From a bacterium (lineage in GTDB: Bacteria > Electryoneota > Electryoneia > Electryoneales > Electryoneaceae): DNA of 64,000 nucleotides. The position numbers were made by a program, and so were the translations under genes. Below, one piece after another: positions 1 through 64,000 of this stretch; the stretch's first letter is position 1, and each line of letters opens with the position of its first letter. The DNA is taken from contig OY769902.1 of assembly GCA_963669175.1 (NCBI GenBank), forward strand, positions 5,280,001 to 5,344,000, read 5' to 3'. The notes beneath the pieces are model-generated. The model had not been told where the DNA came from. It saw nothing but the letters and a program-made list of their open reading frames with translations, and searched no databases.

Positions 1-2
1 AC

Positions 3-500
3 AACGCCCAGAATGGCGATGATGTAAAAGAGCCAATCAAGCAGCTTATTCCGCTGGATTGGGACCGCAGACACACGCTGAATGTGAACTTCAACTATAT
101 TGTCCCGCAAAAATGGGGCGTTTCGGTAATCGGTACGATCGGCAGCGGCACGCCATTTACCATCGAAACCGGTTCAAGTGTCATTGCCGACCTGGGGTTA
201 AGCTTCGAGAACGATGGCCGGAAGCCAACATACATGAATGTTGACCTCAGTGGGTATTACGTTATTCCCTACCTGTCCGGCTCACGTTTCAATGCCCGGC
301 TTGAATTCATGGTGCGTAACCTGCTCGACCGTCTGAACGAGAACGATGTGTTTAAGGACACCGGACGCGCAACCTATCGTACCGACATCCAGGAAGGTGA
401 ATACACGGACATCACATCGACAGACACATACTGGCTATACTATCCGCAGTATTACTCACGTCCGCGTGAAGTGCGCATAGGAATTAATTTTACGTTCTAA
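3..500 (+). CDS. TonB-dependent receptor, C-terminal fragment (5' end outside window)
   Basis: Frame open from base 3 (NAQNGDDVKEPIKQLIPLDWDRRHTLNVNF...). Has the PLDWDRRH, NVDLS and VRNLLD motifs and ends PREVRIGINFTF with a terminal Phe, typical of FCB TonB receptor barrels. Confidence 0.85.
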   Translation, partial: NAQNGDDVKEPIKQLIPLDWDRRHTLNVNFNYIVPQKWGVSVIGTIGSGTPFTIETGSSVIADLGLSFENDGRKPTYMNVDLSGYYVIPYLSGSRFNARLEFMVRNLLDRLNENDVFKDTGRATYRTDIQEGEYTDITSTDTYWLYYPQYYSRPREVRIGINFTF

Positions 501-571
501 TAGCAGGATTGCAAGTGAACGGGACCGGATCATCCGGTTCATCGAAAGGATAGAGGATGAGTGGATCAGGC

Positions 572-3500
572 ATGAAACAGACTGTAACCATTGTATTCCT
601 TGTCATTTTTCTCCTTGGGCTTGGCGCCGCAGGGTGGGCACAGCAGCTCAAAGAATACAAGGGCAGCGAGTTGTATCGTGCGAAAAACTGGCATACCGGC
701 AACAAGGTTGGAACGATTTTCTACAACTACGGCCTTGTGGCAAATGTCGGTGAGCAGAGTGGTGAATGGCCGCTTGGTACCGGTGACGAGTATGTAGGCG
801 ATGTCACACCGCTTGTCGGTATTGAATTTGTCCATCCCGGCGGGGATACTGTCCGGTCTGTCATTACCTGCCTGGGACCACGGTCGGGAAATGAATATAA
901 CCAGGACGGCACCTTTTCTGGTTTTGAACCGCTTCCCGGTTTTACCGCTGATCCGCTTCCGAATGAAGACCGGCTGGTTGCCATGAGTCATGAAGATGAA
1001 ACCTGGCCCTCTTTCTGGCCGGACCGCAGGTACGATGATCCCAAGGATCAATTGTGGGCGGCGCAGACAGACCTTGGCTGGCCGGGATCCTGGAACGGAT
1101 ATTTCGGCAAGAATGTGTTTAACGCCGATCAGGAATCCTTCTTCATCATGGATGATACAAATGATAGAGAATTCCAGGACTGGCCCCCGAGCAACCCGGT
1201 TCGCTACTACCCGGTGTTTGAGGATACAACGCGCGGTGGTTTGGGCATCCGTGTTGCCGCTCGTGGGTTCCAGTGGGCGCACTTCCTCGCGGAAGACTGT
1301 CTGATCTGGCACTATGAAATCACCAACGTCAGCGACTATGATTACGATAAAGTCGTATTCGGCATGGTCGTCGGCACTCTTTCCGGTGGTCGTAACGACT
1401 CGGAAGATGACCTGGCCTTCTTTGATCCGGATAACGACATCACCTATTCCTGGGATAGCGACGACCAGGTTTCCGGCCAGTGGGTGCCGGTTCGTGAAGG
1501 TGAAATCAATGTCGGTTATGCCGGATACGCATTCCTGGAATCACCGGGCAACGCCTATGACGGCATTGACAATGACGGTGACAGCCAGAACTCAGATAGC
1601 CCGGTTCTGAACTCACTGTACCTTACCGAATGCACCAGCACCGGACTTTCCTACGGCACAGGCGATGAACTGGTACTGATTGATTACAACACCTACGAGC
1701 GTACCGTTACAACCATGCCCGCCAGTGGGCAGCTTATGTATATGGTGCGTGATGACACTTTCTATGTGAGTGCCAACGAGAGCTATGTTGAAGATGGCGT
1801 CAACGGTATCGATGACAATTTCAACGGCCTGATTGACGAGCGGTTGGGTGAGGAAGTCAACGGCAAGCGCCTGGACCACCTTAACCTGAAATACAAGAAT
1901 TACTTCACCGGAGAAGGTGTTGATGATCCGATGATCGATGAAGCTCGTGATGACGGCATTGATAATGATGGCGACTGGGATCCCACTGTTGACGATGTCG
2001 GCGCTGACGGGCAGGGCGGTACAGGTGATGAAGGTGAAAATGATGGTGTCCCGACTTATGGCGAGCCTCATTTCGACCGTACGGACATCAACGAATCCGA
2101 CCAGATCGGCTTGACTTCCTTCGAGTACTTCTCCCCTCCGGGCAACCTGCGCATGAACAATGACGATGGCCTGTGGGAAAAGATGCTCCCGGGTTATATC
2201 GACGTTGTCCCGAACCTCGCGCAGGATGGTGACTTTGTATACGGCTCCGGGTACTTCCCGCTTCCTTCCGGAAAAACAGAACGATTCAGCGTTGCCCTGT
2301 TCTTCGGTGAAGACCTGGAAGACATTACCAATAACAAGATCACAGTACAGCAGATTTACGACAACAACTACAACTTCGTCCGGCCTCCGGAAAAACCAAC
2401 CATGACCGCAGTACCTGGCGATGGAAAAGTCACCCTCTATTGGGACCATGTGGCTGAATCTTCATTTGACATCTCCATGCCTATTGGGCATCAGTATGAC
2501 TTTGAAGGATACAAGGTTTATCGCGCAACGGATTACGCATTCCTTGAGAACTATACCATCACGGACGGCCGTGGTCGTAAAGTATTCCATAAACCAATCG
2601 CTCAATTCGACCTGGATAACGGTAATGCCGGGTATTTCCCGCAACCTTCGTTCGGCTTCAGTTACTACCTGGGCGATGACACCGGAATTCAACATGTCTG
2701 GACGGATACAACGGTAGAAAACGGACAACGGTACTATTACGCCGTTACCGCTTATGACCACGGATATGACGGGTTTACCAACTACACAGTTGATGATGAT
2801 GGTGATACTACGTGGACAGATCACGCCACCTTCTTCCCCGGTGAAACGTCGAAGTACATCTTCCTGAACGCATCCGGTGAACTATCAACAGACATCAATA
2901 CAGCCATGGTCACCCCGGCAGCGCCTGCTGCGGGGTATGTGCCGCCGGTTGTTGGCGCCGCCTATCACAATGCCGGCTACAGTAATGGCCAGGTGTATGT
3001 TGAGGTGGTTGATCCGCGTGAAGTGAACCAGTCCATGTCCTATCGCTTTGAATTCCTTGATCCGGACAGCGTTGGACAAGCCACAGAATACTCGGTCAAA
3101 CAGATTGCCGGTGAAAACCAGAACGTTCTGGTCGAACCAACCGGATTTGGCTACGCTGGCGCAGAAAGTAGAATCCTGGCAATGTTTGATACCTACTTCG
3201 ATTCTATTTATGGGTTGCCCTCCGGTTCATTCATGACCAATGCCAATTACCTGACCTATGAATCGGATGTATTTGGCGGCCTGCGTGCATATATGCTTCA
3301 GCCAAGACGTCCCGGATATATCATTGTTGAAGCGTCGAAATGGTATGCGGGAAGCGTGGATTCCGGCACAGAACCTGTGCGAGAAGACAGTCTGCTTCAT
3401 TACCAGCTTGACCTGATTTCCATTACTTCGATCAAGTATTACGGTGTCGAAAAATATGCTGACTATGAAATCATCTTCCACGATGACTTCATTGACAGTT

Positions 3501-4177
3501 CCGATGCCTTTACCCTTGTTGGCGAGCGTCCACCACCCCGCAGCTACGATAAGGAAGAAGTCAACTTTGAGATCCACAACCTGAGCGGTGGTCAGGACCC
3601 CATGTTCATATACAGGCCAGGTGCAGGCGCTGCGGACAACAAGGTCACTAACGGCAGTGAAATCTGGCTGCTTGAAGTGGAAGAGACAACCGGCGATACG
3701 GTTGGCACCTGGAAAATCCGCTTCAGCGAAGCTTCCAACGATGACCAGGTACTGGACCCGGCCGGGGGCGACACGCTTCGCCTGCGCATGTATAAACCGT
3801 TCACGGAAGACGATCAGTTTACCTTTGACGCCAGTTCGGCCAAGATTGACAAGGGAAAGATAAACCTTGACCGGATAAAGGTATACCCGAACCCGTACCT
3901 GGGCGCTAACAGCCAGGAACCGGCCAACCCGTACACGTCAGGGCGTGGGGAACAGCGTATCACCTTTATCCACCTGCCGGATCAGTGTACAATTCGTATC
4001 TACAATATTCGTGGTGAGCTGGTACAGACTTTGACACACTATGCCAGCATTCACGATGGCAGTGAATCGTGGGATATGCGTAACCTCGACGGGCTGAACA
4101 TCGCATACGGGGTTTATATCTACCATATCGATTCACCGTACGGCGAGCATGTCGGCAAGTTTGCTGTCATCAAATAA
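572..4177 (+). CDS. Large secreted protein with Asp-rich Ca-binding-like repeats, FN3-like domain and divergent T9SS-type CTD
   Basis: Signal peptide MKQTVTIVFLVIFLLGLGAAGWA; repeated DGIDNDGD/NGIDDNFNG motifs; PGDGKVTLYW...FEGYKVYR...YYYAVTAYD FN3-like stretch; C-terminus IKVYPNPY...GKFAVIK. An alternative start lies at 557. Confidence 0.75.
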   Translation: MKQTVTIVFLVIFLLGLGAAGWAQQLKEYKGSELYRAKNWHTGNKVGTIFYNYGLVANVGEQSGEWPLGTGDEYVGDVTPLVGIEFVHPGGDTVRSVITCLGPRSGNEYNQDGTFSGFEPLPGFTADPLPNEDRLVAMSHEDETWPSFWPDRRYDDPKDQLWAAQTDLGWPGSWNGYFGKNVFNADQESFFIMDDTNDREFQDWPPSNPVRYYPVFEDTTRGGLGIRVAARGFQWAHFLAEDCLIWHYEITNVSDYDYDKVVFGMVVGTLSGGRNDSEDDLAFFDPDNDITYSWDSDDQVSGQWVPVREGEINVGYAGYAFLESPGNAYDGIDNDGDSQNSDSPVLNSLYLTECTSTGLSYGTGDELVLIDYNTYERTVTTMPASGQLMYMVRDDTFYVSANESYVEDGVNGIDDNFNGLIDERLGEEVNGKRLDHLNLKYKNYFTGEGVDDPMIDEARDDGIDNDGDWDPTVDDVGADGQGGTGDEGENDGVPTYGEPHFDRTDINESDQIGLTSFEYFSPPGNLRMNNDDGLWEKMLPGYIDVVPNLAQDGDFVYGSGYFPLPSGKTERFSVALFFGEDLEDITNNKITVQQIYDNNYNFVRPPEKPTMTAVPGDGKVTLYWDHVAESSFDISMPIGHQYDFEGYKVYRATDYAFLENYTITDGRGRKVFHKPIAQFDLDNGNAGYFPQPSFGFSYYLGDDTGIQHVWTDTTVENGQRYYYAVTAYDHGYDGFTNYTVDDDGDTTWTDHATFFPGETSKYIFLNASGELSTDINTAMVTPAAPAAGYVPPVVGAAYHNAGYSNGQVYVEVVDPREVNQSMSYRFEFLDPDSVGQATEYSVKQIAGENQNVLVEPTGFGYAGAESRILAMFDTYFDSIYGLPSGSFMTNANYLTYESDVFGGLRAYMLQPRRPGYIIVEASKWYAGSVDSGTEPVREDSLLHYQLDLISITSIKYYGVEKYADYEIIFHDDFIDSSDAFTLVGERPPPRSYDKEEVNFEIHNLSGGQDPMFIYRPGAGAADNKVTNGSEIWLLEVEETTGDTVGTWKIRFSEASNDDQVLDPAGGDTLRLRMYKPFTEDDQFTFDASSAKIDKGKINLDRIKVYPNPYLGANSQEPANPYTSGRGEQRITFIHLPDQCTIRIYNIRGELVQTLTHYASIHDGSESWDMRNLDGLNIAYGVYIYHIDSPYGEHVGKFAVIK

Positions 4178-4247
4178 GTTGAAATTTGTTGCGACAACAA
4201 CGCGAATCGCTTTTTCATTCGTGAAGAAGCAAGCGATGGACGGACAT

Positions 4248-5300
4248 ATGGGTAGACGTTGGATTTGGATGCTGCTGCTGGTTATGCTGCCGGTTTCACT
4301 GATGGCAGAAGAGAGGAAAACCGGCACCTCTGCCGCACCGTTCCTGACTATCGGAATCGGGGCGCGTCCACAAGCCATGGGTGGCGCATTTGTTGCCATG
4401 TCGGATGACATACATTCCCTATTCTGGAATCCGGCCGGTCTTGCGAGAATGAACTCTTCCGAAGTGATGCTGGTTCATTCAACCTGGCTTGCCGACATGA
4501 GTTTCGATTATATCGGACTGGCTTTCAACATGGGCCAGGCAGGAACATTGGGGCTTTCTGCCACCATGCTGTCCGTTGGCGAGATGGAGATTACCACGGA
4601 ACAATACCAGGACGGTACCGGCCTGATGTTTGATTCCTACGATATGGCGGCCGCCGTATCCTATGGCTACAAATTCTACGACCGGTTTTCTATCGGGTTT
4701 ACCGGTAAATACATCCGTCAGGTTATCTGGAATGAATCCGCCAGTGGCTTCGCCCTGGACATGGGAACCCTGTTCATTACTCCGTTCAAGGATATCCGTC
4801 TGGGTATGAATATCACCAACTTCGGGACCGACATGAGCATGGAAGGTCGAGACCTTCTTGTTTTTTACGACCCGGATGCGACCAAGGAAGGCAACAACGA
4901 GTCCGTTCCGGCTCAGATTAAAACCGAAGCATGGCCTCTGCCTTTAACCATGCGTCTCGGACTCGCCGGTGAGGTCATTCAGACGCCAAACCACCGGTTG
5001 ACATTGTCCGGCGATTGGGTAGTTCCGAACGACAATACGGAATTTGTCAACGTAGGAACCGAATACGCATTCAATGAGTATGCCTTCCTGCGAGCCGGGT
5101 ATAAGGGCATTAGACCGTATACGTCAAAGGAAACAAACAACTTCAGTTTTGGCGACGGCGACAACGGTGCAGGCTTCACCTTTGGCGGCGGCGCTAAACT
5201 GGCTTTGCAAGGCAACATAGGCATCAATATCGATTACGCGTTTGAAAGTTTTTTCAGGCTCGGAAATGTCCATAAATTTTCTATTGCCTTGAAATTTTAG
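4248..5300 (+). CDS. PorV/PorQ family (UPF0164) outer-membrane beta-barrel
   Basis: GTSAAPFLTIGIGARPQAMGGAFVA...SLFWNPAGLA motif; ends IDYAF...HKFSIALKF. Start moved from 4149 to the ATG before the signal peptide. Confidence 0.85.
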   Translation: MGRRWIWMLLLVMLPVSLMAEERKTGTSAAPFLTIGIGARPQAMGGAFVAMSDDIHSLFWNPAGLARMNSSEVMLVHSTWLADMSFDYIGLAFNMGQAGTLGLSATMLSVGEMEITTEQYQDGTGLMFDSYDMAAAVSYGYKFYDRFSIGFTGKYIRQVIWNESASGFALDMGTLFITPFKDIRLGMNITNFGTDMSMEGRDLLVFYDPDATKEGNNESVPAQIKTEAWPLPLTMRLGLAGEVIQTPNHRLTLSGDWVVPNDNTEFVNVGTEYAFNEYAFLRAGYKGIRPYTSKETNNFSFGDGDNGAGFTFGGGAKLALQGNIGINIDYAFESFFRLGNVHKFSIALKF

Positions 5301-5454
5301 GATTCGCTAACGTATTTTTTATGATGCAGCAAAAGCAGACTCGTAATACTGGGCACGGCGTACAGGTCAACGCCAATGCCCTTTGATAGTAGAGAAGGAA
5401 ACACGAAGGCAAAACATTTTGTTTGAGCCGTTCATACCAAAAGGAGAGGTACAG

Positions 5455-6927
5455 ATGAATCTGTTGCGAAAAGGTTTGTTAAGCGTCATGATCCTTGCTC
5501 TTGTAGCGGGCGGCGCTATGGCGGCGAACGTCACCTTCCAGGTGAATATGTCTTTCCAGATCGATCTGGGAAACTTTGATCCTGCGACACAGACGACGTA
5601 TGTGAAGGGTGACTTTAACAGTTGGGATGAGTCCATGGCCCTTACCGACGGTGATGAGGATGGTATTTACACCGGTACTTTCGAAATCGCCGATGGCACC
5701 TACGAGTATAAGTACTTCTACAGCCCGGATGGTTGGGAACAGCTTGACAACAACCGTTCCATGGAAGTAGCCGGCTCGGACGTGACCTTGGATGTAGTCT
5801 GGTTCTCGAACCAGGAACCCCAGGAAACCACACAGCTTGAGATCCTGTTCTCTGTCGATATGTCAGTTGCAATCATTCAGGGAAAATTCGATCCTGCCAC
5901 TGACTGGATCGTTGTGCGTGGCAACTACGATGAGATTGGCCAGTGGGGCGGCGCGGTTCAGCTTTCACTCGACACAGACAACATCTACGCAGCATGGATC
6001 GAGTTTGACAATGCCATCATCGGCGCAAACCTTGAGTACAAGTATGTCATCCTGCATGATGGCAATGTTGATGACCCGAATGGCTGGGAAACGATCATCG
6101 GCAATCGTATATACGTCCCAACCGGTAACGAAGAAGACACCGACAACAATGGGTATGGCGAGTACATTCCGGAAACCGTCTACTACGGTGACACATCTCC
6201 CGATGACATCCTGACACAGGATCTGACAGTCGTCTACCAGGTCAACTGTACCCCGGCCTACTACAAAATCGCTGCCGAGGGTGCTATTTACGATGTACAG
6301 GACAACACTGAGGTAACCAGTTTTGACTTTGTTGCCATTTCTGGCGCACCACCTTTGTCTTGGGATTGGGGCAGCATCCCGGCTGAACACATGGCCTTTG
6401 ACGATGGTCAGAATGGCGACATGACCGCCGGTGACTCCGTTTTCTCCCGTGCGATTGATTATCCAGCCGCCAGTGATAATACACAGATATATAAATACGG
6501 TACTCAAGGTTACGATACAGAAGCGGGGTATCAGATGGACCACAGTATCCAATTCGAAGACAATGGCGACACCTTCTATATCTACGATATTTACGGTTCC
6601 CAAGACACCTTGTATCAGAACTATCCTGCCGAAGTCCGTGAGATGGGCAGCACAACCATCCCGACATCTTTCAGCGTCGAGCAGAACTACCCGAACCCCT
6701 TCAACCCGACCACACAGATCGCGTTCAGCCTGAATGACCGCGCTGATGTCATGGTGAAGGTGTTCAACGTGACTGGCCAGGAAGTCTTCTCGCACAATGC
6801 GGGCACCCTGAATGCAGGCCGTTACAGCGTGACCTTCGACGGCAGCAACCTGTCCAGCGGTGTTTACTTTTACCAGGTCCAGGCCGGTGGCAAGGTCGCC
6901 GTCCGCAAGATGACCCTGATGAAGTAA
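5455..6927 (+). CDS. Secreted starch-binding (CBM20/CBM48-like) repeat protein with T9SS type A CTD, no evident catalytic domain
   Basis: RBS AAGGAGAGG; signal peptide; VTFQVNM..YVKGDFNSW..YEYKY and ILFSVDM..VVRGN..GQWG..LEYKY modules; QNYPNPFNP...KMTLMK CTD. Confidence 0.75.
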   Translation: MNLLRKGLLSVMILALVAGGAMAANVTFQVNMSFQIDLGNFDPATQTTYVKGDFNSWDESMALTDGDEDGIYTGTFEIADGTYEYKYFYSPDGWEQLDNNRSMEVAGSDVTLDVVWFSNQEPQETTQLEILFSVDMSVAIIQGKFDPATDWIVVRGNYDEIGQWGGAVQLSLDTDNIYAAWIEFDNAIIGANLEYKYVILHDGNVDDPNGWETIIGNRIYVPTGNEEDTDNNGYGEYIPETVYYGDTSPDDILTQDLTVVYQVNCTPAYYKIAAEGAIYDVQDNTEVTSFDFVAISGAPPLSWDWGSIPAEHMAFDDGQNGDMTAGDSVFSRAIDYPAASDNTQIYKYGTQGYDTEAGYQMDHSIQFEDNGDTFYIYDIYGSQDTLYQNYPAEVREMGSTTIPTSFSVEQNYPNPFNPTTQIAFSLNDRADVMVKVFNVTGQEVFSHNAGTLNAGRYSVTFDGSNLSSGVYFYQVQAGGKVAVRKMTLMK

Positions 6928-6952
6928 GCTTCATACTACTTTAAGTAACTCT

Positions 6953-6984
6953 AGCCCCATACCGTAATGGTATGGGGCTTTTTT
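6953..6984 (+). terminator. Intrinsic terminator
   Basis: AGCCCCATACC-gtaat-GGTATGGGGCT followed by a T run. Confidence 0.85.
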
Positions 6985-7186
6985 CATTGTTATCAATGAT
7001 TCTTTTAAAAATGATCTATCAGCTCTCAATGGCCTTGCTTACCCGCTTTTCGGCTTAGTAGTTTAAGGTATTAGTTTATTTGCGAAGTGAGCAGTTTCGT
7101 CATTTTTAGTGTTTTTTTTATATTTTGCCTTTAGCAGATAAGCTATAAGAGCTTATCTCATTTAGAATACAATATGGAGGTGTACC

Positions 7187-9703
7187 ATGAAGTCAAGGTT
7201 TTTTGTTCTTCCGGTTTTTTTCCTCTTGTTTTTATTTGTTTTTACAATCCCTTGTTCTGCTTGTCATTTATTTGGCGCAATTGGAACCAGTTCTACCGAC
7301 TTTAATGATGCTTTATCCGAATATTTAGACGATTTACGGGATGAAGCTATTGATGGTGGTGATGTTCACGGTTGGGCAATAATATACTATTACTATGATG
7401 GAGGTACGTTGACTTATGATGTTATCAGATCTGATGAAGATATAGATGACGAAGCTACAGAATTTTCCGCGGCAATTTCTGATGTGATTAGTGAAGATCC
7501 GGTTGCAGTTTTAGCTCATACACGTTACGCTACTGCAGTAACCGGTATTGATGATCCGCACCCTTTCATTTATGCAATGAACGACACAACTTGGTCATTC
7601 ATCCACAATGGTTATTTCGGTTCTCCTGGCGAAGCATGGGAAGGTAATGTCGCCAATATCATAGGCGCAAATTTTGCCGCGCTGGATATCTTCAGAACTG
7701 AACCGCTTACTTACTGGAATGACGACCCAGGTATTCTTGACTCAAAACTTTATAGTATCTTGATGATGAAAAATATTATGATCGACAACACCTATCGCGT
7801 GGGTAATGATTACAGGCTGAATAATACGTATGCTAAATTAGCTTATGCCACTGGTGTTGATGATTACTTTAATTCTATTTTATCAGATGGTCATAGTTTA
7901 TACGTTATTCGCAATGTTGCAGCTGCTTCATATGGTTTATATGAATATATTAATAGTACGGATGATTACAGTATTGTAATGAAGTACAACGATGGCAATG
8001 AAGGAATAGAGTTTGATGAAGTAGAGGCCACGCACTATTACTATTATATGAATGGTGGCGATGAACATCTTGAAGGAAATTTTGGTGGTAACGGTTATTG
8101 GCCCCAGACCTCCTTTTATGTAAATAATGAAACATCATCAGGACAATACTATCCAAGAATATCAACAGGCGATGATGGTAGTTTTGTAACAGTTTGGCGT
8201 ACATCTGATGGCTATCATATAAAGGCAAGATGGCTAAACCAGATGGCGATGGTGGAGAACCTGGAATTTCAGGTTGACCAGACAGCAACCGGATATAAAT
8301 ACTATCCGGATGTCAAACACGATCCTTCTACTGGTGATATTCTTGTTGCATGGTCTGAGCGTGAAGTTGGTGACTCGTATCCTACTCTCATAAAAACACG
8401 TCGTTTTGAATGGAATTCAACAACGCGTATATGGGAAGGGGAAAACGAGGAGACGATTTATGATGGGATTACCCGTCGAGTTGATCAGCCTCGCATCGCT
8501 TTTGCTGACCATGGTGGCTATGTTATCGTATTCGAAAATGACCAGGAACTCTGGGCGTATGGGAAGTATGATGATTGGGGCTCCTTGGCAACCAGGCCAG
8601 CTCATGAAATTGTAGGTATTACCGGTGATCAGTTTTATGATCCAGATGTTGCCTGGATTGGCAATAGTACATATTTAGATAGATATGCTGTTACCTGGTC
8701 TAACAATTCTACAACTGCCGGCGCGTCGGGTGTTTATGCCTGTCATTACAATCCTTATTTAGCAAGCAGTAGTGTGCCAACCCAAATAGAATCAATGGCT
8801 AATCCCGGATACCTGTACGCTAAACCATCAATTACAAGATCCTCACTCAATAACTATATGATAGTTTATTACGAGAGAGGTGATTTAGATGTTCGGGTTA
8901 AAAGGCTTACTGTAAATGGTGGTTTTAATTGTCCGCCACTTACTCTTACGACACATAGCTTAGATGTCACAGGTACTACAGCTAACCCTGTGATAGCAAA
9001 ACACTCCAATTACAAGTATACTGTCGCATATCATGACTACGATAGTGGTCAATATAAAACATTCATTGTTCCTTATTCTAATGGGTTTGGCACACCAGTA
9101 GAAATAACTGATAACACACAAACATCTACTAATAAATATCCTGCAATTGCTATATCACATAATTATCCAGAATATGGAGCCTTAGATTATGAAACTTATT
9201 CTGACAATGATGATTATGAGGAAAGAGTAGTAGTAGTTTGGCAAAGTTATGGCCATGATGGATCTTCATATGGCATTGCTGGCCGTTTAAAAGGATATTT
9301 ACCCGATTCTGATGAATATTTTGATTGGTGGGATCCTTCAAACAATGATGATTTCGCAGGTACTTCACTATTATCATCTAAAAACGGTGGCGATACAGCA
9401 AATTTGCTTGCTGTCGACGAAGACACGGATGATTTGAACTTATCTTATGGGATAAGTGAGATATATCCGAACCCATTTAATCCAACAACAAGTATTAGAT
9501 ACAGTCTTCCTGCAGCAAATCACGTTCAGATTGCAGTATACGACGTGACGGGACGACTTGTGCAAACCCTTTACGATGGAAACAAACAGGTTGGAACTCA
9601 TAGTATCGAGTTCGATGGATCAAAGTTGTCATCAGGCGTATATTTTGTGCGGTTCTTGAGCGGTTCGAAACATGAAGTAAGAAAGATTGTCTTGACAAAG
9701 TAA
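7187..9703 (+). CDS. Secreted class II glutamine amidotransferase-like (Ntn hydrolase, YafJ/EgtC-like) protein with T9SS type A CTD
   Basis: Signal peptide ending CSA, then CHLFG; HGWAI, LAHTRYAT, HPF, FIHNG and DSKLY motifs; IYPNPFNP...KIVLTK CTD. Visibly more AT-rich than its neighbours. Confidence 0.75.
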   Translation: MKSRFFVLPVFFLLFLFVFTIPCSACHLFGAIGTSSTDFNDALSEYLDDLRDEAIDGGDVHGWAIIYYYYDGGTLTYDVIRSDEDIDDEATEFSAAISDVISEDPVAVLAHTRYATAVTGIDDPHPFIYAMNDTTWSFIHNGYFGSPGEAWEGNVANIIGANFAALDIFRTEPLTYWNDDPGILDSKLYSILMMKNIMIDNTYRVGNDYRLNNTYAKLAYATGVDDYFNSILSDGHSLYVIRNVAAASYGLYEYINSTDDYSIVMKYNDGNEGIEFDEVEATHYYYYMNGGDEHLEGNFGGNGYWPQTSFYVNNETSSGQYYPRISTGDDGSFVTVWRTSDGYHIKARWLNQMAMVENLEFQVDQTATGYKYYPDVKHDPSTGDILVAWSEREVGDSYPTLIKTRRFEWNSTTRIWEGENEETIYDGITRRVDQPRIAFADHGGYVIVFENDQELWAYGKYDDWGSLATRPAHEIVGITGDQFYDPDVAWIGNSTYLDRYAVTWSNNSTTAGASGVYACHYNPYLASSSVPTQIESMANPGYLYAKPSITRSSLNNYMIVYYERGDLDVRVKRLTVNGGFNCPPLTLTTHSLDVTGTTANPVIAKHSNYKYTVAYHDYDSGQYKTFIVPYSNGFGTPVEITDNTQTSTNKYPAIAISHNYPEYGALDYETYSDNDDYEERVVVVWQSYGHDGSSYGIAGRLKGYLPDSDEYFDWWDPSNNDDFAGTSLLSSKNGGDTANLLAVDEDTDDLNLSYGISEIYPNPFNPTTSIRYSLPAANHVQIAVYDVTGRLVQTLYDGNKQVGTHSIEFDGSKLSSGVYFVRFLSGSKHEVRKIVLTK

Positions 9704-9722
9704 TCGAAACCTGATTCAAATC

Positions 9723-9756
9723 AAGGGGCTGACCGATAACCGGTCAGCCCCTTTTT
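9723..9756 (+). terminator. Intrinsic terminator
   Basis: AAGGGGCTGACCG-ataac-CGGTCAGCCCCTT followed by TTT. Confidence 0.85.
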
Positions 9757-10143
9757 GTCTCTGAAAGTGATCGTCTAGCCCGAATATTTCACAATCAAGG
9801 GCGACGACTCACGAGTTTTGCCATCATTTCAAGAGTATAGTCATACACTTACGCAAATCGGGCCATGCGCTCCTATGCAGGACTGTTAGAAACATTCAGG
9901 CATGAAATCGCCTTGTAGCTAACTCACCTTTGACAAGCAGTATCACTTTCATTAGATAAAACTGTCCACCAGGTGCAGCTTACAGGTTGAAAACAACGAA
10001 ATTACGTTGCTTTATCGAGTGTTACAAAGGAGCCCTTTAGGTGGTTTTATTGCACCCTGCTTATGACTTTCAGCTTTGATATTGTGTACTTTACATGGAT
10101 AGCCGGTTTTGACGTTTGCAGCGATAGACACCCGAGGTGAACC

Positions 10144-13100
10144 ATGAAGCGACAGCATGCAATAGCCCTTCTTTTCCTGATGATTTTTACTGCATCTCTA
10201 CAAGCGCAAGTAAGCTGGTGGGAACCGGAAGACGCAGAGCCGGGCGACCTGCTCACGATCTATTACGATGCCAGCCTGGGCACGGTTCCGGCCAACTCGG
10301 ACCACATCAACCTGCACTGGGGAATCAACGAGAACGGCGCCGGAAACTGGATCGAGCCACCGGAATCCATGTGGCCCAATGGAACAGTATCCTGGGGGGA
10401 TGGCGCTGCAGTGCAATCACCTCTTAATGCCGGTGATAATGATATCTGGTCTATTTCTATCCAGACCAACGACACTACGCGCACGCTGCATTATGTCACC
10501 ACTAACGGCAACGACTGGGACAGCAATGGCGGCAGCAACTGGAATATTATCCTGGAAACCCCGGAACCTACAGACAGTACGTGGCATACCTTTGTTTATG
10601 ACACGAGAAGTCAATACGCCACCTTTTCCACGGATGACATCAACTACATCGGTGTTGCTGGTGATTTTAATAACTGGAACGGTACCGCAAATCTTCTGAC
10701 AGTTGACGACAATGGTGTCTATTCGATTGACCTGCGAATCCCGGCTATCCCGACTTCGTACAAGTTTGTGGTAAACGGCAACAACTGGACCGCCGACCCC
10801 GACAATCCCTATACCGACGGCAGCGAATACGGCAACAGTTATCTCGAACTGGAAACCCGCGATACTCCCAGCTTCTGGCGCCTGCAACCAACAGACGGCA
10901 CCATTGTTCCCCCTGGCGGGTCGGTATCCATCGCCGGATTCGTTCACCCTGCCGATGTGGAAGGCACTATCGGCGAAACAGTAACCGTTTCCTTCCTCGG
11001 ACAGGACTACAACCTGACCATAGATGAATCCACAGGCGCTTTCGGCCCACAGGAAGTCACCATCGGCATGGGCATGACTGAAGGCGCCTATGAGGCTGAA
11101 TTTGAAGTGACTGATGGAAATAACGAATCCTATACCGCACGTACCCGAATCGGCATCTATGAAGGCAATGATGGCTTCCACGCGATTGATGCAATCGGTG
11201 ACAACAAGGGTCCGGGGTATTATACTGTTCCGGTCATTGGTCCAATGGAACCAAGCTTTGACTTGACTGAAGTACATATCTATGAATCCACTTACGGTGA
11301 TTCGATCAGGTTTGAAATCACGTATAACAGCGGCGATGATCATGAATTTGCCCGTACGTTGATCCAGATTTCATCTACCATAGCCGGGATGGAAGTTGAA
11401 CCATCGTACGCTCCCATCGAAGTAGCAACTCCAGAATGGAACGGTACAGGTGTTCAATTATTCATTTGTGAAACTGAATTAGCGGATTCATCGCATTCAG
11501 CCTGCAATCGAATTATTGTTGCCAATGATCCTTATACCATTGGAGCAGAAATCAGCTTTGACCATGAGTTTTTTAATGCCTACGGATTGCTGTTTTTTAC
11601 CGTTTCAGTAGCTGATCTGGAAGCGATCTTGGGATCATACAATACAGGTTGGTATTACTCTATCATGACGATGCGCGAGGGAGATGATGGAGAAGCTGGA
11701 ATATATGAAATTGGACCAAATTACGGCGGTTCTGCGGATGGCAGTTCGCCCGATGTCTACGATATCATGTTCACCGATGATCCGGCCACGCAATACCGTG
11801 TGCTGGACAACTATTCCTCGGATCGCATTGCCACCCTGGACAACTTGGGACGTGGCTTCACATTGATCAATCCGGAGGAGATTGGTCCCAACGTGGGCAG
11901 CGACGGCCCGGTCATGCGCTGGCTGGGACATGGCGCGCCGACAGTGCGTGAGCACTGGACCCTATGGGGCTATATCGGCTCAGATATTGAACAAAGCATT
12001 ACAGTCGTTCAAACATCGGATGAAGGCACCGTAGAACATACTGTTCAGGCCATGACCGACACCTTCTCCCTGGATGTTACTCTTGAACCGGGCGTCAACT
12101 CGTTCCAGGCCTATGTGGTCGCGGATGAGGACACTACCTGGTCCCCGGTGATGAACTGGGAACTGATCCGGGTGCTGGCGCCGTTTGCCGTGTTTGACAA
12201 CTACATAGACGGTGACCGGGTATACCTTGACGCTTCCTCGAGTTACGATCCTCAAAGCCAGGAAATAAGCTACCAATGGGTATCCGATCCGGACAACCCG
12301 GAAGAGATTGATGTCTGGAATAACGACAGCGATGTCGCATCCTTCGAGATTCCCACCATTTCAGGAGAATACTATTTCGACCTGACACTGACCGACCCGG
12401 ATGAAAATGTTACCCGTGCCCGAACCCTTGTCACCGTGTACCCTGATTCGGTACATCCCTTCACACTCAACGAATGTGCGGCATGGGTGGACAATGCTGT
12501 TGTCTACGAGATCTTTGTCCGTGCCTATGCGCAGGAAAATGTGCTGATGAGTATTGCCGATGACATGCAGCGTATCGCTGACCTCGGCGTAACTGCTGTC
12601 TGGCTCACCCCCATCTTCCCGGGACCAACCGCACACGGCTACGAGATCACCGATTATTACGGCATCGACAGCGATCTCGGGACCATGGCTGATTTTGATT
12701 ATCTCGTGGAACAGGCTCATGCTCATGGGCTTAAAGTGATCCTCGACCTGGTAATCAACCACAGTTCCATTCAACATCCCTTGATGCGGGACGCCATCGC
12801 TTATGGCGAATACAGCCCGTATTTCGACTGGTATGATCGTGACGTTCACGGAAACCACGAGTATTATTACGACTGGTATTCCCTGCCCAACTTCAATTTT
12901 GACAATCCGGATGTCTGGCATTACCTGGTGAAGATGTCGCTGTGGTGGGTTACGGAACATGATGTTGACGGCTATCGTTGTGATGTCGCCTGGGGTCCAA
13001 TGGAACGTAATGATGAGTTCTGGGTGGCATGGCGGGAAGCGCTGAAAACTGTGAAACCGGAAGTATTCCTCCTGGGTGAAGCCGGGGCAAGTGGGTTCAG

Positions 13101-14103
13101 CATCTTCGAAGATCGTTTTGACCTGGCCTATGACTGGAACCTGCACCATGAAGGCAGCGCCAGTTTCAGCAACATGTTCCCCGGACCGCCCAACCTGAAC
13201 AACCTGAACACGCTGATCACCAATTACGGCGTCGATTGGCCGGCATACAAGAACCCGTTCCGCTTCATGGAAAACCATGATGAGTCACGCTATATCTCGT
13301 ACAACACACCCAGCCAGACCAGGCTGGCAGCCCAACTTCTCCTGAGCATTCCCGGTGTGCCCATGATTTATGCCGGGCAGGAAATAGGTGTCTCCAGCCA
13401 GCGCGGTCAGATTCCCTGGGGAACAGATCCCGATGGTGTGAGCTGGCGCTACAGCAGCCTGCTGGCCGCAAGAAACCAGTTTGCCGCGCTACGTACCGGC
13501 AGTTATGAAATTCTGAACAACGATCAGAACAGCTTTGTCTATACTGTCGGACGTTATATCGAAGGTGAACCTATTGTGGTTTCCGCGATGAATTTCTTTA
13601 GTTCGTCACGTGTTCCAACGATCCAATTGCCCGTTGAAGAATGGGGGCTTGATCCGGATTCAACGTATTACCTGAGCGACGTTTTCGGTGGTCATGTATA
13701 CGAACGGACCGGAGCGAATCTGTCCACTATTATTACCAGCATCAGCAGTTACAGCGGGAAAATGTGGGTGATTGCCGACAGCGCTTACGATCTTGGCGTA
13801 TCGAGCACACCTGTGGATCTACCGCTTACCTGGTCGCTGGGACAGAACTACCCGAATCCGTTCAATCCATCCTGTTCGATCGAATTCACCATTCCCCAGG
13901 CATCAGATGTTCGCCTTGAAGTGTTCAATGTTCTGGGACAACGTGTGGCGATGTTGACCGATCAACATTTCACCGCAGGACAGCATTCGGTGATGTGGAA
14001 CGGTACCGCGGATAACGGGTTGCCGTTGGCATCCGGTATGTACTTCTACCGGATCAATGCGGGAACCTTCACAGCAACACGCAAGATGATGCTGATGAAG
14101 TAG
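10144..14103 (+). CDS. Multidomain GH13 alpha-amylase family enzyme (CBM modules, PKD-like domain, T9SS type A CTD)
   Basis: GH13 conserved regions DLVINH, DGYRCDVAW, LLGEA, FMENHDE and GVPMIYAGQE; VAGDFNNW..YKFVVNG CBM48-like module; QNYPNPFNP CTD. Confidence 0.92.
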   Translation: MKRQHAIALLFLMIFTASLQAQVSWWEPEDAEPGDLLTIYYDASLGTVPANSDHINLHWGINENGAGNWIEPPESMWPNGTVSWGDGAAVQSPLNAGDNDIWSISIQTNDTTRTLHYVTTNGNDWDSNGGSNWNIILETPEPTDSTWHTFVYDTRSQYATFSTDDINYIGVAGDFNNWNGTANLLTVDDNGVYSIDLRIPAIPTSYKFVVNGNNWTADPDNPYTDGSEYGNSYLELETRDTPSFWRLQPTDGTIVPPGGSVSIAGFVHPADVEGTIGETVTVSFLGQDYNLTIDESTGAFGPQEVTIGMGMTEGAYEAEFEVTDGNNESYTARTRIGIYEGNDGFHAIDAIGDNKGPGYYTVPVIGPMEPSFDLTEVHIYESTYGDSIRFEITYNSGDDHEFARTLIQISSTIAGMEVEPSYAPIEVATPEWNGTGVQLFICETELADSSHSACNRIIVANDPYTIGAEISFDHEFFNAYGLLFFTVSVADLEAILGSYNTGWYYSIMTMREGDDGEAGIYEIGPNYGGSADGSSPDVYDIMFTDDPATQYRVLDNYSSDRIATLDNLGRGFTLINPEEIGPNVGSDGPVMRWLGHGAPTVREHWTLWGYIGSDIEQSITVVQTSDEGTVEHTVQAMTDTFSLDVTLEPGVNSFQAYVVADEDTTWSPVMNWELIRVLAPFAVFDNYIDGDRVYLDASSSYDPQSQEISYQWVSDPDNPEEIDVWNNDSDVASFEIPTISGEYYFDLTLTDPDENVTRARTLVTVYPDSVHPFTLNECAAWVDNAVVYEIFVRAYAQENVLMSIADDMQRIADLGVTAVWLTPIFPGPTAHGYEITDYYGIDSDLGTMADFDYLVEQAHAHGLKVILDLVINHSSIQHPLMRDAIAYGEYSPYFDWYDRDVHGNHEYYYDWYSLPNFNFDNPDVWHYLVKMSLWWVTEHDVDGYRCDVAWGPMERNDEFWVAWREALKTVKPEVFLLGEAGASGFSIFEDRFDLAYDWNLHHEGSASFSNMFPGPPNLNNLNTLITNYGVDWPAYKNPFRFMENHDESRYISYNTPSQTRLAAQLLLSIPGVPMIYAGQEIGVSSQRGQIPWGTDPDGVSWRYSSLLAARNQFAALRTGSYEILNNDQNSFVYTVGRYIEGEPIVVSAMNFFSSSRVPTIQLPVEEWGLDPDSTYYLSDVFGGHVYERTGANLSTIITSISSYSGKMWVIADSAYDLGVSSTPVDLPLTWSLGQNYPNPFNPSCSIEFTIPQASDVRLEVFNVLGQRVAMLTDQHFTAGQHSVMWNGTADNGLPLASGMYFYRINAGTFTATRKMMLMK

Positions 14104-14192
14104 GAAGTGAAAAAAGTAGACAGTGAAAAAGGTGAAAAAAGAGGTAGCGTAACCCGGCCACCTGTGCGTCAACCGACGGATGCCTGGCCGGG
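14104..14192 (+). repeat. Stop-codon-adjacent GAAGTGAAAAAAGTAGACAGTGAAAAA repeat plus CCCGGCCA...TGCCTGGCCGGG hairpin
   Basis: 14104-14141 matches the reverse complement of 49781-49818 at 37/38 nt; a shorter copy lies at 48321-48348 (minus strand). Confidence 0.85.
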
Positions 14193-14596
14193 AAGAAAAC
14201 GGGGACAGACTACAAAGTGTCGAAGATCGCGTGGCCCGGGTGCTTGCACCCGGGGATAAGTGTTTCCGGCCACCTACAACAGTGCTAGTGGACCGAAAGC
14301 AAGTAAAAAATATCTGAATGTATAGCCTATTATTAATTTCTCATTATTAACTGTTTACACGTGTGGCCCGATTTGCGGGTTGTGCTGGCAATACTTCGAA
14401 AATGTAAACAATAAACGAGATTGCAGATTCTGAATCATCATTAAGAGCAAGTCGGGAATGCTACTACAAGAGGACAAACTCCCTTATCTGAATAAGAATA
14501 GACCACCGCCGGTCAGCCGCCTGCGCTACGCTTCGGCTTGCTTCAAACCGGCGGGGCCAAAAGAGTGTTAAGCAAAACCGTTTTAAGGGGGAAAGC

Positions 14597-17500
14597 ATGC
14601 GCAACCCGGGAGGGGATTTGCGGTTTGTAGCTTTGTTCACGTTGATCATGATGGCGTTTTCTATTCATACCGGCTCGGCAGCCGAAGACGATCTATCCTA
14701 TGACCTCAACTACCTGGACCAGATGGGCATCACCATGGAACCCGGTTCAGGACGCCCTTACATCTATTCCGGGCGCGGTTCCTCCTTTTTTTACGGTTCT
14801 ACCCGCACCTTCACCGAAGAAGGGTGGATGGGTTTCCACTGGGACCGTCGCAAGCTCTGGGACGACTGGATGGTCGTGGTTGATGGCGATCCGTTGGACC
14901 GAAACCTCGCCACAGTGACAGTCTACCCGCACCAAGTCGTGTTCAACTGGCCCGAGGGGCATGAACTGAGCATCCGTCTGCTCGGCGTGAAACGTGATGA
15001 CCTGCAATTCGTCTTCTCCACCCCGAAAGTGGACGTCGAATGCAACCTGTTCCTCATGTTCCCGCAGGGTTCGGATATCCCCGAAGCAAAGCGTGAAAAA
15101 CCTCTCCGTTTCCTGCCTGTCATGGTACCAACCGGTGAGGATACGGTCGGTGTCGCTTTCGGCAGCAAGACCACGTTCTCCGTGCGACAGATTCAACCGG
15201 TGCGGAATTCCGCCCACGGTCCCGACAGTGGGCAACTGGCCGGAAAAACCATCTTTGGTATCGGCTTCCCGGTGAACCGTTTTGAGGCGACAGTCGTCTA
15301 CGGTCAAGACCCGCTCTACCTCGAACAACGTCTGACCGATCTGTACAACCACCTTGGCGTGGAATGGCAGAACCGTCAGCATTGGCTGCTGGACGAGATC
15401 AACCGTGCCGTGTTCAAATGCTCCGACGAACGTTTCACCCTTGCGGTAAACTGGGCCAAGGTTTCGCTTGCCAGGCTGTTCTTCGAGGATGAAAAGGGCG
15501 TTTTGCTCTGGGCGGGACTGCCCTGGTTCAACAACTGCTGGGGACGTGATACGTTCATTTCCCTTCCGGGGGCGTGCCTGGTGCTGGGCAAATACGATGA
15601 CGCCAAAGCGATCCTGCAACGTTTCGCCGAATGGCAGATGCGTAATCCCAACTCCCCTGACTACGGTAAAATACCCAACCTGGTCTCCGGCGGCGAGATC
15701 ATGTACAACACCGCTGACGGCACCCCCTGGTTTGTCCGTGAGGTGTTCGAATACGGCCTCTACAGCGGTGATACCGACCTGTGGCAAGCCTATCTGCAAC
15801 CGAACACAGGGGCGGTCTGGTTGGCCAATGAGGGCACCATCGCCCATCGTCTCGATCCGCTCGGGTTCGTGGTGCATGGCGACGCCGATACATGGATGGA
15901 CGCGAAGGGCATGGACGGAGCCTGGTCACCACGCGGGAATCGTGCGGTCGAAATCCAGGCGCTATGGATTACCCAGCTCGACGTATCCATCAAAATGGCC
16001 GAAGCTTTGGGTGAATCCAACCCGGTCCCCGCCGCCACGTTGGAACGCTGGAAGCAACAACTCGAACAATCTAAAACCAGTTTCCAGTCGGAGTTTGTCA
16101 AGCAGGATCCACCCGGCCTGTATGATCACCTGAACTCGGATGGCGCCCCGGACGACAAGATCCGCCCGAACCAGCTCTTCGCCATCAGCGCGGTGTCCGA
16201 TACCCTGCTCAGTGATGAGGTAGCGGAAGCGGTAGTCAACGAGGTGCGTGAACATTGCGTCTATCCCTGGGGTGTGGCCTCACTGGCGCAGAATGATCCC
16301 GACTTCCACCCCTACCACCAGACCTGGCATTATCCCAAAGACGAAGCCTATCACAACGGGATCGTGTGGACCTGGCTGGCGGGACCGTTCATCACAGCCG
16401 CGGGAGGTTCGTGGCCGCTGACCGAGCAAATGGCGACGCAAATCCTCGACTGGGGCGCGCCGGGCACACTGAGCGAAAACCTGGCTGCGGTACCACGTGA
16501 TGGCAATGATCATCCTTATTGCAGTGGAACTGTATCCCAGACCTGGTCGCTGGCGGAATTCATCCGAAACCTGTACCAGGATTACCTGGGGGTGCGGCCT
16601 AGCTTTACTGAGTACGAGTTGATCGAAAAAGAGAAGATTCCAAGATGGATTTTGAATCCTCATGTACCTATAGCTTGGAATTCTGCACAGGTGTTAGTTC
16701 CTGTCAAGGATGCTTTTTTAAAAGCATCCTGTCATCGAGTAGATCAGAAACCGGTTGGATCGGTATTCTATAAATATGTGAATACTAGCGGAATTGCTAT
16801 TGAGAAGTTGGTTTTGCCTGTCAGAGCAATTCCCATTAAACCCATAATTCCAATAGACATTGGCCTCAAAAATCAATGGATGATAACGCCTACGGACGGT
16901 AATTGGGTAATGTATGATATGGGTGGTGATGAGTTATACCCCGGTTCGACCGACTTCCCCGCTAGTCCCGCCAATGAGGATATGACTTTCCTCGAGCCTC
17001 ACATCGCGCCGGACCTGAAATCGCTTGCTCCACCGGACTGGTACCTGATGTCGCAGGATGAGGTGACGGTGCAGCCACGCGCCAGCATCCCGGTCTGTTC
17101 GGTGGTGGACGAGACCAACGATGATCATGGCGGTTCCGGTTACACCTATCCCAAGGCGGCGGTGTTCAAGCCGGGCATCCTTGACCTGACTGGGTTCGTA
17201 GTGCGTGAGGATGGCCTGCGTATCTATTTCGAGCTGGATTTCGCGGCTCTGGTCAATCCCGGCTGGCACAAGGAGTACGGCTTCCAGCTCACCTACGCCA
17301 CCATTTGCATCCATTCCGGGACCAAGGGCGAAAAGACCCGTACCGACGTAGGACGCAATTCTGGCTGGAAGCTGGACAAGGATTTTGCGGCGGATCGGTT
17401 CATCTATGTAGGCGGCCCGATTGACGTGGAAGATGCGTCAGGAAAAATGCTGGCGCAGTATGTCCCTCGTGACGCGTCAGGACGTATTGGCGATGTGGAC

Positions 17501-17722
17501 CGGGGAATCATACGCTTTGGCATTCCGAGGCGCTTCCTGCCGGGTGATCCGTCACAATGGAAAATAACCGTACTGGTCGGTGGGCAGGATGATCATGGCG
17601 GCGCGGGAACCGGGGAGTTCCGTTCGGTGGACAAGGAAGCGTCCGAGTGGATCGGTGGCGGTGGTGGACCGGATAAACACAATGTCTACGACTGGCTCAT
17701 GATCGACCCTTTACAGGAATGA
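14597..17722 (+). CDS. Amylo-alpha-1,6-glucosidase (GH133-like debranching enzyme) with C-terminal glucodextranase/DOMON-like domain, signal peptide
   Basis: WAGLPWF..WGRDTFISLPG, YNTADGTPWF, TWMDA, RAVEIQALW, IRPNQL, YHNGIVWTWL and QTWSLAE motifs; C-terminal DDHGGSGYTYP...LDL. Confidence 0.88.
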   Translation: MRNPGGDLRFVALFTLIMMAFSIHTGSAAEDDLSYDLNYLDQMGITMEPGSGRPYIYSGRGSSFFYGSTRTFTEEGWMGFHWDRRKLWDDWMVVVDGDPLDRNLATVTVYPHQVVFNWPEGHELSIRLLGVKRDDLQFVFSTPKVDVECNLFLMFPQGSDIPEAKREKPLRFLPVMVPTGEDTVGVAFGSKTTFSVRQIQPVRNSAHGPDSGQLAGKTIFGIGFPVNRFEATVVYGQDPLYLEQRLTDLYNHLGVEWQNRQHWLLDEINRAVFKCSDERFTLAVNWAKVSLARLFFEDEKGVLLWAGLPWFNNCWGRDTFISLPGACLVLGKYDDAKAILQRFAEWQMRNPNSPDYGKIPNLVSGGEIMYNTADGTPWFVREVFEYGLYSGDTDLWQAYLQPNTGAVWLANEGTIAHRLDPLGFVVHGDADTWMDAKGMDGAWSPRGNRAVEIQALWITQLDVSIKMAEALGESNPVPAATLERWKQQLEQSKTSFQSEFVKQDPPGLYDHLNSDGAPDDKIRPNQLFAISAVSDTLLSDEVAEAVVNEVREHCVYPWGVASLAQNDPDFHPYHQTWHYPKDEAYHNGIVWTWLAGPFITAAGGSWPLTEQMATQILDWGAPGTLSENLAAVPRDGNDHPYCSGTVSQTWSLAEFIRNLYQDYLGVRPSFTEYELIEKEKIPRWILNPHVPIAWNSAQVLVPVKDAFLKASCHRVDQKPVGSVFYKYVNTSGIAIEKLVLPVRAIPIKPIIPIDIGLKNQWMITPTDGNWVMYDMGGDELYPGSTDFPASPANEDMTFLEPHIAPDLKSLAPPDWYLMSQDEVTVQPRASIPVCSVVDETNDDHGGSGYTYPKAAVFKPGILDLTGFVVREDGLRIYFELDFAALVNPGWHKEYGFQLTYATICIHSGTKGEKTRTDVGRNSGWKLDKDFAADRFIYVGGPIDVEDASGKMLAQYVPRDASGRIGDVDRGIIRFGIPRRFLPGDPSQWKITVLVGGQDDHGGAGTGEFRSVDKEASEWIGGGGGPDKHNVYDWLMIDPLQE

Positions 17723-18381
17723 TTCACAAGATGTACAGGATGAACTGATAATTAACAGGATGATAGGATAGTAGGATTTCAAGGATGAAAGATATTAGGG
17801 TAAAGAAAGTAGAAAAGGTAAAGACAGCAACAAATTGACAGAACTCAAATGAAAGCTATATTTATTGACACAATTCCTAATTGCTAATTAATTGAAACTG
17901 ATTCCTAATTACTAATTTGAAAGTATTAATTCCTAATTTCTAATTCTTAATTACTATAGCGGTTATCGAAAGTTTCTGCTGATTGAATAGCCGTCAGCCT
18001 GCTTCAGCAGGCTCCTCTTAGCACCCGGCTTTAGCCGGGTGAAGGGAGATATTCGAAGATATGAGCGAGCTTTAGCGTGCTTGCATGTGGCAAAGAATAC
18101 AAATCAGGAAAGCAACCTGAAGGGCGCTCGATATGTTTGATTTCTGCTACCCCCGGCTGAAGCCGGGGGCTAAGAGGAGCAGGCTAAAGCCTGCTAAACT
18201 TACAAGTTGGTAGTGTGTTAGTGGTTTCCAGAGGATTACGATTCAAGATAGCTACTGCCGTGGAACTGTTGCATTGTTATAATCACTCAGCCCTATCAAC
18301 CTGAAACAGCAAGAACCTCCAAGAAGTACTATAATTAAAGAATTTATCCTTGATATCCTTCTATCCTATTATCCTGTGAGT
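17720..18381 (+). repeat. Junction cassette A (CAGGAT left arm / ATCCTG right arm) containing a REP-like doublet
   Basis: Left ACAGGATGATAGGATAGTAGGATTTCAAGGATGAA is complementary to right TTTATCCTTGATATCCTTCTATCCTATTATCCTGT; also (TTCCTAA)-type heptamers. Confidence 0.85.
17996..18195. repeat. REP/REPIN-like inverted doublet
   Basis: 17996-18041 AGCCTGCTTCAGCAGGCTCCTCTTAGCACCCGGCTTTAGCCGGGTG and inverted partner 18150-18195, each with two small hairpins. Confidence 0.75.
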
Positions 18382-18411
18382 CAAGTTGTTGAAAGTGAGA
18401 GGAATTCGGGA

Positions 18412-20637
18412 ATGCAGAGATCATTGTTTGGAATTCTTGTGTCTTTGTTGCTACTCGCGGGGTGCAGCAAAGCGCCGGTACCATACATGGACAACGGTGA
18501 GGTGGTATTCAGCTACCGTTCTGCGTCGGCGAAGACTGTCGCTTTGGCGGGAGCGTTCAACGGCTGGTCGGACAGCGCCACACCCATGACTCGCAACGAT
18601 ACCGGTCTCTGGACCGCACGTGTCGGGCTGTCGGTCGGCTACCATGAGTACCGTTTTGTGGTTGACGGCAACTGGATCGCCGACCCTGTCAATCCGGCGA
18701 CCGTGATCAACAACTACGGCGAGCCGAACAGCGTTCTCTATGTCACCCCCACCGCGACCGTCGAGCTGAAAGCCCCGAAAACCGGATCGGACGGCCTGGT
18801 CGAGATGCCCGGCGGAGAAGGTTTCCTCTATGTCAACCTGATCTGGCACCAGCATCAGCCCAACTATTACGACGCCGAAAAGGATCAGCTTATCGCGCCG
18901 TGGGTACGCACCCATACCACCAAGGATTATTACGACATGACCGCGATGCTGAAAGAGCATCCGGATATCCATGTGACCGTGAACCTGACCCCGGTTCTGA
19001 TTGAACAGATTGACCTCTACACCGACCGCCTGGGTGAGTTTTATTCCAGCAAACGTAAACGCCTTGACGCCGACAAATTCCTCGCGAAATACAAGGGCCA
19101 CACCGACCCCTGGATTGACCTGATGTTAACCGATACGGAGGAGTTCGGCCCGGAAGAGGATCAGTACCTGGCACGTAACGAGTGGTCCTGCTTCAGTGTG
19201 GCCCGCACCATCATGAACCGTTTCCCGGAATATGTGGCGTTACGGGAAAAAGACCCCGAAGATTTTACCGTGCAGGACAAGCGTGACCTGAAATGTTTCT
19301 TCTGGCTGGCGCTCTTCGACCCGGATTTCCTGCGTGGCCCGGTGCAGTTGTCGGAAAGCACCACGGTGGATTTGAGCGATTTGGTCACCGAGGGGCCGGG
19401 GGAAAGCTGGACTGTGGGACGTCACTTCTCTGAAGATGATGCGCTTCGACTGGTGTCGGACTTCTACCTGATCGCCTATCGTTTGAAATACCTCCACAAG
19501 GAGATGATGTACAACCCGGCCAGGCATACCGGTCAGGTTGAGATGATTACCACACCCTTCGCGCACCCGATTCTGCCGTTGATCTATGACCTGCACGCCG
19601 GGAAAAGCCCGAACGACCAGGCTCCGGACAGTGTACAGTTCTCCCGGCCGCATGACGCGCAGTGGCATGTCACCCAGGCCAACCAGAACTATTTCGACTG
19701 GTACGGCACCTATCCCAGGGGGATGTGGCCTGCCGAGGGTTCGGTTTCCGCGGATGTGCTCAAGTTGTTTACCCATGCGAATATAGAATGGATTGCTACC
19801 GGCGATGGCGTATTAGCCAAGTCGTTGCCGGAAGGGTTAAAGGCCACTACCCCGTACAAGTTGAAAGACGGTGAAGGCGGTGAAATCGCGATCTTCTTCC
19901 GTGATACCCATCTGTCCGACCTGATCGGGTTCCGTTACCAGCGCTGGAGCCCGGAGCAGGCCTCGGAAGACCTGATTCGTCAGATTCTGGCCCGCGCCCC
20001 GGAAGCGAAAACTGATACGGCCTGCATCACCATCCTGCTGGATGGCGAAAACGCCTGGGAATGGTACGAGCAGGACGCTGACGCTAAGCAGTTCCTGAAC
20101 CAGGTATACACCAAGCTGGCGGAAAAGCAGAACGAAGGACGTCTACTAACGGTCACCCCCATCGAATACCTTGAAGGCAACCCGGAGCGTGGGGTTCCTC
20201 CCCACCCAATTGCGAATCTTCCCGAAATTGAATCCCTCTGGCCGGGATCGTGGATTTATGGGGATTTCAGTACGTGGGTAGGGGAAGATGAAGAGAATCG
20301 TGCCTGGTGGTGGCTAAACAAGGTGCGCCAGGATTACGCTGCCGCGACTGAAGGCTTGTCCCGACAGGAAGAACTGGCCCATGATGACGCCCTGCGGGCG
20401 GCGTGGGCCGCCATGGCCGCAGCGGAAGGGTCCGACTGGTTCTGGTGGTATGGCACCGATCAGAACACCGGGGAAGGGGATTCGCGTTGGGATCAGCTTT
20501 ATCGCGCGCATCTTGAAAGTGTTTATCGTATCTTGCAGGACGATGGCATCGAGATTGAAATGCCCGAGATACCGTCACTTATGGATACCGGGTCTGACGC
20601 GAGTAGTGAAGGCGGGGCGATGGCCCGCGGGGAGTAG
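18412..20637 (+). CDS. GH57 amylopullulanase-like lipoprotein with N-terminal CBM48/AMPK-type domain
   Basis: Lipobox LLAGC; LAGAFNGW..YRFVVDGNW; GH57 motifs WHQHQP, TTPFAHPILP, GMWPAEG, LDGENAWE and AEGSDWFWW. Confidence 0.9.
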   Translation: MQRSLFGILVSLLLLAGCSKAPVPYMDNGEVVFSYRSASAKTVALAGAFNGWSDSATPMTRNDTGLWTARVGLSVGYHEYRFVVDGNWIADPVNPATVINNYGEPNSVLYVTPTATVELKAPKTGSDGLVEMPGGEGFLYVNLIWHQHQPNYYDAEKDQLIAPWVRTHTTKDYYDMTAMLKEHPDIHVTVNLTPVLIEQIDLYTDRLGEFYSSKRKRLDADKFLAKYKGHTDPWIDLMLTDTEEFGPEEDQYLARNEWSCFSVARTIMNRFPEYVALREKDPEDFTVQDKRDLKCFFWLALFDPDFLRGPVQLSESTTVDLSDLVTEGPGESWTVGRHFSEDDALRLVSDFYLIAYRLKYLHKEMMYNPARHTGQVEMITTPFAHPILPLIYDLHAGKSPNDQAPDSVQFSRPHDAQWHVTQANQNYFDWYGTYPRGMWPAEGSVSADVLKLFTHANIEWIATGDGVLAKSLPEGLKATTPYKLKDGEGGEIAIFFRDTHLSDLIGFRYQRWSPEQASEDLIRQILARAPEAKTDTACITILLDGENAWEWYEQDADAKQFLNQVYTKLAEKQNEGRLLTVTPIEYLEGNPERGVPPHPIANLPEIESLWPGSWIYGDFSTWVGEDEENRAWWWLNKVRQDYAAATEGLSRQEELAHDDALRAAWAAMAAAEGSDWFWWYGTDQNTGEGDSRWDQLYRAHLESVYRILQDDGIEIEMPEIPSLMDTGSDASSEGGAMARGE

Positions 20638-20962
20638 TTCGATTCACAATTCGATTCACAAGATGGACAGGATGAAAACACAATTAACAGGATGGATTTT
20701 ATTGTATTTACAGGATGCAAAGGATGATTAGGATATCAAGGATGAAAGAAGCAAATAAGGCAAAAAAGATAAAGGAAATAGAAAAAGCGAAAAAAATTCT
20801 TTTTAGATCTAATAACATCTTAATTTGTTAATAAAATTCCTAATTTCTAATTCCTAATTATTAATTAAGCTGTTATCCTTAATATCCTATCATCCTATTA
20901 TCCTGTGAGTTAAAAAGAATCATCCTGAATATTTTAGTTATATCTTGTATATCCTGTAAATC
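20638..20962 (+). repeat. Junction cassette B
   Basis: GATTCACAAGATGGACAGGATG...GATATCAAGGATGAAA left arm; TTCCTAATTTCTAATTCCTAA; right arm TTATCCTTAATATCCTATCATCCTATTATCCTGTGAGT...ATCTTGTATATCCTGTAAATC. Confidence 0.85.
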
Positions 20963-20981
20963 CCAGCGTGAGGGGAAAACG

Positions 20982-23201
20982 ATGCGGATTTGGATCGCAT
21001 GTTTGTTACTGGTCAGTATCCTGGTCAGTCCGGGGTTCAGCGAGGAGATGAACATCTCCTTCTGGCATCAGCTCAACTATGCCGAGCGGGTGGTGCTGGA
21101 TGAGCTGATCGAGGAATACGAGGCGACACATTCGGGGATCACGGTCACTCCGATTTACCGTGAGACGGAAGAACTGCGTTCCGCGTACCAGAACTCAGCG
21201 CTTGCGGGCACCGGGCCGGAACTGGTGCATGGCCCCTCGGACCAGATCGGTCCCTTTGCCACCATGAGCATTGTACGTCCGATGGAGACCCTCCTGTCCC
21301 AGGCCGAGCTGGACCGCTTAAACCCGCAGGCGCTGGTCTGGTTCAAGGGCGAGCACGACAGCACCGAACATCTCTACCAGGTCGCGGACCGCCTGGGCAA
21401 TCACCTCACCCTGATCTACAACAAGAAGTACATCACTGAACCACCAACGACCACCGACGACCTGATCAGGATCGGGCAAGAGCAGACAGTTGATATCAAC
21501 GGCGACGGTAAAATCGACCGTTTCGGCCTGGTCTGGAACTTCACCGAACCCTATTTCTTCATTCCCTGGCTGTCTGGGTTCGGCGGCTGGGTGATGGATG
21601 ATGAATACCGTCCTACGCTCGATACCGAAGCCAATCGCAACGCCCTGCAATTCATCATTGACCTGCGTGACAAGTACAAAATCACCCCGCAAAACGCCGA
21701 CTACGAAACCGCGCACAACCTGTTCCTGGAAGAGATGTCGACCATGATCATCAATGGCGACTGGTCCTGGGGCACGTATATCGATAACGGTATCGACATC
21801 GGGGTGGCACGCATCCCGATGGTATCCGAAACCGGGCTGTGGGCCGCGCCGATGGTATCGCCACGCGGGTACAGCATCAATGTGAACATCGAAGAGGCCA
21901 AGCTCGAACCGACACTGGAACTGCTGCGATTCTTCCTGAGCGATGAAGCCCAGCTAAGGATGGCGTTGGCGACCAACATCACCCCCACCAGCAAGACGGT
22001 ATTCGACACGCCGGAACTACAGGCCAACCCGATCATGCAGGCCAGCCTGAGCGAGATCGAGGTTTGCAAACCAATGCCGGTCGCCCCGGAACTGCGTGCG
22101 ATCTGGGACTCCATGCGTCCCTTTTACCAGGCCGCGCTCGGGGGCACCTCCACCGCTGCCGAATCTGCTGCGGGGATGCAGAAAGAAGCGATACGCAAAA
22201 TCCGTGAGATGAACGAGATCACCCAACCGGCCGCCTATGTCGTGATCATGAAGATCTTCGTGTTGTTGGCGCTGGTGGTGGGGATCTGGTTCACACGTTC
22301 AAGCTGGGCAGAGCTGATTCGTGACCTGCGCAAACGTCCGTTCATCTACTGGATGGTCATGCCGGCGTTCATTGTCATCGTGTTGGTGGTGGTTTATCCG
22401 TTTATCTATAACGTAATCCTGTCCGTCTCGAACATGGGCCTGCGGAACTTCGCCAACTGGGAAATAGTCGGCTTGCAGAATTACGGGCAGGTATTCCTTC
22501 ACCCGGATTTTTATACGGTCCTGTTCAAGACGATTGTCTGGACTGTGGTCAATGTGGGATTTCATGTGATCCTGGGCGTGTTCCTGGCCCTGCTGATGAA
22601 CCGTGTCCTGCCGGGCAAAGGCGTGATTCGTACCCTGCTGATCCTGCCCTGGGCGGTGCCGCAGTACATCACCGCGCTGACCTGGCGTGGGATGTTCAAC
22701 CAGGAATACGGCGCGGTGAACCTGATCATCGCCAAGTACCTGCACATGCCGATTGTCAACTGGCTGGGGTCGCCCTTTGAAGCGTTCCTCGCCTGTATCA
22801 TCACCAATGTCTGGCTGGGCTTCCCCTTCATGATGATCGTGGCGCTGGGCGGGTTGCAGTCGATTCCGTACCAGTTGTACGAAGCGGCGGACATTGACGG
22901 CGGCGGATGGTACACCAAGCTGACCAAGATCACGCTACCCCTGCTCAAACCGGTGATGACCCCGGCGATGGTGCTGGGCATGGTCTGGACCTTCAACCAG
23001 CTCAATGTTATCTGGCTGGTATCGAACGCGGGCGAGCCCTCGGACAAGACGCATATCCTGGTGTCGTTCGTATATAAGAGCGCTTTTAACCTGTACCGGT
23101 ATTCCTATGCCGCTGCGATGAGCATGGTGATCTTTGGTATCCTGCTGGCGTTCGGGATCTTCTTTATCAAACGGTCCAAAGCGACTGAAGCGGTTTACTA
23201 G
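20982..23201 (+). CDS. Fused maltodextrin-binding protein (MalE-like) and ABC permease (MalF-like)
   Basis: Signal peptide and SBP_bac_1-like region (LIYNKK, MIINGDWSW), then TM helices with LPWAVP and the EAA motif LYEAADIDG. Confidence 0.9.
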   Translation: MRIWIACLLLVSILVSPGFSEEMNISFWHQLNYAERVVLDELIEEYEATHSGITVTPIYRETEELRSAYQNSALAGTGPELVHGPSDQIGPFATMSIVRPMETLLSQAELDRLNPQALVWFKGEHDSTEHLYQVADRLGNHLTLIYNKKYITEPPTTTDDLIRIGQEQTVDINGDGKIDRFGLVWNFTEPYFFIPWLSGFGGWVMDDEYRPTLDTEANRNALQFIIDLRDKYKITPQNADYETAHNLFLEEMSTMIINGDWSWGTYIDNGIDIGVARIPMVSETGLWAAPMVSPRGYSINVNIEEAKLEPTLELLRFFLSDEAQLRMALATNITPTSKTVFDTPELQANPIMQASLSEIEVCKPMPVAPELRAIWDSMRPFYQAALGGTSTAAESAAGMQKEAIRKIREMNEITQPAAYVVIMKIFVLLALVVGIWFTRSSWAELIRDLRKRPFIYWMVMPAFIVIVLVVVYPFIYNVILSVSNMGLRNFANWEIVGLQNYGQVFLHPDFYTVLFKTIVWTVVNVGFHVILGVFLALLMNRVLPGKGVIRTLLILPWAVPQYITALTWRGMFNQEYGAVNLIIAKYLHMPIVNWLGSPFEAFLACIITNVWLGFPFMMIVALGGLQSIPYQLYEAADIDGGGWYTKLTKITLPLLKPVMTPAMVLGMVWTFNQLNVIWLVSNAGEPSDKTHILVSFVYKSAFNLYRYSYAAAMSMVIFGILLAFGIFFIKRSKATEAVY

Positions 23202-24318
23202 GCAGAATTCACAGGATGAACAGGATAAAAAACAATTAACAGGATGATAGGATAGAAGGATATCAAGGATGAAATTTAATATTGACAAAAGCACAAAAAA
23301 CAGCATTAGAGATATAATCGACAATAGCGACAAGTCACTAATGAAATATTATCTACCTTTATATAACTGTATAATTAGATCATTTGAATATAATTTTTCA
23401 CAAGGAAAAGATATAGAGAAAACAAGGATATTAACAATATTCTTTTCTCAAGTGTTAAATATTTTACCTGGATTATTAACATCAATCAACAATAGATACA
23501 TTTACGCATCAAATATATTCGTAAGATTATTACAAGAACGAATGTATGAAGGTAGATATATTATTCTAGTTGATAATGCATATTATGATTTTATGCTTAT
23601 AGAGTGGATGCAAAGAGCATATTTATATAAATCGAATCGACAATATGTAAGTTGGTTATATGGATCTGATAAAGGAACAGAACACATATTTACTCAGCAG
23701 GAAATAGATGCCAGTAATAAAAAAATAGAAAAGGCTTTATTAAATGATGGCCTGACTTACTTGAGAAATCACCCAGAGATCAGCAATGACACTATTAGTT
23801 CTATAAATCAATATCATGATCTACTTTGTCATCCAAAGATAAAGGAAATGAAAAGTTCATGGTATAAATCTCGCAAGAGAAATATCAACAACTTTGATGA
23901 TTTAAAAAGTTTTGTTATCAAGAATTTAGAGAATGATAAAATTATGTTTAGCGAATATGCTTTTGATTTTCCAGGAAACAGAGAAAAATCCAGTGCTGTC
24001 ATACACAGTAGCTGGTATAGATTAAACCACATGATTAATATTAATTATAGAGATGACTATAACGATGTTATAGAATTTGTAATAGACAATAACGAAGATG
24101 AGTCTTTAAAGATATTAAAAAATTGTCTTATTTACATTTATGGTATCTACAGGAATATGATAAACTATATCCCGACAAAAAAAATGAATATCGAAATTGA
24201 TAAAAATATTACTGATATATACGGTGTTAATATTACCAAGAATTCTTAACTTTCTATTATTTTATTATCTTGTTAATCATGTATTTATCTTGTATATCTT
24301 GTTAATCCTTGTGAGTAA
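23202..24318 (+). repeat. Junction cassette C carrying an AT-rich cargo gene
   Basis: Left arm ATTCACAGGATGAACAGGAT...AACAGGATGATAGGATAGAAGGATATCAAGGATGAAA; right arm TTATCTTGTTAATC...ATCTTGTATATCTTGTTAATCCTTGTGAGT. Confidence 0.8.
23269..24249 (+). CDS. AT-rich hypothetical protein (helical; possibly DUF5677-like)
   Basis: 326-codon ORF at about 25% GC (30/120 counted at 23281-23400). VRLLQE..YII and SSAVIH segments recall DUF5677-type proteins; family call is tentative. Confidence 0.7.
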   Translation: MKFNIDKSTKNSIRDIIDNSDKSLMKYYLPLYNCIIRSFEYNFSQGKDIEKTRILTIFFSQVLNILPGLLTSINNRYIYASNIFVRLLQERMYEGRYIILVDNAYYDFMLIEWMQRAYLYKSNRQYVSWLYGSDKGTEHIFTQQEIDASNKKIEKALLNDGLTYLRNHPEISNDTISSINQYHDLLCHPKIKEMKSSWYKSRKRNINNFDDLKSFVIKNLENDKIMFSEYAFDFPGNREKSSAVIHSSWYRLNHMININYRDDYNDVIEFVIDNNEDESLKILKNCLIYIYGIYRNMINYIPTKKMNIEIDKNITDIYGVNITKNS

Positions 24319-24335
24319 AGTTGCAGGAGTGATAG

Positions 24336-25169
24336 ATGCAGAAAGACAAGCTGTGGGTTCGGGTGATCATATACGCGATCCTGTTCGTGTTCATCGTGAT
24401 ATCGGTGTACCCGGTGATCCGTGTGCTCTCGATTTCGCTACGTCCGGGCGACCGTCTGTTGAGCACCTCGCTGGCGATCATCCCCGATGACGCGACCCTG
24501 TCGAATTTCGTGGTGCTGTTCACCGAACGTCCGTTCCTGCGTTGGGTGTGGAACAGTACGCTCGTCACCACTGCTGTAACCCTTCTCGGGGTGGCGTTGG
24601 CGTCCACCAGCGGCTACATCATGAGCCGGTATAAGTTCGTTGGACGCACGGCCGCGATGACCGCGATCCTCACCACGCAGATGTTCCCTGCGACCATGCT
24701 GCTGCTGCCGATGTACATCATTATCAGCAAGATGGGCCTGCTGAACAGCTATATCGGGCTCATTGTGGTGTACAGCGCAACCGCTCTGCCCTTCTGTGTC
24801 TGGACCATGAAAGGGTATTACGATACCATCCCCTATTCGCTGGAAGAAGCGGCGATGATTGACGGCTGCAATCGTTTTGAATCGTTTTACAAGGTCGTGC
24901 TGCCGCTGGTCAGCCCGGCGCTGGTAATTACCGGCCTGTTCAGCTTCATCTCGAGCTGGTCGGAATACCTGGTCGCGGCTCAGATCCTGCAGGACCCGAA
25001 GATGTATACGCTCCCCATCGGGCTGAAGCAGTTCCAGCAGAACATGAGCACCGACTGGGGGCTGTACTCGGCGGGGGCGCTGGTGGTGTCCATCCCGGTG
25101 ATCGTCCTGTTCATGATCGCGAATAGATGGCTGGTTAGTGGACTTACTCTCGGTGGAGTTAAGGAATGA
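24336..25169 (+). CDS. malG: Maltose/maltodextrin ABC permease (MalG-like)
   Basis: TQMFPA, KGYYDTIP, EAA motif LEEAAMIDG, WSEY and TLPIGL; ends SGLTLGGVKE. Confidence 0.88.
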   Translation: MQKDKLWVRVIIYAILFVFIVISVYPVIRVLSISLRPGDRLLSTSLAIIPDDATLSNFVVLFTERPFLRWVWNSTLVTTAVTLLGVALASTSGYIMSRYKFVGRTAAMTAILTTQMFPATMLLLPMYIIISKMGLLNSYIGLIVVYSATALPFCVWTMKGYYDTIPYSLEEAAMIDGCNRFESFYKVVLPLVSPALVITGLFSFISSWSEYLVAAQILQDPKMYTLPIGLKQFQQNMSTDWGLYSAGALVVSIPVIVLFMIANRWLVSGLTLGGVKE

Positions 25170-25468
25170 TTCACAAGATGAACAGGATAAAATAACAGGA
25201 TGAACAAGATTTGACTCACAGGATGGTAAGATAGAAGGATATCAAGGATGAAAGAAGTAAAAAAGGTAAAAAACGTAAAGAAGGTAAAGAAAGCCAGGAT
25301 AATATCTAAAAATATTCTTGAGAAATATAACTCCTTATTTCTAATTTCTAATTCCTAATTCCTAATTCCTAATTAAGAAGTTATCCTTATCATCCTATTA
25401 TCCTATCATCCTGTCAGAAGGTAGTTTATCTTGTTAATCAGCAGTTAATCCTGTATATCCTGTAAATC
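25167..25468 (+). repeat. Junction cassette D
   Basis: TGATTCACAAGATGAACAGGAT (overlaps the malG stop)...ACTCACAGGATGGTAAGATAGAAGGATATCAAGGATGAAA; (TTCCTAA)x3; right arm ending ATCCTGTATATCCTGTAAATC before the RBS. Confidence 0.85.
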
Positions 25469-25481
25469 GAGAGAGGTGAGA

Positions 25482-26120
25482 GTGGGAAAGAAGTTGTGTC
25501 CGAAGGTGATTCTTGAGGGAACACGGTTGACATTCAAGACCGAGATTGCTTTTGCCCTCAACGAGCACCCTCGTGTGGTCGGCCCCAAGAAATACCGTTA
25601 TCACAGCCCGGTAATTTCTGCGGAATGGTGCGGGTTCACCAATTTCCCGTGGGGACGTGGCCCGATCAACTTCGATCCCGAGACCGAAGAAGCGCGAGCG
25701 ATGGACGTCTACCGTACCTGGGCGCACCTGATCGAGCTGCAACGTTATTATTCGTGGATCGTTGACCGTTTCCATATCTCGACCAGGCTTTACCAGCGTC
25801 ACGTGCACGGCAAGGAATATGATTTCGGCTGGCTGGAAGAACGTCTGCACAACCTCGGCTTTCACCTGGTCGTCTGCCATCGTTCTTCGGATTCGTTCAA
25901 GGCCGCACGCAAGGAACGGTTGAAAGTATCGGGCAAACCATCTCAGTACGATAACTTGCAGGCGTTTATCGACGAGCAGAGCGAATACATTGAAGAGGGG
26001 CGGAAATCCCTGTTGCCCTGCCTGGAACTGGATGTGTCGGACAATTCGGTTGCGAACGCTGCGGACCGTATCGCAGACTGGCTGGGGCAAAATGGCGGCC
26101 TGTACGCGAAAGAGCCATGA
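25482..26120 (+). CDS. Hypothetical protein, nucleoside-monophosphate-kinase-like fold with degenerate P-loop
   Basis: KVILEGTRLTFKT (Walker A-like, F in place of G) and IVDRFHIS (DR motif as in thymidylate kinases). GTG start after GAGAGG; alternative start 25476. Confidence 0.6.
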   Translation: MGKKLCPKVILEGTRLTFKTEIAFALNEHPRVVGPKKYRYHSPVISAEWCGFTNFPWGRGPINFDPETEEARAMDVYRTWAHLIELQRYYSWIVDRFHISTRLYQRHVHGKEYDFGWLEERLHNLGFHLVVCHRSSDSFKAARKERLKVSGKPSQYDNLQAFIDEQSEYIEEGRKSLLPCLELDVSDNSVANAADRIADWLGQNGGLYAKEP

Positions 26121-26355
26121 TTTTTTCTCACAGGATACTAGGATATAAAGATATCAAGGATAAAGAATTATATTTAAGCTTAAAAGAAATATGTTCATAC
26201 TGTAATATATCTATCAACTATTAATTCTTAATTCTTAATTCTTAATTTATTTTCATCATCCTTTTATCCTAATATCCTGTTAGGCAATAGTAGTTAAGTG
26301 TGGCGACAGCCGAGAATAGAGTGTATCTTTCACAATCCTGTACATCCTGTAAACC
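26118..26355 (+). repeat. Junction cassette E
   Basis: TCACAGGATACTAGGATATAAAGATATCAAGGATAAA; (TTCTTAA)x3; CATCCTTTTATCCTAATATCCTGT; ATCCTGTACATCCTGTAAACC. Confidence 0.8.
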
Positions 26356-26381
26356 GGATGTTTGAACTTGCGGAGAGAACG

Positions 26382-27449
26382 ATGGCAGAAGTAATCCTGG
26401 ACAAAGTGAACAAGATTTACCCGGGCGATGTGCATGCGGTAACCGATAACTCGATCCACATCAAGGACAAGGAATTTGTCGTATTGGTCGGGCCATCCGG
26501 ATGCGGCAAGTCGACAACCCTGCGTATGATCGCCGGGCTGGAAGAGATCAGCAGTGGCACGGTTTCCATTGACGGCCGTGTGGTCAATGATGTCCCCCCG
26601 AAAGACCGTGATATCGCGATGGTCTTCCAGAACTACGCCCTCTATCCGCATATGGACGTCCGTACCAACATGGCCTTCGGGCTGAAGTTGCGGAAGTTCC
26701 CCAAGGATGAAATCGACCAGCGTGTCAATGAAGCGGCCGAGATTCTCGAACTGACTCCTCTGTTGGATCGGAAGCCGAAAGCGCTGTCCGGCGGTCAACG
26801 TCAGCGTGTGGCCCTGGGACGCGCCATTGTCCGTAAGCCGAAAGTCTTCCTCTTCGACGAACCCTTGTCCAACCTCGACGCCAAGCTGCGAAACCAGATG
26901 CGCGCCGAGATCGCCAAGCTGCACCAGAAGCTTGAAACCACGATGATTTACGTGACCCATGACCAGGTCGAAGCGATGACCATGGGAACGAAGATTGTAG
27001 TCATGAAGGACGGCATTATTCAGCAGGTCGATGCGCCGTTGGACATCTACAACAAACCGGTCAACAAGTTCGTGGCCGGATTCATCGGCTCACCAACCAT
27101 GAATTTTGTTGAAGGCACAGTCACCAACAAGACCTTCACCGCCGGACAACTGACAGTTCCTTTGGACAACTATCCAAGCTCTATTCCAAATAGTATCATC
27201 ATTCTTGGCGTTCGTCCGGAAGACCTGAACTGGGATGAAGCGCCGGGTAACGGCACCCTTACATCCATTGTAGACCTTGATGAGCCCATGGGCAGCGAAA
27301 CCCATCTGCACTTGCTGGATGGTGACACCAAATATGTTGCGAGCATAAAACCTGACGCACCCTATACAATCGGCAAAGCAGTCACTTTGCATATCGACCC
27401 GGTGAAAGTGCATTTCTTTGACCCGGTCACTCAAAAAGCGATTCGCTGA
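26382..27449 (+). CDS. malK: Sugar ABC transporter ATP-binding protein (MalK/UgpC family)
   Basis: GPSGCGKST, VFQNYALYPH, LSGGQRQR, FDEPLSNLD and YVTHDQ motifs; start after GGAGAG. Confidence 0.92.
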   Translation: MAEVILDKVNKIYPGDVHAVTDNSIHIKDKEFVVLVGPSGCGKSTTLRMIAGLEEISSGTVSIDGRVVNDVPPKDRDIAMVFQNYALYPHMDVRTNMAFGLKLRKFPKDEIDQRVNEAAEILELTPLLDRKPKALSGGQRQRVALGRAIVRKPKVFLFDEPLSNLDAKLRNQMRAEIAKLHQKLETTMIYVTHDQVEAMTMGTKIVVMKDGIIQQVDAPLDIYNKPVNKFVAGFIGSPTMNFVEGTVTNKTFTAGQLTVPLDNYPSSIPNSIIILGVRPEDLNWDEAPGNGTLTSIVDLDEPMGSETHLHLLDGDTKYVASIKPDAPYTIGKAVTLHIDPVKVHFFDPVTQKAIR

Positions 27450-27476
27450 TGGGTCGCAAAACAGGGGGGCGACACA

Positions 27477-27968
27477 GTGAAGAGACTACTCATCATAACA
27501 ATGGTTGCCATGATGGTAATGGCGGCGGGATGTCAGCAAGCTGGAACTCAAATGAGTGTTGACCTCGTCAAAGCCGCCGAAGAAGTCAACGCCTTACTTG
27601 ATCAGTATGAAACCGTTCTTGAAACGAACAACATGGAGCTGCTGTCATCGATTACAGCGCATGATGCGGACATGGTGAATTTCGGCACCTCCGCCGATGA
27701 ACGAGTTGTCGGCTGGGAAGCCCTGAGCCAGTTGATGCAGGCACAATTTGATGCGACCGAAAGTTCCGAAGTCACAGTGAAAGACCGTGTGATCAAGGTA
27801 CACGAGGAAGGCAAGGTCGCGTGGTACTCGGAAATCAATGACTGGGTTGTGACCATGAATGGCGAAGAAATGACATTGAACGGTTTCCGTGTTACGGGTG
27901 TACTGGAAAAACGTGACGGCAAGTGGTTGATCGTTCAACTGCATTTCTCGGTCCCTGATGGGGAGTAA
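27477..27968 (+). CDS. SnoaL/NTF2-like lipoprotein
   Basis: Lipobox MAAGC; C-terminal RVTGVLEKRDGKWLIVQLHFS typical of SnoaL-like domains. Confidence 0.8.
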   Translation: MKRLLIITMVAMMVMAAGCQQAGTQMSVDLVKAAEEVNALLDQYETVLETNNMELLSSITAHDADMVNFGTSADERVVGWEALSQLMQAQFDATESSEVTVKDRVIKVHEEGKVAWYSEINDWVVTMNGEEMTLNGFRVTGVLEKRDGKWLIVQLHFSVPDGE

Positions 27969-28061
27969 ACACAGTTTTTAAGAAGTATATTGCGCCGGGA
28001 TTGGTCAGGAATTGCCAGTCCCGGTTTGATGTCTGGGATACAGATTCAGCAACAACATTGA

Positions 28062-28961
28062 GTGGGAAGCATGGGCGCCAAGTATTCTCTACACTTGATA
28101 TTATTCATAGTATTTGCATGCTGCAGTGTTCCTGCCGCTTTTTCCCATCCAGAGCATAAAGCGAACAAATACACTGACCGTGGAAACGAATATGCGCGGC
28201 AGCAGGATTGGCCGCGTGCTGCAAAAGAATATGCCCATGCAATTGAACATGGGTTAAAGGATCCTGCAACCGCATATGCATGTGCGACATTCTATTGCCT
28301 GGCTGAAAAGTACAATCTTGCCTTTGCCTATCTGGACAGCGCTATTGTGTTCGATTTCACCAACGTGCAGCGTTTACGTTATGACAATAACCTGCTACCG
28401 CTTCATGAAGACCCGCGTTGGGAAAATATTGTCGATAAGATGACCATTGCCCAGGATGCATACCTGGAACGATGCCACCTGAACCGTGAAGTTTTCTACC
28501 TGTGGAAAGCTGCCCAGTTTGATCACGGCATTGCAGCAGACACGATCTCGCAGGAGGTAGTCACAGCGAATGACAACGCCAGGTTTTCACAATTGCAGGA
28601 TCAACTGAACAGAAAACAGTTGACTGTAGCGGACGACTACTATAATGCCGCCCTGATTCTATATTACTCTGAAGACCAGCAAAATCTTTCAACATGTGAA
28701 TCTTGTATTGATCAGGCAATCAAGCTGGACCCTGAAAAGGTAACCTATCAATGGTTTGCAGCGTACGTCAGGGATAAACATCTCGTAAGCCAGGGGAAGC
28801 GTCAGATTTATGGCACCCAGGTATCTCAGGATGAGAATGGATTATGGCGACTTGAACCAATCAATGAAACTACGATAAGCGATTCCGAGCGAACTCGACT
28901 TGGATTGCCTACCCTGAAGGAGTTGCAGGAACAGATCGATGAAGACAACCATGTGAAATAA
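28062..28961 (+). CDS. Secreted TPR protein with C-terminal DUF6624-like QIYGTQ domain
   Basis: Signal peptide, TPR-like helices, DK...QIYGTQ...RTRLGLPTL. Confidence 0.6.
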   Translation: MGSMGAKYSLHLILFIVFACCSVPAAFSHPEHKANKYTDRGNEYARQQDWPRAAKEYAHAIEHGLKDPATAYACATFYCLAEKYNLAFAYLDSAIVFDFTNVQRLRYDNNLLPLHEDPRWENIVDKMTIAQDAYLERCHLNREVFYLWKAAQFDHGIAADTISQEVVTANDNARFSQLQDQLNRKQLTVADDYYNAALILYYSEDQQNLSTCESCIDQAIKLDPEKVTYQWFAAYVRDKHLVSQGKRQIYGTQVSQDENGLWRLEPINETTISDSERTRLGLPTLKELQEQIDEDNHVK

Positions 28962-29010
28962 GAGCCCGGGTAGCTTACCTGATCAACATAGGCGTGTATA
29001 CTGCCAACTC

Positions 29011-32000
29011 TCAGGGTAAGTACTTTTCCATTTTGACCACAACCGGCACCTTCACCGCTCCATGCGGTTTACGGTCGAACTGCACTTCGCCGTTTTCCAG
29101 TACGTACAACAGCAGTTTCCCGGTGAGTTCCACGTCCATCCGGCAGTACTTTTCGATCTCGTCGACTTTCCCCTCGCGCCACCACGCCAGCGCCTGCAAA
29201 CCATCTGCGGATTTCGGCGCGCCCAGGGTAGCCTGCGCCATAGCGCCCAGCCCGACACGATACCCGTATTGTTGATAGAATTCATCCAGCAGATCCAGCG
29301 ACGGCACCGCACGCATATCCCGTCCGGTGTACGCTTGAAGTACAGCGTAGTCAAATTTCTTCTGATTGAAGCCGACCACCAGCTCGGCATCGAACAGACG
29401 TTCGATCAATTCCGGGACATCATCTTCGAAATAGGTTTTGTACTCACCCGTTTTCAGTTCCTGGATCACGGCAAGCGAGACACGCATCAGGTGGGCGTTA
29501 TGCCAGCCGCCGACCTCCTCCGCAGACATTTGCGTTTCCAGGTCGAACACGACAATGTCCCGTCCCTCGATCAATCCAAGCTGACTTTCGTAGGGTTTTT
29601 CTTCTTTCTTGCGTTGCAGGGCCTGCCCCCCGGCGCGACGTTTGGACGAAGGTTTTGCCTTGTCCGCCGGATCAGCCACTTCCAACGGTTCTGTAATATC
29701 TTCCGGACGCCAGACGTCTTCCCCGGTCAGGTGCTGCAGGACCCGGATGCAGCCCTGTTTGTCCAGGGGAATATTGGCATGTCCGCATTTAGGTGAGTGA
29801 ATGCAGGAAGGGCACCCGTCATCGCAGGGACAGCTCCGTACCAGGTTCAGCACTTTCTCCAGCAGCTCATCCAGTACGGAATACGCTTTGGAAGCCAGCC
29901 CCACCCCGCCCGGATGTCCGTCATACAGGAAAATGGCCGGTCCTTTCAATCCGGGATGCAGGGTAAAGGATATCCCACCGACATCATTACGATCGCACAG
30001 GGCAAACAGGGGCAGTAACGCCAGGGAAGCATGCTCGGTAGCATGAAGCGAACCCATGACGTGACGTTTATCCTGCGCCAGTCCCGCCATGGCTACTGTG
30101 GATGGTTCAATCCAGAGCCCGACGGTTTCATAGGTGACCGGGGGAAGATCCAGCTTCTTCTCGTCAACTTTATCACGTGCCTTGGAATGACGGACTTCAT
30201 AGCCGACAACCTGTTCTGTTACCTTCACCTTGCCCAGCGATACTTTGTAACGGTGCGGTCTTTCAGCATCACTGGCAGACTCTGCCTCATCCGGCGCAAA
30301 GAGATCACGACTCTCGAACACTTCCAGGACTTCCGTCTCTTTTTCAGTCCGAGCCAATGTGTAATAGTCCACTTCGTGCTTGCTGACCCAGATTTCCTCT
30401 TTTGCAAGATCCAGTTTTTCAACGATATAGGTTCGTCCCTGGTGCAGATATACCGCCCCTGGATGGCATTCTGTCATGGCCTGTAAACCACTGACATGGC
30501 CGACCACTTTGCGAGTTCGCGAATCGTAGATGCCATAAGTTGGACCGGCGCCACGAATATCGATCTGGCGATGCGGCTGCTTCCGGCTGGCGAACCAGGT
30601 TGTCCCGCGAGCCGCTTCCAGCAGTACACCCTCATCCACAAGTTCTTTGATGAGGGGCTTGAGTTTATCGGGATTGTACACCTGGTCATCAAGACGCAAC
30701 GGGATTTCCTGGGCAGCGCAAGCGATATGGGATTTCAGCAGGTAGGGATTCTGCGCGTCCACCACCGCCGCTTCTGCGGAACGTCCGAAGAAATCCATGG
30801 GATGATGCATGAAGTACTGATCCAACGCATCCTGTTGCGCCAGCATGAAGACAACGGATTCATTCACTCCTCGCCCGACACGACCGGCGCGTTGCCATGT
30901 GGTCGTGATCGTACCGGGATAACCGACCAGGATACAGACGTCCAGGCCGCCGATATCAATTCCCATCTCGAGGGCGCTGGTTGCGATTACGCCTTTCAGT
31001 TCGCCGGAACGTAATCCGGTCTCTATTTCGCGGCGTTCACCTGCGAGATAGCCTGCACGGTAGGCGCTGATTTTTCCCATCAGATCCGGAGATGACTGAA
31101 TGACCCACTGATAAATCAGCTCGGTCATTTTCCGGCTCTTGGTGAACACGATACTCTTAAGCCCGGCTTCAACCGCATCAGTAAAAAGGCGGACAGCGGT
31201 AGTATGAATATTCCCGGTCGGATTCAGAAAAATCATGTGGCGTCGTGATGCAGGCGCTCCATTCTGATCGACCAGTTCAAACGGTTTCCCGGTCAGTTGT
31301 TCCGCCAGTTCATCCGGGTTGGCGATGGTCGCCGATGTCGCCAGGAACTGTAATTTGGACTGGTAGCGAGCGGCAACCCGCTGCAAACGTCTCAAGATCT
31401 GCAGCACATGGCTTCCGAACACACCACGGTAGGTATGCAGCTCATCCAGCACGACAAAACGCAAACCACGGAAGAACTTCTCCCATTGTGCGTGATAGGC
31501 CAGGAATCCGAAATGAAGCATATCCGGGTTAGTCAGCAGGATGCGTGGCGGATTGGCTTTCAGCTTTTCCCGGTTCTTCTGAGTGGTATCGCCATCATAA
31601 ATCGCCGACAGGGGAACCGTGTCGGTGAAGCCATTGTCAAACGAGCGCAACCTCTTCTGTTGATCCTGCGCCAATGCCTTCAGGGGAAAGAGCATCAGGG
31701 CATGAGTACCGGGTTCTTTTTCCAGGGTCTCAAGGATTGGCAACGTATAGACAAGGGTTTTCCCTGACGCAGTCGGGGTGACTGTAACGACATTTTTACC
31801 CTCTCTGGCCAGTCGGAGCGCCTCCCACTGATGACTGTACAGGTGTCGCACTCCATCCGCCTGGATACGCTCAGAAAGCCAGTTTGGAAGCGGTGGCGAT
31901 AGTTCCCCGAACCGTGCGCTCTGTGCAGGCAGCGCTTCTGCATGCACGATATCACGGCAGAACCGGTCATCCTGTTGCAGCCTGTGCATGAATGCCGGTA

Positions 32001-32049
32001 CATCCATCTGAGTGGATGAGGTACCCCTGTGTCTGGTGTGTTTCGACAT
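29011..32049 (-). CDS. MrfA/SftH-like DEAD/DEAH helicase with DUF1998 fused to an RNase H-like (YprB/MrfB-type) exonuclease
   Basis: TPTASGKT, DELH, SAT and QRAGRVGR; CPCDDGCPSC cluster; C-terminal VFDLETQ, GFNQKKFD and YCRMDV DEDD motifs. Confidence 0.88.
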   Translation of the reverse strand: MSKHTRHRGTSSTQMDVPAFMHRLQQDDRFCRDIVHAEALPAQSARFGELSPPLPNWLSERIQADGVRHLYSHQWEALRLAREGKNVVTVTPTASGKTLVYTLPILETLEKEPGTHALMLFPLKALAQDQQKRLRSFDNGFTDTVPLSAIYDGDTTQKNREKLKANPPRILLTNPDMLHFGFLAYHAQWEKFFRGLRFVVLDELHTYRGVFGSHVLQILRRLQRVAARYQSKLQFLATSATIANPDELAEQLTGKPFELVDQNGAPASRRHMIFLNPTGNIHTTAVRLFTDAVEAGLKSIVFTKSRKMTELIYQWVIQSSPDLMGKISAYRAGYLAGERREIETGLRSGELKGVIATSALEMGIDIGGLDVCILVGYPGTITTTWQRAGRVGRGVNESVVFMLAQQDALDQYFMHHPMDFFGRSAEAAVVDAQNPYLLKSHIACAAQEIPLRLDDQVYNPDKLKPLIKELVDEGVLLEAARGTTWFASRKQPHRQIDIRGAGPTYGIYDSRTRKVVGHVSGLQAMTECHPGAVYLHQGRTYIVEKLDLAKEEIWVSKHEVDYYTLARTEKETEVLEVFESRDLFAPDEAESASDAERPHRYKVSLGKVKVTEQVVGYEVRHSKARDKVDEKKLDLPPVTYETVGLWIEPSTVAMAGLAQDKRHVMGSLHATEHASLALLPLFALCDRNDVGGISFTLHPGLKGPAIFLYDGHPGGVGLASKAYSVLDELLEKVLNLVRSCPCDDGCPSCIHSPKCGHANIPLDKQGCIRVLQHLTGEDVWRPEDITEPLEVADPADKAKPSSKRRAGGQALQRKKEEKPYESQLGLIEGRDIVVFDLETQMSAEEVGGWHNAHLMRVSLAVIQELKTGEYKTYFEDDVPELIERLFDAELVVGFNQKKFDYAVLQAYTGRDMRAVPSLDLLDEFYQQYGYRVGLGAMAQATLGAPKSADGLQALAWWREGKVDEIEKYCRMDVELTGKLLLYVLENGEVQFDRKPHGAVKVPVVVKMEKYLP

Positions 32050-32300
32050 GCAGGAAAGTAGAATTGACTTTCAGCCTGTGCAAGTGAATCCGGCAGAATA
32101 CACTCGATAACTTGCTGGTGATTATAGCATGCCCTCCAAGGAATAGCTTCCTCTCTACTCAGGTATTCCTTTAGTGGCAGCCTTTTCTATACCTGTACAG
32201 TTTGTTGTACATTGTAAACGGCATTGCTCGCTTGCACATTTTCCCGCACACTACAGTCTTTCACAAACAAAACAGATCCATCATTGACAGAAGTCATTTG

Positions 32301-34499
32301 ATGAAACAGCCGAACCAAAAAAACTTGGGATTTTCACTAGTCTACCGAGTTGTTTTCCCGGTCGGGCTGACTGTAGTACTATTTCTAACTGCTTTTTACC
32401 TGATTGCAATTCCTTCCTTAAAAGACCACCTGATTGCTTCTCGCCGTGAAATGGCAAGCGAGCTGGTGGGAACGGTTCATACTCTCCTTGAAAACTATAA
32501 TCAGCGAGTCATTGATGGCGAACTCACACTTGAAGAGGCACAGGAACGCGCCCGTGAAAGAATAAGATCGCTTCGTTACGGCCCACAGGATAAAGATTAC
32601 TTCTGGATCAATGACATGACACCAATCATGATCATGCATCCCTACAGGACAGATCTGGAAGGAAAAGATATCTCTGATTTTGTTGACCCCAAACAGAATC
32701 ATCTGTTTGTCGCCATGGTGGATACGGTAAAAAAAGATGATTCCGGGTTCGTTGACTATATGTGGCAATGGAAAGATGACTCAACCCGTATCGTAAACAA
32801 ACAATCTTTCGTCCGTTTGTTTAAGCCGTGGAACTGGATCGTAGGTACAGGACTCTATATTGAAGATGTAAATGAAAAAATTCGACTGATCATTCGTAAT
32901 CTCATTATCACTTTTTCAGTAATCTTAGTTGTAATTGTCCTCCTCTCTCTATACATCATTTGGAATGGAAGCAGACTGCTTCAAGAAAGAATCAAGAGCG
33001 AGCAACGCTATCGCCTGCTATTTGAAAACTCTCATGATGCCGTCTATATCAGGACATACGATGGTGTTTTTTTAGACTGGAACAAGGCATTCGAAGATTT
33101 GTTCGGCTATTCCAGCGATGAGTTTAAAACAATCAGCCTTTCCGATATCTATGTACACCTTGAAGATCTGGATGCGTTGATCAATACGGTCAACAAAGCA
33201 GGCTTTGTGCAGAATCGTGAAATCCAGTTTAAGCATAAAGAAGGGCATATTATCACGACGCTGGTCACCTCTTCTCTGCAACGTGACGAGCAAAAAGGTG
33301 TATCCTATATCCAGGGGATTATCAGGGACATCACAGAACTGAAAGAGCTCGAGATGCATCTCGCTCAAGCTCAGAAAATGGAAGCGGTCGGTCGTCTGGC
33401 CGGAGGCATCGCTCACGATTTCAATAACATTTTAACCTCCATTTACGGCAACGCCGAGCTGGCTCAGTTTCATGCCAGTGAAAACCTGCAAGCTTCTTCG
33501 GCAATTCAGGATATCCTTATCGCGAGTGAACGTGGTTCTGATCTTACCAGGCAGTTGCTTACCTTCAGCCGCAAGCAAATGGTCAAAAAGAGTATTCTGG
33601 ATATTAATACTATCCTGAAGCGCGCGGAAAGCATGATCAAACCGATTATACGTTCGAATATTACCGTTGAGATGAACACCAGCGACTCGCTGTGGCTGGT
33701 CAAAGGCGACCCAAGCCAGATTGAACAGGTCATACTGAACCTGGTCATCAATGCACGTGACGCAATGGAAGAAGGCGGAACCATTTCAATCGAGACATCC
33801 AACATCTACTATGACCAGCCTGTGAAAGACGGGCGTGAAACAATCAGCCCGGGGCATTTTGTTCTGTTAAGCGTGAACGATACCGGAAGTGGAATCCCCC
33901 CGGAATATCTCGATAAAATCTTTGAACCCTTCTTCACAACCAAGCAGGAAGGGAAAGGGACAGGGCTTGGGCTTGCTACGATTTATGGAGTAGTGAAGCA
34001 TCTCGGCGGATATATTGTTGTTCAAAGTGTACTGGATGTGGGAACAACTTTCCGGGTTTATTTCCCTTCGACAGATCAAATGGCTCCGGCAACGACACAA
34101 GTTGAACAGAAAGCCGTCAGCACTGAACTCGGCGGTCAGGAATTCATTTTGATTGTTGAAGATGATAATGCTGTCAGAACAGTGCTCATCAATACCCTTC
34201 ACCGTTATGGCTACCGAGTACACGGTATCGACAATGCTGAAGAGGCGATCACCTGGTTATCGAACCAATCCGCGCTACCGGATCTTGTCGTATTGGATAT
34301 GGTCATGCCGGGAATGAATGGCATCACCTTCCATGATAAAATTCGAGACCACTATCCCAGCCTGCGATTCCTTTTCATCTCCGGCTATACGGAAAAGCAG
34401 ATCCTGGATGACATCCTGACACGAAACATGCCATTCCTGCCCAAGCCTTTCGGGCCGAAAGTCTTCCTGCAGAAAGTGCGTAGTATCCTGAACAGATAG
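32301..34499 (+). CDS. Hybrid sensor histidine kinase (Cache, PAS, HisKA, HATPase, receiver)
   Basis: YFWIND..MHP Cache; AHDFNN H-box; [15 protein letters not shown] and GTGLGL; receiver LIVEDD..LDMVMP..KPF. Confidence 0.92.
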
Positions 34500-34631
34500 A
34501 TGTAATCCACGATCACGCCTTCCAGTTTCATGCTCACCTCATGTCATCCCCCCTTTTTCATTGACTGCCTTGCATCGTATCTTTCATCTTATTCTTTCGG
34601 AAACAACAACCAACCATACAGGAGAAGCGCC

Positions 34632-36005
34632 ATGGCCACCATCAGCCAGCAAATCGCCGACTGGGCGGCGAAAGTGAAGTTTGAAGATCTTAGTGATGAC
34701 TCCATTCGTATGGCAAAGGTCATCCTTTACGATAGCATAGGCTGCGCGTTTGGCGGATCACAGACCCACGATGTGGGCATCATGCGCGACTATCATATCT
34801 CCAAAGGTGGCTCACCTGAAGCCACTGTAATCGGAACCGGTCAGAAGCTCCCGGCTCTGGATGCTTCGCTGCTGAACGCCCTGATGGTGCGCGCGCTTGA
34901 TTTCAACGATATCTATTGGAAGCAGGATCCAAGCCACCCCTCGGACATCATCCCGGGACCGCTTGCATTGGGTGAACGCTTGAACAAGAGCGGTAAGGAT
35001 CTGTTGCTGGCTATCGCTGTTGGTCATGAAGTGGAAATGCGGTTGTGTGAAGCGGGATTCCCAGGCATTCGTGAACGTAAATGGCATCACGCCACTTTGA
35101 CCGCCTTTGCCTCCCCGGTCGCTTGCGGTACTATCATGGGCCTGAACGGTGATCAGATCGCGCATGCCATCGGCATCAGCGGCTGTCGTCATGCCACATT
35201 GGGCGCGATCACTGCCGGCAAGCTGACCATGATGAAAAATACAGCCGATCCCATGGCAACACAGTCCGGTGTCCTGGCTGCTGAACTGGCCGCGATGGGC
35301 TATGAAGGCCCGGAACATGTCATCGACGGCAAGGAAGGTCTATTCGAATGTTACGGCCCCGACTGGAAGGGCGAAATTCTCGTGGATGGTCTCGGCCAAT
35401 CCTGGCGCATCGAGCAATGCGGACTGAAGGCCTTCCCGATTGAAGCCCTGTCCCATGCGCCGCTTACCGCCCTGTTGAGCCTGTTGAAGGAACACGACTT
35501 GAAGCCGGATGAAATCAAGACTGTCACCATCCGTACCATCGCACGCGCTGCCGATATCCTTTCCGACCCGGCGAAATATGATCCGCAGACACGTGAATCT
35601 GCGGACCACTCACTGCCGTACTGCCTGAGTGTCGCTATCGTGGACCGGAAAGTCGTACACCAGAGCTTCGAAAAAGAAAAGATCTTTGATCCGACCGTAC
35701 GCGCCCAGTTGCAGAAGATCAAAGTCGAAGCCGTCCCGGAGTTTGAACCTTTGTTCCCGGCCAAACAGCCCAATGAGATCGTGATTGACACGGTCGATGG
35801 CCGCCAGTTCCGCCAGTACGTGGAATACCCGATGGGCCACTACAAGTACCCGATCCCGGACGACCAGCTTGAAGCCAAATTTGTCAGCCTGGCCGAAGGA
35901 ATTGTCAGCGCAGAACGTCAACAATTGATCAAAAACCTTGTCTTCAAAATGGATACAGAAGGATCTATCCAGGAACTCTGTAAGCTTTTAGTTAGCGACA
36001 TGTAG
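34632..36005 (+). CDS. MmgE/PrpD family protein (2-methylcitrate dehydratase-like)
   Basis: RALDFND, SHPSD and RESADHSLPY motifs; start after AGGAGA. Confidence 0.88.
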   Translation: MATISQQIADWAAKVKFEDLSDDSIRMAKVILYDSIGCAFGGSQTHDVGIMRDYHISKGGSPEATVIGTGQKLPALDASLLNALMVRALDFNDIYWKQDPSHPSDIIPGPLALGERLNKSGKDLLLAIAVGHEVEMRLCEAGFPGIRERKWHHATLTAFASPVACGTIMGLNGDQIAHAIGISGCRHATLGAITAGKLTMMKNTADPMATQSGVLAAELAAMGYEGPEHVIDGKEGLFECYGPDWKGEILVDGLGQSWRIEQCGLKAFPIEALSHAPLTALLSLLKEHDLKPDEIKTVTIRTIARAADILSDPAKYDPQTRESADHSLPYCLSVAIVDRKVVHQSFEKEKIFDPTVRAQLQKIKVEAVPEFEPLFPAKQPNEIVIDTVDGRQFRQYVEYPMGHYKYPIPDDQLEAKFVSLAEGIVSAERQQLIKNLVFKMDTEGSIQELCKLLVSDM

Positions 36006-36029
36006 ATGTGACCCATATCACAGCAGTGA

Positions 36030-36058
36030 TTGACAACTTGAGGACAAGCACGTATATT
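36030..36058 (+). promoter_or_regulatory. Sigma70-type promoter
   Basis: TTGACA-17 nt-TATATT. Confidence 0.65.
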
Positions 36059-36203
36059 TAAAGCTTAATTAAACCCTTCAAGTTACTATGCGTCTTTGAC
36101 ATAATTGTGTTGTCTGCAATTCTCCGGTGGGGTTGGTATACTTGTTTCTATTGATCTTGCACGAGGAAACGAGATTTGAAAGCGGGAACCTTTTGGGGGC
36201 GGG

Positions 36204-36643
36204 ATGGAAACCTACGAGTTCCATTACATTGATGACTGCTTGATCGAGTTGCTCCTTGACATGGTGGATTCCTTAAAGCCAGCGATGAAACGGCCGAGAG
36301 TCTGCTGAATCGTGCCCGAGAATGTTTGCCGCTGGAACGTGGACAGCACCAGGCTCTTTGTGCGAGAGTTGAAGGCTTTTATGAGCTTTCTGAAGGCTTG
36401 TTTGAACTGGTGTTCGATTTGGGACAGGCCAAGCATGGCGCTGAATGGAACCGTAGACGTGTGGTTAAAGAAGCGAATCTGCGACCATTCAGTTATTACC
36501 ACTGGATCACAGGATCACGGGAGCCGGCGAGTAATGTGATGACACGCAAGGATTACCTGAATGATCCGACAACAGCTCTGGCGAAACTGGAAGAGGATAT
36601 TCAGTCCCTGGCAAAGCTGTATCGTCAGCTTCAAACATTGTAG
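36204..36643 (+). pseudogene. Hypothetical gene split by an apparent -1 frameshift near 36270
   Basis: ATG at 36204 opens METYEFHYIDDCLIELLLDMVDSL; the -1 frame is open from 36260 to 36643 but has no good start. Confidence 0.4.
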
Positions 36644-36662
36644 AAAAAACGCAACGCACTAT

Positions 36663-36692
36663 TGCCCCTTCTTTTCAGATGGGGCATTTTTT
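36663..36692 (+). terminator. Intrinsic terminator
   Basis: TGCCCC...GGGGCA followed by TTTTTT. Confidence 0.6.
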
Positions 36693-36717
36693 ATGATTTC
36701 GCCGACAGGAAGCCTCT

Positions 36718-37512
36718 ATGGATGATAAACCGTTACACCGTTTGATCCTTTTTTCATCGGGCAATGATGCTGCGCGGCTTGACCGGATGGAAGCCGGGTT
36801 CCGTTTGCACTGCGAACCGCGATGGGAGATGCAGACACATCGTCTGGGTATGGTGGATAATCTTGGACTGACCTATGACCAGGCGGCTCGTTCCCATGAG
36901 GATGATGATGACATCCTCATGTTCTGCCATCAGGACGTTCGCCCGTTCGCTGTTCCCGGCAAAGAGCGCATCGCCAACCTGCCGGACAATGTCGTCTGGC
37001 TGAACGATGCCCTGCATGTTAGCAACGGTTGGCTGAAAACTGTAGAACAGTTGCTGCAAAAGCCGGATACAGGATTGATGGGCGTTGCCGGTGCGAATGG
37101 ACTTTCGAAGGATAACGCCTGGTGGCAATTTCCGGATGTTTCCGGCGCTGTGGTTCACATCACTGACGGGAAGGAACGGCTGAATCCTTACGGTTGCTGG
37201 GGACGAGTGGCGGTGCTTGATGGGCTGTGTCTGTTGATCAGGTGTGGCGTTTACAAAAAGCTGCGTCTACCTTTACTACAACAGGCCCGTTTCCATTTTT
37301 ATGACATGGACCTGTCCTTACGCTGTCTGCAGGTGGGGCTGAAAAACTGGACCATTCCATTGCTGGTACAGCATGAAAGCGGCGGTTCAACTACAAAACA
37401 GGAAGACTGGCAATCGGATCATGAGCTTTTTGCAGCAGCCTGGGACAATATTCTGCCTGTTCGAGAACCTTTTGAACCTTTACCCGGAGACCCTTCGTGT
37501 CCATCCGATTGA
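36718..37512 (+). CDS. GT-A glycosyltransferase-like protein
   Basis: MFCHQDV, GLMGVAG, VLDGLCL, FHFYDMDLS and VQHESGG motifs. Confidence 0.75.
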   Translation: MDDKPLHRLILFSSGNDAARLDRMEAGFRLHCEPRWEMQTHRLGMVDNLGLTYDQAARSHEDDDDILMFCHQDVRPFAVPGKERIANLPDNVVWLNDALHVSNGWLKTVEQLLQKPDTGLMGVAGANGLSKDNAWWQFPDVSGAVVHITDGKERLNPYGCWGRVAVLDGLCLLIRCGVYKKLRLPLLQQARFHFYDMDLSLRCLQVGLKNWTIPLLVQHESGGSTTKQEDWQSDHELFAAAWDNILPVREPFEPLPGDPSCPSD

Positions 37513-39164
37513 TTGACTTGTTTCCAGCGGGGAAAGATGAAGAAATCAGCCTGTCCACAAGTAAAAACGGGCAGCAGATTTTAACCGTTACAACTCCTTT
37601 CGGTGACCGTAAGCTGGATTCACCGTATAATCCAGCACAGGAAGCAGAAAAGCTGGTCAGTGGTATTCCTGCACCCGACAGTTGCCTTGTGCTCGGTTCC
37701 GGCGCCGGTTACCTGCCTGAAGCCATCATCAAGCATGGCATAAAAAAACTGCTGCTGGTTACAGGAAGTCCCGCTGCGGCTGCGCATACTTTGAAACGAT
37801 TGGAACCCCTGGACGCTGATTCGCGCGAAATCACAGTAATCGTGACCAACCGGGCAGAAACCGCATGGCATGATCACATCACCCCCTTTCTATCTCAGTC
37901 TTCGGCTACACACCTGGTGACTCATCCCCGCGAATGGAACGCTTTTCCCGGCCTGTACGGCTCCCTTGCAGTGCGATTTCATCACTATCACCGAAAAGCC
38001 GGTTTGACCGCTTCGCCTCACGTAAAACGAGTTCTTTTCTTCGGGGAAGACGGACTCCTGGAACCGGAACTGAAGCGTGCGATGATGGCCACCGGACTTG
38101 ATGTTGTCCAACTTCCTCTCATCAGCCAGGGACTGGTTTCACCCGAAGAAGCGATCCGGATGCTGGAAACTCATAAACCGGATCTGGTGATGTCAACGAA
38201 TAACCAGGGCTCGGACATTCGTGGCATCCTTCCGGAAGCGTGTGGAGTGGAAGGCGTTCCCTGGGCGACCTGGTTTCTTGATGATCCGCGTTTCATCCTG
38301 ACGCCAGAAGAGCAGGATCAAGTTGGGCAGCGCCGTTGGGGATTTCACTGGGATCGAAACGGTTCTACCAGTTGGCGCACCATGGGCTTTCCGAATGGCC
38401 ACCTTCTGCCGCTGGCAACAGAGCTTGAACGATTCCATCCGCATACACCTGATCCCAGCCTTGCCGGGCGTGTGGTTTTCGTGGGGAGCCCCATTTTTCA
38501 GCGGGCAACGGGGTATTTTGCCGCCCTGATGCAAGATCCGGTAGCGGAGGATATTGCCGAAGCCTTGATGGAGGAAGTGTTGCTTACGCGGCATGCCCCA
38601 TCCGAAAAGGCGATTACGTCCGTTCTTCAGGATCTTGACCTTGAGTCTCATTTTGCCACCGAGACCAGGCGACGTTTACCGGCCTATGTGGTCCAACTTG
38701 CCAACAGACGTTATCGCAGGGAAATGTTGACCGCACTGGCGCCATTACATCCGGTCGTATTTGGGTCCGGCTGGGAAGGCCTGCTCCCGGACACGGTTGA
38801 ATTGCGGGGCGTTGCCGACTACAACCGTGATCTTCCGGTCATCTACAGTTCGGATGCCGTTCACCTGTCGCTGACCAACCTGCAGATGCGTTCACATCCA
38901 AACCAGCGCATTTTTGACGCCGGAGCCTGCGGTGGAGTTGTGGTTATGGAACACCTGGAAGGCGCCAAAGAGCTGTTCCCCTTCAATCTGGAATCCTTAC
39001 TCTTTTCCGGTCGCATGGAAATGCTGGAAAAGATTGAGTTTCTCCTGAAGGATTCGAAGGCGCGAAAAGAGTACGGAACCATGCTGCATGATCATGTGTG
39101 CGATAATCATACGGTAAAACATCGAGTACAGACCATTCTGGATATTCTGGCTGTGGAGAAGTAA
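37497..39164 (+). CDS. CgeB-like (GT-B) glycosyltransferase with Maf-like N-terminus
   Basis: LDSPYNPAQEA, VLGSGAGY, TWFLDDP, LPLAT, VVFVG, FGSGW and NQRIFDAGACG motifs. Confidence 0.72.
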   Translation: MSIRLIDLFPAGKDEEISLSTSKNGQQILTVTTPFGDRKLDSPYNPAQEAEKLVSGIPAPDSCLVLGSGAGYLPEAIIKHGIKKLLLVTGSPAAAAHTLKRLEPLDADSREITVIVTNRAETAWHDHITPFLSQSSATHLVTHPREWNAFPGLYGSLAVRFHHYHRKAGLTASPHVKRVLFFGEDGLLEPELKRAMMATGLDVVQLPLISQGLVSPEEAIRMLETHKPDLVMSTNNQGSDIRGILPEACGVEGVPWATWFLDDPRFILTPEEQDQVGQRRWGFHWDRNGSTSWRTMGFPNGHLLPLATELERFHPHTPDPSLAGRVVFVGSPIFQRATGYFAALMQDPVAEDIAEALMEEVLLTRHAPSEKAITSVLQDLDLESHFATETRRRLPAYVVQLANRRYRREMLTALAPLHPVVFGSGWEGLLPDTVELRGVADYNRDLPVIYSSDAVHLSLTNLQMRSHPNQRIFDAGACGGVVVMEHLEGAKELFPFNLESLLFSGRMEMLEKIEFLLKDSKARKEYGTMLHDHVCDNHTVKHRVQTILDILAVEK

Positions 39165-39165
39165 C

Positions 39166-39618
39166 ATGGATATAGCTGCGATTGTAGCCCGATTTGATTT
39201 GCATACGATGGCCCTCCGGATGAATGCGGGTGATTTTACCCATGCGGATTCCCTGTTTACGCCGGAAATCGGGGGAAATTGCGTCAACTGGCTGTTGGGA
39301 CATTTGCTGGTTTCACGTGATGACCTGATGATGCGTATGGAGTATTCAACTTCTTTACCGGACGGGTTCCGAGCTATCTACGCCCAGGGTTCGGATGGAC
39401 GTAGGACTGACCATTTCCTGCCTTACGAAGATCTGGTCCAGCTTTGGGGTACGCTTCATACCAGCCTGATTGAACGATTCAAAAGGGTTGATATCACAAA
39501 TCACGATACTCTGCCCGCGTTTGAGAAGTTTGACCTGATGCAATTTCATGAAGCCTATCACATCGGACAGATGGGGTTGCTACGCAGGTTGATGGGAAAA
39601 GAAGGCCAGATAAAGTGA
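39166..39618 (+). CDS. DinB family protein
   Basis: NWLLGHL and FHEAYHIGQ metal-binding His motifs. Confidence 0.85.
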   Translation: MDIAAIVARFDLHTMALRMNAGDFTHADSLFTPEIGGNCVNWLLGHLLVSRDDLMMRMEYSTSLPDGFRAIYAQGSDGRRTDHFLPYEDLVQLWGTLHTSLIERFKRVDITNHDTLPAFEKFDLMQFHEAYHIGQMGLLRRLMGKEGQIK

Positions 39619-39658
39619 GCGTTGTTTAATAATTCCGGTCTCCCTGGTATGATGGCAG

Positions 39659-39901
39659 CGAAAAATGGGACTGTTACCTTTTCATGTTTGCAAGTGTTCG
39701 ACAGTCAAATCAGGGTTGTGAAAAGGTAACTGTACCAGATTTTTCGCGTACTATTGTTCGAGATCATACGGAAAATCCTGAGACAGCCACCTATTTCGCT
39801 ACATATGCGCACGGCAATTGATGATCATGGATATTCATTGAACTCTATTAACAGGTATCAACATTGCATCACGCGAAATAGAGAAGCAGTCCCGATTTTC
39901 C
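39659..39901. repeat. REP-like double-hairpin element, copy 1
   Basis: GCGAAAAATGGGACTGTTACCTTTTC...GAAAAGGTAACTGTACCAGATTTTTCGC and GGAAAATCCTGAGACAGCCACCTATTTCGC...GCGAAATAGAGAAGCAGTCCCGATTTTCC; repeated at 42586-43072. Confidence 0.85.
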
Positions 39902-40026
39902 TGTAATATAGCCTCATAAACGAATTGCTTTATCCTGTTTTTTCAGCTAGGTTATAGTGTTGGGCTTGTTTTCCGGGATGTTTGATCCGGAGATACAGCA
40001 TCTCCGCCCCCATTGTGAGACGGTGC

Positions 40027-42552
40027 ATGAGAATACAAATCTCGACATATCATGTAATACTAATCTTGCTGCTGATACTGTTGCCGGCACTGCTTTGGGC
40101 ATGTGATCTGCTTGGTATCGCCGGTACAGGCGGCCCTCGATCTGACATATACCAGTATATCGTAAGCGTTTACACCACAGAAGCCGACCGTGAAGATGAC
40201 AACGACGGCTGGGGTGTATTGGGGTGGGATGTGAATGGCGACAAGCTGCTATTCCGCTCTACGTATGATGTTTTCCGCAGCTATCGATTCCGGACTTTAC
40301 CTGATGGACCGGACGGCGGCATTGATCGTGCCTGGCCACCGGATATTGATCATGATGAGATCCCTGATAACCCGCACCAGATGATCATTCACGCCCGGAA
40401 CGCCAGCCCTGGGACAGCTTCCAACATTGCCGATCCACATCCTTTCGAATACACTTTCAACGGACGTACTCACGGCCTGGCCCATAACGGTTCCCTGGGG
40501 GATGACCATTATGACATCATGCGCTGGCTGATCGGAAATGGCTGGTGGAACATGTCCCTGATGGACCGAGCCTGGAAAGGGGACGATGAAGATGACCGCA
40601 GGGTGGATAGCGAGCTGTATGCCATGCTCCTGGCGAAAAACCTGCTCCTGGCGGACAATTACCGTCTGGGCGACGAATGGGCGATCCGGCATACCCTGCA
40701 ACTGTTGACTCGCAGACCTTCCAAAGGCGGTCTGCCCGACTTTTCCGCCTTGAACGCCCTGTATACAAACGGCGACTATATTTATGCCTGGTGCCGTACG
40801 TATAAAACAACAGATTCGGACCACAAGCTCTGGACCACCAATTACCCGGTAGAACCCGGCCTGGCCCTGATTATCAGCCATGACGATCCCCCCCCAGCCA
40901 GCATTGACCTGATGGACTGGTTGCTGATGGACAATACCGGCCAGTTGATTCGCGTCCATAAGGACTCTGCCACGAGCTGGCAGGATATCGGCTACGCACC
41001 GGAAAACATAGCCATCCCGTCACAGTACCCCGTGGCCGAGAATATCCAGACCAATCCTGTGCTCACATCACTGAAAGACGGTTCTTTCCTGCTCCTCTGG
41101 ACAGACCAGGACACATTGTGGGGTAAGAACCTGGACCAGATGGGATTGGGCGAGGATGAGCCCTATGTGATTTCGGAAGGTATTGCCGGTGTCCATGCCG
41201 TGATTCAGAAAGAGGATGCGGATAACGACACGCTTTACATCGGATACACACGCGCCACTTCTATCCTGGAACAGACCTCGCTGATTCCCGAAATCGCGTG
41301 CCTGTGGCAGAATAACAGTTCAAACAGGTGGACGATGGAGTACGCTTCCTGTTTCCAGGAATCGCCAAGCCTGATTTCTGAGCAGGCGATGGCGTTTGCT
41401 TCGAATGACGCCCTGTTGATGGCCTGGGGAGATAGTGTACAACTGAACGGAGATTCCTGGCAGCACAGGTGTTTCGCGCGTTATCGCTCGCCGGACGGTA
41501 GCCTGAGTGATGTGATCAGGATAGGCAGCGACGAGGAATCCCGTTCCTTCCCGACAATCCAGTATCTCGGGAAAACGCTGGAATTTGAAAAGTTCCTCCA
41601 TCTTTCGCTGACCGACCAGCAGTTTTTGGAAGCGACTATCCTGGCTGTAGATTCCGCAAACGACCTTGCCGCATGTTCAACATTCACCCTCGCTACCTCT
41701 GTAATCAGCCAGGCGCCGGTAAGTATGGACCTGTGTACGTTCGGTGGCGATACATTGCTCGCATGTGCATATACAGTAGAGGAAAATGCGGCGATATCCA
41801 TCCGCACCCTCCTGCTGGATCCATACAGCTTACTGGGTAGTACCCCGGTAGCTTTTGTTGTCGATTCAATTGATCTGCCTGTAAAGACAGAAGCATTGCA
41901 GAGTGGTCAGCCTTCCTTCACTCCTGTCCTGTCCGCTCGCCCTGCAGGAGGGTTCAGCCTGGTATTCAACAGCATGGTTGAGGGTGAAAACCGTGGCGTC
42001 TACAAGATTGAATATGACGGCATTCGTTTTGTTTCCCCTTTGCAGCGCTGGAATCAGGAAGGTGAGCTGCTGGCGAACGGAAGCTATCCGCAAGTGTGTA
42101 ATGTCGCAGACTATACCGGTGGCGAGGTACACCGTCAATTCACCCTGTGGCGTGATCAGGATGATGTTCTGTACGCACGTTTTTCGCCATCGCATTTCGA
42201 GAATGAAGATCCTGCTCCGGTCTTTCCCAGTGATCCGGACAGCAGCGATCCTGATGACCCGCCGACTCGCCCCGATCCCGGAAAACCGGATACCTATGCG
42301 CTCCGTACTGCGTATCCCAACCCCTTCAACAGCGCGACCACGTTACGCTTTGATCTGCCCAACGAAGTCAGGGTCAGGATTACCGTCTACGATATCCTTG
42401 GCCGTGAAATCGCCCGAATCCAAGACAATCTCATGGAAGCCGGTACCCATTCGGTACAATTCACCGCTTCCGATCTCCCTTCCGGCATGTACTTCCTTCA
42501 CCTGGAAGCTGGTTCTTTTACCTCAACACAGAAGCTTGTTCTGGTGAAGTAA
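40027..42552 (+). CDS. Second secreted class II glutamine amidotransferase-like (Ntn) protein with T9SS type A CTD
   Basis: Signal peptide ending LWA, then CDLLG; NDGWG, IIHARNAS, HPF, AHNGSL and VDSELY motifs; Pro/Asp linker; AYPNPFN...KLVLVK. Confidence 0.78.
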   Translation: MRIQISTYHVILILLLILLPALLWACDLLGIAGTGGPRSDIYQYIVSVYTTEADREDDNDGWGVLGWDVNGDKLLFRSTYDVFRSYRFRTLPDGPDGGIDRAWPPDIDHDEIPDNPHQMIIHARNASPGTASNIADPHPFEYTFNGRTHGLAHNGSLGDDHYDIMRWLIGNGWWNMSLMDRAWKGDDEDDRRVDSELYAMLLAKNLLLADNYRLGDEWAIRHTLQLLTRRPSKGGLPDFSALNALYTNGDYIYAWCRTYKTTDSDHKLWTTNYPVEPGLALIISHDDPPPASIDLMDWLLMDNTGQLIRVHKDSATSWQDIGYAPENIAIPSQYPVAENIQTNPVLTSLKDGSFLLLWTDQDTLWGKNLDQMGLGEDEPYVISEGIAGVHAVIQKEDADNDTLYIGYTRATSILEQTSLIPEIACLWQNNSSNRWTMEYASCFQESPSLISEQAMAFASNDALLMAWGDSVQLNGDSWQHRCFARYRSPDGSLSDVIRIGSDEESRSFPTIQYLGKTLEFEKFLHLSLTDQQFLEATILAVDSANDLAACSTFTLATSVISQAPVSMDLCTFGGDTLLACAYTVEENAAISIRTLLLDPYSLLGSTPVAFVVDSIDLPVKTEALQSGQPSFTPVLSARPAGGFSLVFNSMVEGENRGVYKIEYDGIRFVSPLQRWNQEGELLANGSYPQVCNVADYTGGEVHRQFTLWRDQDDVLYARFSPSHFENEDPAPVFPSDPDSSDPDDPPTRPDPGKPDTYALRTAYPNPFNSATTLRFDLPNEVRVRITVYDILGREIARIQDNLMEAGTHSVQFTASDLPSGMYFLHLEAGSFTSTQKLVLVK

Positions 42553-42585
42553 GTTCTCAAGTTACCAAGTTTGAAAGTGGTGACG

Positions 42586-43072
42586 GCGAAAAATGGGACT
42601 GTTACCTTTTCATGTTTGCAAGTGTACGACAGCCAAATGAATGCTGGAGAAAAGGTAACTGTACCAGATTTTTCGCCTGCTGATTGATCATCCGGAAAAT
42701 CCTGGGACAGCTACCTAGTGGAGCATTGCACCTGCTATGATGTTTTCTGAGCTGCGCGCTTGACCACAGACATAGCGGGTTATTTCAAGGGAAAGCAACG
42801 CAGTCATGGGGTAAAGCGCGCGCTCCCTTCGGGCTTGTTTTTGATGGCCGATTTCTGCGTTAGTTTCACTTAGAATAGAGCTACTAGGATTTCGTGAAAC
42901 TGTCTTGAACTCGACTCATCAAAAACAAGCAGAACAACTCATAGCAGGTGCAATGGACCACTATTTCGCTTCAATTTCGTCCGATAATTGATGATTGTAG
43001 ATATTTGTCGAACAGTACCAGCAACTAGAAGGGATTTCAGCAGGCGAAATAGAGTAGCAGTCCCGATTTTCC
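42586..43072. repeat. REP-like double-hairpin element, copy 2 (interrupted by a MITE)
   Basis: Same arms and orientation as 39659-39901. Confidence 0.85.
42718..42961. mobile_element. 244-bp MITE with 23-bp TIRs and TA duplication
   Basis: GTGGAGCATTGCACCTGCTATGA...TCATAGCAGGTGCAATGGACCAC (2 mismatches), flanked by TA at 42716 and 42962; the empty site ACCTATTTCGCT is seen at 39789-39800. Confidence 0.8.
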
Positions 43073-43096
43073 GCTGACAACAAAGCCACTATCATA

Positions 43097-43135
43097 TAAA
43101 AACAACGGGATAGACTGTTGCAGCCTATCCCGTTG
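43097..43135 (-). terminator. Intrinsic terminator downstream of typA
   Basis: CAACGGGATAG...CTATCCCGTTG stem followed by TTTTT on the minus strand. Confidence 0.7.
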
Positions 43136-43175
43136 ATAGCTTTATAACTTTTCAACTTTCAAACTTGATAACTTC

Positions 43176-45008
43176 CTACCCTTTATGCGCCAGCCGGTAC
43201 GCTCGCCGTGCGGCTTCCTCTGTCAGGTAACGTTTACGCAGGCGAATCGCATCCGGGGTGACTTCCACCAGTTCATCATCAGAAATGAACTCCAGCGCTT
43301 CTTCCAGGGACAGAATCTTCGGCGGGTGCAGCATGTAATTATCATCAGACCCTGCCGCGCGCATGTTGGTCAGTTTCTTTTCCTTGGACGGATTCACCCA
43401 CATGTCATCGCTACGGCTGTTCGCGCCGACGATCATACCGGAATACATCTCGATACCGGGTGCGACGAACATCTGCCCACGTTCCTGCAAGTTCTGGAGC
43501 GCGTACGCATTCGCTTTACCCGGACGATCCGCGACCAGCACACCAGTTTTACGGCTGGGGATTTCGCCGGCAAAACCACGCCATTCCAGGAAGAAATGGT
43601 TGATCACCGCTGTCCCACGTGTCTCGACCAGCATCTGCGAACGCAAGCCCAGCAAACCACGCATCGGCACTTCGAACTCCAACCGTACCCAGCCGGATTC
43701 GCTGTTGCTCATCTTCATCATGCGGCCCTTACGGAAACCCATGGTCTGGGTAATCACGCCGATAAACTCTTCCGGGCAGTCGATAATCAGGTGTTCCCAC
43801 GGTTCCAGCAGGGGGCCGTTACCCTCGCGACGAGTCAAAACGCGCGGCTTGCTGACAGCCACTTCATACCCTTCACGACGCATGGTTTCCAGCAGGATGG
43901 CAAACTGCAATTCACCGCGTCCCAACACGCGGAACGAGTCCGGCGAATCGGTCTCTTCCACCTTCAGGCTGGGATTACCCTGGATTTCCTTGAACAGGCG
44001 TGAACGAAGCTGACGGCTGGTGACAAACTTGCCCGAACGTCCCGAGAAGGGGCTGGTATTGACGGTAAAGATCATTTCCAGCGACGGTTCGTCGATCTGT
44101 AATTCAGGCAAAGGTTTCGGGGTTTCCGGGTCGGTCAGGGTCCAGCCAAGCTGAATCCCTTCGATACCGGCGATAGCTACGATATCTCCCGGCCTCGCTT
44201 CTTCGATATCCAGACGCCTCAAGCCGGAGAAGCCGTACAGCTTGGTGACCTTGGCAACCGTTCCGCCTTCGCCGCCGGTCATCAACACCGAATTGCCCGT
44301 GTGAAGAATACCATTGGTTACGCGGCCGATGCCAATCCGTCCCAGGTAATCGCTGTAGTCAAGCGTCGTGATCTGGAGCTGAAGCGGATGACCTTCTTCG
44401 TACGTCGGCGCGGGAACCTTGTCGAGGATAACCTCGAACAGGGGACGCAGATCCTTGCCGGGCTCATCGATGTCCAGCGTTGCCGTCCCCGCCTTGGCAT
44501 TGGTGTACAGGATAGGAAAATCGCACTGCTCTTCAGTCGCATCCAGGTCCAGGAACAGTTCAAGCACTTCGTCTTCCACTTCACCAAGGCGAGCGTCTGG
44601 GCGATCGATCTTGTTAATCACCACAATGGGTGACAATCCGGACGCCAGGGCGTTGGACAACACATAGCGTGTCTGGGGCAACGGGCCTTCGGAAGCGTCC
44701 ACCAGCAACAGGCAACCGTCAACCATCTTGAGCACACGCTGGACCTCACCGCCGAAATCGGCGTGGCCGGGAGTGTCAACGATGTTGATCGTGGTGCCGT
44801 TCCAGTCAATGGCCGTGTTCTTGGCCATAATGGTGATGCCCTTTTCGCGTTCCAGGTCAAGGCCGTCCATCACACGTTCTGCGATCTTCTCGTTCTCACG
44901 GAACAGCCCGGACTGGTGCAACATGGCATCCACCAGCGTCGTTTTACCATGGTCTACATGTGCAATAATAGCCAGGTTACGTATAGTTTCACGTTGCTTC
45001 ATGGTCAT
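43176..45008 (-). CDS. typA: Translational GTPase TypA/BipA
   Basis: IAHVDHGKTT, KGITI, DTPGHADFGGE, NKID, GRGELQ and KKLTNMRAAG motifs. Confidence 0.97.
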   Translation of the reverse strand: MTMKQRETIRNLAIIAHVDHGKTTLVDAMLHQSGLFRENEKIAERVMDGLDLEREKGITIMAKNTAIDWNGTTINIVDTPGHADFGGEVQRVLKMVDGCLLLVDASEGPLPQTRYVLSNALASGLSPIVVINKIDRPDARLGEVEDEVLELFLDLDATEEQCDFPILYTNAKAGTATLDIDEPGKDLRPLFEVILDKVPAPTYEEGHPLQLQITTLDYSDYLGRIGIGRVTNGILHTGNSVLMTGGEGGTVAKVTKLYGFSGLRRLDIEEARPGDIVAIAGIEGIQLGWTLTDPETPKPLPELQIDEPSLEMIFTVNTSPFSGRSGKFVTSRQLRSRLFKEIQGNPSLKVEETDSPDSFRVLGRGELQFAILLETMRREGYEVAVSKPRVLTRREGNGPLLEPWEHLIIDCPEEFIGVITQTMGFRKGRMMKMSNSESGWVRLEFEVPMRGLLGLRSQMLVETRGTAVINHFFLEWRGFAGEIPSRKTGVLVADRPGKANAYALQNLQERGQMFVAPGIEMYSGMIVGANSRSDDMWVNPSKEKKLTNMRAAGSDDNYMLHPPKILSLEEALEFISDDELVEVTPDAIRLRKRYLTEEAARRAYRLAHKG

Positions 45009-45046
45009 GTTTAGGGAACTCCTGTCCTGCATGTGCTGCTATAAAC

Positions 45047-45121
45047 GTAAAAAACCCGGGCCGCGGTCGACCCGGGTCCATCTTTGGGCGCAAACATACG
45101 ACATCCACGTGCAGGATCAAA
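45047..45121 (-). promoter_or_regulatory. Putative promoter (TTTG-N19-TATGTTTG) followed by a terminator-like hairpin in the typA leader
   Basis: Minus strand: TTTG atcctgcacgtggatgtcg TATGTTTG ... ACCCGGG-tcgaccgcgg-CCCGGGT TTTTT. Confidence 0.5.
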
Positions 45122-45200
45122 GAGCTATCTCGTGGCTCCAGTGGACGTTCTCATGAAAACTGGAGGAAGACAGCTCACGCCATAAGCGAAAAAATGATGT

Positions 45201-47954
45201 TTACTTCTGATAAAGCACCTTACAGGTAGCTGGCTCTTCACCTTCCAGGCGCAGGAAATAGAGTCCTGAAGCAAGGTTCGGTGACGGATGCCAGTTCATC
45301 TCTCCCCTTTGTTTCACACCGCCATCGAGCTGCGCAACTCGTTGTCCCTGTATGTTGTACACGTTGATCCGAACAGATCCGGCTTCAGGTAGCGTAAATC
45401 GGATACGAAGCTCCGAATTAAATGGGTTCGGCCAGACAGTATCGATTGACGGTGAAGAAGGCAGTTGAGAGGTTTCCAACTCCGGCGAGTTATTGTACCA
45501 ACTGGCCCGAAAGCGCTGCATCAGGATGATCTCCTCTTCATACCTTTCCTGCCAGATACCAACCAGATCGCCGTCACTGGTACCAGCGATATGCTTTTGA
45601 TGGACCCAATAGTCATGTACATACAAGTCAGGTTCAGAATCTGCAAAAGGAATTCCCTGATTATATCCTTCTGCAATTGACAGCGTGTTATCCAACAGGT
45701 ATACACGTGTTGGGGTTGTAATCCAGACACCGTTATCCGGAGCGTTGTAAATGCCAATAACCGTGTCCCCCATGGTCGAGGTCAGCACTACAGGTCCGGC
45801 GGACAACGTGCCGTTCAGTGTAAATCGTGCTACCTCCCAGTACACGGAGTTCTGGTGGCGGTATACGACACAAACCTCATCGTCCTGAAACAACGACGCG
45901 ACTGAGATATCCGCCATTACGTAGTTTTCTGGTATAAAGTGTTCGTGCCAGTGGTTCTCAATGTTTTCTCGTAACAAGAAGCTACTGATGATTTGCCCGG
46001 TTTCCACATTATATCGTTCAAGATAAACCTGGCTGTCCTGGTAGTGGATGATACAAAGGGATGTTCCCCAATAGCACATGCCAAGAATGTTGCCCGGTGC
46101 ACCGTCAATAAAGGTAGTGCGTTCACGTGTTTCCCGGTCCAGCGACCATAAATGGCAGGTGTTCATATCCATATCCGCCCGATAGGCAAAATAGAGTCGA
46201 TTTCCCTCCATGAAACACTGTGGGCGATGGAAATCATAATACAGATAACTTGGCATTTCTCTGATCTTTTCCAGGTCGCCAACCTGTTGTCCCGCATCGT
46301 CAACAAATACCACTCCGGCAGATGAATCGCTTCTTTCCATTTCAAACCGGCAGAGTATCGGATATGGCCCCTCGCTACAATCACAAACTGCCCCGATGAA
46401 GTTAAAACCATCTCCAGGGAAAGCAACCTCCTCGTCCATATAGGGTTCCCCATTGACATCGAAATGGCGATACGAACGATAACTCATAGTCCAGACACCG
46501 CCATCATGATCCGGATAGGGTGTTGTAGTGTTTCCAATGGTAACCGGGTCAATCATCGTTCCCGATTCGCCATCCGGACCGACCGGACGTGTTCTGGAAA
46601 GACCATCTCCCGTATAGTACCAGGATAGCCAGACATTACCATTTTTACCTGCCACCAGGCTATTCAAATACAAATGGCGACTATATCCCAGCAATCGCAA
46701 TCCTAATAGTCCATCTGTATTCTGCATGAGGTATCCGCTACCCATTTCAAACTGGTAGCGCTTATCCTTTTTTGAGTTATAAACAAAGAGATAATTATCG
46801 TTTGCAACTGGCCAGACATCGTAATCATCATCGCATTGCACCTGCCACAGATGTTGCCCCTGGGGACTGTAGCAGTGAAAACGGCGAGTACTGTATTCTC
46901 GTAAGAGGATATCACCTGATGGAAGCAAATACCTGCAACTGAATTGACGTTCCATGTCCACGTGCGGACCGACCTGAATCTCATTCTCTTCGATGGTGAA
47001 ATTGCAAAGCATGTCGTCAAACCCTAACCTGTCAGTAATCCGAACAAACCCGATCGGATCGTTTACAGGGAACAAATCTGCATTGTTGTATCCGGTAATC
47101 AGTTCATCCAGCCATTCAGCCTGCCAATTGTAGAGTTCTATCCTGAACTGATCAGGAAGGTCTGCTTCACGTACGATATAGCCATCCAGAATATTCAGGC
47201 TTTTAGTCTCACCTTCAACCTCTTCGCATGTCCCGAGGCTGGTTATATCGCCATCAGCGCTGACTGACCATATCTGGAGAATCCCGTCATCATTAACTGC
47301 CGCTACAAGAAAATGTGTGTCGTCCAGTGAATAGAGTGTGAATGATTCGCCACGAGCTTCGTGTAAGATCTCGTAGAACTGTTCATCGCCTGTGTCTGGA
47401 TCATAACCACGAAATCCCAATGCGCCAGACCCTTCCCATAACCACACCAACAGGTTCCCGTCTGCCAGTTCCATCCCTGGATTCAGGTTTTCTTCATAGC
47501 CATGAAAGGAAAAAGGAATCGTGGTTTGCCAGAGAAACGTACGATCATTGTCCAGCGCCAGCAGTCTCCACTCCTGCGATTCACTGTCGAAAAACAGGAG
47601 AAATTGATTGCCTTCAGCGCTGGGCAACCAGGCGTGTAGCACACCGGGAACAGATTCTTCCGGCAAACGGTATATGGCAACAAGATTGCCCTCTTCATCG
47701 CTGACACCTTCCAGGTACGGTCCACCTGCAGTAGTATCATCACTTACCGGAGACTCAATCAGGATAGAGTGCCCGCCATCAGGAAAAAGAACCGGATCAA
47801 TGACAACCTGGTACTGGTCAAATCCAAATACGATACGACCATTTTCGCCCCAAAGACGTTCACCGAGTGTTGGAAATGCGGCCAGGAATGGAATAACCAG
47901 AATGCAGAACCCAAGGAAAGGAGAGGTTCGAAGGACAGTTCGTAGAATACCCAT
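45201..47954 (-). CDS. Secreted hypothetical protein with T9SS type A CTD
   Basis: N-terminal hydrophobic signal; beta-rich body; VWPNPFN...ASGLYFLRL CTD. Confidence 0.75.
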   Translation of the reverse strand: MGILRTVLRTSPFLGFCILVIPFLAAFPTLGERLWGENGRIVFGFDQYQVVIDPVLFPDGGHSILIESPVSDDTTAGGPYLEGVSDEEGNLVAIYRLPEESVPGVLHAWLPSAEGNQFLLFFDSESQEWRLLALDNDRTFLWQTTIPFSFHGYEENLNPGMELADGNLLVWLWEGSGALGFRGYDPDTGDEQFYEILHEARGESFTLYSLDDTHFLVAAVNDDGILQIWSVSADGDITSLGTCEEVEGETKSLNILDGYIVREADLPDQFRIELYNWQAEWLDELITGYNNADLFPVNDPIGFVRITDRLGFDDMLCNFTIEENEIQVGPHVDMERQFSCRYLLPSGDILLREYSTRRFHCYSPQGQHLWQVQCDDDYDVWPVANDNYLFVYNSKKDKRYQFEMGSGYLMQNTDGLLGLRLLGYSRHLYLNSLVAGKNGNVWLSWYYTGDGLSRTRPVGPDGESGTMIDPVTIGNTTTPYPDHDGGVWTMSYRSYRHFDVNGEPYMDEEVAFPGDGFNFIGAVCDCSEGPYPILCRFEMERSDSSAGVVFVDDAGQQVGDLEKIREMPSYLYYDFHRPQCFMEGNRLYFAYRADMDMNTCHLWSLDRETRERTTFIDGAPGNILGMCYWGTSLCIIHYQDSQVYLERYNVETGQIISSFLLRENIENHWHEHFIPENYVMADISVASLFQDDEVCVVYRHQNSVYWEVARFTLNGTLSAGPVVLTSTMGDTVIGIYNAPDNGVWITTPTRVYLLDNTLSIAEGYNQGIPFADSEPDLYVHDYWVHQKHIAGTSDGDLVGIWQERYEEEIILMQRFRASWYNNSPELETSQLPSSPSIDTVWPNPFNSELRIRFTLPEAGSVRINVYNIQGQRVAQLDGGVKQRGEMNWHPSPNLASGLYFLRLEGEEPATCKVLYQK

Positions 47955-48197
47955 GCCACCCCCTGTTTTACATGGTTCATTAAACGTGATTTAAACCAAA
48001 CTAAACTTTTCAAATGGAAAAGGGCAATAGTTTCTGAAGAAAAAACAAAAAAATGCTACGTAACGAAGGACATGTATACCTTGCTATCCGAATATCTCTG
48101 CTTACGTATAGCGATTCCAATTATTGATCCGTCATATGGTCATGCGCTATATCAGTGAAAGGTCAACCATATGGTTGGAATAAAGGATAAGGATATG

Positions 48198-48348
48198 GAA
48201 AAAGGGTACAGTTTCCTTTCCCTGGGGCAAAGCCTTCCCGCTGTGAGCAAGGACCGGGAAAGGTGGCTGTACCCTTTTTCTTGAGAGCAGGCAGGACGTA
48301 CACGGAAAAGGGTACGGTTTCCTTTTTCACTGTCTGCTTTTTTCACTT
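48198..48348. repeat. Three AAAAGGGTACAG-type REP-like arms plus the GTGAAAAAA stop-adjacent repeat
   Basis: GAAAAAGGGTACAGTTTCCTTT, inverted AAAGGTGGCTGTACCCTTTTTC, and GAAAAGGGTACGGTTTCCTTTTTC. Confidence 0.7.
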
Positions 48349-49557
48349 ATCCTCACATATCTCTATTGTCCCATTATTACCCGTATCCGGCCCATCCCGT
48401 AACAAATCATTAATCGCCCGCCAATACAGATCTTCGTAATGATCAATGGAGGCGGACGTAGTGAAGGTGGCAACCGCTCTTTGTCGTGCGGCCTGCTTCA
48501 TCCGGTTCAGCTTCTCCCTGTCACGCAGCAGCTCCAGGCAGGCCGCGCTCATGGCGTTCACATCACCCGGTTCTGTCAGCACACCGTCCACCCCGTTCCG
48601 CACGACTTCGGTCAAGCCACCCACATTCGCTCCGATCACCGCTGCGCCGCAGGCCATTGCTTCCAGCGCGGCCAGGCCGAACGATTCGGCGTTGGAGGGA
48701 AACAGGAACAGGTCCGCACAGGGCAGGATCTCCTGGGCGTTATCCTGAATCCCGAGAAAGTGGACATCGGCGCGAAATGGCGATTCACGTAGTCGTTTTT
48801 CGGCCGGAGGACGTTCCGGGCCATCCCCGATCATCACCAGTTGGCATTCGATCTCTTTGCGAACCTGCAGAAAACATTCAACCACATCTTCCACATGTTT
48901 GACCGGGCGGAAGTTGGACATGTGCATCAGGACAGGCGTTTGGCGTGTGATGCGTCCTTTCATCTGGCAGGAACTGCGCGGCTGATATTTCTCGGTATCG
49001 ACAAAGTTATAGATCACATCCATAGTACAGCCGCAGCCCAACCGTTCCGGCACCTGGCTCGCCAACCAGCGGCTCACCACGGTCACCTTGTCGGAAGAAT
49101 CCAGCGAGAACCTGGTTACCGGCAAATAGGATGGATTCTTGCCTACGATGGTAATATCGGTGCCGTGGAGAGTGGTGATCAGGGGCAGATCATCTTCACG
49201 GTTGGCCAGTTTTCGTGCCAGATAACCGGATATCGCATGCGGGATGGCGTAATGGACATGCAACACATCCAGCTTGAATTCGCAAATCACCTCGGCCAAT
49301 CGTGTCGCAAGCGCCAGCGAGTACGGCGGGTACTCGAAAAGAGGATAGTCCGGCACATCTACCGGGTGAAAATGGATTCCCGGGCGCATCATGTCCAGAC
49401 GCGCCGGTTTACGGTAGCTGACGACATGGACCTGATGCCCACGTTCTGCCAATGCATGTGCGATTTCCACCGCCACAACACCACTGCCGCCCGTTGTCGG
49501 GTAGCAGACAATGCCGACGCTCAGGGCGCGACGCTTGATCATCTCTGTGTTTTGCAC
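48343..49557 (-). CDS. bshA: N-acetyl-alpha-D-glucosaminyl L-malate synthase
   Basis: CYPTTGGSG, YPLFEYPPY, HVHYAIPHA, TTLHGTD, SNFRPVK and ESFGLAALEAM motifs. Confidence 0.95.
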   Translation of the reverse strand: MQNTEMIKRRALSVGIVCYPTTGGSGVVAVEIAHALAERGHQVHVVSYRKPARLDMMRPGIHFHPVDVPDYPLFEYPPYSLALATRLAEVICEFKLDVLHVHYAIPHAISGYLARKLANREDDLPLITTLHGTDITIVGKNPSYLPVTRFSLDSSDKVTVVSRWLASQVPERLGCGCTMDVIYNFVDTEKYQPRSSCQMKGRITRQTPVLMHMSNFRPVKHVEDVVECFLQVRKEIECQLVMIGDGPERPPAEKRLRESPFRADVHFLGIQDNAQEILPCADLFLFPSNAESFGLAALEAMACGAAVIGANVGGLTEVVRNGVDGVLTEPGDVNAMSAACLELLRDREKLNRMKQAARQRAVATFTTSASIDHYEDLYWRAINDLLRDGPDTGNNGTIEICEDK

Positions 49558-49577
49558 GATATCACCCGCTTGGAAAC

Positions 49578-49818
49578 AATTAAGAATTAAAAATTAACAA
49601 TTAATAATTGAACACCGTGATATTCTCATCCTCATAGAAAAAAGTTTGAAGTATGATCTGCGTTTTCATTACGCTTGGCCCGACTGCTTGCTGTCGGGAT
49701 TTATATTTTCAGGATTATGTTCCATCCGGCCAATTGTATCCAAACCACTTGTGGTTCCCCGGCCAGGCATGGCCGGGCTACTTTTTTCACTTTTTTCACT
49801 GTCTACTTTTTTCACTTC
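49578..49818 (-). repeat. bshB1-bshA junction element (GTGAAAAAA arm, CCCGGCCA hairpin, TAATTCT heptamers)
   Basis: Minus strand begins GAAGTGAAAAAAGTAGACAGTG... just after the stop and ends TTAATTGTTAATTTTTAATTCTTAATT just before the RBS. Confidence 0.75.
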
Positions 49819-49822
49819 TCCG

Positions 49823-50554
49823 TTACGGATTTGCCGTCCCCGGCCCATTCACCAGCACATCAAACGGATCATGTACCGGAACCGGGGTACGGATCAGCCA
49901 GGGTTCGGCATAGGGTACCGCGATCAGGGCGCCGAAATGAGAATAGCGTCCCTTCATCCATTCCACGAACTGCGGCGCTGCGAGGAAGGTTTCCGGCCCG
50001 GTCACACCAGGCGTATAGAACTGGGTTTTGTACGCTCGCACCGCTTCCATCCGTGTGTCCCACACATCGCTGATATCGACCACAAAATCCGGCTGCGCAT
50101 CCCACCACATCGGATACTTCATCACAGCGTCCACCTTGTGGCGCGGAAATTCGCTGGGATATTTGCCCACGTTTGCCATGAACACAGCTTCTTCGACCAG
50201 TTCCATGCCCTGCTTGTGGTCCGGGTGACGGTCTTTCGCCCCGGGACAGATAACCAGCTTTGGCGCATGTTTGCGGATAACTTCGACGACTTTATGACGC
50301 TGATCGTAATCCCGGCTGTTCAGGCCACCATCCGGCAAGCCGATATTTTCACGGAAAGTCACGCCAAGAATCCGCGCCGCTTCCGCCGCTTCCATGTCAC
50401 GTTCTTCCGCGCTGCCACGTGTACCCAGTTCCCCGCGTGTCATGTCAACCAGGCCAACCTTGTAGCCCTGTTTGACCAGCTTGGCAACCGTACCACCACA
50501 CAACAACTCGACATCATCAGGATGCGGTCCGAATGCCAGAATATCTATTTTCAT
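49823..50554 (-). CDS. bshB1: Bacillithiol biosynthesis deacetylase
   Basis: GPHPDDVE, TRGELGTRG and DRHPDH motifs; lies between bshC and bshA. Confidence 0.93.
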   Translation of the reverse strand: MKIDILAFGPHPDDVELLCGGTVAKLVKQGYKVGLVDMTRGELGTRGSAEERDMEAAEAARILGVTFRENIGLPDGGLNSRDYDQRHKVVEVIRKHAPKLVICPGAKDRHPDHKQGMELVEEAVFMANVGKYPSEFPRHKVDAVMKYPMWWDAQPDFVVDISDVWDTRMEAVRAYKTQFYTPGVTGPETFLAAPQFVEWMKGRYSHFGALIAVPYAEPWLIRTPVPVHDPFDVLVNGPGTANP

Positions 50555-52176
50555 GCTTCCAACTCCTCCACGTCCACAATTACATGTCCTTCACCATGCT
50601 TGTCCGCAATACTCAACAAACCATCCAGCAACCTGTCGCCATATCGTGCCAAGTAATATACCGGTGAAAGCAGCCGTTCCTGGAAGCTATCACCCGGACG
50701 AAGATGTAGCGCTGCAAGGTCAAATCCATTGCCGAACGCCTGGTCCGCCTGCTGCCGACGTTGCTTGAACTGCCCTTCAAGACGATCAAGCTGATACGTC
50801 ATCTTGTCAAACGCCTGATCGATCTGCTTGTCCATGCCGGAATAAACCGTGCCTGTCTGCGCGGACAATTCAGCCTTGTTCTCTTCCAACGTTGTTCGTA
50901 TCCGGCTGAACTGATCGAACACCTCGCCCGCTTCTCCACTTTTAAGTAGTGATTCTCGTAAACCGTCCACATCTCCCAACAAGTCGGCAGCCTCCACATT
51001 CAGCTTTTCCAGCTTGCGTCTGATCTTCGTTTCTACCAGCGTAACGCTCAAACGATGCAACAGTGCAGGCGGTCGTAGATTCATCTGGTCAAAGTTGCTG
51101 TCCAACTGTGCCCAGTATGCGATCTCATGCGGCCCCCCGACAAACGCTGCCGCAGGTAATAACCACTGCTGCCAGAGCGGACGCAAGGTTACACCGATGG
51201 AGAAACGTTCGGGTTCACTCGCTGCGATATCTCTCAGCTCAGGAAGAGACAGCAGGATATCACCCTTCCCGTGGCGAGCGGATTCATCCAGGATCACCTT
51301 CCGGCGATGACCATCTTCAAGAACGAACAACGCTGGACGGTTCTCTTCGACCGGAACCTGAATCATGTACCCCTGTTGTTCCAGCTCCCGGCCTCGTTCG
51401 ACGGCTCGATGCAAGCGTTGCGGGATCGTATCAACAGCTTTCAACCAGAACGGCTGCGACAGTCGTTTCAATACCTCGTCGTCAGCATCGAGGAACACCA
51501 TGCCAAAGCGTGACAGCAAACCGACCATGAACCGATGGAATGAGTAACCATAGGTGTACTCAGGCCGGTATGCCTCCGATAACAGCTTCATCAATTCCGG
51601 TTTAAAGTCGCTGTCAGGAAGGTCATCTGTCAGTCTTTCAATCAATTCTGAAGCGGCAGTTTCAAGCTGGATACCACCGCAAGGTCGGCTGTTCTCCGGC
51701 AGGTTTCGCTTTACTTGTTGCAGCTCATTTTTTGTATCGATCCACCAGCAACGTCCCACTTCGGCGAAGTTGTGATCGCTACCCGCCATCCAGAACACCG
51801 GGACAGTTCTAACGCCGCTTTCAGTCTCCATCCTGCGTGCATATGCGATAGCGGTCAACGCTTTGTACAAGCTGTACAGCGGTCCTCCGGCAAGCCCCAC
51901 CTGCTGCCCGGTAACCACGACAAGCGTCCCCGGTTGCGCCAGGGCGTCCAGATTGGCGTATGCAGCTTCGTGGTAATGGAAAGCAGCGGCATTCTCTTTC
52001 AATCGTGCTGCAATCGCTGTGTAGGGACGCTGTTGCTGCTGTTCATAGTGCGAGCGTTCCCGCCACCAGGCTGCATCCGGATTAAATGTATATCCGAAAG
52101 ATCCAGCCTGGGCTTCCATCATGTCAGCTACCAGTCGCGGGGCGCCGGGATACTCTCTATAGGGTATTACCTTCAT
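50551..52176 (-). CDS. bshC: Bacillithiol biosynthesis cysteine-adding enzyme
   Basis: VVTGQQVGLAGGPLY, VFWMAGSDHNFAE, GGPHEIAYWAQ and QER motifs. Confidence 0.93.
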   Translation of the reverse strand: MKVIPYREYPGAPRLVADMMEAQAGSFGYTFNPDAAWWRERSHYEQQQQRPYTAIAARLKENAAAFHYHEAAYANLDALAQPGTLVVVTGQQVGLAGGPLYSLYKALTAIAYARRMETESGVRTVPVFWMAGSDHNFAEVGRCWWIDTKNELQQVKRNLPENSRPCGGIQLETAASELIERLTDDLPDSDFKPELMKLLSEAYRPEYTYGYSFHRFMVGLLSRFGMVFLDADDEVLKRLSQPFWLKAVDTIPQRLHRAVERGRELEQQGYMIQVPVEENRPALFVLEDGHRRKVILDESARHGKGDILLSLPELRDIAASEPERFSIGVTLRPLWQQWLLPAAAFVGGPHEIAYWAQLDSNFDQMNLRPPALLHRLSVTLVETKIRRKLEKLNVEAADLLGDVDGLRESLLKSGEAGEVFDQFSRIRTTLEENKAELSAQTGTVYSGMDKQIDQAFDKMTYQLDRLEGQFKQRRQQADQAFGNGFDLAALHLRPGDSFQERLLSPVYYLARYGDRLLDGLLSIADKHGEGHVIVDVEELEA

Positions 52177-52973
52177 GCTTCTTTCCTGGCCAGTACGACC
52201 ATCCTTCTCGATTTCAACGGATTAAACGAGTTACCATTGTAATCCCCATGCCAGCTTTTTGGTTCCAATCCTGCTGCCTTGAGGAACTCCGTCAGTTCAT
52301 CACGGTCGAAATAACGCACTCGTTCGATTACCTGTCGACTCTCGCCGTTGGGGAAAGTCATGGTCATTGTTTTAACAACGCGCCGTTTATCAGGTTCATG
52401 CACTCTCTCTTCACGAACCTTGAATTTGGATGTTCTGCCTACACTACTCGGCTCCATCGTAGGCAGGATCACTGTCGGGTTGAACAGGTCCATCATCAGG
52501 GCGCCGCCGGGTTTCATCACGCGCTGGAACTCGGTCAATGCACGCTGATGCTCCTCGTCCGTTTCAAAGTAGCCAAAGCTGGTGAAAAAGTTGGCCACGA
52601 AATCGTAGGTATTGCTCGGTAAGGGCAAATTCCGCAGATCGCCTCGCACAAACTCCGGCCCCTCGCCCTCATCCTGCTGCATCTCAAGCAGGGATCGCAC
52701 CTGCCGTCCCATATCCTCTTCCGCCTTTTGCAACAAAGCTGTGGAAAGGTCGAGCCCGGTCACCTTCCAGCCATGTTCAAGCGCCATGATCCAGGCATGC
52801 CGTCCCGCTCCGCAGGCCAGGTCAACCACTTTACGATCCGAGCAGGGCTCCAGCACAGAAGCCAGCCAGGTGACAATTCGACGAGCTTCACGCGGGTCGC
52901 GGTAATGGTACAACTGCAGGTAGGTCTCATCGAACCAGGATTCGAACCATTCTTTTTCACGATCTGCTGTCAT
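52173..52973 (-). CDS. Class I SAM-dependent methyltransferase (candidate bacillithiol N-methyltransferase)
   Basis: WFESWF..Y..LY, DLACGAGRH, GLDLS and FTSFGYF motifs; ATGA overlap with bshC. Confidence 0.85.
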   Translation of the reverse strand: MTADREKEWFESWFDETYLQLYHYRDPREARRIVTWLASVLEPCSDRKVVDLACGAGRHAWIMALEHGWKVTGLDLSTALLQKAEEDMGRQVRSLLEMQQDEGEGPEFVRGDLRNLPLPSNTYDFVANFFTSFGYFETDEEHQRALTEFQRVMKPGGALMMDLFNPTVILPTMEPSSVGRTSKFKVREERVHEPDKRRVVKTMTMTFPNGESRQVIERVRYFDRDELTEFLKAAGLEPKSWHGDYNGNSFNPLKSRRMVVLARKEA

Positions 52974-53103
52974 AACTCGCCTGCCTTTTCTCGTTTCAAC
53001 GGCACAAGTGAATCTGTTGGCATGGAAAAGCGATGTTCATCATGAAAAAGCCGCGCTCCGGCGAGGGAACACGGCACGAATATCAAACCGAAATAGTAAT
53101 CGT

Positions 53104-53805
53104 CTACAAAAATTCCTTCTTGAACGCATCGAAGTCATTGAATATGAGTGTATTGTCCGCTTTGACCAGGTACTCGTCATCTTCAAACTTCTTGATCACG
53201 CGACTGATGGTTTCACGCGATGTGCCGGCAATATTGGCCAGGTCACGCTGTAGCGGCAGTTCCGGGATAACAACTTTCCCGCCCCGCATCACGCCGATAT
53301 CTTCTGCCAGACGAATCAGGGTGGCAGCGACACGTCCACGCGCATCCTTCAGGCTAAGGCTCTTGATCTGGAGGTCGCTACGGCGAATCCTGCGTGCCAG
53401 TTCCTTCAGTAGCACGATGGACACTTGCGGGTATTTCTGCAGCAGATCGAGAAAATCACCACGGTGCAGCACCCAGAGAACCACATCGTCAATACTGGTC
53501 ACTGTTGCACTGCGTGGCAGTCCATCAAGCAGGGACAGCTCGCCAAAGAATTCACCCTCACCCAGGATGGAAAAGATCGCTTCGCCACCTTCATTGGAGA
53601 TGCCACTGATTTTCACCCGTCCCGATTTAATGAAGAACAGGTTTGAACCAAGATCATCTTCAAAAATGATAAGATTGTTCTTCTTATACCGTTTGCAGAC
53701 CATCAGGTCAGCAATGCGCTGCAGGTCCGCTTCGTCCAGTTCGGAAAAGAGCGGAATGTTCTTTAGCAGATGTGCGTCCTGGGATGGACTTGTTTTCTCG
53801 AACAT
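53104..53805 (-). CDS. Crp/Fnr family transcriptional regulator
   Basis: FFGELSLLDGLPRSAT cNMP-binding motif; GTSRETISR HTH; start after GGAGG. Confidence 0.92.
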   Translation of the reverse strand: MFEKTSPSQDAHLLKNIPLFSELDEADLQRIADLMVCKRYKKNNLIIFEDDLGSNLFFIKSGRVKISGISNEGGEAIFSILGEGEFFGELSLLDGLPRSATVTSIDDVVLWVLHRGDFLDLLQKYPQVSIVLLKELARRIRRSDLQIKSLSLKDARGRVAATLIRLAEDIGVMRGGKVVIPELPLQRDLANIAGTSRETISRVIKKFEDDEYLVKADNTLIFNDFDAFKKEFL

Positions 53806-53884
53806 TTTTTTCCTCCAGTGATCCATCTATCCGGTTATCCGAAGCTTGATCCGGACAGCCGTCATGTTTGGCAATCGTATTGCT

Positions 53885-54139
53885 TTACCGTTCGCAGTAA
53901 GTCTCGATTGCCTCCCGTAAGGATGGTAGAATATATACAGTATCCAACTGTGTTTCGGCAAGTGCTGACGCAAGAACTTTTAATTTCATATCAAGAGGCT
54001 GATTCCGGTTGATGATCAGGCATTGTTCGTCCCGGATTCTGCACACGCCACCTCGAAAATCACCTGTTGTATGCTCTACTCGATCGAACACACGCTCCGC
54101 TACTTCCAGAAGTTGATCAAACACCTCACGGCGCGTCAC
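53885..54139 (-). CDS. Hypothetical protein
   Basis: 84-aa ORF in operon order; GDFRGGVCRI...YILPSLRE. Confidence 0.7.
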   Translation of the reverse strand: MTRREVFDQLLEVAERVFDRVEHTTGDFRGGVCRIRDEQCLIINRNQPLDMKLKVLASALAETQLDTVYILPSLREAIETYCER

Positions 54140-54147
54140 TGCTCACC

Positions 54148-55215
54148 TTATCGTTTCTTTTTGTTCTTCAGTTTGAACACTTCTTCCGCGACCTGGCGAA
54201 CTTCCTGCACTCGATCACGGGGGCAAATCAGCGTTCCTTCAGCAGTGTCCACGGCGATCACATTCGACAAACCGACTACTGCCAGGGGACGATCATCCTC
54301 AGAATACAGAAACGAGTTTTCTGTGTCAATGCCGATAACCGGACCATATTTCACGTTGCCGCTGGAATCGTGTTCATTCATCCGGTAGGCTTCTTCCCAG
54401 TTGCCCACATCGCTCCAGCCGAAATCCCCATGGGCGACATAGACGTTTCGAGCGTTTTCCATGACACCGTAGTCAATCGAGATTGGCTTGATGCTCTGGT
54501 AAGCGCGTTTGATCCGGATGATGTCCCCCCCCTGCTCCAGGGCCGTTTGAACATCTTCCAGGGCAGCATACAGTTCCGGGATGTATTCTTCAATTTCTGA
54601 CAGAATCCGACGTGCGGACCAGATAAATATGCCGCTGTTCCATAGGAATTCTTGCGTGGCAATGAACCGACGCGCCGTTTCCAGGTTCGGTTTTTCCGCG
54701 AAGGTCACAACACGATGCAACCCCGGCTGCACCTCGTCACGTTCATATTGAATATAACCATATCCTGTTTCCGGACGATTTGGCTTGATGCCGAGTGTGA
54801 CAATAGCGTCTGTCTCCTGCACCATGGAGATGCCACGCTGAACCGACTTGATAAATTCCTGTTCTTCTGTAATTAAATGGTCCGCCGGGAGCACCACCAT
54901 GATCGCGTCAGGATCTTCCTGCATCAATTCTACGGCAGCCAGGCCGATACAAGGCGCTGTATTACGAGCGAAAGGCTCTACGATAAAGTGTTTTCCGCTA
55001 AGGCGGGGTACTGCTTCGGTCATCAATTTGACCTGCTCGGGAATGGTAACAATCCGTATCTTTTCCCATGCGACCAGCGGACTGATGCGGTTGATCGTCA
55101 GTTCGATCATGGGCTTATCACGGAAAAGCCTTAACAGTTGCTTGGGCCGTTCCGGGGTCGACATCGGCCAGAACCGGGTTCCGATGCCCCCTGCCATTAT
55201 TACCGCATAGACCAT
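54148..55215 (-). CDS. manC: Mannose-1-phosphate guanylyltransferase
   Basis: MAGGIGTRFWP, PKQ, EPFARNTAP, PADH, ETGYGYI, WNSG, SIDY and WSDVG motifs. Confidence 0.93.
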   Translation of the reverse strand: MVYAVIMAGGIGTRFWPMSTPERPKQLLRLFRDKPMIELTINRISPLVAWEKIRIVTIPEQVKLMTEAVPRLSGKHFIVEPFARNTAPCIGLAAVELMQEDPDAIMVVLPADHLITEEQEFIKSVQRGISMVQETDAIVTLGIKPNRPETGYGYIQYERDEVQPGLHRVVTFAEKPNLETARRFIATQEFLWNSGIFIWSARRILSEIEEYIPELYAALEDVQTALEQGGDIIRIKRAYQSIKPISIDYGVMENARNVYVAHGDFGWSDVGNWEEAYRMNEHDSSGNVKYGPVIGIDTENSFLYSEDDRPLAVVGLSNVIAVDTAEGTLICPRDRVQEVRQVAEEVFKLKNKKKR

Positions 55216-55263
55216 GACGCTCCCTTCAGTTGTATCGTTCGCGTCTGCTTCGTTCTCTGTTAG

Positions 55264-57039
55264 CTACTTTGGGAAAGTAAGCACGTTCTCCGCGCTTTCC
55301 CAACGTGCACGGACAAAAACTGTGTCAGAAGATTCAAAAAACAGGTCCGCAGGTTGATAGGGTTTTGTCCAACCATGCGACAGTTTACCATCCCCGTCAA
55401 GATCAATCCATCCCGACAACCGCCACATTCCGGCCGGTACGCCCTCGATCTTAAAATCCCCTGCCTGCTCAAGAATCCTGTAAAATGGTGTATCCTGGCT
55501 GGATTCAATCACATTTCTCATGGTCAGATGTATGTCCCCCTGCCAACTGCCATCCTCAAACCCGGCGCCGTCAACACTACCCGATACAATCCCCAGCGAA
55601 TCCGCGTGGATGAAATTGAATCGTATGGACACCAGGCTGTCCTCGAGCGCATTACCGGCAACATCCGTAACCGTACTCCCGGGAAATTCAACAGTAAAAC
55701 GTGGCGCCAGAAGGGAATCAGCAGGCAAGCGGAAGTCCCAGCTACACAAGTCATCCGACAGCATGCTTCTACTGAGGGTGTCGTTACGGGTAAACAGTGT
55801 CACAAGTTGATTCGGCGGCGGGGCCATCGGTTCGTTGAAGATGAAACGTATCGATTTCTGCCCCGGTCGAAGCCGGATATCGCTTGAGGGCCGGGTGGTG
55901 GCAAACATGGGTGCAAATGTATCCGCTTCCACTACCGTCGCAATCGCCATGGCCAGGGTAGTATCAATGTGTATCGTATCTTCGAATGTGGCCTGCACCT
56001 TCATGAACAGGGAGTCATCTTCGATCGGTTCACTCATGTGCAGCCAGATTCGTGTCGAATCAACCGGATCGAAATGAATCTGGCTGATTTCCAGACCGCG
56101 TTCCGGTGTAAAAGTGACAGAGTCAAGGCTGGTCAACTTTGGTGAAAAACGCACCTGGACAATATTTCGTGTTCGTGTATACAGTTTATCCGGATACGGA
56201 TGACGCACCGGCGCATACCCCGTCAGCGCCAGGTAGGGGCTGCTGGTATAACCGGACGGCCTTGTCTTCTTTTCTTCCCCGGTTGAATCCGGCGCTGTTG
56301 ATTTCTCCGCGAAAACAAAAACATCACTGGGAGGAATCGCCAGGGATTCACGCTTTGGTGTCCAGAGACGATCTCTATCTCCGTCCTGGAAAGCAAAGAC
56401 ACGCCACCAACCGCTCTTCAGATTCCTGAGTTCCCAGACTCCTTCTTTACCTGCCTGGGTGGAAGCGTCCGGCAAATCATAGGCAGGATCCGGGGCGAGG
56501 GAATCGGCAGGATCGAACGGGTAGGGATTCTCGCTTTTTGCCAGACCCATACCCAGGTAATATGCATTCACAAACCAGCCAACCGGATCGCTCCCCGAAG
56601 GGACGAAAAGCTTGCCCTTTATCAACCCCTGGTCCAGTTGATTCCCGGTTGCAAACGCAAGATGGAAGGATTCTTCGCCTTTATTGCGTCGCAGATCCTG
56701 CAGCTCGGTTCCCAGGGTAATGACATAGGTTCGGTCATCCAGTAATGGCGGATCGAATTCAAGGGTCACCTGTTTATAGCCGGTCCAATCCGCACGCACT
56801 TCACCGGGGGGTGGCGGAGAACAGGTGAAAGCGTTTGCCAGAGTGGCTCGTTCGATACGCTCATCAAACCAGAAGGTAATTTCTTTGTCAACAGATACAT
56901 TGATGCTGCCTTCCTCGGGGTCTGTTCGCAGCACCTGGGGCGGTTTTTTATCTTCCGGTCCACCTGGCGGCGGGCCCATTTTCGCACAACCGCCGACCAT
57001 GAACAGTAAAAACAGTAGTATTTGAATTCGACGTATCAT
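55264..57039 (-). CDS. Ig-like (Big_5) domain lipoprotein
   Basis: VGGCAKMGPPPGGPEDKKPP N-terminus; FDE...TYVI Ig-like domains. Confidence 0.8.
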   Translation of the reverse strand: MIRRIQILLFLLFMVGGCAKMGPPPGGPEDKKPPQVLRTDPEEGSINVSVDKEITFWFDERIERATLANAFTCSPPPPGEVRADWTGYKQVTLEFDPPLLDDRTYVITLGTELQDLRRNKGEESFHLAFATGNQLDQGLIKGKLFVPSGSDPVGWFVNAYYLGMGLAKSENPYPFDPADSLAPDPAYDLPDASTQAGKEGVWELRNLKSGWWRVFAFQDGDRDRLWTPKRESLAIPPSDVFVFAEKSTAPDSTGEEKKTRPSGYTSSPYLALTGYAPVRHPYPDKLYTRTRNIVQVRFSPKLTSLDSVTFTPERGLEISQIHFDPVDSTRIWLHMSEPIEDDSLFMKVQATFEDTIHIDTTLAMAIATVVEADTFAPMFATTRPSSDIRLRPGQKSIRFIFNEPMAPPPNQLVTLFTRNDTLSRSMLSDDLCSWDFRLPADSLLAPRFTVEFPGSTVTDVAGNALEDSLVSIRFNFIHADSLGIVSGSVDGAGFEDGSWQGDIHLTMRNVIESSQDTPFYRILEQAGDFKIEGVPAGMWRLSGWIDLDGDGKLSHGWTKPYQPADLFFESSDTVFVRARWESAENVLTFPK

Positions 57040-57242
57040 GCGAAGAATGTAGCCAAATCGGATGAGTTACGCCAGAAGCAGGAGGAAATCACAGCCTGCT
57101 CTTTCACACCTTTTCCTTCCCGTACCCGCCCCCTGACAGAGAAGACTTGTTCAGTTTATCAATTGGAAACTTAACTGATATTTCATTACCTTCAATCGTT
57201 ACTATCTAATGCTTGTATTGTCTTCGGTTGGGGAGAAACGCT

Positions 57243-60002
57243 GTGATAAGAAGCGTTGGGAAGACTATTTTTGGCCTGTTGTTTATCCTTTTGCCCGCAT
57301 TGAGTCTTGGTGCGCTGGATGCTCGCTACGGTTCTCCGTTGATAACATCCTTCACCCCGGAAGACTATCTCAATGAAGGACAGTGTTTCGATGTAGCCAT
57401 TACTCCCGACAACCTGGTATACGTGGCCAATGCTGGTGGTGTTCTGGAATACGATGGTCAGAAATGGACCACTATACAGGGCACTGAACACTTGGTGGTC
57501 TTCTCCCTGGCGTCGGATTCGCAGAGCAGAATCTGGGTAGGCAGCAGAACTGATACAGGCGTATTGGCGCGTAATGAGAAAGGTATTCTGGAATACCACT
57601 CACTCGTGAATGTTTTCCCCGATTCGGCTGTAACTCTCAAGAATGTCTGGCGTATTCATGACACTCCGGATGGTATCTACTTCCAATCTCCAAAACTGCT
57701 TGTACGTTGGCGGCCCGACAGGAATACTCCCCTTGAAGGAGAATTCGATGTCTGGGAAGCGGACGGACATAATTTTATGATGGCATGCTGGGCTGGTGGT
57801 CAGCTCTTGATCAAACGCCATTACCAGCCGCTTGAATACTTGAAAGATGATGAGATTGTACCTTATCCCGGACTCGACAGTAAAAGTCCCGGAACAGTGA
57901 TACACGCTATGGATTTTGATGAATCGACTGTGATGTTAACAAATTACCACGGTAACCTCCTTCTGCTGAAGGACAATCAATTGATACCGTTTGAGGGCCC
58001 GGTAACGGAACTGGAGGACAACGAGCTTTGTTTTGGTATTCATGCCCTGTCGGAAAATAGATATGTAATGGCATCATCAACACTTGGACTGATTGTCTTT
58101 GATAATAAGGGGAATATTCTGGAAATTATTAATGAAAGTTCCGGATTACCCTCCAAAACGATTAACCGTTATGTGAAGCAGGATAAGACGGGGGGGGTCT
58201 GGGTTCCTCTCGATTATGGGCTTGCTCGAGTAGAACTGAGTGCGCCGTACCGAATCTTCTCTTCTGCAAATGATCTGAATGTAACTTCCGTTTCAATTGC
58301 CTGGCATGAAGGAGATCTTTACGCAGGTTCACCCGGTGGTTTTCAACGGCTTGGAAAACCAACCCAACCCGGAAAACCTCCCCAGTTTAAAACCGTTCCC
58401 GGATTTGTAGGTTCTGCGTGGAAAATAGCGAATTTTGCCAACACACTGGCAATTGGCACGGTGCAAGGTTTATATGCCATTGATAAACACGGTGTCTGTC
58501 AAGTGATTCCTGCTAAAAGTGGCAATATCCACTTTATGATCACATCACCTGACTCAAAAAATCTATACGCCGGGGTTGAGCTATTCGGTATACGTCGATA
58601 TGAAATGGTCAATAATTGGATCGTTGACCGTGGAACACTAGATCTGAATTACGACGATTACGGCAGCCTTCGATATTTCGACCATCACATGTGGGCTACC
58701 CATTATGTCCAGAATGGGCGAATCCTCCTTCGTTCAGATTACGATGTCAACAATCCGGATCAAATGGAGTTCTTACATATCGGCCCGGAGCACGGAATTC
58801 CTGATGGCGTCACAGGTACCCCCTTTGTCTGGGAGAACCGTCTCTTTGTTAATACGCCTACTGGAGTTGTCGGGATAGACGCAGGGGCTGACCTCTTTGT
58901 ACCGGCAGAACAACTACTTGGCGCACCGATATCGGGTGAATTTAATTGTTCTTTCGAAGACGAATACGGCAGATTATACGCCGCCCAGGGCCCCTTTTCG
59001 CTGAATAGATATGAGCGAACGGCAGAGGGTGCGATCTTGGTTCATCCCCTGTTGGGGGAAGTCCGGATGAGGCGTGTTCTATGCATGGCTGCCGATCCCC
59101 AAACGGGTTTGATTGCCTTTGGAGGCGAAGATGATCGAGTTGTTGTATATGATCCGGCCTCGGACACACTAGCACAGCACACTCCTGCGACACTATTACA
59201 CAGGGTCAGCATGCCCGGTGATTCCACCATTGCAGCAATGATCTCTTCAACAGGACATACCCCGGTCAGGCTTTCCTGGCCTGTTTCTTCATTACGATTC
59301 GAATACTCCCTGCCTGCCTATGCTGCGCCAAGATTCAATGAGTATCAGTTCAGGCTTCTTGGTTTGAATAGTGAATGGACTTCCTGGACACGAGAATCCT
59401 ATCACGATTTCAACGACTTGTCACCGGGACATTATGAATTCCAGGTGCAGGGAAGAGATGCAAAACAACAGATCGGTGAGACCGCCTCATTTTCATTTAT
59501 AGTGCTTCCCCCCTGGTACCGCACCTGGTGGGCATATGGACTCTGGATTATACTCGCTGCGCTGACGATATACGGAATCATTCAGTACCGCTTGCGCAGA
59601 GTTGAGAAACAGAAACAACGGCTTGAAGACCTTGTCGCGCAACGCACCCTTGAACTGGAGGAAGCACAAGAAGAAGAACTCCGCCAGATGGAAGCTCTGA
59701 AAGCGGCAGAAATAGAATCACAGCGTTTAAAAGTTGCCACCCAACTTGCTGCAGCCATTTCTCACGAGTTCAACAACCCATTGGCTATTATCCTGGGCAA
59801 GGTGGATGTCGCGTTATCACGCTATTCCCTGGAAGAAAGCCAGGAAAAATATCACCGGGTCATTCGTGATCAGGTGACACGTATGCGTGACCTGGTAATC
59901 AAACTCCGCAACCTTGATCAGGTTCGTGAAGTGGATTATGCCGCCGGTGTGAAAATGCTGGATCTGCATGGAAGTGAAGAGAAAGAAAAGAAAACTGATT
60001 GA
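57243..60002 (+). CDS. Beta-propeller/Y_Y_Y sensor with TM helix and HisKA domain but no HATPase domain
   Basis: YQFRLLG..W..L.PGHYEFQV, PPWYRTWWAY and SHEFNNPL motifs; protein ends about 70 aa after the H-box. Confidence 0.8.
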   Translation: MIRSVGKTIFGLLFILLPALSLGALDARYGSPLITSFTPEDYLNEGQCFDVAITPDNLVYVANAGGVLEYDGQKWTTIQGTEHLVVFSLASDSQSRIWVGSRTDTGVLARNEKGILEYHSLVNVFPDSAVTLKNVWRIHDTPDGIYFQSPKLLVRWRPDRNTPLEGEFDVWEADGHNFMMACWAGGQLLIKRHYQPLEYLKDDEIVPYPGLDSKSPGTVIHAMDFDESTVMLTNYHGNLLLLKDNQLIPFEGPVTELEDNELCFGIHALSENRYVMASSTLGLIVFDNKGNILEIINESSGLPSKTINRYVKQDKTGGVWVPLDYGLARVELSAPYRIFSSANDLNVTSVSIAWHEGDLYAGSPGGFQRLGKPTQPGKPPQFKTVPGFVGSAWKIANFANTLAIGTVQGLYAIDKHGVCQVIPAKSGNIHFMITSPDSKNLYAGVELFGIRRYEMVNNWIVDRGTLDLNYDDYGSLRYFDHHMWATHYVQNGRILLRSDYDVNNPDQMEFLHIGPEHGIPDGVTGTPFVWENRLFVNTPTGVVGIDAGADLFVPAEQLLGAPISGEFNCSFEDEYGRLYAAQGPFSLNRYERTAEGAILVHPLLGEVRMRRVLCMAADPQTGLIAFGGEDDRVVVYDPASDTLAQHTPATLLHRVSMPGDSTIAAMISSTGHTPVRLSWPVSSLRFEYSLPAYAAPRFNEYQFRLLGLNSEWTSWTRESYHDFNDLSPGHYEFQVQGRDAKQQIGETASFSFIVLPPWYRTWWAYGLWIILAALTIYGIIQYRLRRVEKQKQRLEDLVAQRTLELEEAQEEELRQMEALKAAEIESQRLKVATQLAAAISHEFNNPLAIILGKVDVALSRYSLEESQEKYHRVIRDQVTRMRDLVIKLRNLDQVREVDYAAGVKMLDLHGSEEKEKKTD

Positions 60003-60023
60003 CCTTTCAGTACATGGTAATTG

Positions 60024-60067
60024 TATACATGACAAACGCCGGTATTTACCGGCGTTTGTCATGTATA
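60024..60067. terminator. Perfect 21-bp inverted repeat between convergent genes
   Basis: TATACATGACAAACGCCGGTA-tt-TACCGGCGTTTGTCATGTATA. Confidence 0.65.
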
Positions 60068-60088
60068 TCCAGAATACTTTAATGCTGG

Positions 60089-61402
60089 TTAAATCAACTT
60101 CCTTTCCTTCGCATACCGTTCCAGCTCTTCACGGAACTTGGGATGCGCAATGGAAATCAGCATCTTGGCGCGTTCACGGAAGGTCTTGCCATGCAGGTTG
60201 ACCGCCCCGTATTCCGTGACGACCCAGTGAACATCCGCACGTCCGGTTACCACTCCAGCGCCCGGCTTTAACTGGGGAACGATACGGCTGATCGCATCTT
60301 CCTTGGCTGTAGCCGGAAGCGCGATGATTGGCTTGCCACCCTTACTTCGTGCAGCGCCACGGATGAAGTCCACCTGCCCACCGAAACCGCTGTACAGGCG
60401 TGGGCCAATACTATCGGCGCAAACCTGCCCGGTGATGTCAATCTCCAGGGCGGAGTTAATCGCAACCATCTTTTCATTTTGAGAAATCACATACACGTCG
60501 TTGACATATTCCTGCGGACGGAACTCGAAGATCGGGTTGTTGTCAACGAAATTGAATGTCGATTGTGATCCCAGAACGAACCCGGCTACGATTTTGCCAC
60601 GGTGTAGTGTCTTTTTCTCGTTGTTGACCACACCCTCATCGACCAGGTCAACAATACCGTCACTGAACATCTCGGTATGAATCCCGAGATCCTTTTTGTC
60701 ACGGAGGAAATGCAGCACGGCGTCCGGAATGGCGCCAATTCCCATCTGCATGGTGGAACCATCTTCAATCAATTCCACGATATTCGCGCCGATCCTTGCC
60801 GGGACAACATTGGTTGGGTCATCCAGGTCAAAATCAAACTGCGGCATTTCCAGCAGGTCTTTTTCAAGCTCGACCACATAGTCCAGTTTGTTGACATGGA
60901 TAAACGCATCGCCCAGGGTACGCGGCATCTTCGGGTTGACCATGGCAATGACTGTCTTGGCATGTTCTGTCGGGAGCTTGGTAACGCCGACATCCAGGCC
61001 ATACGAACAGAAGCCGTGTTCATCCGGTGGTGAAACATGAATCAGGGATACATCGATAGGCAGCAAGCCATCACGAACCAGCGAAGGCACTTCACCGAGG
61101 AAAATCGGCATGGCATCCGCACGGCCGTCCTGGACAGCCTTTCGAGCGTTATGCCCGATAAACAGCGCCAGGTGGCGGAAATGCTTCTCGTACTGGGGTT
61201 CCATGTATTCCAGATGTCCCATGGCGAGAATGTGTATCAATGTTACATCGTACAGATTGTCCTTGCGACGTACCATGGCGTCCAGCAGTGGCGTTGGCAC
61301 TGCACATCCCGGCATCACCCAGACATTATCGCCACTATGGATCGCTTCTACAGCTTCATCGGCTGTACAGCGTTTGGCATGGTAACGCTCCAACCACTTC
61401 AT
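60089..61402 (-). CDS. Acetyl-CoA hydrolase/4-hydroxybutyrate CoA-transferase family
   Basis: QMGIGAIP, GIHTEM, SGFGGQVDF and VTEYG motifs; ATGA overlap with the upstream gene. Confidence 0.92.
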   Translation of the reverse strand: MKWLERYHAKRCTADEAVEAIHSGDNVWVMPGCAVPTPLLDAMVRRKDNLYDVTLIHILAMGHLEYMEPQYEKHFRHLALFIGHNARKAVQDGRADAMPIFLGEVPSLVRDGLLPIDVSLIHVSPPDEHGFCSYGLDVGVTKLPTEHAKTVIAMVNPKMPRTLGDAFIHVNKLDYVVELEKDLLEMPQFDFDLDDPTNVVPARIGANIVELIEDGSTMQMGIGAIPDAVLHFLRDKKDLGIHTEMFSDGIVDLVDEGVVNNEKKTLHRGKIVAGFVLGSQSTFNFVDNNPIFEFRPQEYVNDVYVISQNEKMVAINSALEIDITGQVCADSIGPRLYSGFGGQVDFIRGAARSKGGKPIIALPATAKEDAISRIVPQLKPGAGVVTGRADVHWVVTEYGAVNLHGKTFRERAKMLISIAHPKFREELERYAKERKLI

Positions 61403-62511
61403 CTCACCACCTCCTCTGCCGGGCGCCAATCCACTTGAAATGCACGTGCTACCGGCTCATTTGTCACCTCTCCCTTGAACAGGTTCAGGCCGGAGGTCAG
61501 GTAAGGATGACGTATCGCTTCATCCACTCCATTTTCGACAATCCGTTTTGCCAGCGGTAATACATGGTTCTGGAACGACCGTGAAGCCGTCCTCGGCACA
61601 ACCGCCGGCATGTTGGGTACACAATAGTGAATCACACCTTCATCCGTGTAAACAGGGTTTGAAATGCTCGTCGGACGGCTGGTTTCTGAGATGCCGCCCT
61701 GATCTATGCTCACATCCACCAGGACTGCGCCCGGCTTCATGCGTTGGATATGACGGCGCTTGATCCGGTGCTCGCCCGGATTATCCACAAGCACAGCGCC
61801 GATCAGGATATCGACAAAGGAAACCAGCTTGTCCAGGTTGTTATCATGAATAACTGCGGTTTGCAACTCTCTGCCAAGATGATGTACCGCATGACGCAAC
61901 GGGCTGATCTTATGATCAACCAGGATGACATGTGCGCCCAATGCCATCGCAGTATGTGCCGCCTCTGTGCCAACCACACCAGCGCCAATAATACCCACAC
62001 TGGCCGCAGGTACGCCGGGCAGTCCTTTCAGCATGATACCACGTCCACCGGCATCCACATGCAGATATTTGGCCCCAACCTGAACAGCCAGAGTGCCGGC
62101 AATCTCACTCATGGCATGGCGAATGGGATGCTCACCGCGCAGGTTGACCATATCCTCGAGGCCAACGGCAGTAATCGACCGTTCCACCAAGGTGTCAAAC
62201 ACTTCGTGACGCGCTAATGCCAACTGGAGAAAACTCAGCAGGCAAGCGCCTTCAAGCATCAAATTCGCTTCTTCAATGTTGGGCGGTAAAACTTTGATTA
62301 CCAGATCAGCTCGTCCATACGTCTCTTCAGGACTGAAGGTTATCGTCGCACCTACCGCTTCATAATGTGCATCTGTCCACCCTGCCGCCTGGCCTGCGTC
62401 ATGTTCCACATATACCGTAGCCCCGGCATCGGACAACTCACGCACACCCGCTGGGGTCAACCCGACACGACGTTCATCTACAAACTGTTCTCGTGGCACA
62501 CCCACATTCAT
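61399..62511 (-). CDS. Alanine dehydrogenase-like protein (divergent active site)
   Basis: GVPRE, ERRVGLTP, MSEIAG, GAGVVG, DVSIDQGG and HYCVPNMP motifs; start after AGGAGG. Confidence 0.85.
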   Translation of the reverse strand: MNVGVPREQFVDERRVGLTPAGVRELSDAGATVYVEHDAGQAAGWTDAHYEAVGATITFSPEETYGRADLVIKVLPPNIEEANLMLEGACLLSFLQLALARHEVFDTLVERSITAVGLEDMVNLRGEHPIRHAMSEIAGTLAVQVGAKYLHVDAGGRGIMLKGLPGVPAASVGIIGAGVVGTEAAHTAMALGAHVILVDHKISPLRHAVHHLGRELQTAVIHDNNLDKLVSFVDILIGAVLVDNPGEHRIKRRHIQRMKPGAVLVDVSIDQGGISETSRPTSISNPVYTDEGVIHYCVPNMPAVVPRTASRSFQNHVLPLAKRIVENGVDEAIRHPYLTSGLNLFKGEVTNEPVARAFQVDWRPAEEVVR

Positions 62512-62756
62512 GGGGTCGGTCCTCCTGTGGTTCTTGTATTGTGCTCGGAAGGTACGCTCAAAATACCGGCAGGGCAAAGGAATCCAACACATTGAAAAAG
62601 CAGAGTACCCAGGTCGGAGATCCCGGACTTCCTCCTTTATGTTTAATTTTTACAACAACCTGAACTTGGGCAGCCTTAATCGTGGATGTGCTGACCTTCA
62701 GGTAAAAATATAGACTTGTACATCCAACTTTACGATATTGCTTTGACAATGTTCAC

Positions 62757-63143
62757 TTGGCTGAAAACAGGAGCAACCTCGTGCATAACTACCGTGATGA
62801 TTTACTGGATTATTTTGAGGAGAAATTTATCCGTGATCCTGTCCTCCTGCGCAGCCAGATGATGGGACACCCGGGATTCAAATTCTCTCATAACAACAAG
62901 TTTCTTCTGTTCTGTTATGAAGACGGAATCGTGATAAAACTTCCGCCGGAGAAATATGAACTTGTTTTGGAGCGTGATGATGTCACTCCCTTCATGCCCG
63001 GCAATGACAAACGACCGATGAGTACCTGGATTGTCTGGAGTGTTCCGGAACCGGCAGATTATGAAAAGGATTGGCAGATTATTACATGGGCTTACGATTA
63101 TACTGCAACCGAAGCGCCGAATAAAAAGCGAAAAGGAAAATGA
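62757..63143 (+). CDS. Hypothetical protein (TfoX N-terminal-like)
   Basis: MMGHPGF...IVIKLP...PF.PG..RPMSTW. The start may be the GTG at 62781. Confidence 0.55.
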   Translation: MAENRSNLVHNYRDDLLDYFEEKFIRDPVLLRSQMMGHPGFKFSHNNKFLLFCYEDGIVIKLPPEKYELVLERDDVTPFMPGNDKRPMSTWIVWSVPEPADYEKDWQIITWAYDYTATEAPNKKRKGK

Positions 63144-63242
63144 ATTGCAATGATTGCGAACAACTACTCCCCGAGGCGGGGTGAGTTTTGTATATTTAAT
63201 ATTCACGCGGTGGGCGCGTCATTCTGGATTAAGGCTGGCATC

Positions 63243-64000
63243 ATGTTACGACTTTCATGTGTGGTTGCTTTGCTTGGAATACTGGCAGTGTGCGCGTTTG
63301 CCCAGGATTCCGGCATTGTAGATGACGTGGACCCTGATCGCCGTGTGATCGCAGTGCTTGACCTCGATATGTCTTCCGGTGTCCCCGAAAGCTACCAGCG
63401 TCCCCTTTCCGACAGGCTCAGGCAGGAACTCTTCAATACCGGCTCGTATACTGTGGTCGAACGTAATTCCATGAAAGAAATCATGGATGAGCAGGGACTG
63501 CAGATGAGTGGTTGCACCTCCAATGAGTGCGCGATTGAGGTGGGCCGCTTGCTGGGCGTCAAGTGGATCATCGCCGGATCGCTGGGAAAAGTAGGGCAGA
63601 CCTATACAATCAGCCTGCGAATGATCGATGTGGAAACGTCCGAAATCCTGAAGGCGGAAAGTGTTGACTGTCCCTGCAGTATTGATGACGTCCTGACCTC
63701 CACCCTGCGACGAGCTGCTCTCGCAATGGCGGATATGTCGGACAAGGAGTATGTCGCGCCGGACGATTTCGAAAGCGATGATGAGGACTATACTAAACCC
63801 ACCTGGAAATGGTGGTCACGCGCCGCCCGTGGGGATATTGTAACCACCCCGGAACTGGACCGTAACTACGGTTTCCTGGCCCTGAAAGCAGGCGGCGAAA
63901 GATATGGAATACGCGGAGGGTGGCTGCGTGAATCCGGGGCATGTGTGGCGATTGAAGTCAGCGCCGGTGAGACACCCAAACCTGCGCTGCTGGCGGTGAC
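63243..64000 (+). CDS. CsgG/HfaB-family secreted protein, truncated by window end
   Basis: Own translation: MLRLSCVVALLGILAVCAFAQ...IAVLDL...TVVERNSMKEIMDEQGLQMSGCTSNECAIEVGRLLGV...GSLGKVG...RMIDVET. Confidence 0.8.
   Translation, partial: MLRLSCVVALLGILAVCAFAQDSGIVDDVDPDRRVIAVLDLDMSSGVPESYQRPLSDRLRQELFNTGSYTVVERNSMKEIMDEQGLQMSGCTSNECAIEVGRLLGVKWIIAGSLGKVGQTYTISLRMIDVETSEILKAESVDCPCSIDDVLTSTLRRAALAMADMSDKEYVAPDDFESDDEDYTKPTWKWWSRAARGDIVTTPELDRNYGFLALKAGGERYGIRGGWLRESGACVAIEVSAGETPKPALLAV

What the first reader, a model, noticed from the sequence alone, without database searches (positions are those of the whole stretch)
17720..26355. Five consecutive operon junctions each filled by a modular self-complementary cassette running from stop codon to next RBS
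Seen: at 17720, 20638, 23202, 25167 and 26118 the spacer starts at or within a few nt of the stop (twice as GGAA-TGA-TTCACAAGATG). Each has roughly 9-nt-period CAGGAT/AGGAT repeats with a conserved core close to ACAGGATRRTAGGATAGAAGGATATCAAGGATRAA. A variable AT-rich interior follows, then (TTCCTAA/TTCTTAA)n heptamers (reduced in C), then complementary ATCCT arms ending just before the next RBS. All share the operon's orientation, and the ~60% GC host genes are intact. Interiors vary: near-empty, a REP doublet, or a 1 kb gene. Inference: a cassette or intervening-sequence system that folds out of (or is excised from) the mRNA and provides insertion slots in conserved operons. From memory, similar arms flank GxxExxY and four-helix-bundle genes in other genomes; no such gene and no mobilising enzyme is in this window.
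Basis: partly seen in the sequence, partly recalled or inferred. Interest (0 to 1): 0.88.

Follow-up and report, generated by a model that had tools for sequence, protein, structure and literature searches.

The report
Repeat-armed cassettes between operon genes
The five AT-rich spacers are copies of a genome-wide family of hairpin-armed inserts that sit between a stop codon and the next ribosome-binding site; the same kind of arms flanks a small uncharacterised nuclease gene in this and many other bacteria, which points to an undescribed cassette system.

Summary
Five consecutive junctions of a glucan/maltodextrin operon hold 27-40% GC inserts bounded by inverted arms. Each arm has about four 9-nt units with an invariant AGGAT core.

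The family is genome-wide: 166 arm hits, 156 of them between genes, in 101 gaps. The arms start a median 24 nt after a stop codon.

The genome's only GxxExxY gene (PDDEXK_3) lies between nuoH and nuoI and is flanked by exactly these arms. It models as a Cas4/RecB-like nuclease with the D-ExK-QxxxY residues invariant.

GxxExxY genes elsewhere carry the same architecture, in this phylum and in 70 of 78 loci from many phyla. The arm core tracks the nuclease tree. Each genome's dispersed gene-less arms match the arms of its own nuclease gene. Four-helix-bundle genes have analogous arms with a 7-nt period.

Within this genome the two arms of an element do not covary at variable positions, and interiors are old and unrelated.

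Best reading: these are non-autonomous members of a nuclease-associated cassette family, logically like REPIN-RAYT. The mRNA fold-out is plausible but untested. I found no description in print.

The parts
17723..18384 (+). Element A. Outer 9-nt units at 17721-17745 overlap the TGA stop. 5' arm 17752-17788. Heptamer array 17872-17956. Inserted 200-nt palindromic repeat 17996-18195. 3' arm 18344-18381. The host RBS and ATG 18412 follow.
20638..20963 (+). Element B. 12-nt duplication TTCGATTCACAA x2 directly after the TAG stop. 5' units up to 20748 (arm hit 20707-20745). Heptamers 20835-20866. 3' inner arm 20873-20910. 3' outer units 20919-20963. Then RBS and ATG 20982.
23202..24320 (+). Element C. 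5' units 23208-23273 (arm hit 23236-23272). The cargo ORF starts at the ATG inside the last unit. Degenerate 3' units (ATCTT core) 24265-24320. Then RBS and ATG 24336.
23269..24249 (+). Cargo ORF of 326 aa at 27% GC. No Pfam or NCBIfam match and no relative among 5.8 billion proteins at that tool's sensitivity. Language-model features lie nearest DUF5677 clusters (a lead only). Absent at this junction in G001 and in the metagenome relative X3.
25168..25468 (+). Element D. Units start inside the TGA stop. 5' arm 25214-25251. GTAAAAAAG 9-mers 25257-25293. Heptamers 25328-25374. 3' inner arm 25381-25417. 3' outer units 25426-25468. Then RBS and GTG 25476.
26121..26356 (+). Element E. 5' arm 26127-26163. 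Heptamers 26221-26247. 3' arm 26257-26284. 3' outer units 26334-26356. Then RBS and ATG 26382.
14104..14140 (+). Sixth junction, one gene upstream. A single array of GTGAAAAAA-type 9-mers lies directly after the TAG stop of the 1319-aa gene, with no AGGAT arm.
49578..49817 (.). A further element without AGGAT arms. A heptamer array (AATTAAA type) at one end and CTTTTTTCA 9-mers at the other.
14597..27449 (+). Host operon, all genes intact. Amylo-alpha-1,6-glucosidase (GDE_C), GH57 with CBM48, MalE-MalF fusion, MalG-like permease, a 214-aa protein with no family, and a MalK-like ATPase.

Best explanation
The five spacers are gene-less members (A, B, D, E) and one cargo-bearing member (C) of a family of cassette-like intergenic elements.

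Each element is bounded by two inverted arms. Each arm is a short array of three or four tandem 9-nt units with an invariant AGGAT core, and further degenerate units lie outside it.

In this genome the only gene that goes with these arms in other genomes too is a single GxxExxY gene between nuoH and nuoI. It belongs to PDDEXK_3 and models as a minimal Cas4/RecB-like nuclease.

Shown:
- GxxExxY genes are flanked by such arms across this phylum and in many other phyla.
- The repeated core follows the nuclease phylogeny.
- The gene-less arms scattered through a genome carry the core of that genome's own nuclease gene.

Inferred:
- The nuclease reads the repeated core on DNA, probably as an oligomer with one subunit per unit.
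- Its cutting either moves the arm-bounded cassettes or drives repair-mediated copying between arms, which keeps arms uniform while interiors drift.
- The ~100 gene-less copies are non-autonomous passengers, in the way REPINs depend on a single-copy RAYT.
- Elements persist only where they do little harm. That is between a stop codon and the next RBS or at gene 3' ends, where the arms can pair in the transcript and loop the insert out.
For: Genome-wide family, almost all intergenic:
- 166 arm hits at E<0.01. 156 lie in 101 gaps; the other 10 sit at the edges of crude ORF calls.
- Gap types differ from background: 64 co-directional, 31 convergent and 6 divergent, against 1633, 393 and 417 for all gaps (chi-square p 1.8e-5).
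- The median distance from stop codon to arm is 24 nt for 84 arms.

The nuclease gene:
- The single GxxExxY gene (E 4e-41) is flanked exactly by arm hits at 3093164 and 3093645.
- In 36 of 36 aligned proteins G, E, Y, D71, E81, K83, Q95 and Y99 are invariant.
- The model has pLDDT 94.5. The best fold matches are Cas4 SSO0001 (E 6e-5), MGME1 and lambda exonuclease.

The same architecture elsewhere:
- The nuoH-nuoI junction in 14 relatives: 5 hold GxxExxY between such arms, 3 hold gene-less arms with other cores (CGGAT, CGAAT and one less clear), and 6 are short and empty.
- 12 of 12 further family loci show such arms, and about 18 of 20 phylum loci.
- 70 of 78 loci from many phyla share at least 5 inverted 7-mers between their flanks, against 23 of 78 for mismatched pairs. 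The ACAGGAT, CACAGAT and CACGGAT cores recur there.

Core follows the protein:
- In a tree of 38 proteins, the deep split (98/96) separates cores ending AG (16 of 16) from cores ending AT or AA (22 of 22).
- The motif labels need 19 changes against a shuffled mean of 28.7; 0 of 200 shuffles are as low.

Dispersed arrays match the resident gene (16 genomes, three units at 9-nt spacing):
- AGGAT: 142, 95, 34, 23 and 22 in the five genomes whose GxxExxY has AGGAT arms, 16 in G007, and at most 1 in the other ten.
- CGGAT: 39 in G005, at most 3 elsewhere.
- CGGAA: 26, 20 and 10 in G014, G013 and G011, at most 3 elsewhere.
- The reversed-pattern control gave 0-2.

Period goes with the protein family:
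- GxxExxY flanks have mode 9 (36 of the 57 flanks with a repeat).
- Four-helix-bundle flanks have mode 7 (35 of 53).
Against: - No nuclease activity, DNA binding or movement has been shown.
- No target-site duplication was seen by eye.
- No near-identical whole elements lie at different loci in this genome, so there is no sign of recent transposition.
- Many junctions are occupied in both species of the genus and in two species of another genus. That fits long residence as well as mobility.
- Linkage of gene and arms could reflect co-inheritance of a cassette whose arms work without the protein.
- G015 has arm arrays but no GxxExxY was found (86% complete).
- G013's gene has CGAAA arms, while its most common dispersed array is CGGAA.
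- G007 has 16 AGGAT arrays, but its intact gene has GCAAAG arms.
- Related genomes are not independent samples.
- Four-helix-bundle genes, which are not nucleases, have the same architecture. The arms may therefore serve something common to both families.
Confidence: 0.5

Rival explanations
1. RNA-level insulator or processing hairpins. The arms are kept because they pair in the polycistronic mRNA. Pairing loops the insert out, brings the stop codon and the next RBS together, or gives a double-strand RNase such as RNase III a site that releases stable flanking cistrons. GxxExxY and four-helix-bundle genes would then be passengers.
For: - The elements run exactly from stop codon to RBS.
- Predicted long hairpins have z -4.2 and -7.3.
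- In co-directional gaps there are 60 sense arms against 37 antisense arms (p 0.025).
- Arms are conserved while interiors drift, and orthologous junctions stay occupied.
- Both arms change together between genera.
- Four-helix-bundle genes were first named after 23S rRNA intervening sequences (passages). That such sequences are cut out by RNase III is recalled, not tested.
Against: - The arms of one element are no more complementary at variable columns than arms of different elements: 0.33 against 0.48 in 14 pairs, and 5000 of 5000 shuffles reach the observed value.
- In 11 of 14 elements the two ends differ (CTCAC against TAAC).
- 43 of 64 co-directional gaps have an arm hit of one polarity only.
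- The same core recurs with the nuclease across phyla. Selection for pairing alone does not predict that.
- No RNA data exist.
Confidence: 0.25
2. Ordinary MITEs or REPs mobilised by a classical transposase: a DDE enzyme, or one of the ten Y1/RAYT-like genes of this genome.
For: - High copy number, inverted ends and intergenic location.
- The genome holds ten Y1_Tnp genes and several true MITE-like families.
Against: - 9 of 10 Y1 genes have no arm hit within 3 kb. The tenth has an element 0.8 kb downstream behind another gene.
- Copies do not share whole-length homology, unlike the 335-bp MITE with about 85 copies at 85-97% identity.
- No duplication of flanking bases was seen.
- The arms are tandem arrays, not a single palindrome.
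Confidence: 0.08
3. Integron-like cassettes or invertible switches. The arms would be recombination sites for a tyrosine recombinase that inserts, excises or flips the interior.
For: - Cargo genes are promoterless and co-oriented with the operon.
- Two four-helix-bundle cassettes lie in tandem at 898-899 kb.
- The interior of junction D is inverted between the two species.
- Some ends read GCTTAAC / GTTAGGC, which resembles the attC core sites as I recall them.
- The genome has ten Phage_integrase matches.
Against: - The elements are dispersed singly over about 100 loci, not arrayed next to an integrase.
- Many ends read CTCAC / GTGAG instead.
- The isolate's own contigs showed no mixed orientation that could be told apart from other genomic copies.
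- Inversion between 35-nt inverted repeats needs no dedicated enzyme.
Confidence: 0.07

Closest known systems
REPIN-RAYT systems (REP doublets with a single-copy Y1 tyrosine transposase)
   Same: A small enzyme gene, single-copy or low-copy, is flanked by the same short palindromic repeats that occur tens to hundreds of times without a gene in intergenic regions. Those copies lie mostly at gene 3' ends. Each lineage has its own repeat. Inheritance is long and vertical. For the REPIN side I saw only search listings and abstract starts (PMC3116915, PMC3337134, 10.1101/2021.07.10.451892).
   Different: The enzyme is a PD-(D/E)XK Cas4/RecB-like nuclease, not an HUH/Y1 protein. The arms are arrays of 3-4 tandem 9-nt units rather than one 20-40-nt palindrome. 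Elements carry cargo (ORFs, other repeats). They fill the stop-to-RBS spacer inside operons.
Co-transcribed hairpin MITEs (Correia/NEMIS of Neisseria, ERIC of enterobacteria), recalled and not looked up here
   Same: Inverted-repeat elements lie inside transcription units, fold in the mRNA, and are said to be cut by RNase III or to alter mRNA stability.
   Different: Those families have whole-length homologous copies and target duplications, and no linked protein family. Here only the arms are conserved.
Integron gene cassettes with attC sites (recalled)
   Same: Promoterless cargo is co-oriented with host transcription. Each cassette is bounded by an imperfect palindrome whose structure is conserved more than its sequence. 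Arrays occur occasionally.
   Different: No integrase or attI platform is adjacent. Cassettes are scattered through housekeeping operons. The arms are tandem arrays.
23S rRNA intervening sequences encoding four-helix-bundle (23S_rRNA_IVP) proteins
   Same: The same protein family is cargo. The insert sits in a transcribed, essential locus and is bounded by complementary ends. The family is functionally uncharacterised and encoded within rRNA insertions (passages of 10.1101/2024.02.27.582315).
   Different: Here the host site is an mRNA spacer, not an rRNA helix. The elements in the window carry no such gene. Excision at the RNA level is untested.
Foldback-type transposons with internally repetitive terminal inverted repeats (eukaryotic; abstract start of PMC3573991)
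   Same: The terminal inverted repeats are built from short tandem repeats.
   Different: Those elements are eukaryotic and kilobase-scale and have a P-element-type transposase. The resemblance is one of form only.

Membership tests
GxxExxY-associated repeat-armed cassettes (defined here; not a published family) | Inverted arms made of at least 3 tandem 8-10-nt units with a conserved 5-7-nt core | tested here: met
   for the five window elements. for the period: 9 nt is the mode in GxxExxY flanks.
GxxExxY-associated repeat-armed cassettes (defined here; not a published family) | The same core flanks the resident GxxExxY gene of the genome | tested here: met
   Arm hits at 3093164-3093200 (+) and 3093608-3093645 (-) bracket the gene at 3093208-3093603.
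GxxExxY-associated repeat-armed cassettes (defined here; not a published family) | Dependence of the gene-less copies on the nuclease | not testable with these tools
   Only co-occurrence is shown.
REP / REPIN-RAYT | A Y1 (RAYT) gene flanked by the repeat | tested here: not met
   Of 10 Y1_Tnp genes, none is directly flanked by AGGAT arms.
REP / REPIN-RAYT | A single 20-40-nt imperfect palindrome with a conserved 5' tetranucleotide (GTAG/CGTC; abstract start of PMC3733652) | tested here: not met
   The arms are tandem 9-nt arrays starting CTCAC or TTAAC.
MITE of a DDE transposon | Whole-length homologous copies | tested here: not met
   Interiors share only heptamer and 9-mer arrays.
MITE of a DDE transposon | Target-site duplication | tested here: inconclusive
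   None was seen by eye. No clean empty/filled pair was available.
Integron cassette / attC | Adjacent integron integrase and cassette array | tested here: not met
   Elements are dispersed over 101 gaps, and none of the ten recombinase matches lies in the finding.
Any Rfam family | Match at gathering score | tested here: not met
   The window and 16 further loci gave only two tRNAs and an FMN riboswitch.
CsrA-titrating GGA-repeat RNA | CsrA encoded in the genome | tested here: not met
   No PF02599 match in a 95.9%-complete single-contig genome.
rRNA intervening sequence | Insertion in an rRNA helix and excision by a double-strand RNase | tested here: not met
   The location is between protein genes. 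Excision is not testable.

The most novel reading that the evidence does not exclude
GxxExxY nucleases and four-helix-bundle (23S_rRNA_IVP/Avd-like) proteins may each be the trans-acting partner of a very widespread, undescribed class of bacterial cassette elements. The ends of these elements are inverted arrays of short tandem repeats, with a 9-nt period for the nuclease and a 7-nt period for the helical-bundle protein. The period would reflect one protein subunit per unit. Cutting at the arms would drive copying between loci, which explains three things: why arms stay uniform within a genome, why they change in concert between lineages, and why they spread into the stop-to-RBS spacers of core operons and, in other taxa, into rRNA.
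Probability: 0.3. Interest if true: 0.88.

Novelty: new variant of a known kind. Interest (0 to 1): 0.78.

Why it matters
GxxExxY/PDDEXK_3 and the four-helix-bundle '23S rRNA intervening sequence' proteins are common in many phyla, and neither has a known function. PDDEXK_3 is listed as 'Unknown' in the superfamily survey (passage). [quoted passage not shown]

Tying them to a defined, sequence-specific DNA architecture gives both families a testable role. It would also add a second enzyme class to the REPIN-RAYT type of long-lived intragenomic replicator.

The elements show how an insert can live inside essential operons without breaking them. They also explain part of the assembly fragmentation of relatives: the sister genome breaks at these junctions.

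For annotation, they account for the small AT-rich 'hypothetical' ORFs and odd spacers in otherwise conserved operons.

Tried and rejected
- CsrA sponge idea. The units resemble the CAGGAUG repeats of CsrB as I recall them, but no CsrA gene is present.
- RAYT link. None of the 10 Y1 genes is flanked by the arms.
- Rfam. No family matched.
- Expression. No RNA holder is listed among 4 runs, so cleavage, excision and circular RNA could not be examined.
- Orientation switching. Contigs of the isolate's own runs laid on the stretch gave 'opposite strands' joints that cannot be told from other genomic copies of the arms. This is no evidence either way.
- Target duplications. None was seen by eye.
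- Recent transposition. All-against-all comparison of 101 gaps with arms masked found only other repeat families (335-bp, about 480-bp and about 320-bp) and low-complexity arrays.
- Structures by sequence. There were no PDB hits for GxxExxY or for the 326-aa cargo.
- The 326-aa cargo. No Pfam or NCBIfam match and no relatives. There is only a language-model lead to DUF5677.
A 6-row alignment was used instead.
- Supplements of papers were not consulted.
- I left locus L044 (G013) out of the junction print by oversight.
Full report
WHAT IS IN THE WINDOW

The stretch 14597-27449 is one co-directional operon. It encodes an amylo-alpha-1,6-glucosidase, a GH57 enzyme with CBM48, a MalE-MalF fusion, a MalG-like permease, a 214-aa protein without family, and a MalK-like ATPase.

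The flanking genes are 53-57% GC.

Each junction has the same layout:
- It starts at or within a few bases of the stop codon with degenerate 9-nt units (CACAAGATG, ACAGGATGA).
- A well-conserved arm of four units follows, with consensus ACTCACAGGATAATAGGATAAAAGGATATCAAGGATAA (from 81 copies).
- An AT-rich interior comes next, often holding GTAAAAAAG-type 9-mers and then TTCCTAA-type heptamers.
- The reverse complement of the arm and of the outer units ends just before the next RBS.

As RNA, D and B fold into one long hairpin from stop codon to RBS, with z -4.2 and -7.3 and 0 of 100 shuffles as good.

The interiors differ. E is nearly empty. A carries a 200-nt palindromic doublet that belongs to a separate repeat family of about 90 copies. 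C carries a 326-aa ORF that starts at the ATG of the last arm unit.

THE FAMILY IN THE GENOME

The window lies at 5,280,001-5,344,000 of a single 5.45-Mb contig with 50% GC.

A profile built from nine arms and iterated once finds 228 hits, 166 of them at E<0.01. I compared these with a crude gene set of my own: 3409 ORFs chosen by codon usage, covering 83% of the genome. By that set, 156 of the 166 hits lie in 101 intergenic gaps. The other 10 sit at the edges of over-extended ORFs.

Arms always point inward. Where an arm adjoins a gene's 3' end (84 arms), it starts a median 24 nt after the stop, with quartiles 12 and 55.

Gap types are skewed: 64 co-directional, 31 convergent and 6 divergent, against 1633, 393 and 417 for all gaps longer than 20 nt (p 1.8e-5). 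In co-directional gaps, 60 arm hits have AGGAT on the mRNA strand and 37 do not (p 0.025).

The orientation of the interior is not fixed. Besides the five window elements, four other loci agree with transcription and two do not.

THE ARMS ARE ARRAYS OF A MOTIF, NOT CO-EVOLVING STEMS

I examined 14 elements with two full-length ungapped arms.
- The two arms of one element agree at the 12 variable columns in 33% of cases.
- Arms of different elements agree in 48%.
- All 5000 shuffles reach the observed value.
- In 11 of 14 elements one end reads CTCAC and the other TAAC.

So inside this genome only the AGGAT cores and their spacing are kept. Small elements at different loci share no near-identical interiors. 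This contrasts with a 335-bp MITE present in about 85 copies at 85-97% identity.

RELATIVES

The strict 35-nt arm pattern occurs 87 times here and 52 times in the one other species of the genus (G001). It does not occur in 29 further genomes of the family and phylum, and the reversed control gives 0.

In G001 the orthologous junctions compare as follows:
- Junction C holds a 187-nt element without the 1-kb ORF.
- Junction D holds an element whose interior is inverted relative to this genome.
- Junction E does not exist, because synteny differs.

A metagenome relative (X3, roughly 92% identical) also lacks the 1-kb ORF, and at junction A it lacks about 420 nt (tables 2 and 8).

A second syntenic block was compared, 380-392 kb here against G001 contig 1. 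Three arm-bearing junctions of that block are occupied in both species. Their interiors differ, and array copy numbers change even between two tandem duplicates within G001.

THE LINKED GENE

The genome has one GxxExxY gene (TIGR04256 E 4e-41; PF13366 E 1e-40). It lies between nuoH and nuoI, co-oriented with them, and is bracketed by arm hits at 3093164-3093200 and 3093608-3093645. The next junction, nuoI-nuoJ, holds an empty 143-nt element.

I printed the same nuoH-nuoI junction in 14 of 15 other genomes of the family (L044 was left out by oversight):
- Five genomes from four genera hold a GxxExxY gene between inverted arms with an ACAGGAT core, or an AAGAT core in one.
- Three hold gene-less elements with other cores (CGGAT, CGAAT and one less clear).
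- Six are short and lack such repeats.

Twelve further GxxExxY loci of the family all have arms of three tandem 8-10-nt units, in inverted orientation on the two sides. The cores include CACAGAG, CACAGAT, CGCAAAG, CACGGAT, CACGGAA and CACGAAA. About 18 of 20 loci from other families of the phylum show the same.

A scan of one genome per species found 590 relatives. I examined the flanks of the best 78 with enough sequence. These come from Chloroflexota, Spirochaetota, Verrucomicrobiota, Acidobacteriota, Bacteroidota, Planctomycetota, several proteobacterial classes, Patescibacteria and others.
- Upstream and downstream flanks share at least 5 inverted 7-mers in 70 of 78 loci (median 13.5).
- For mismatched pairs the figure is 23 of 78 (median 3).
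- By eye, the cores in 14 of 16 printed loci are again ACAGGAT, CACAGAT, CACGGAT or CACGAAT.

CORE, PROTEIN AND DISPERSED COPIES GO TOGETHER

A maximum-likelihood tree of 38 proteins splits with 98/96 support into two clades.
- In one clade the arms end in AG (16 of 16).
- In the other they end in AT or AA (22 of 22).
- Several motif groups unite hosts of different families.
- The labels need 19 changes against a shuffled mean of 28.7 (0 of 200 shuffles as low).

I then counted three units at 9-nt spacing in the 16 genomes of the family.
- AGGAT: 142, 95, 34, 23 and 22 in the five genomes whose GxxExxY has AGGAT arms, 16 in G007, and at most 1 in the other ten.
- CGGAT: 39 in G005, whose gene has CGGAT arms, and at most 3 elsewhere.
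- CGGAA: 26, 20 and 10 in three species of one genus, whose genes have CGGAA or CGAAA arms, and at most 3 elsewhere.
- The reversed controls gave 0-2.

There are exceptions:
- G007 has AGGAT arrays, but its intact gene has GCAAAG arms.
- G013's gene has CGAAA arms, not CGGAA arms.
- G015 has arrays, but no gene was found in an 86%-complete assembly.

In that other genus the elements are nested in the same way as here, with outer CGGAA arms and inner CGAAA arms. They sit at orthologous sites in two species, with interiors 68-90% alike.

THE PROTEIN

In an alignment of 36 proteins, G29, E32, Y35, D71, E81, K83, Q95, Y99, N112 and F113 are invariant. These include the D...ExK and QxxxY motifs that I recall as typical of RecB/Cas4-type nucleases.

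The AlphaFold model has pLDDT 94.5. Its best Foldseek matches are the Cas4 protein SSO0001 (E 6e-5, TM 0.55-0.59 on the query), MGME1, a second Cas4 and lambda exonuclease. No chain in the PDB matches by sequence.

The only statement on function that I found in print is 'Unknown', in a superfamily survey (passage).

FOUR-HELIX-BUNDLE GENES

This genome has three such genes.
- One is flanked by inverted GTAAAGAAG-type 9-mers.
- One is flanked by direct CTTTTTTCA arrays, next to a decayed copy of the gene.
- One is flanked by inverted heptamer arrays.

Across the phylum, 53 of 54 flanks of 27 such genes carry a tandem repeat. The period is 7 in 35, 8 in 12 and 9 in 6.

For GxxExxY, 57 of 76 flanks carry one. 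The period is 9 in 36, 8 in 13 and 10 in 6. Among random gene flanks of this genome, 128 of 600 carry one, with no preferred period.

The heptamers and GTAAAAAAG arrays inside window elements A, B, D and E are therefore the arm types of the second cassette family. They are nested inside AGGAT arms. They also occur alone at window 14104-14140 and 49578-49817.

READING

Shown:
- A modular, arm-bounded cassette family fills stop-to-RBS spacers and gene 3' ends.
- It is specifically and widely associated with a predicted nuclease family.
- The arm core follows the protein tree and is lineage-specific.
- The arm core matches between the nuclease gene and the gene-less copies of the same genome.

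Inferred: the nuclease reads the repeated core on DNA and either moves the cassettes or keeps the arms uniform by break-induced copying. The gene-less copies in the window would be its non-autonomous dependants.

The pattern favours a sequence-specific reader that travels with the cassette over simple selection for RNA pairing. That pattern is uniform cores, free spacers, drifting interiors, and concerted change of all units in both arms between lineages.

RNA pairing may still explain why such inserts are tolerated inside operons.

The closest known logic is REPIN-RAYT (listings and abstract starts only). The defining features of that family, and those of MITEs, integron cassettes, rRNA intervening sequences and Rfam families, were tested and not met (see Membership tests).

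Four full-text searches found no description of these arms. They searched for GxxExxY, PDDEXK_3, PF13366, TIGR04256, TIGR02436, PF05635, '23S rRNA intervening sequence protein', and combinations with tandem or inverted repeats. Subscription journals and supplements were not searchable.

Noticed in passing
genome 703800-704135 and about 85 other places (for example inside the gaps at 555629, 558374, 982166, 2333433, 5068143): A classic 335-bp MITE with terminal inverted repeats (CTCACAAGAATTTGTGCAT...), about 85 copies at 85-97% identity. At least 15 copies lie in gaps that also hold AGGAT arms, often directly beside an arm.
   Followed up: partly
window 17996-18195: The 'REP doublet' in element A belongs to a separate palindromic repeat family of about 200 nt. 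A search gave 134 BLAST pieces, including full-length copies at 80-86% identity. The genome also has ten Y1_Tnp (RAYT/IS200-like) genes that might go with it.
   Followed up: partly
genome 14100-23000 (locus L026): Three tandem paralogues of about 750 aa with a T9SS C-terminal sorting domain lie on the minus strand. Single AGGAT arms recur at 14720, 17382, 20119 and 22710, about 55 nt after a stop codon, with a period of about 2.66 kb.
   Followed up: partly
genome 2208224-2209291: An AGGAT-armed element whose interior is a 135-bp unit repeated six times in tandem. Each unit contains its own four AGGAT-type units and a GC-rich hairpin.
   Followed up: no
genome 2671790-2671965: About ten tandem copies of a 17-nt unit (TTGAGACGCGATTATCY), followed by three GC-rich hairpins, lie directly upstream of a Y1_Tnp gene (2672107-2672560).
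   Followed up: no
locus L036 (G001 contig C206), 1-425: In the sister species the nuoI-nuoJ junction is an array of at least eight 50-nt units, each one AGGAT arm plus GAAAGACGAAAACMTC, all in one orientation, running to the contig end. Contigs C34 (266-nt period) and C19 (96-nt period) hold similar arrays.
   Followed up: no
G001 contig C1 78250-79630, against genome 382230-382740: A gene of about 50 codons for a hydrophobic peptide is flanked by elements on both sides in both species. In G001 the gene plus its element is tandemly duplicated. The two copies differ in the number of 9-mer units (5 against 2) and heptamer units (about 5 against about 17), which shows fast array dynamics.
   Followed up: partly
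genome 896665-899510: Two intact four-helix-bundle genes and one decayed copy lie in successive junctions, each followed by the same CTTTTTTCA array. The arrangement looks like a small cassette array.
   Followed up: partly
window 25476-26120: The 214-aa operon gene between MalG and MalK has no Pfam or NCBIfam match. It is conserved at 81% DNA identity in the sister species at the same place.
   Followed up: no
loci L211-L223 (G014, G013): In another genus the arms are nearly identical, spacers included, at many loci and in two species (AACCACGGAATACACGGAATAAACGGAA). They are much more uniform than the AGGAT arms of this genome.
   Followed up: partly
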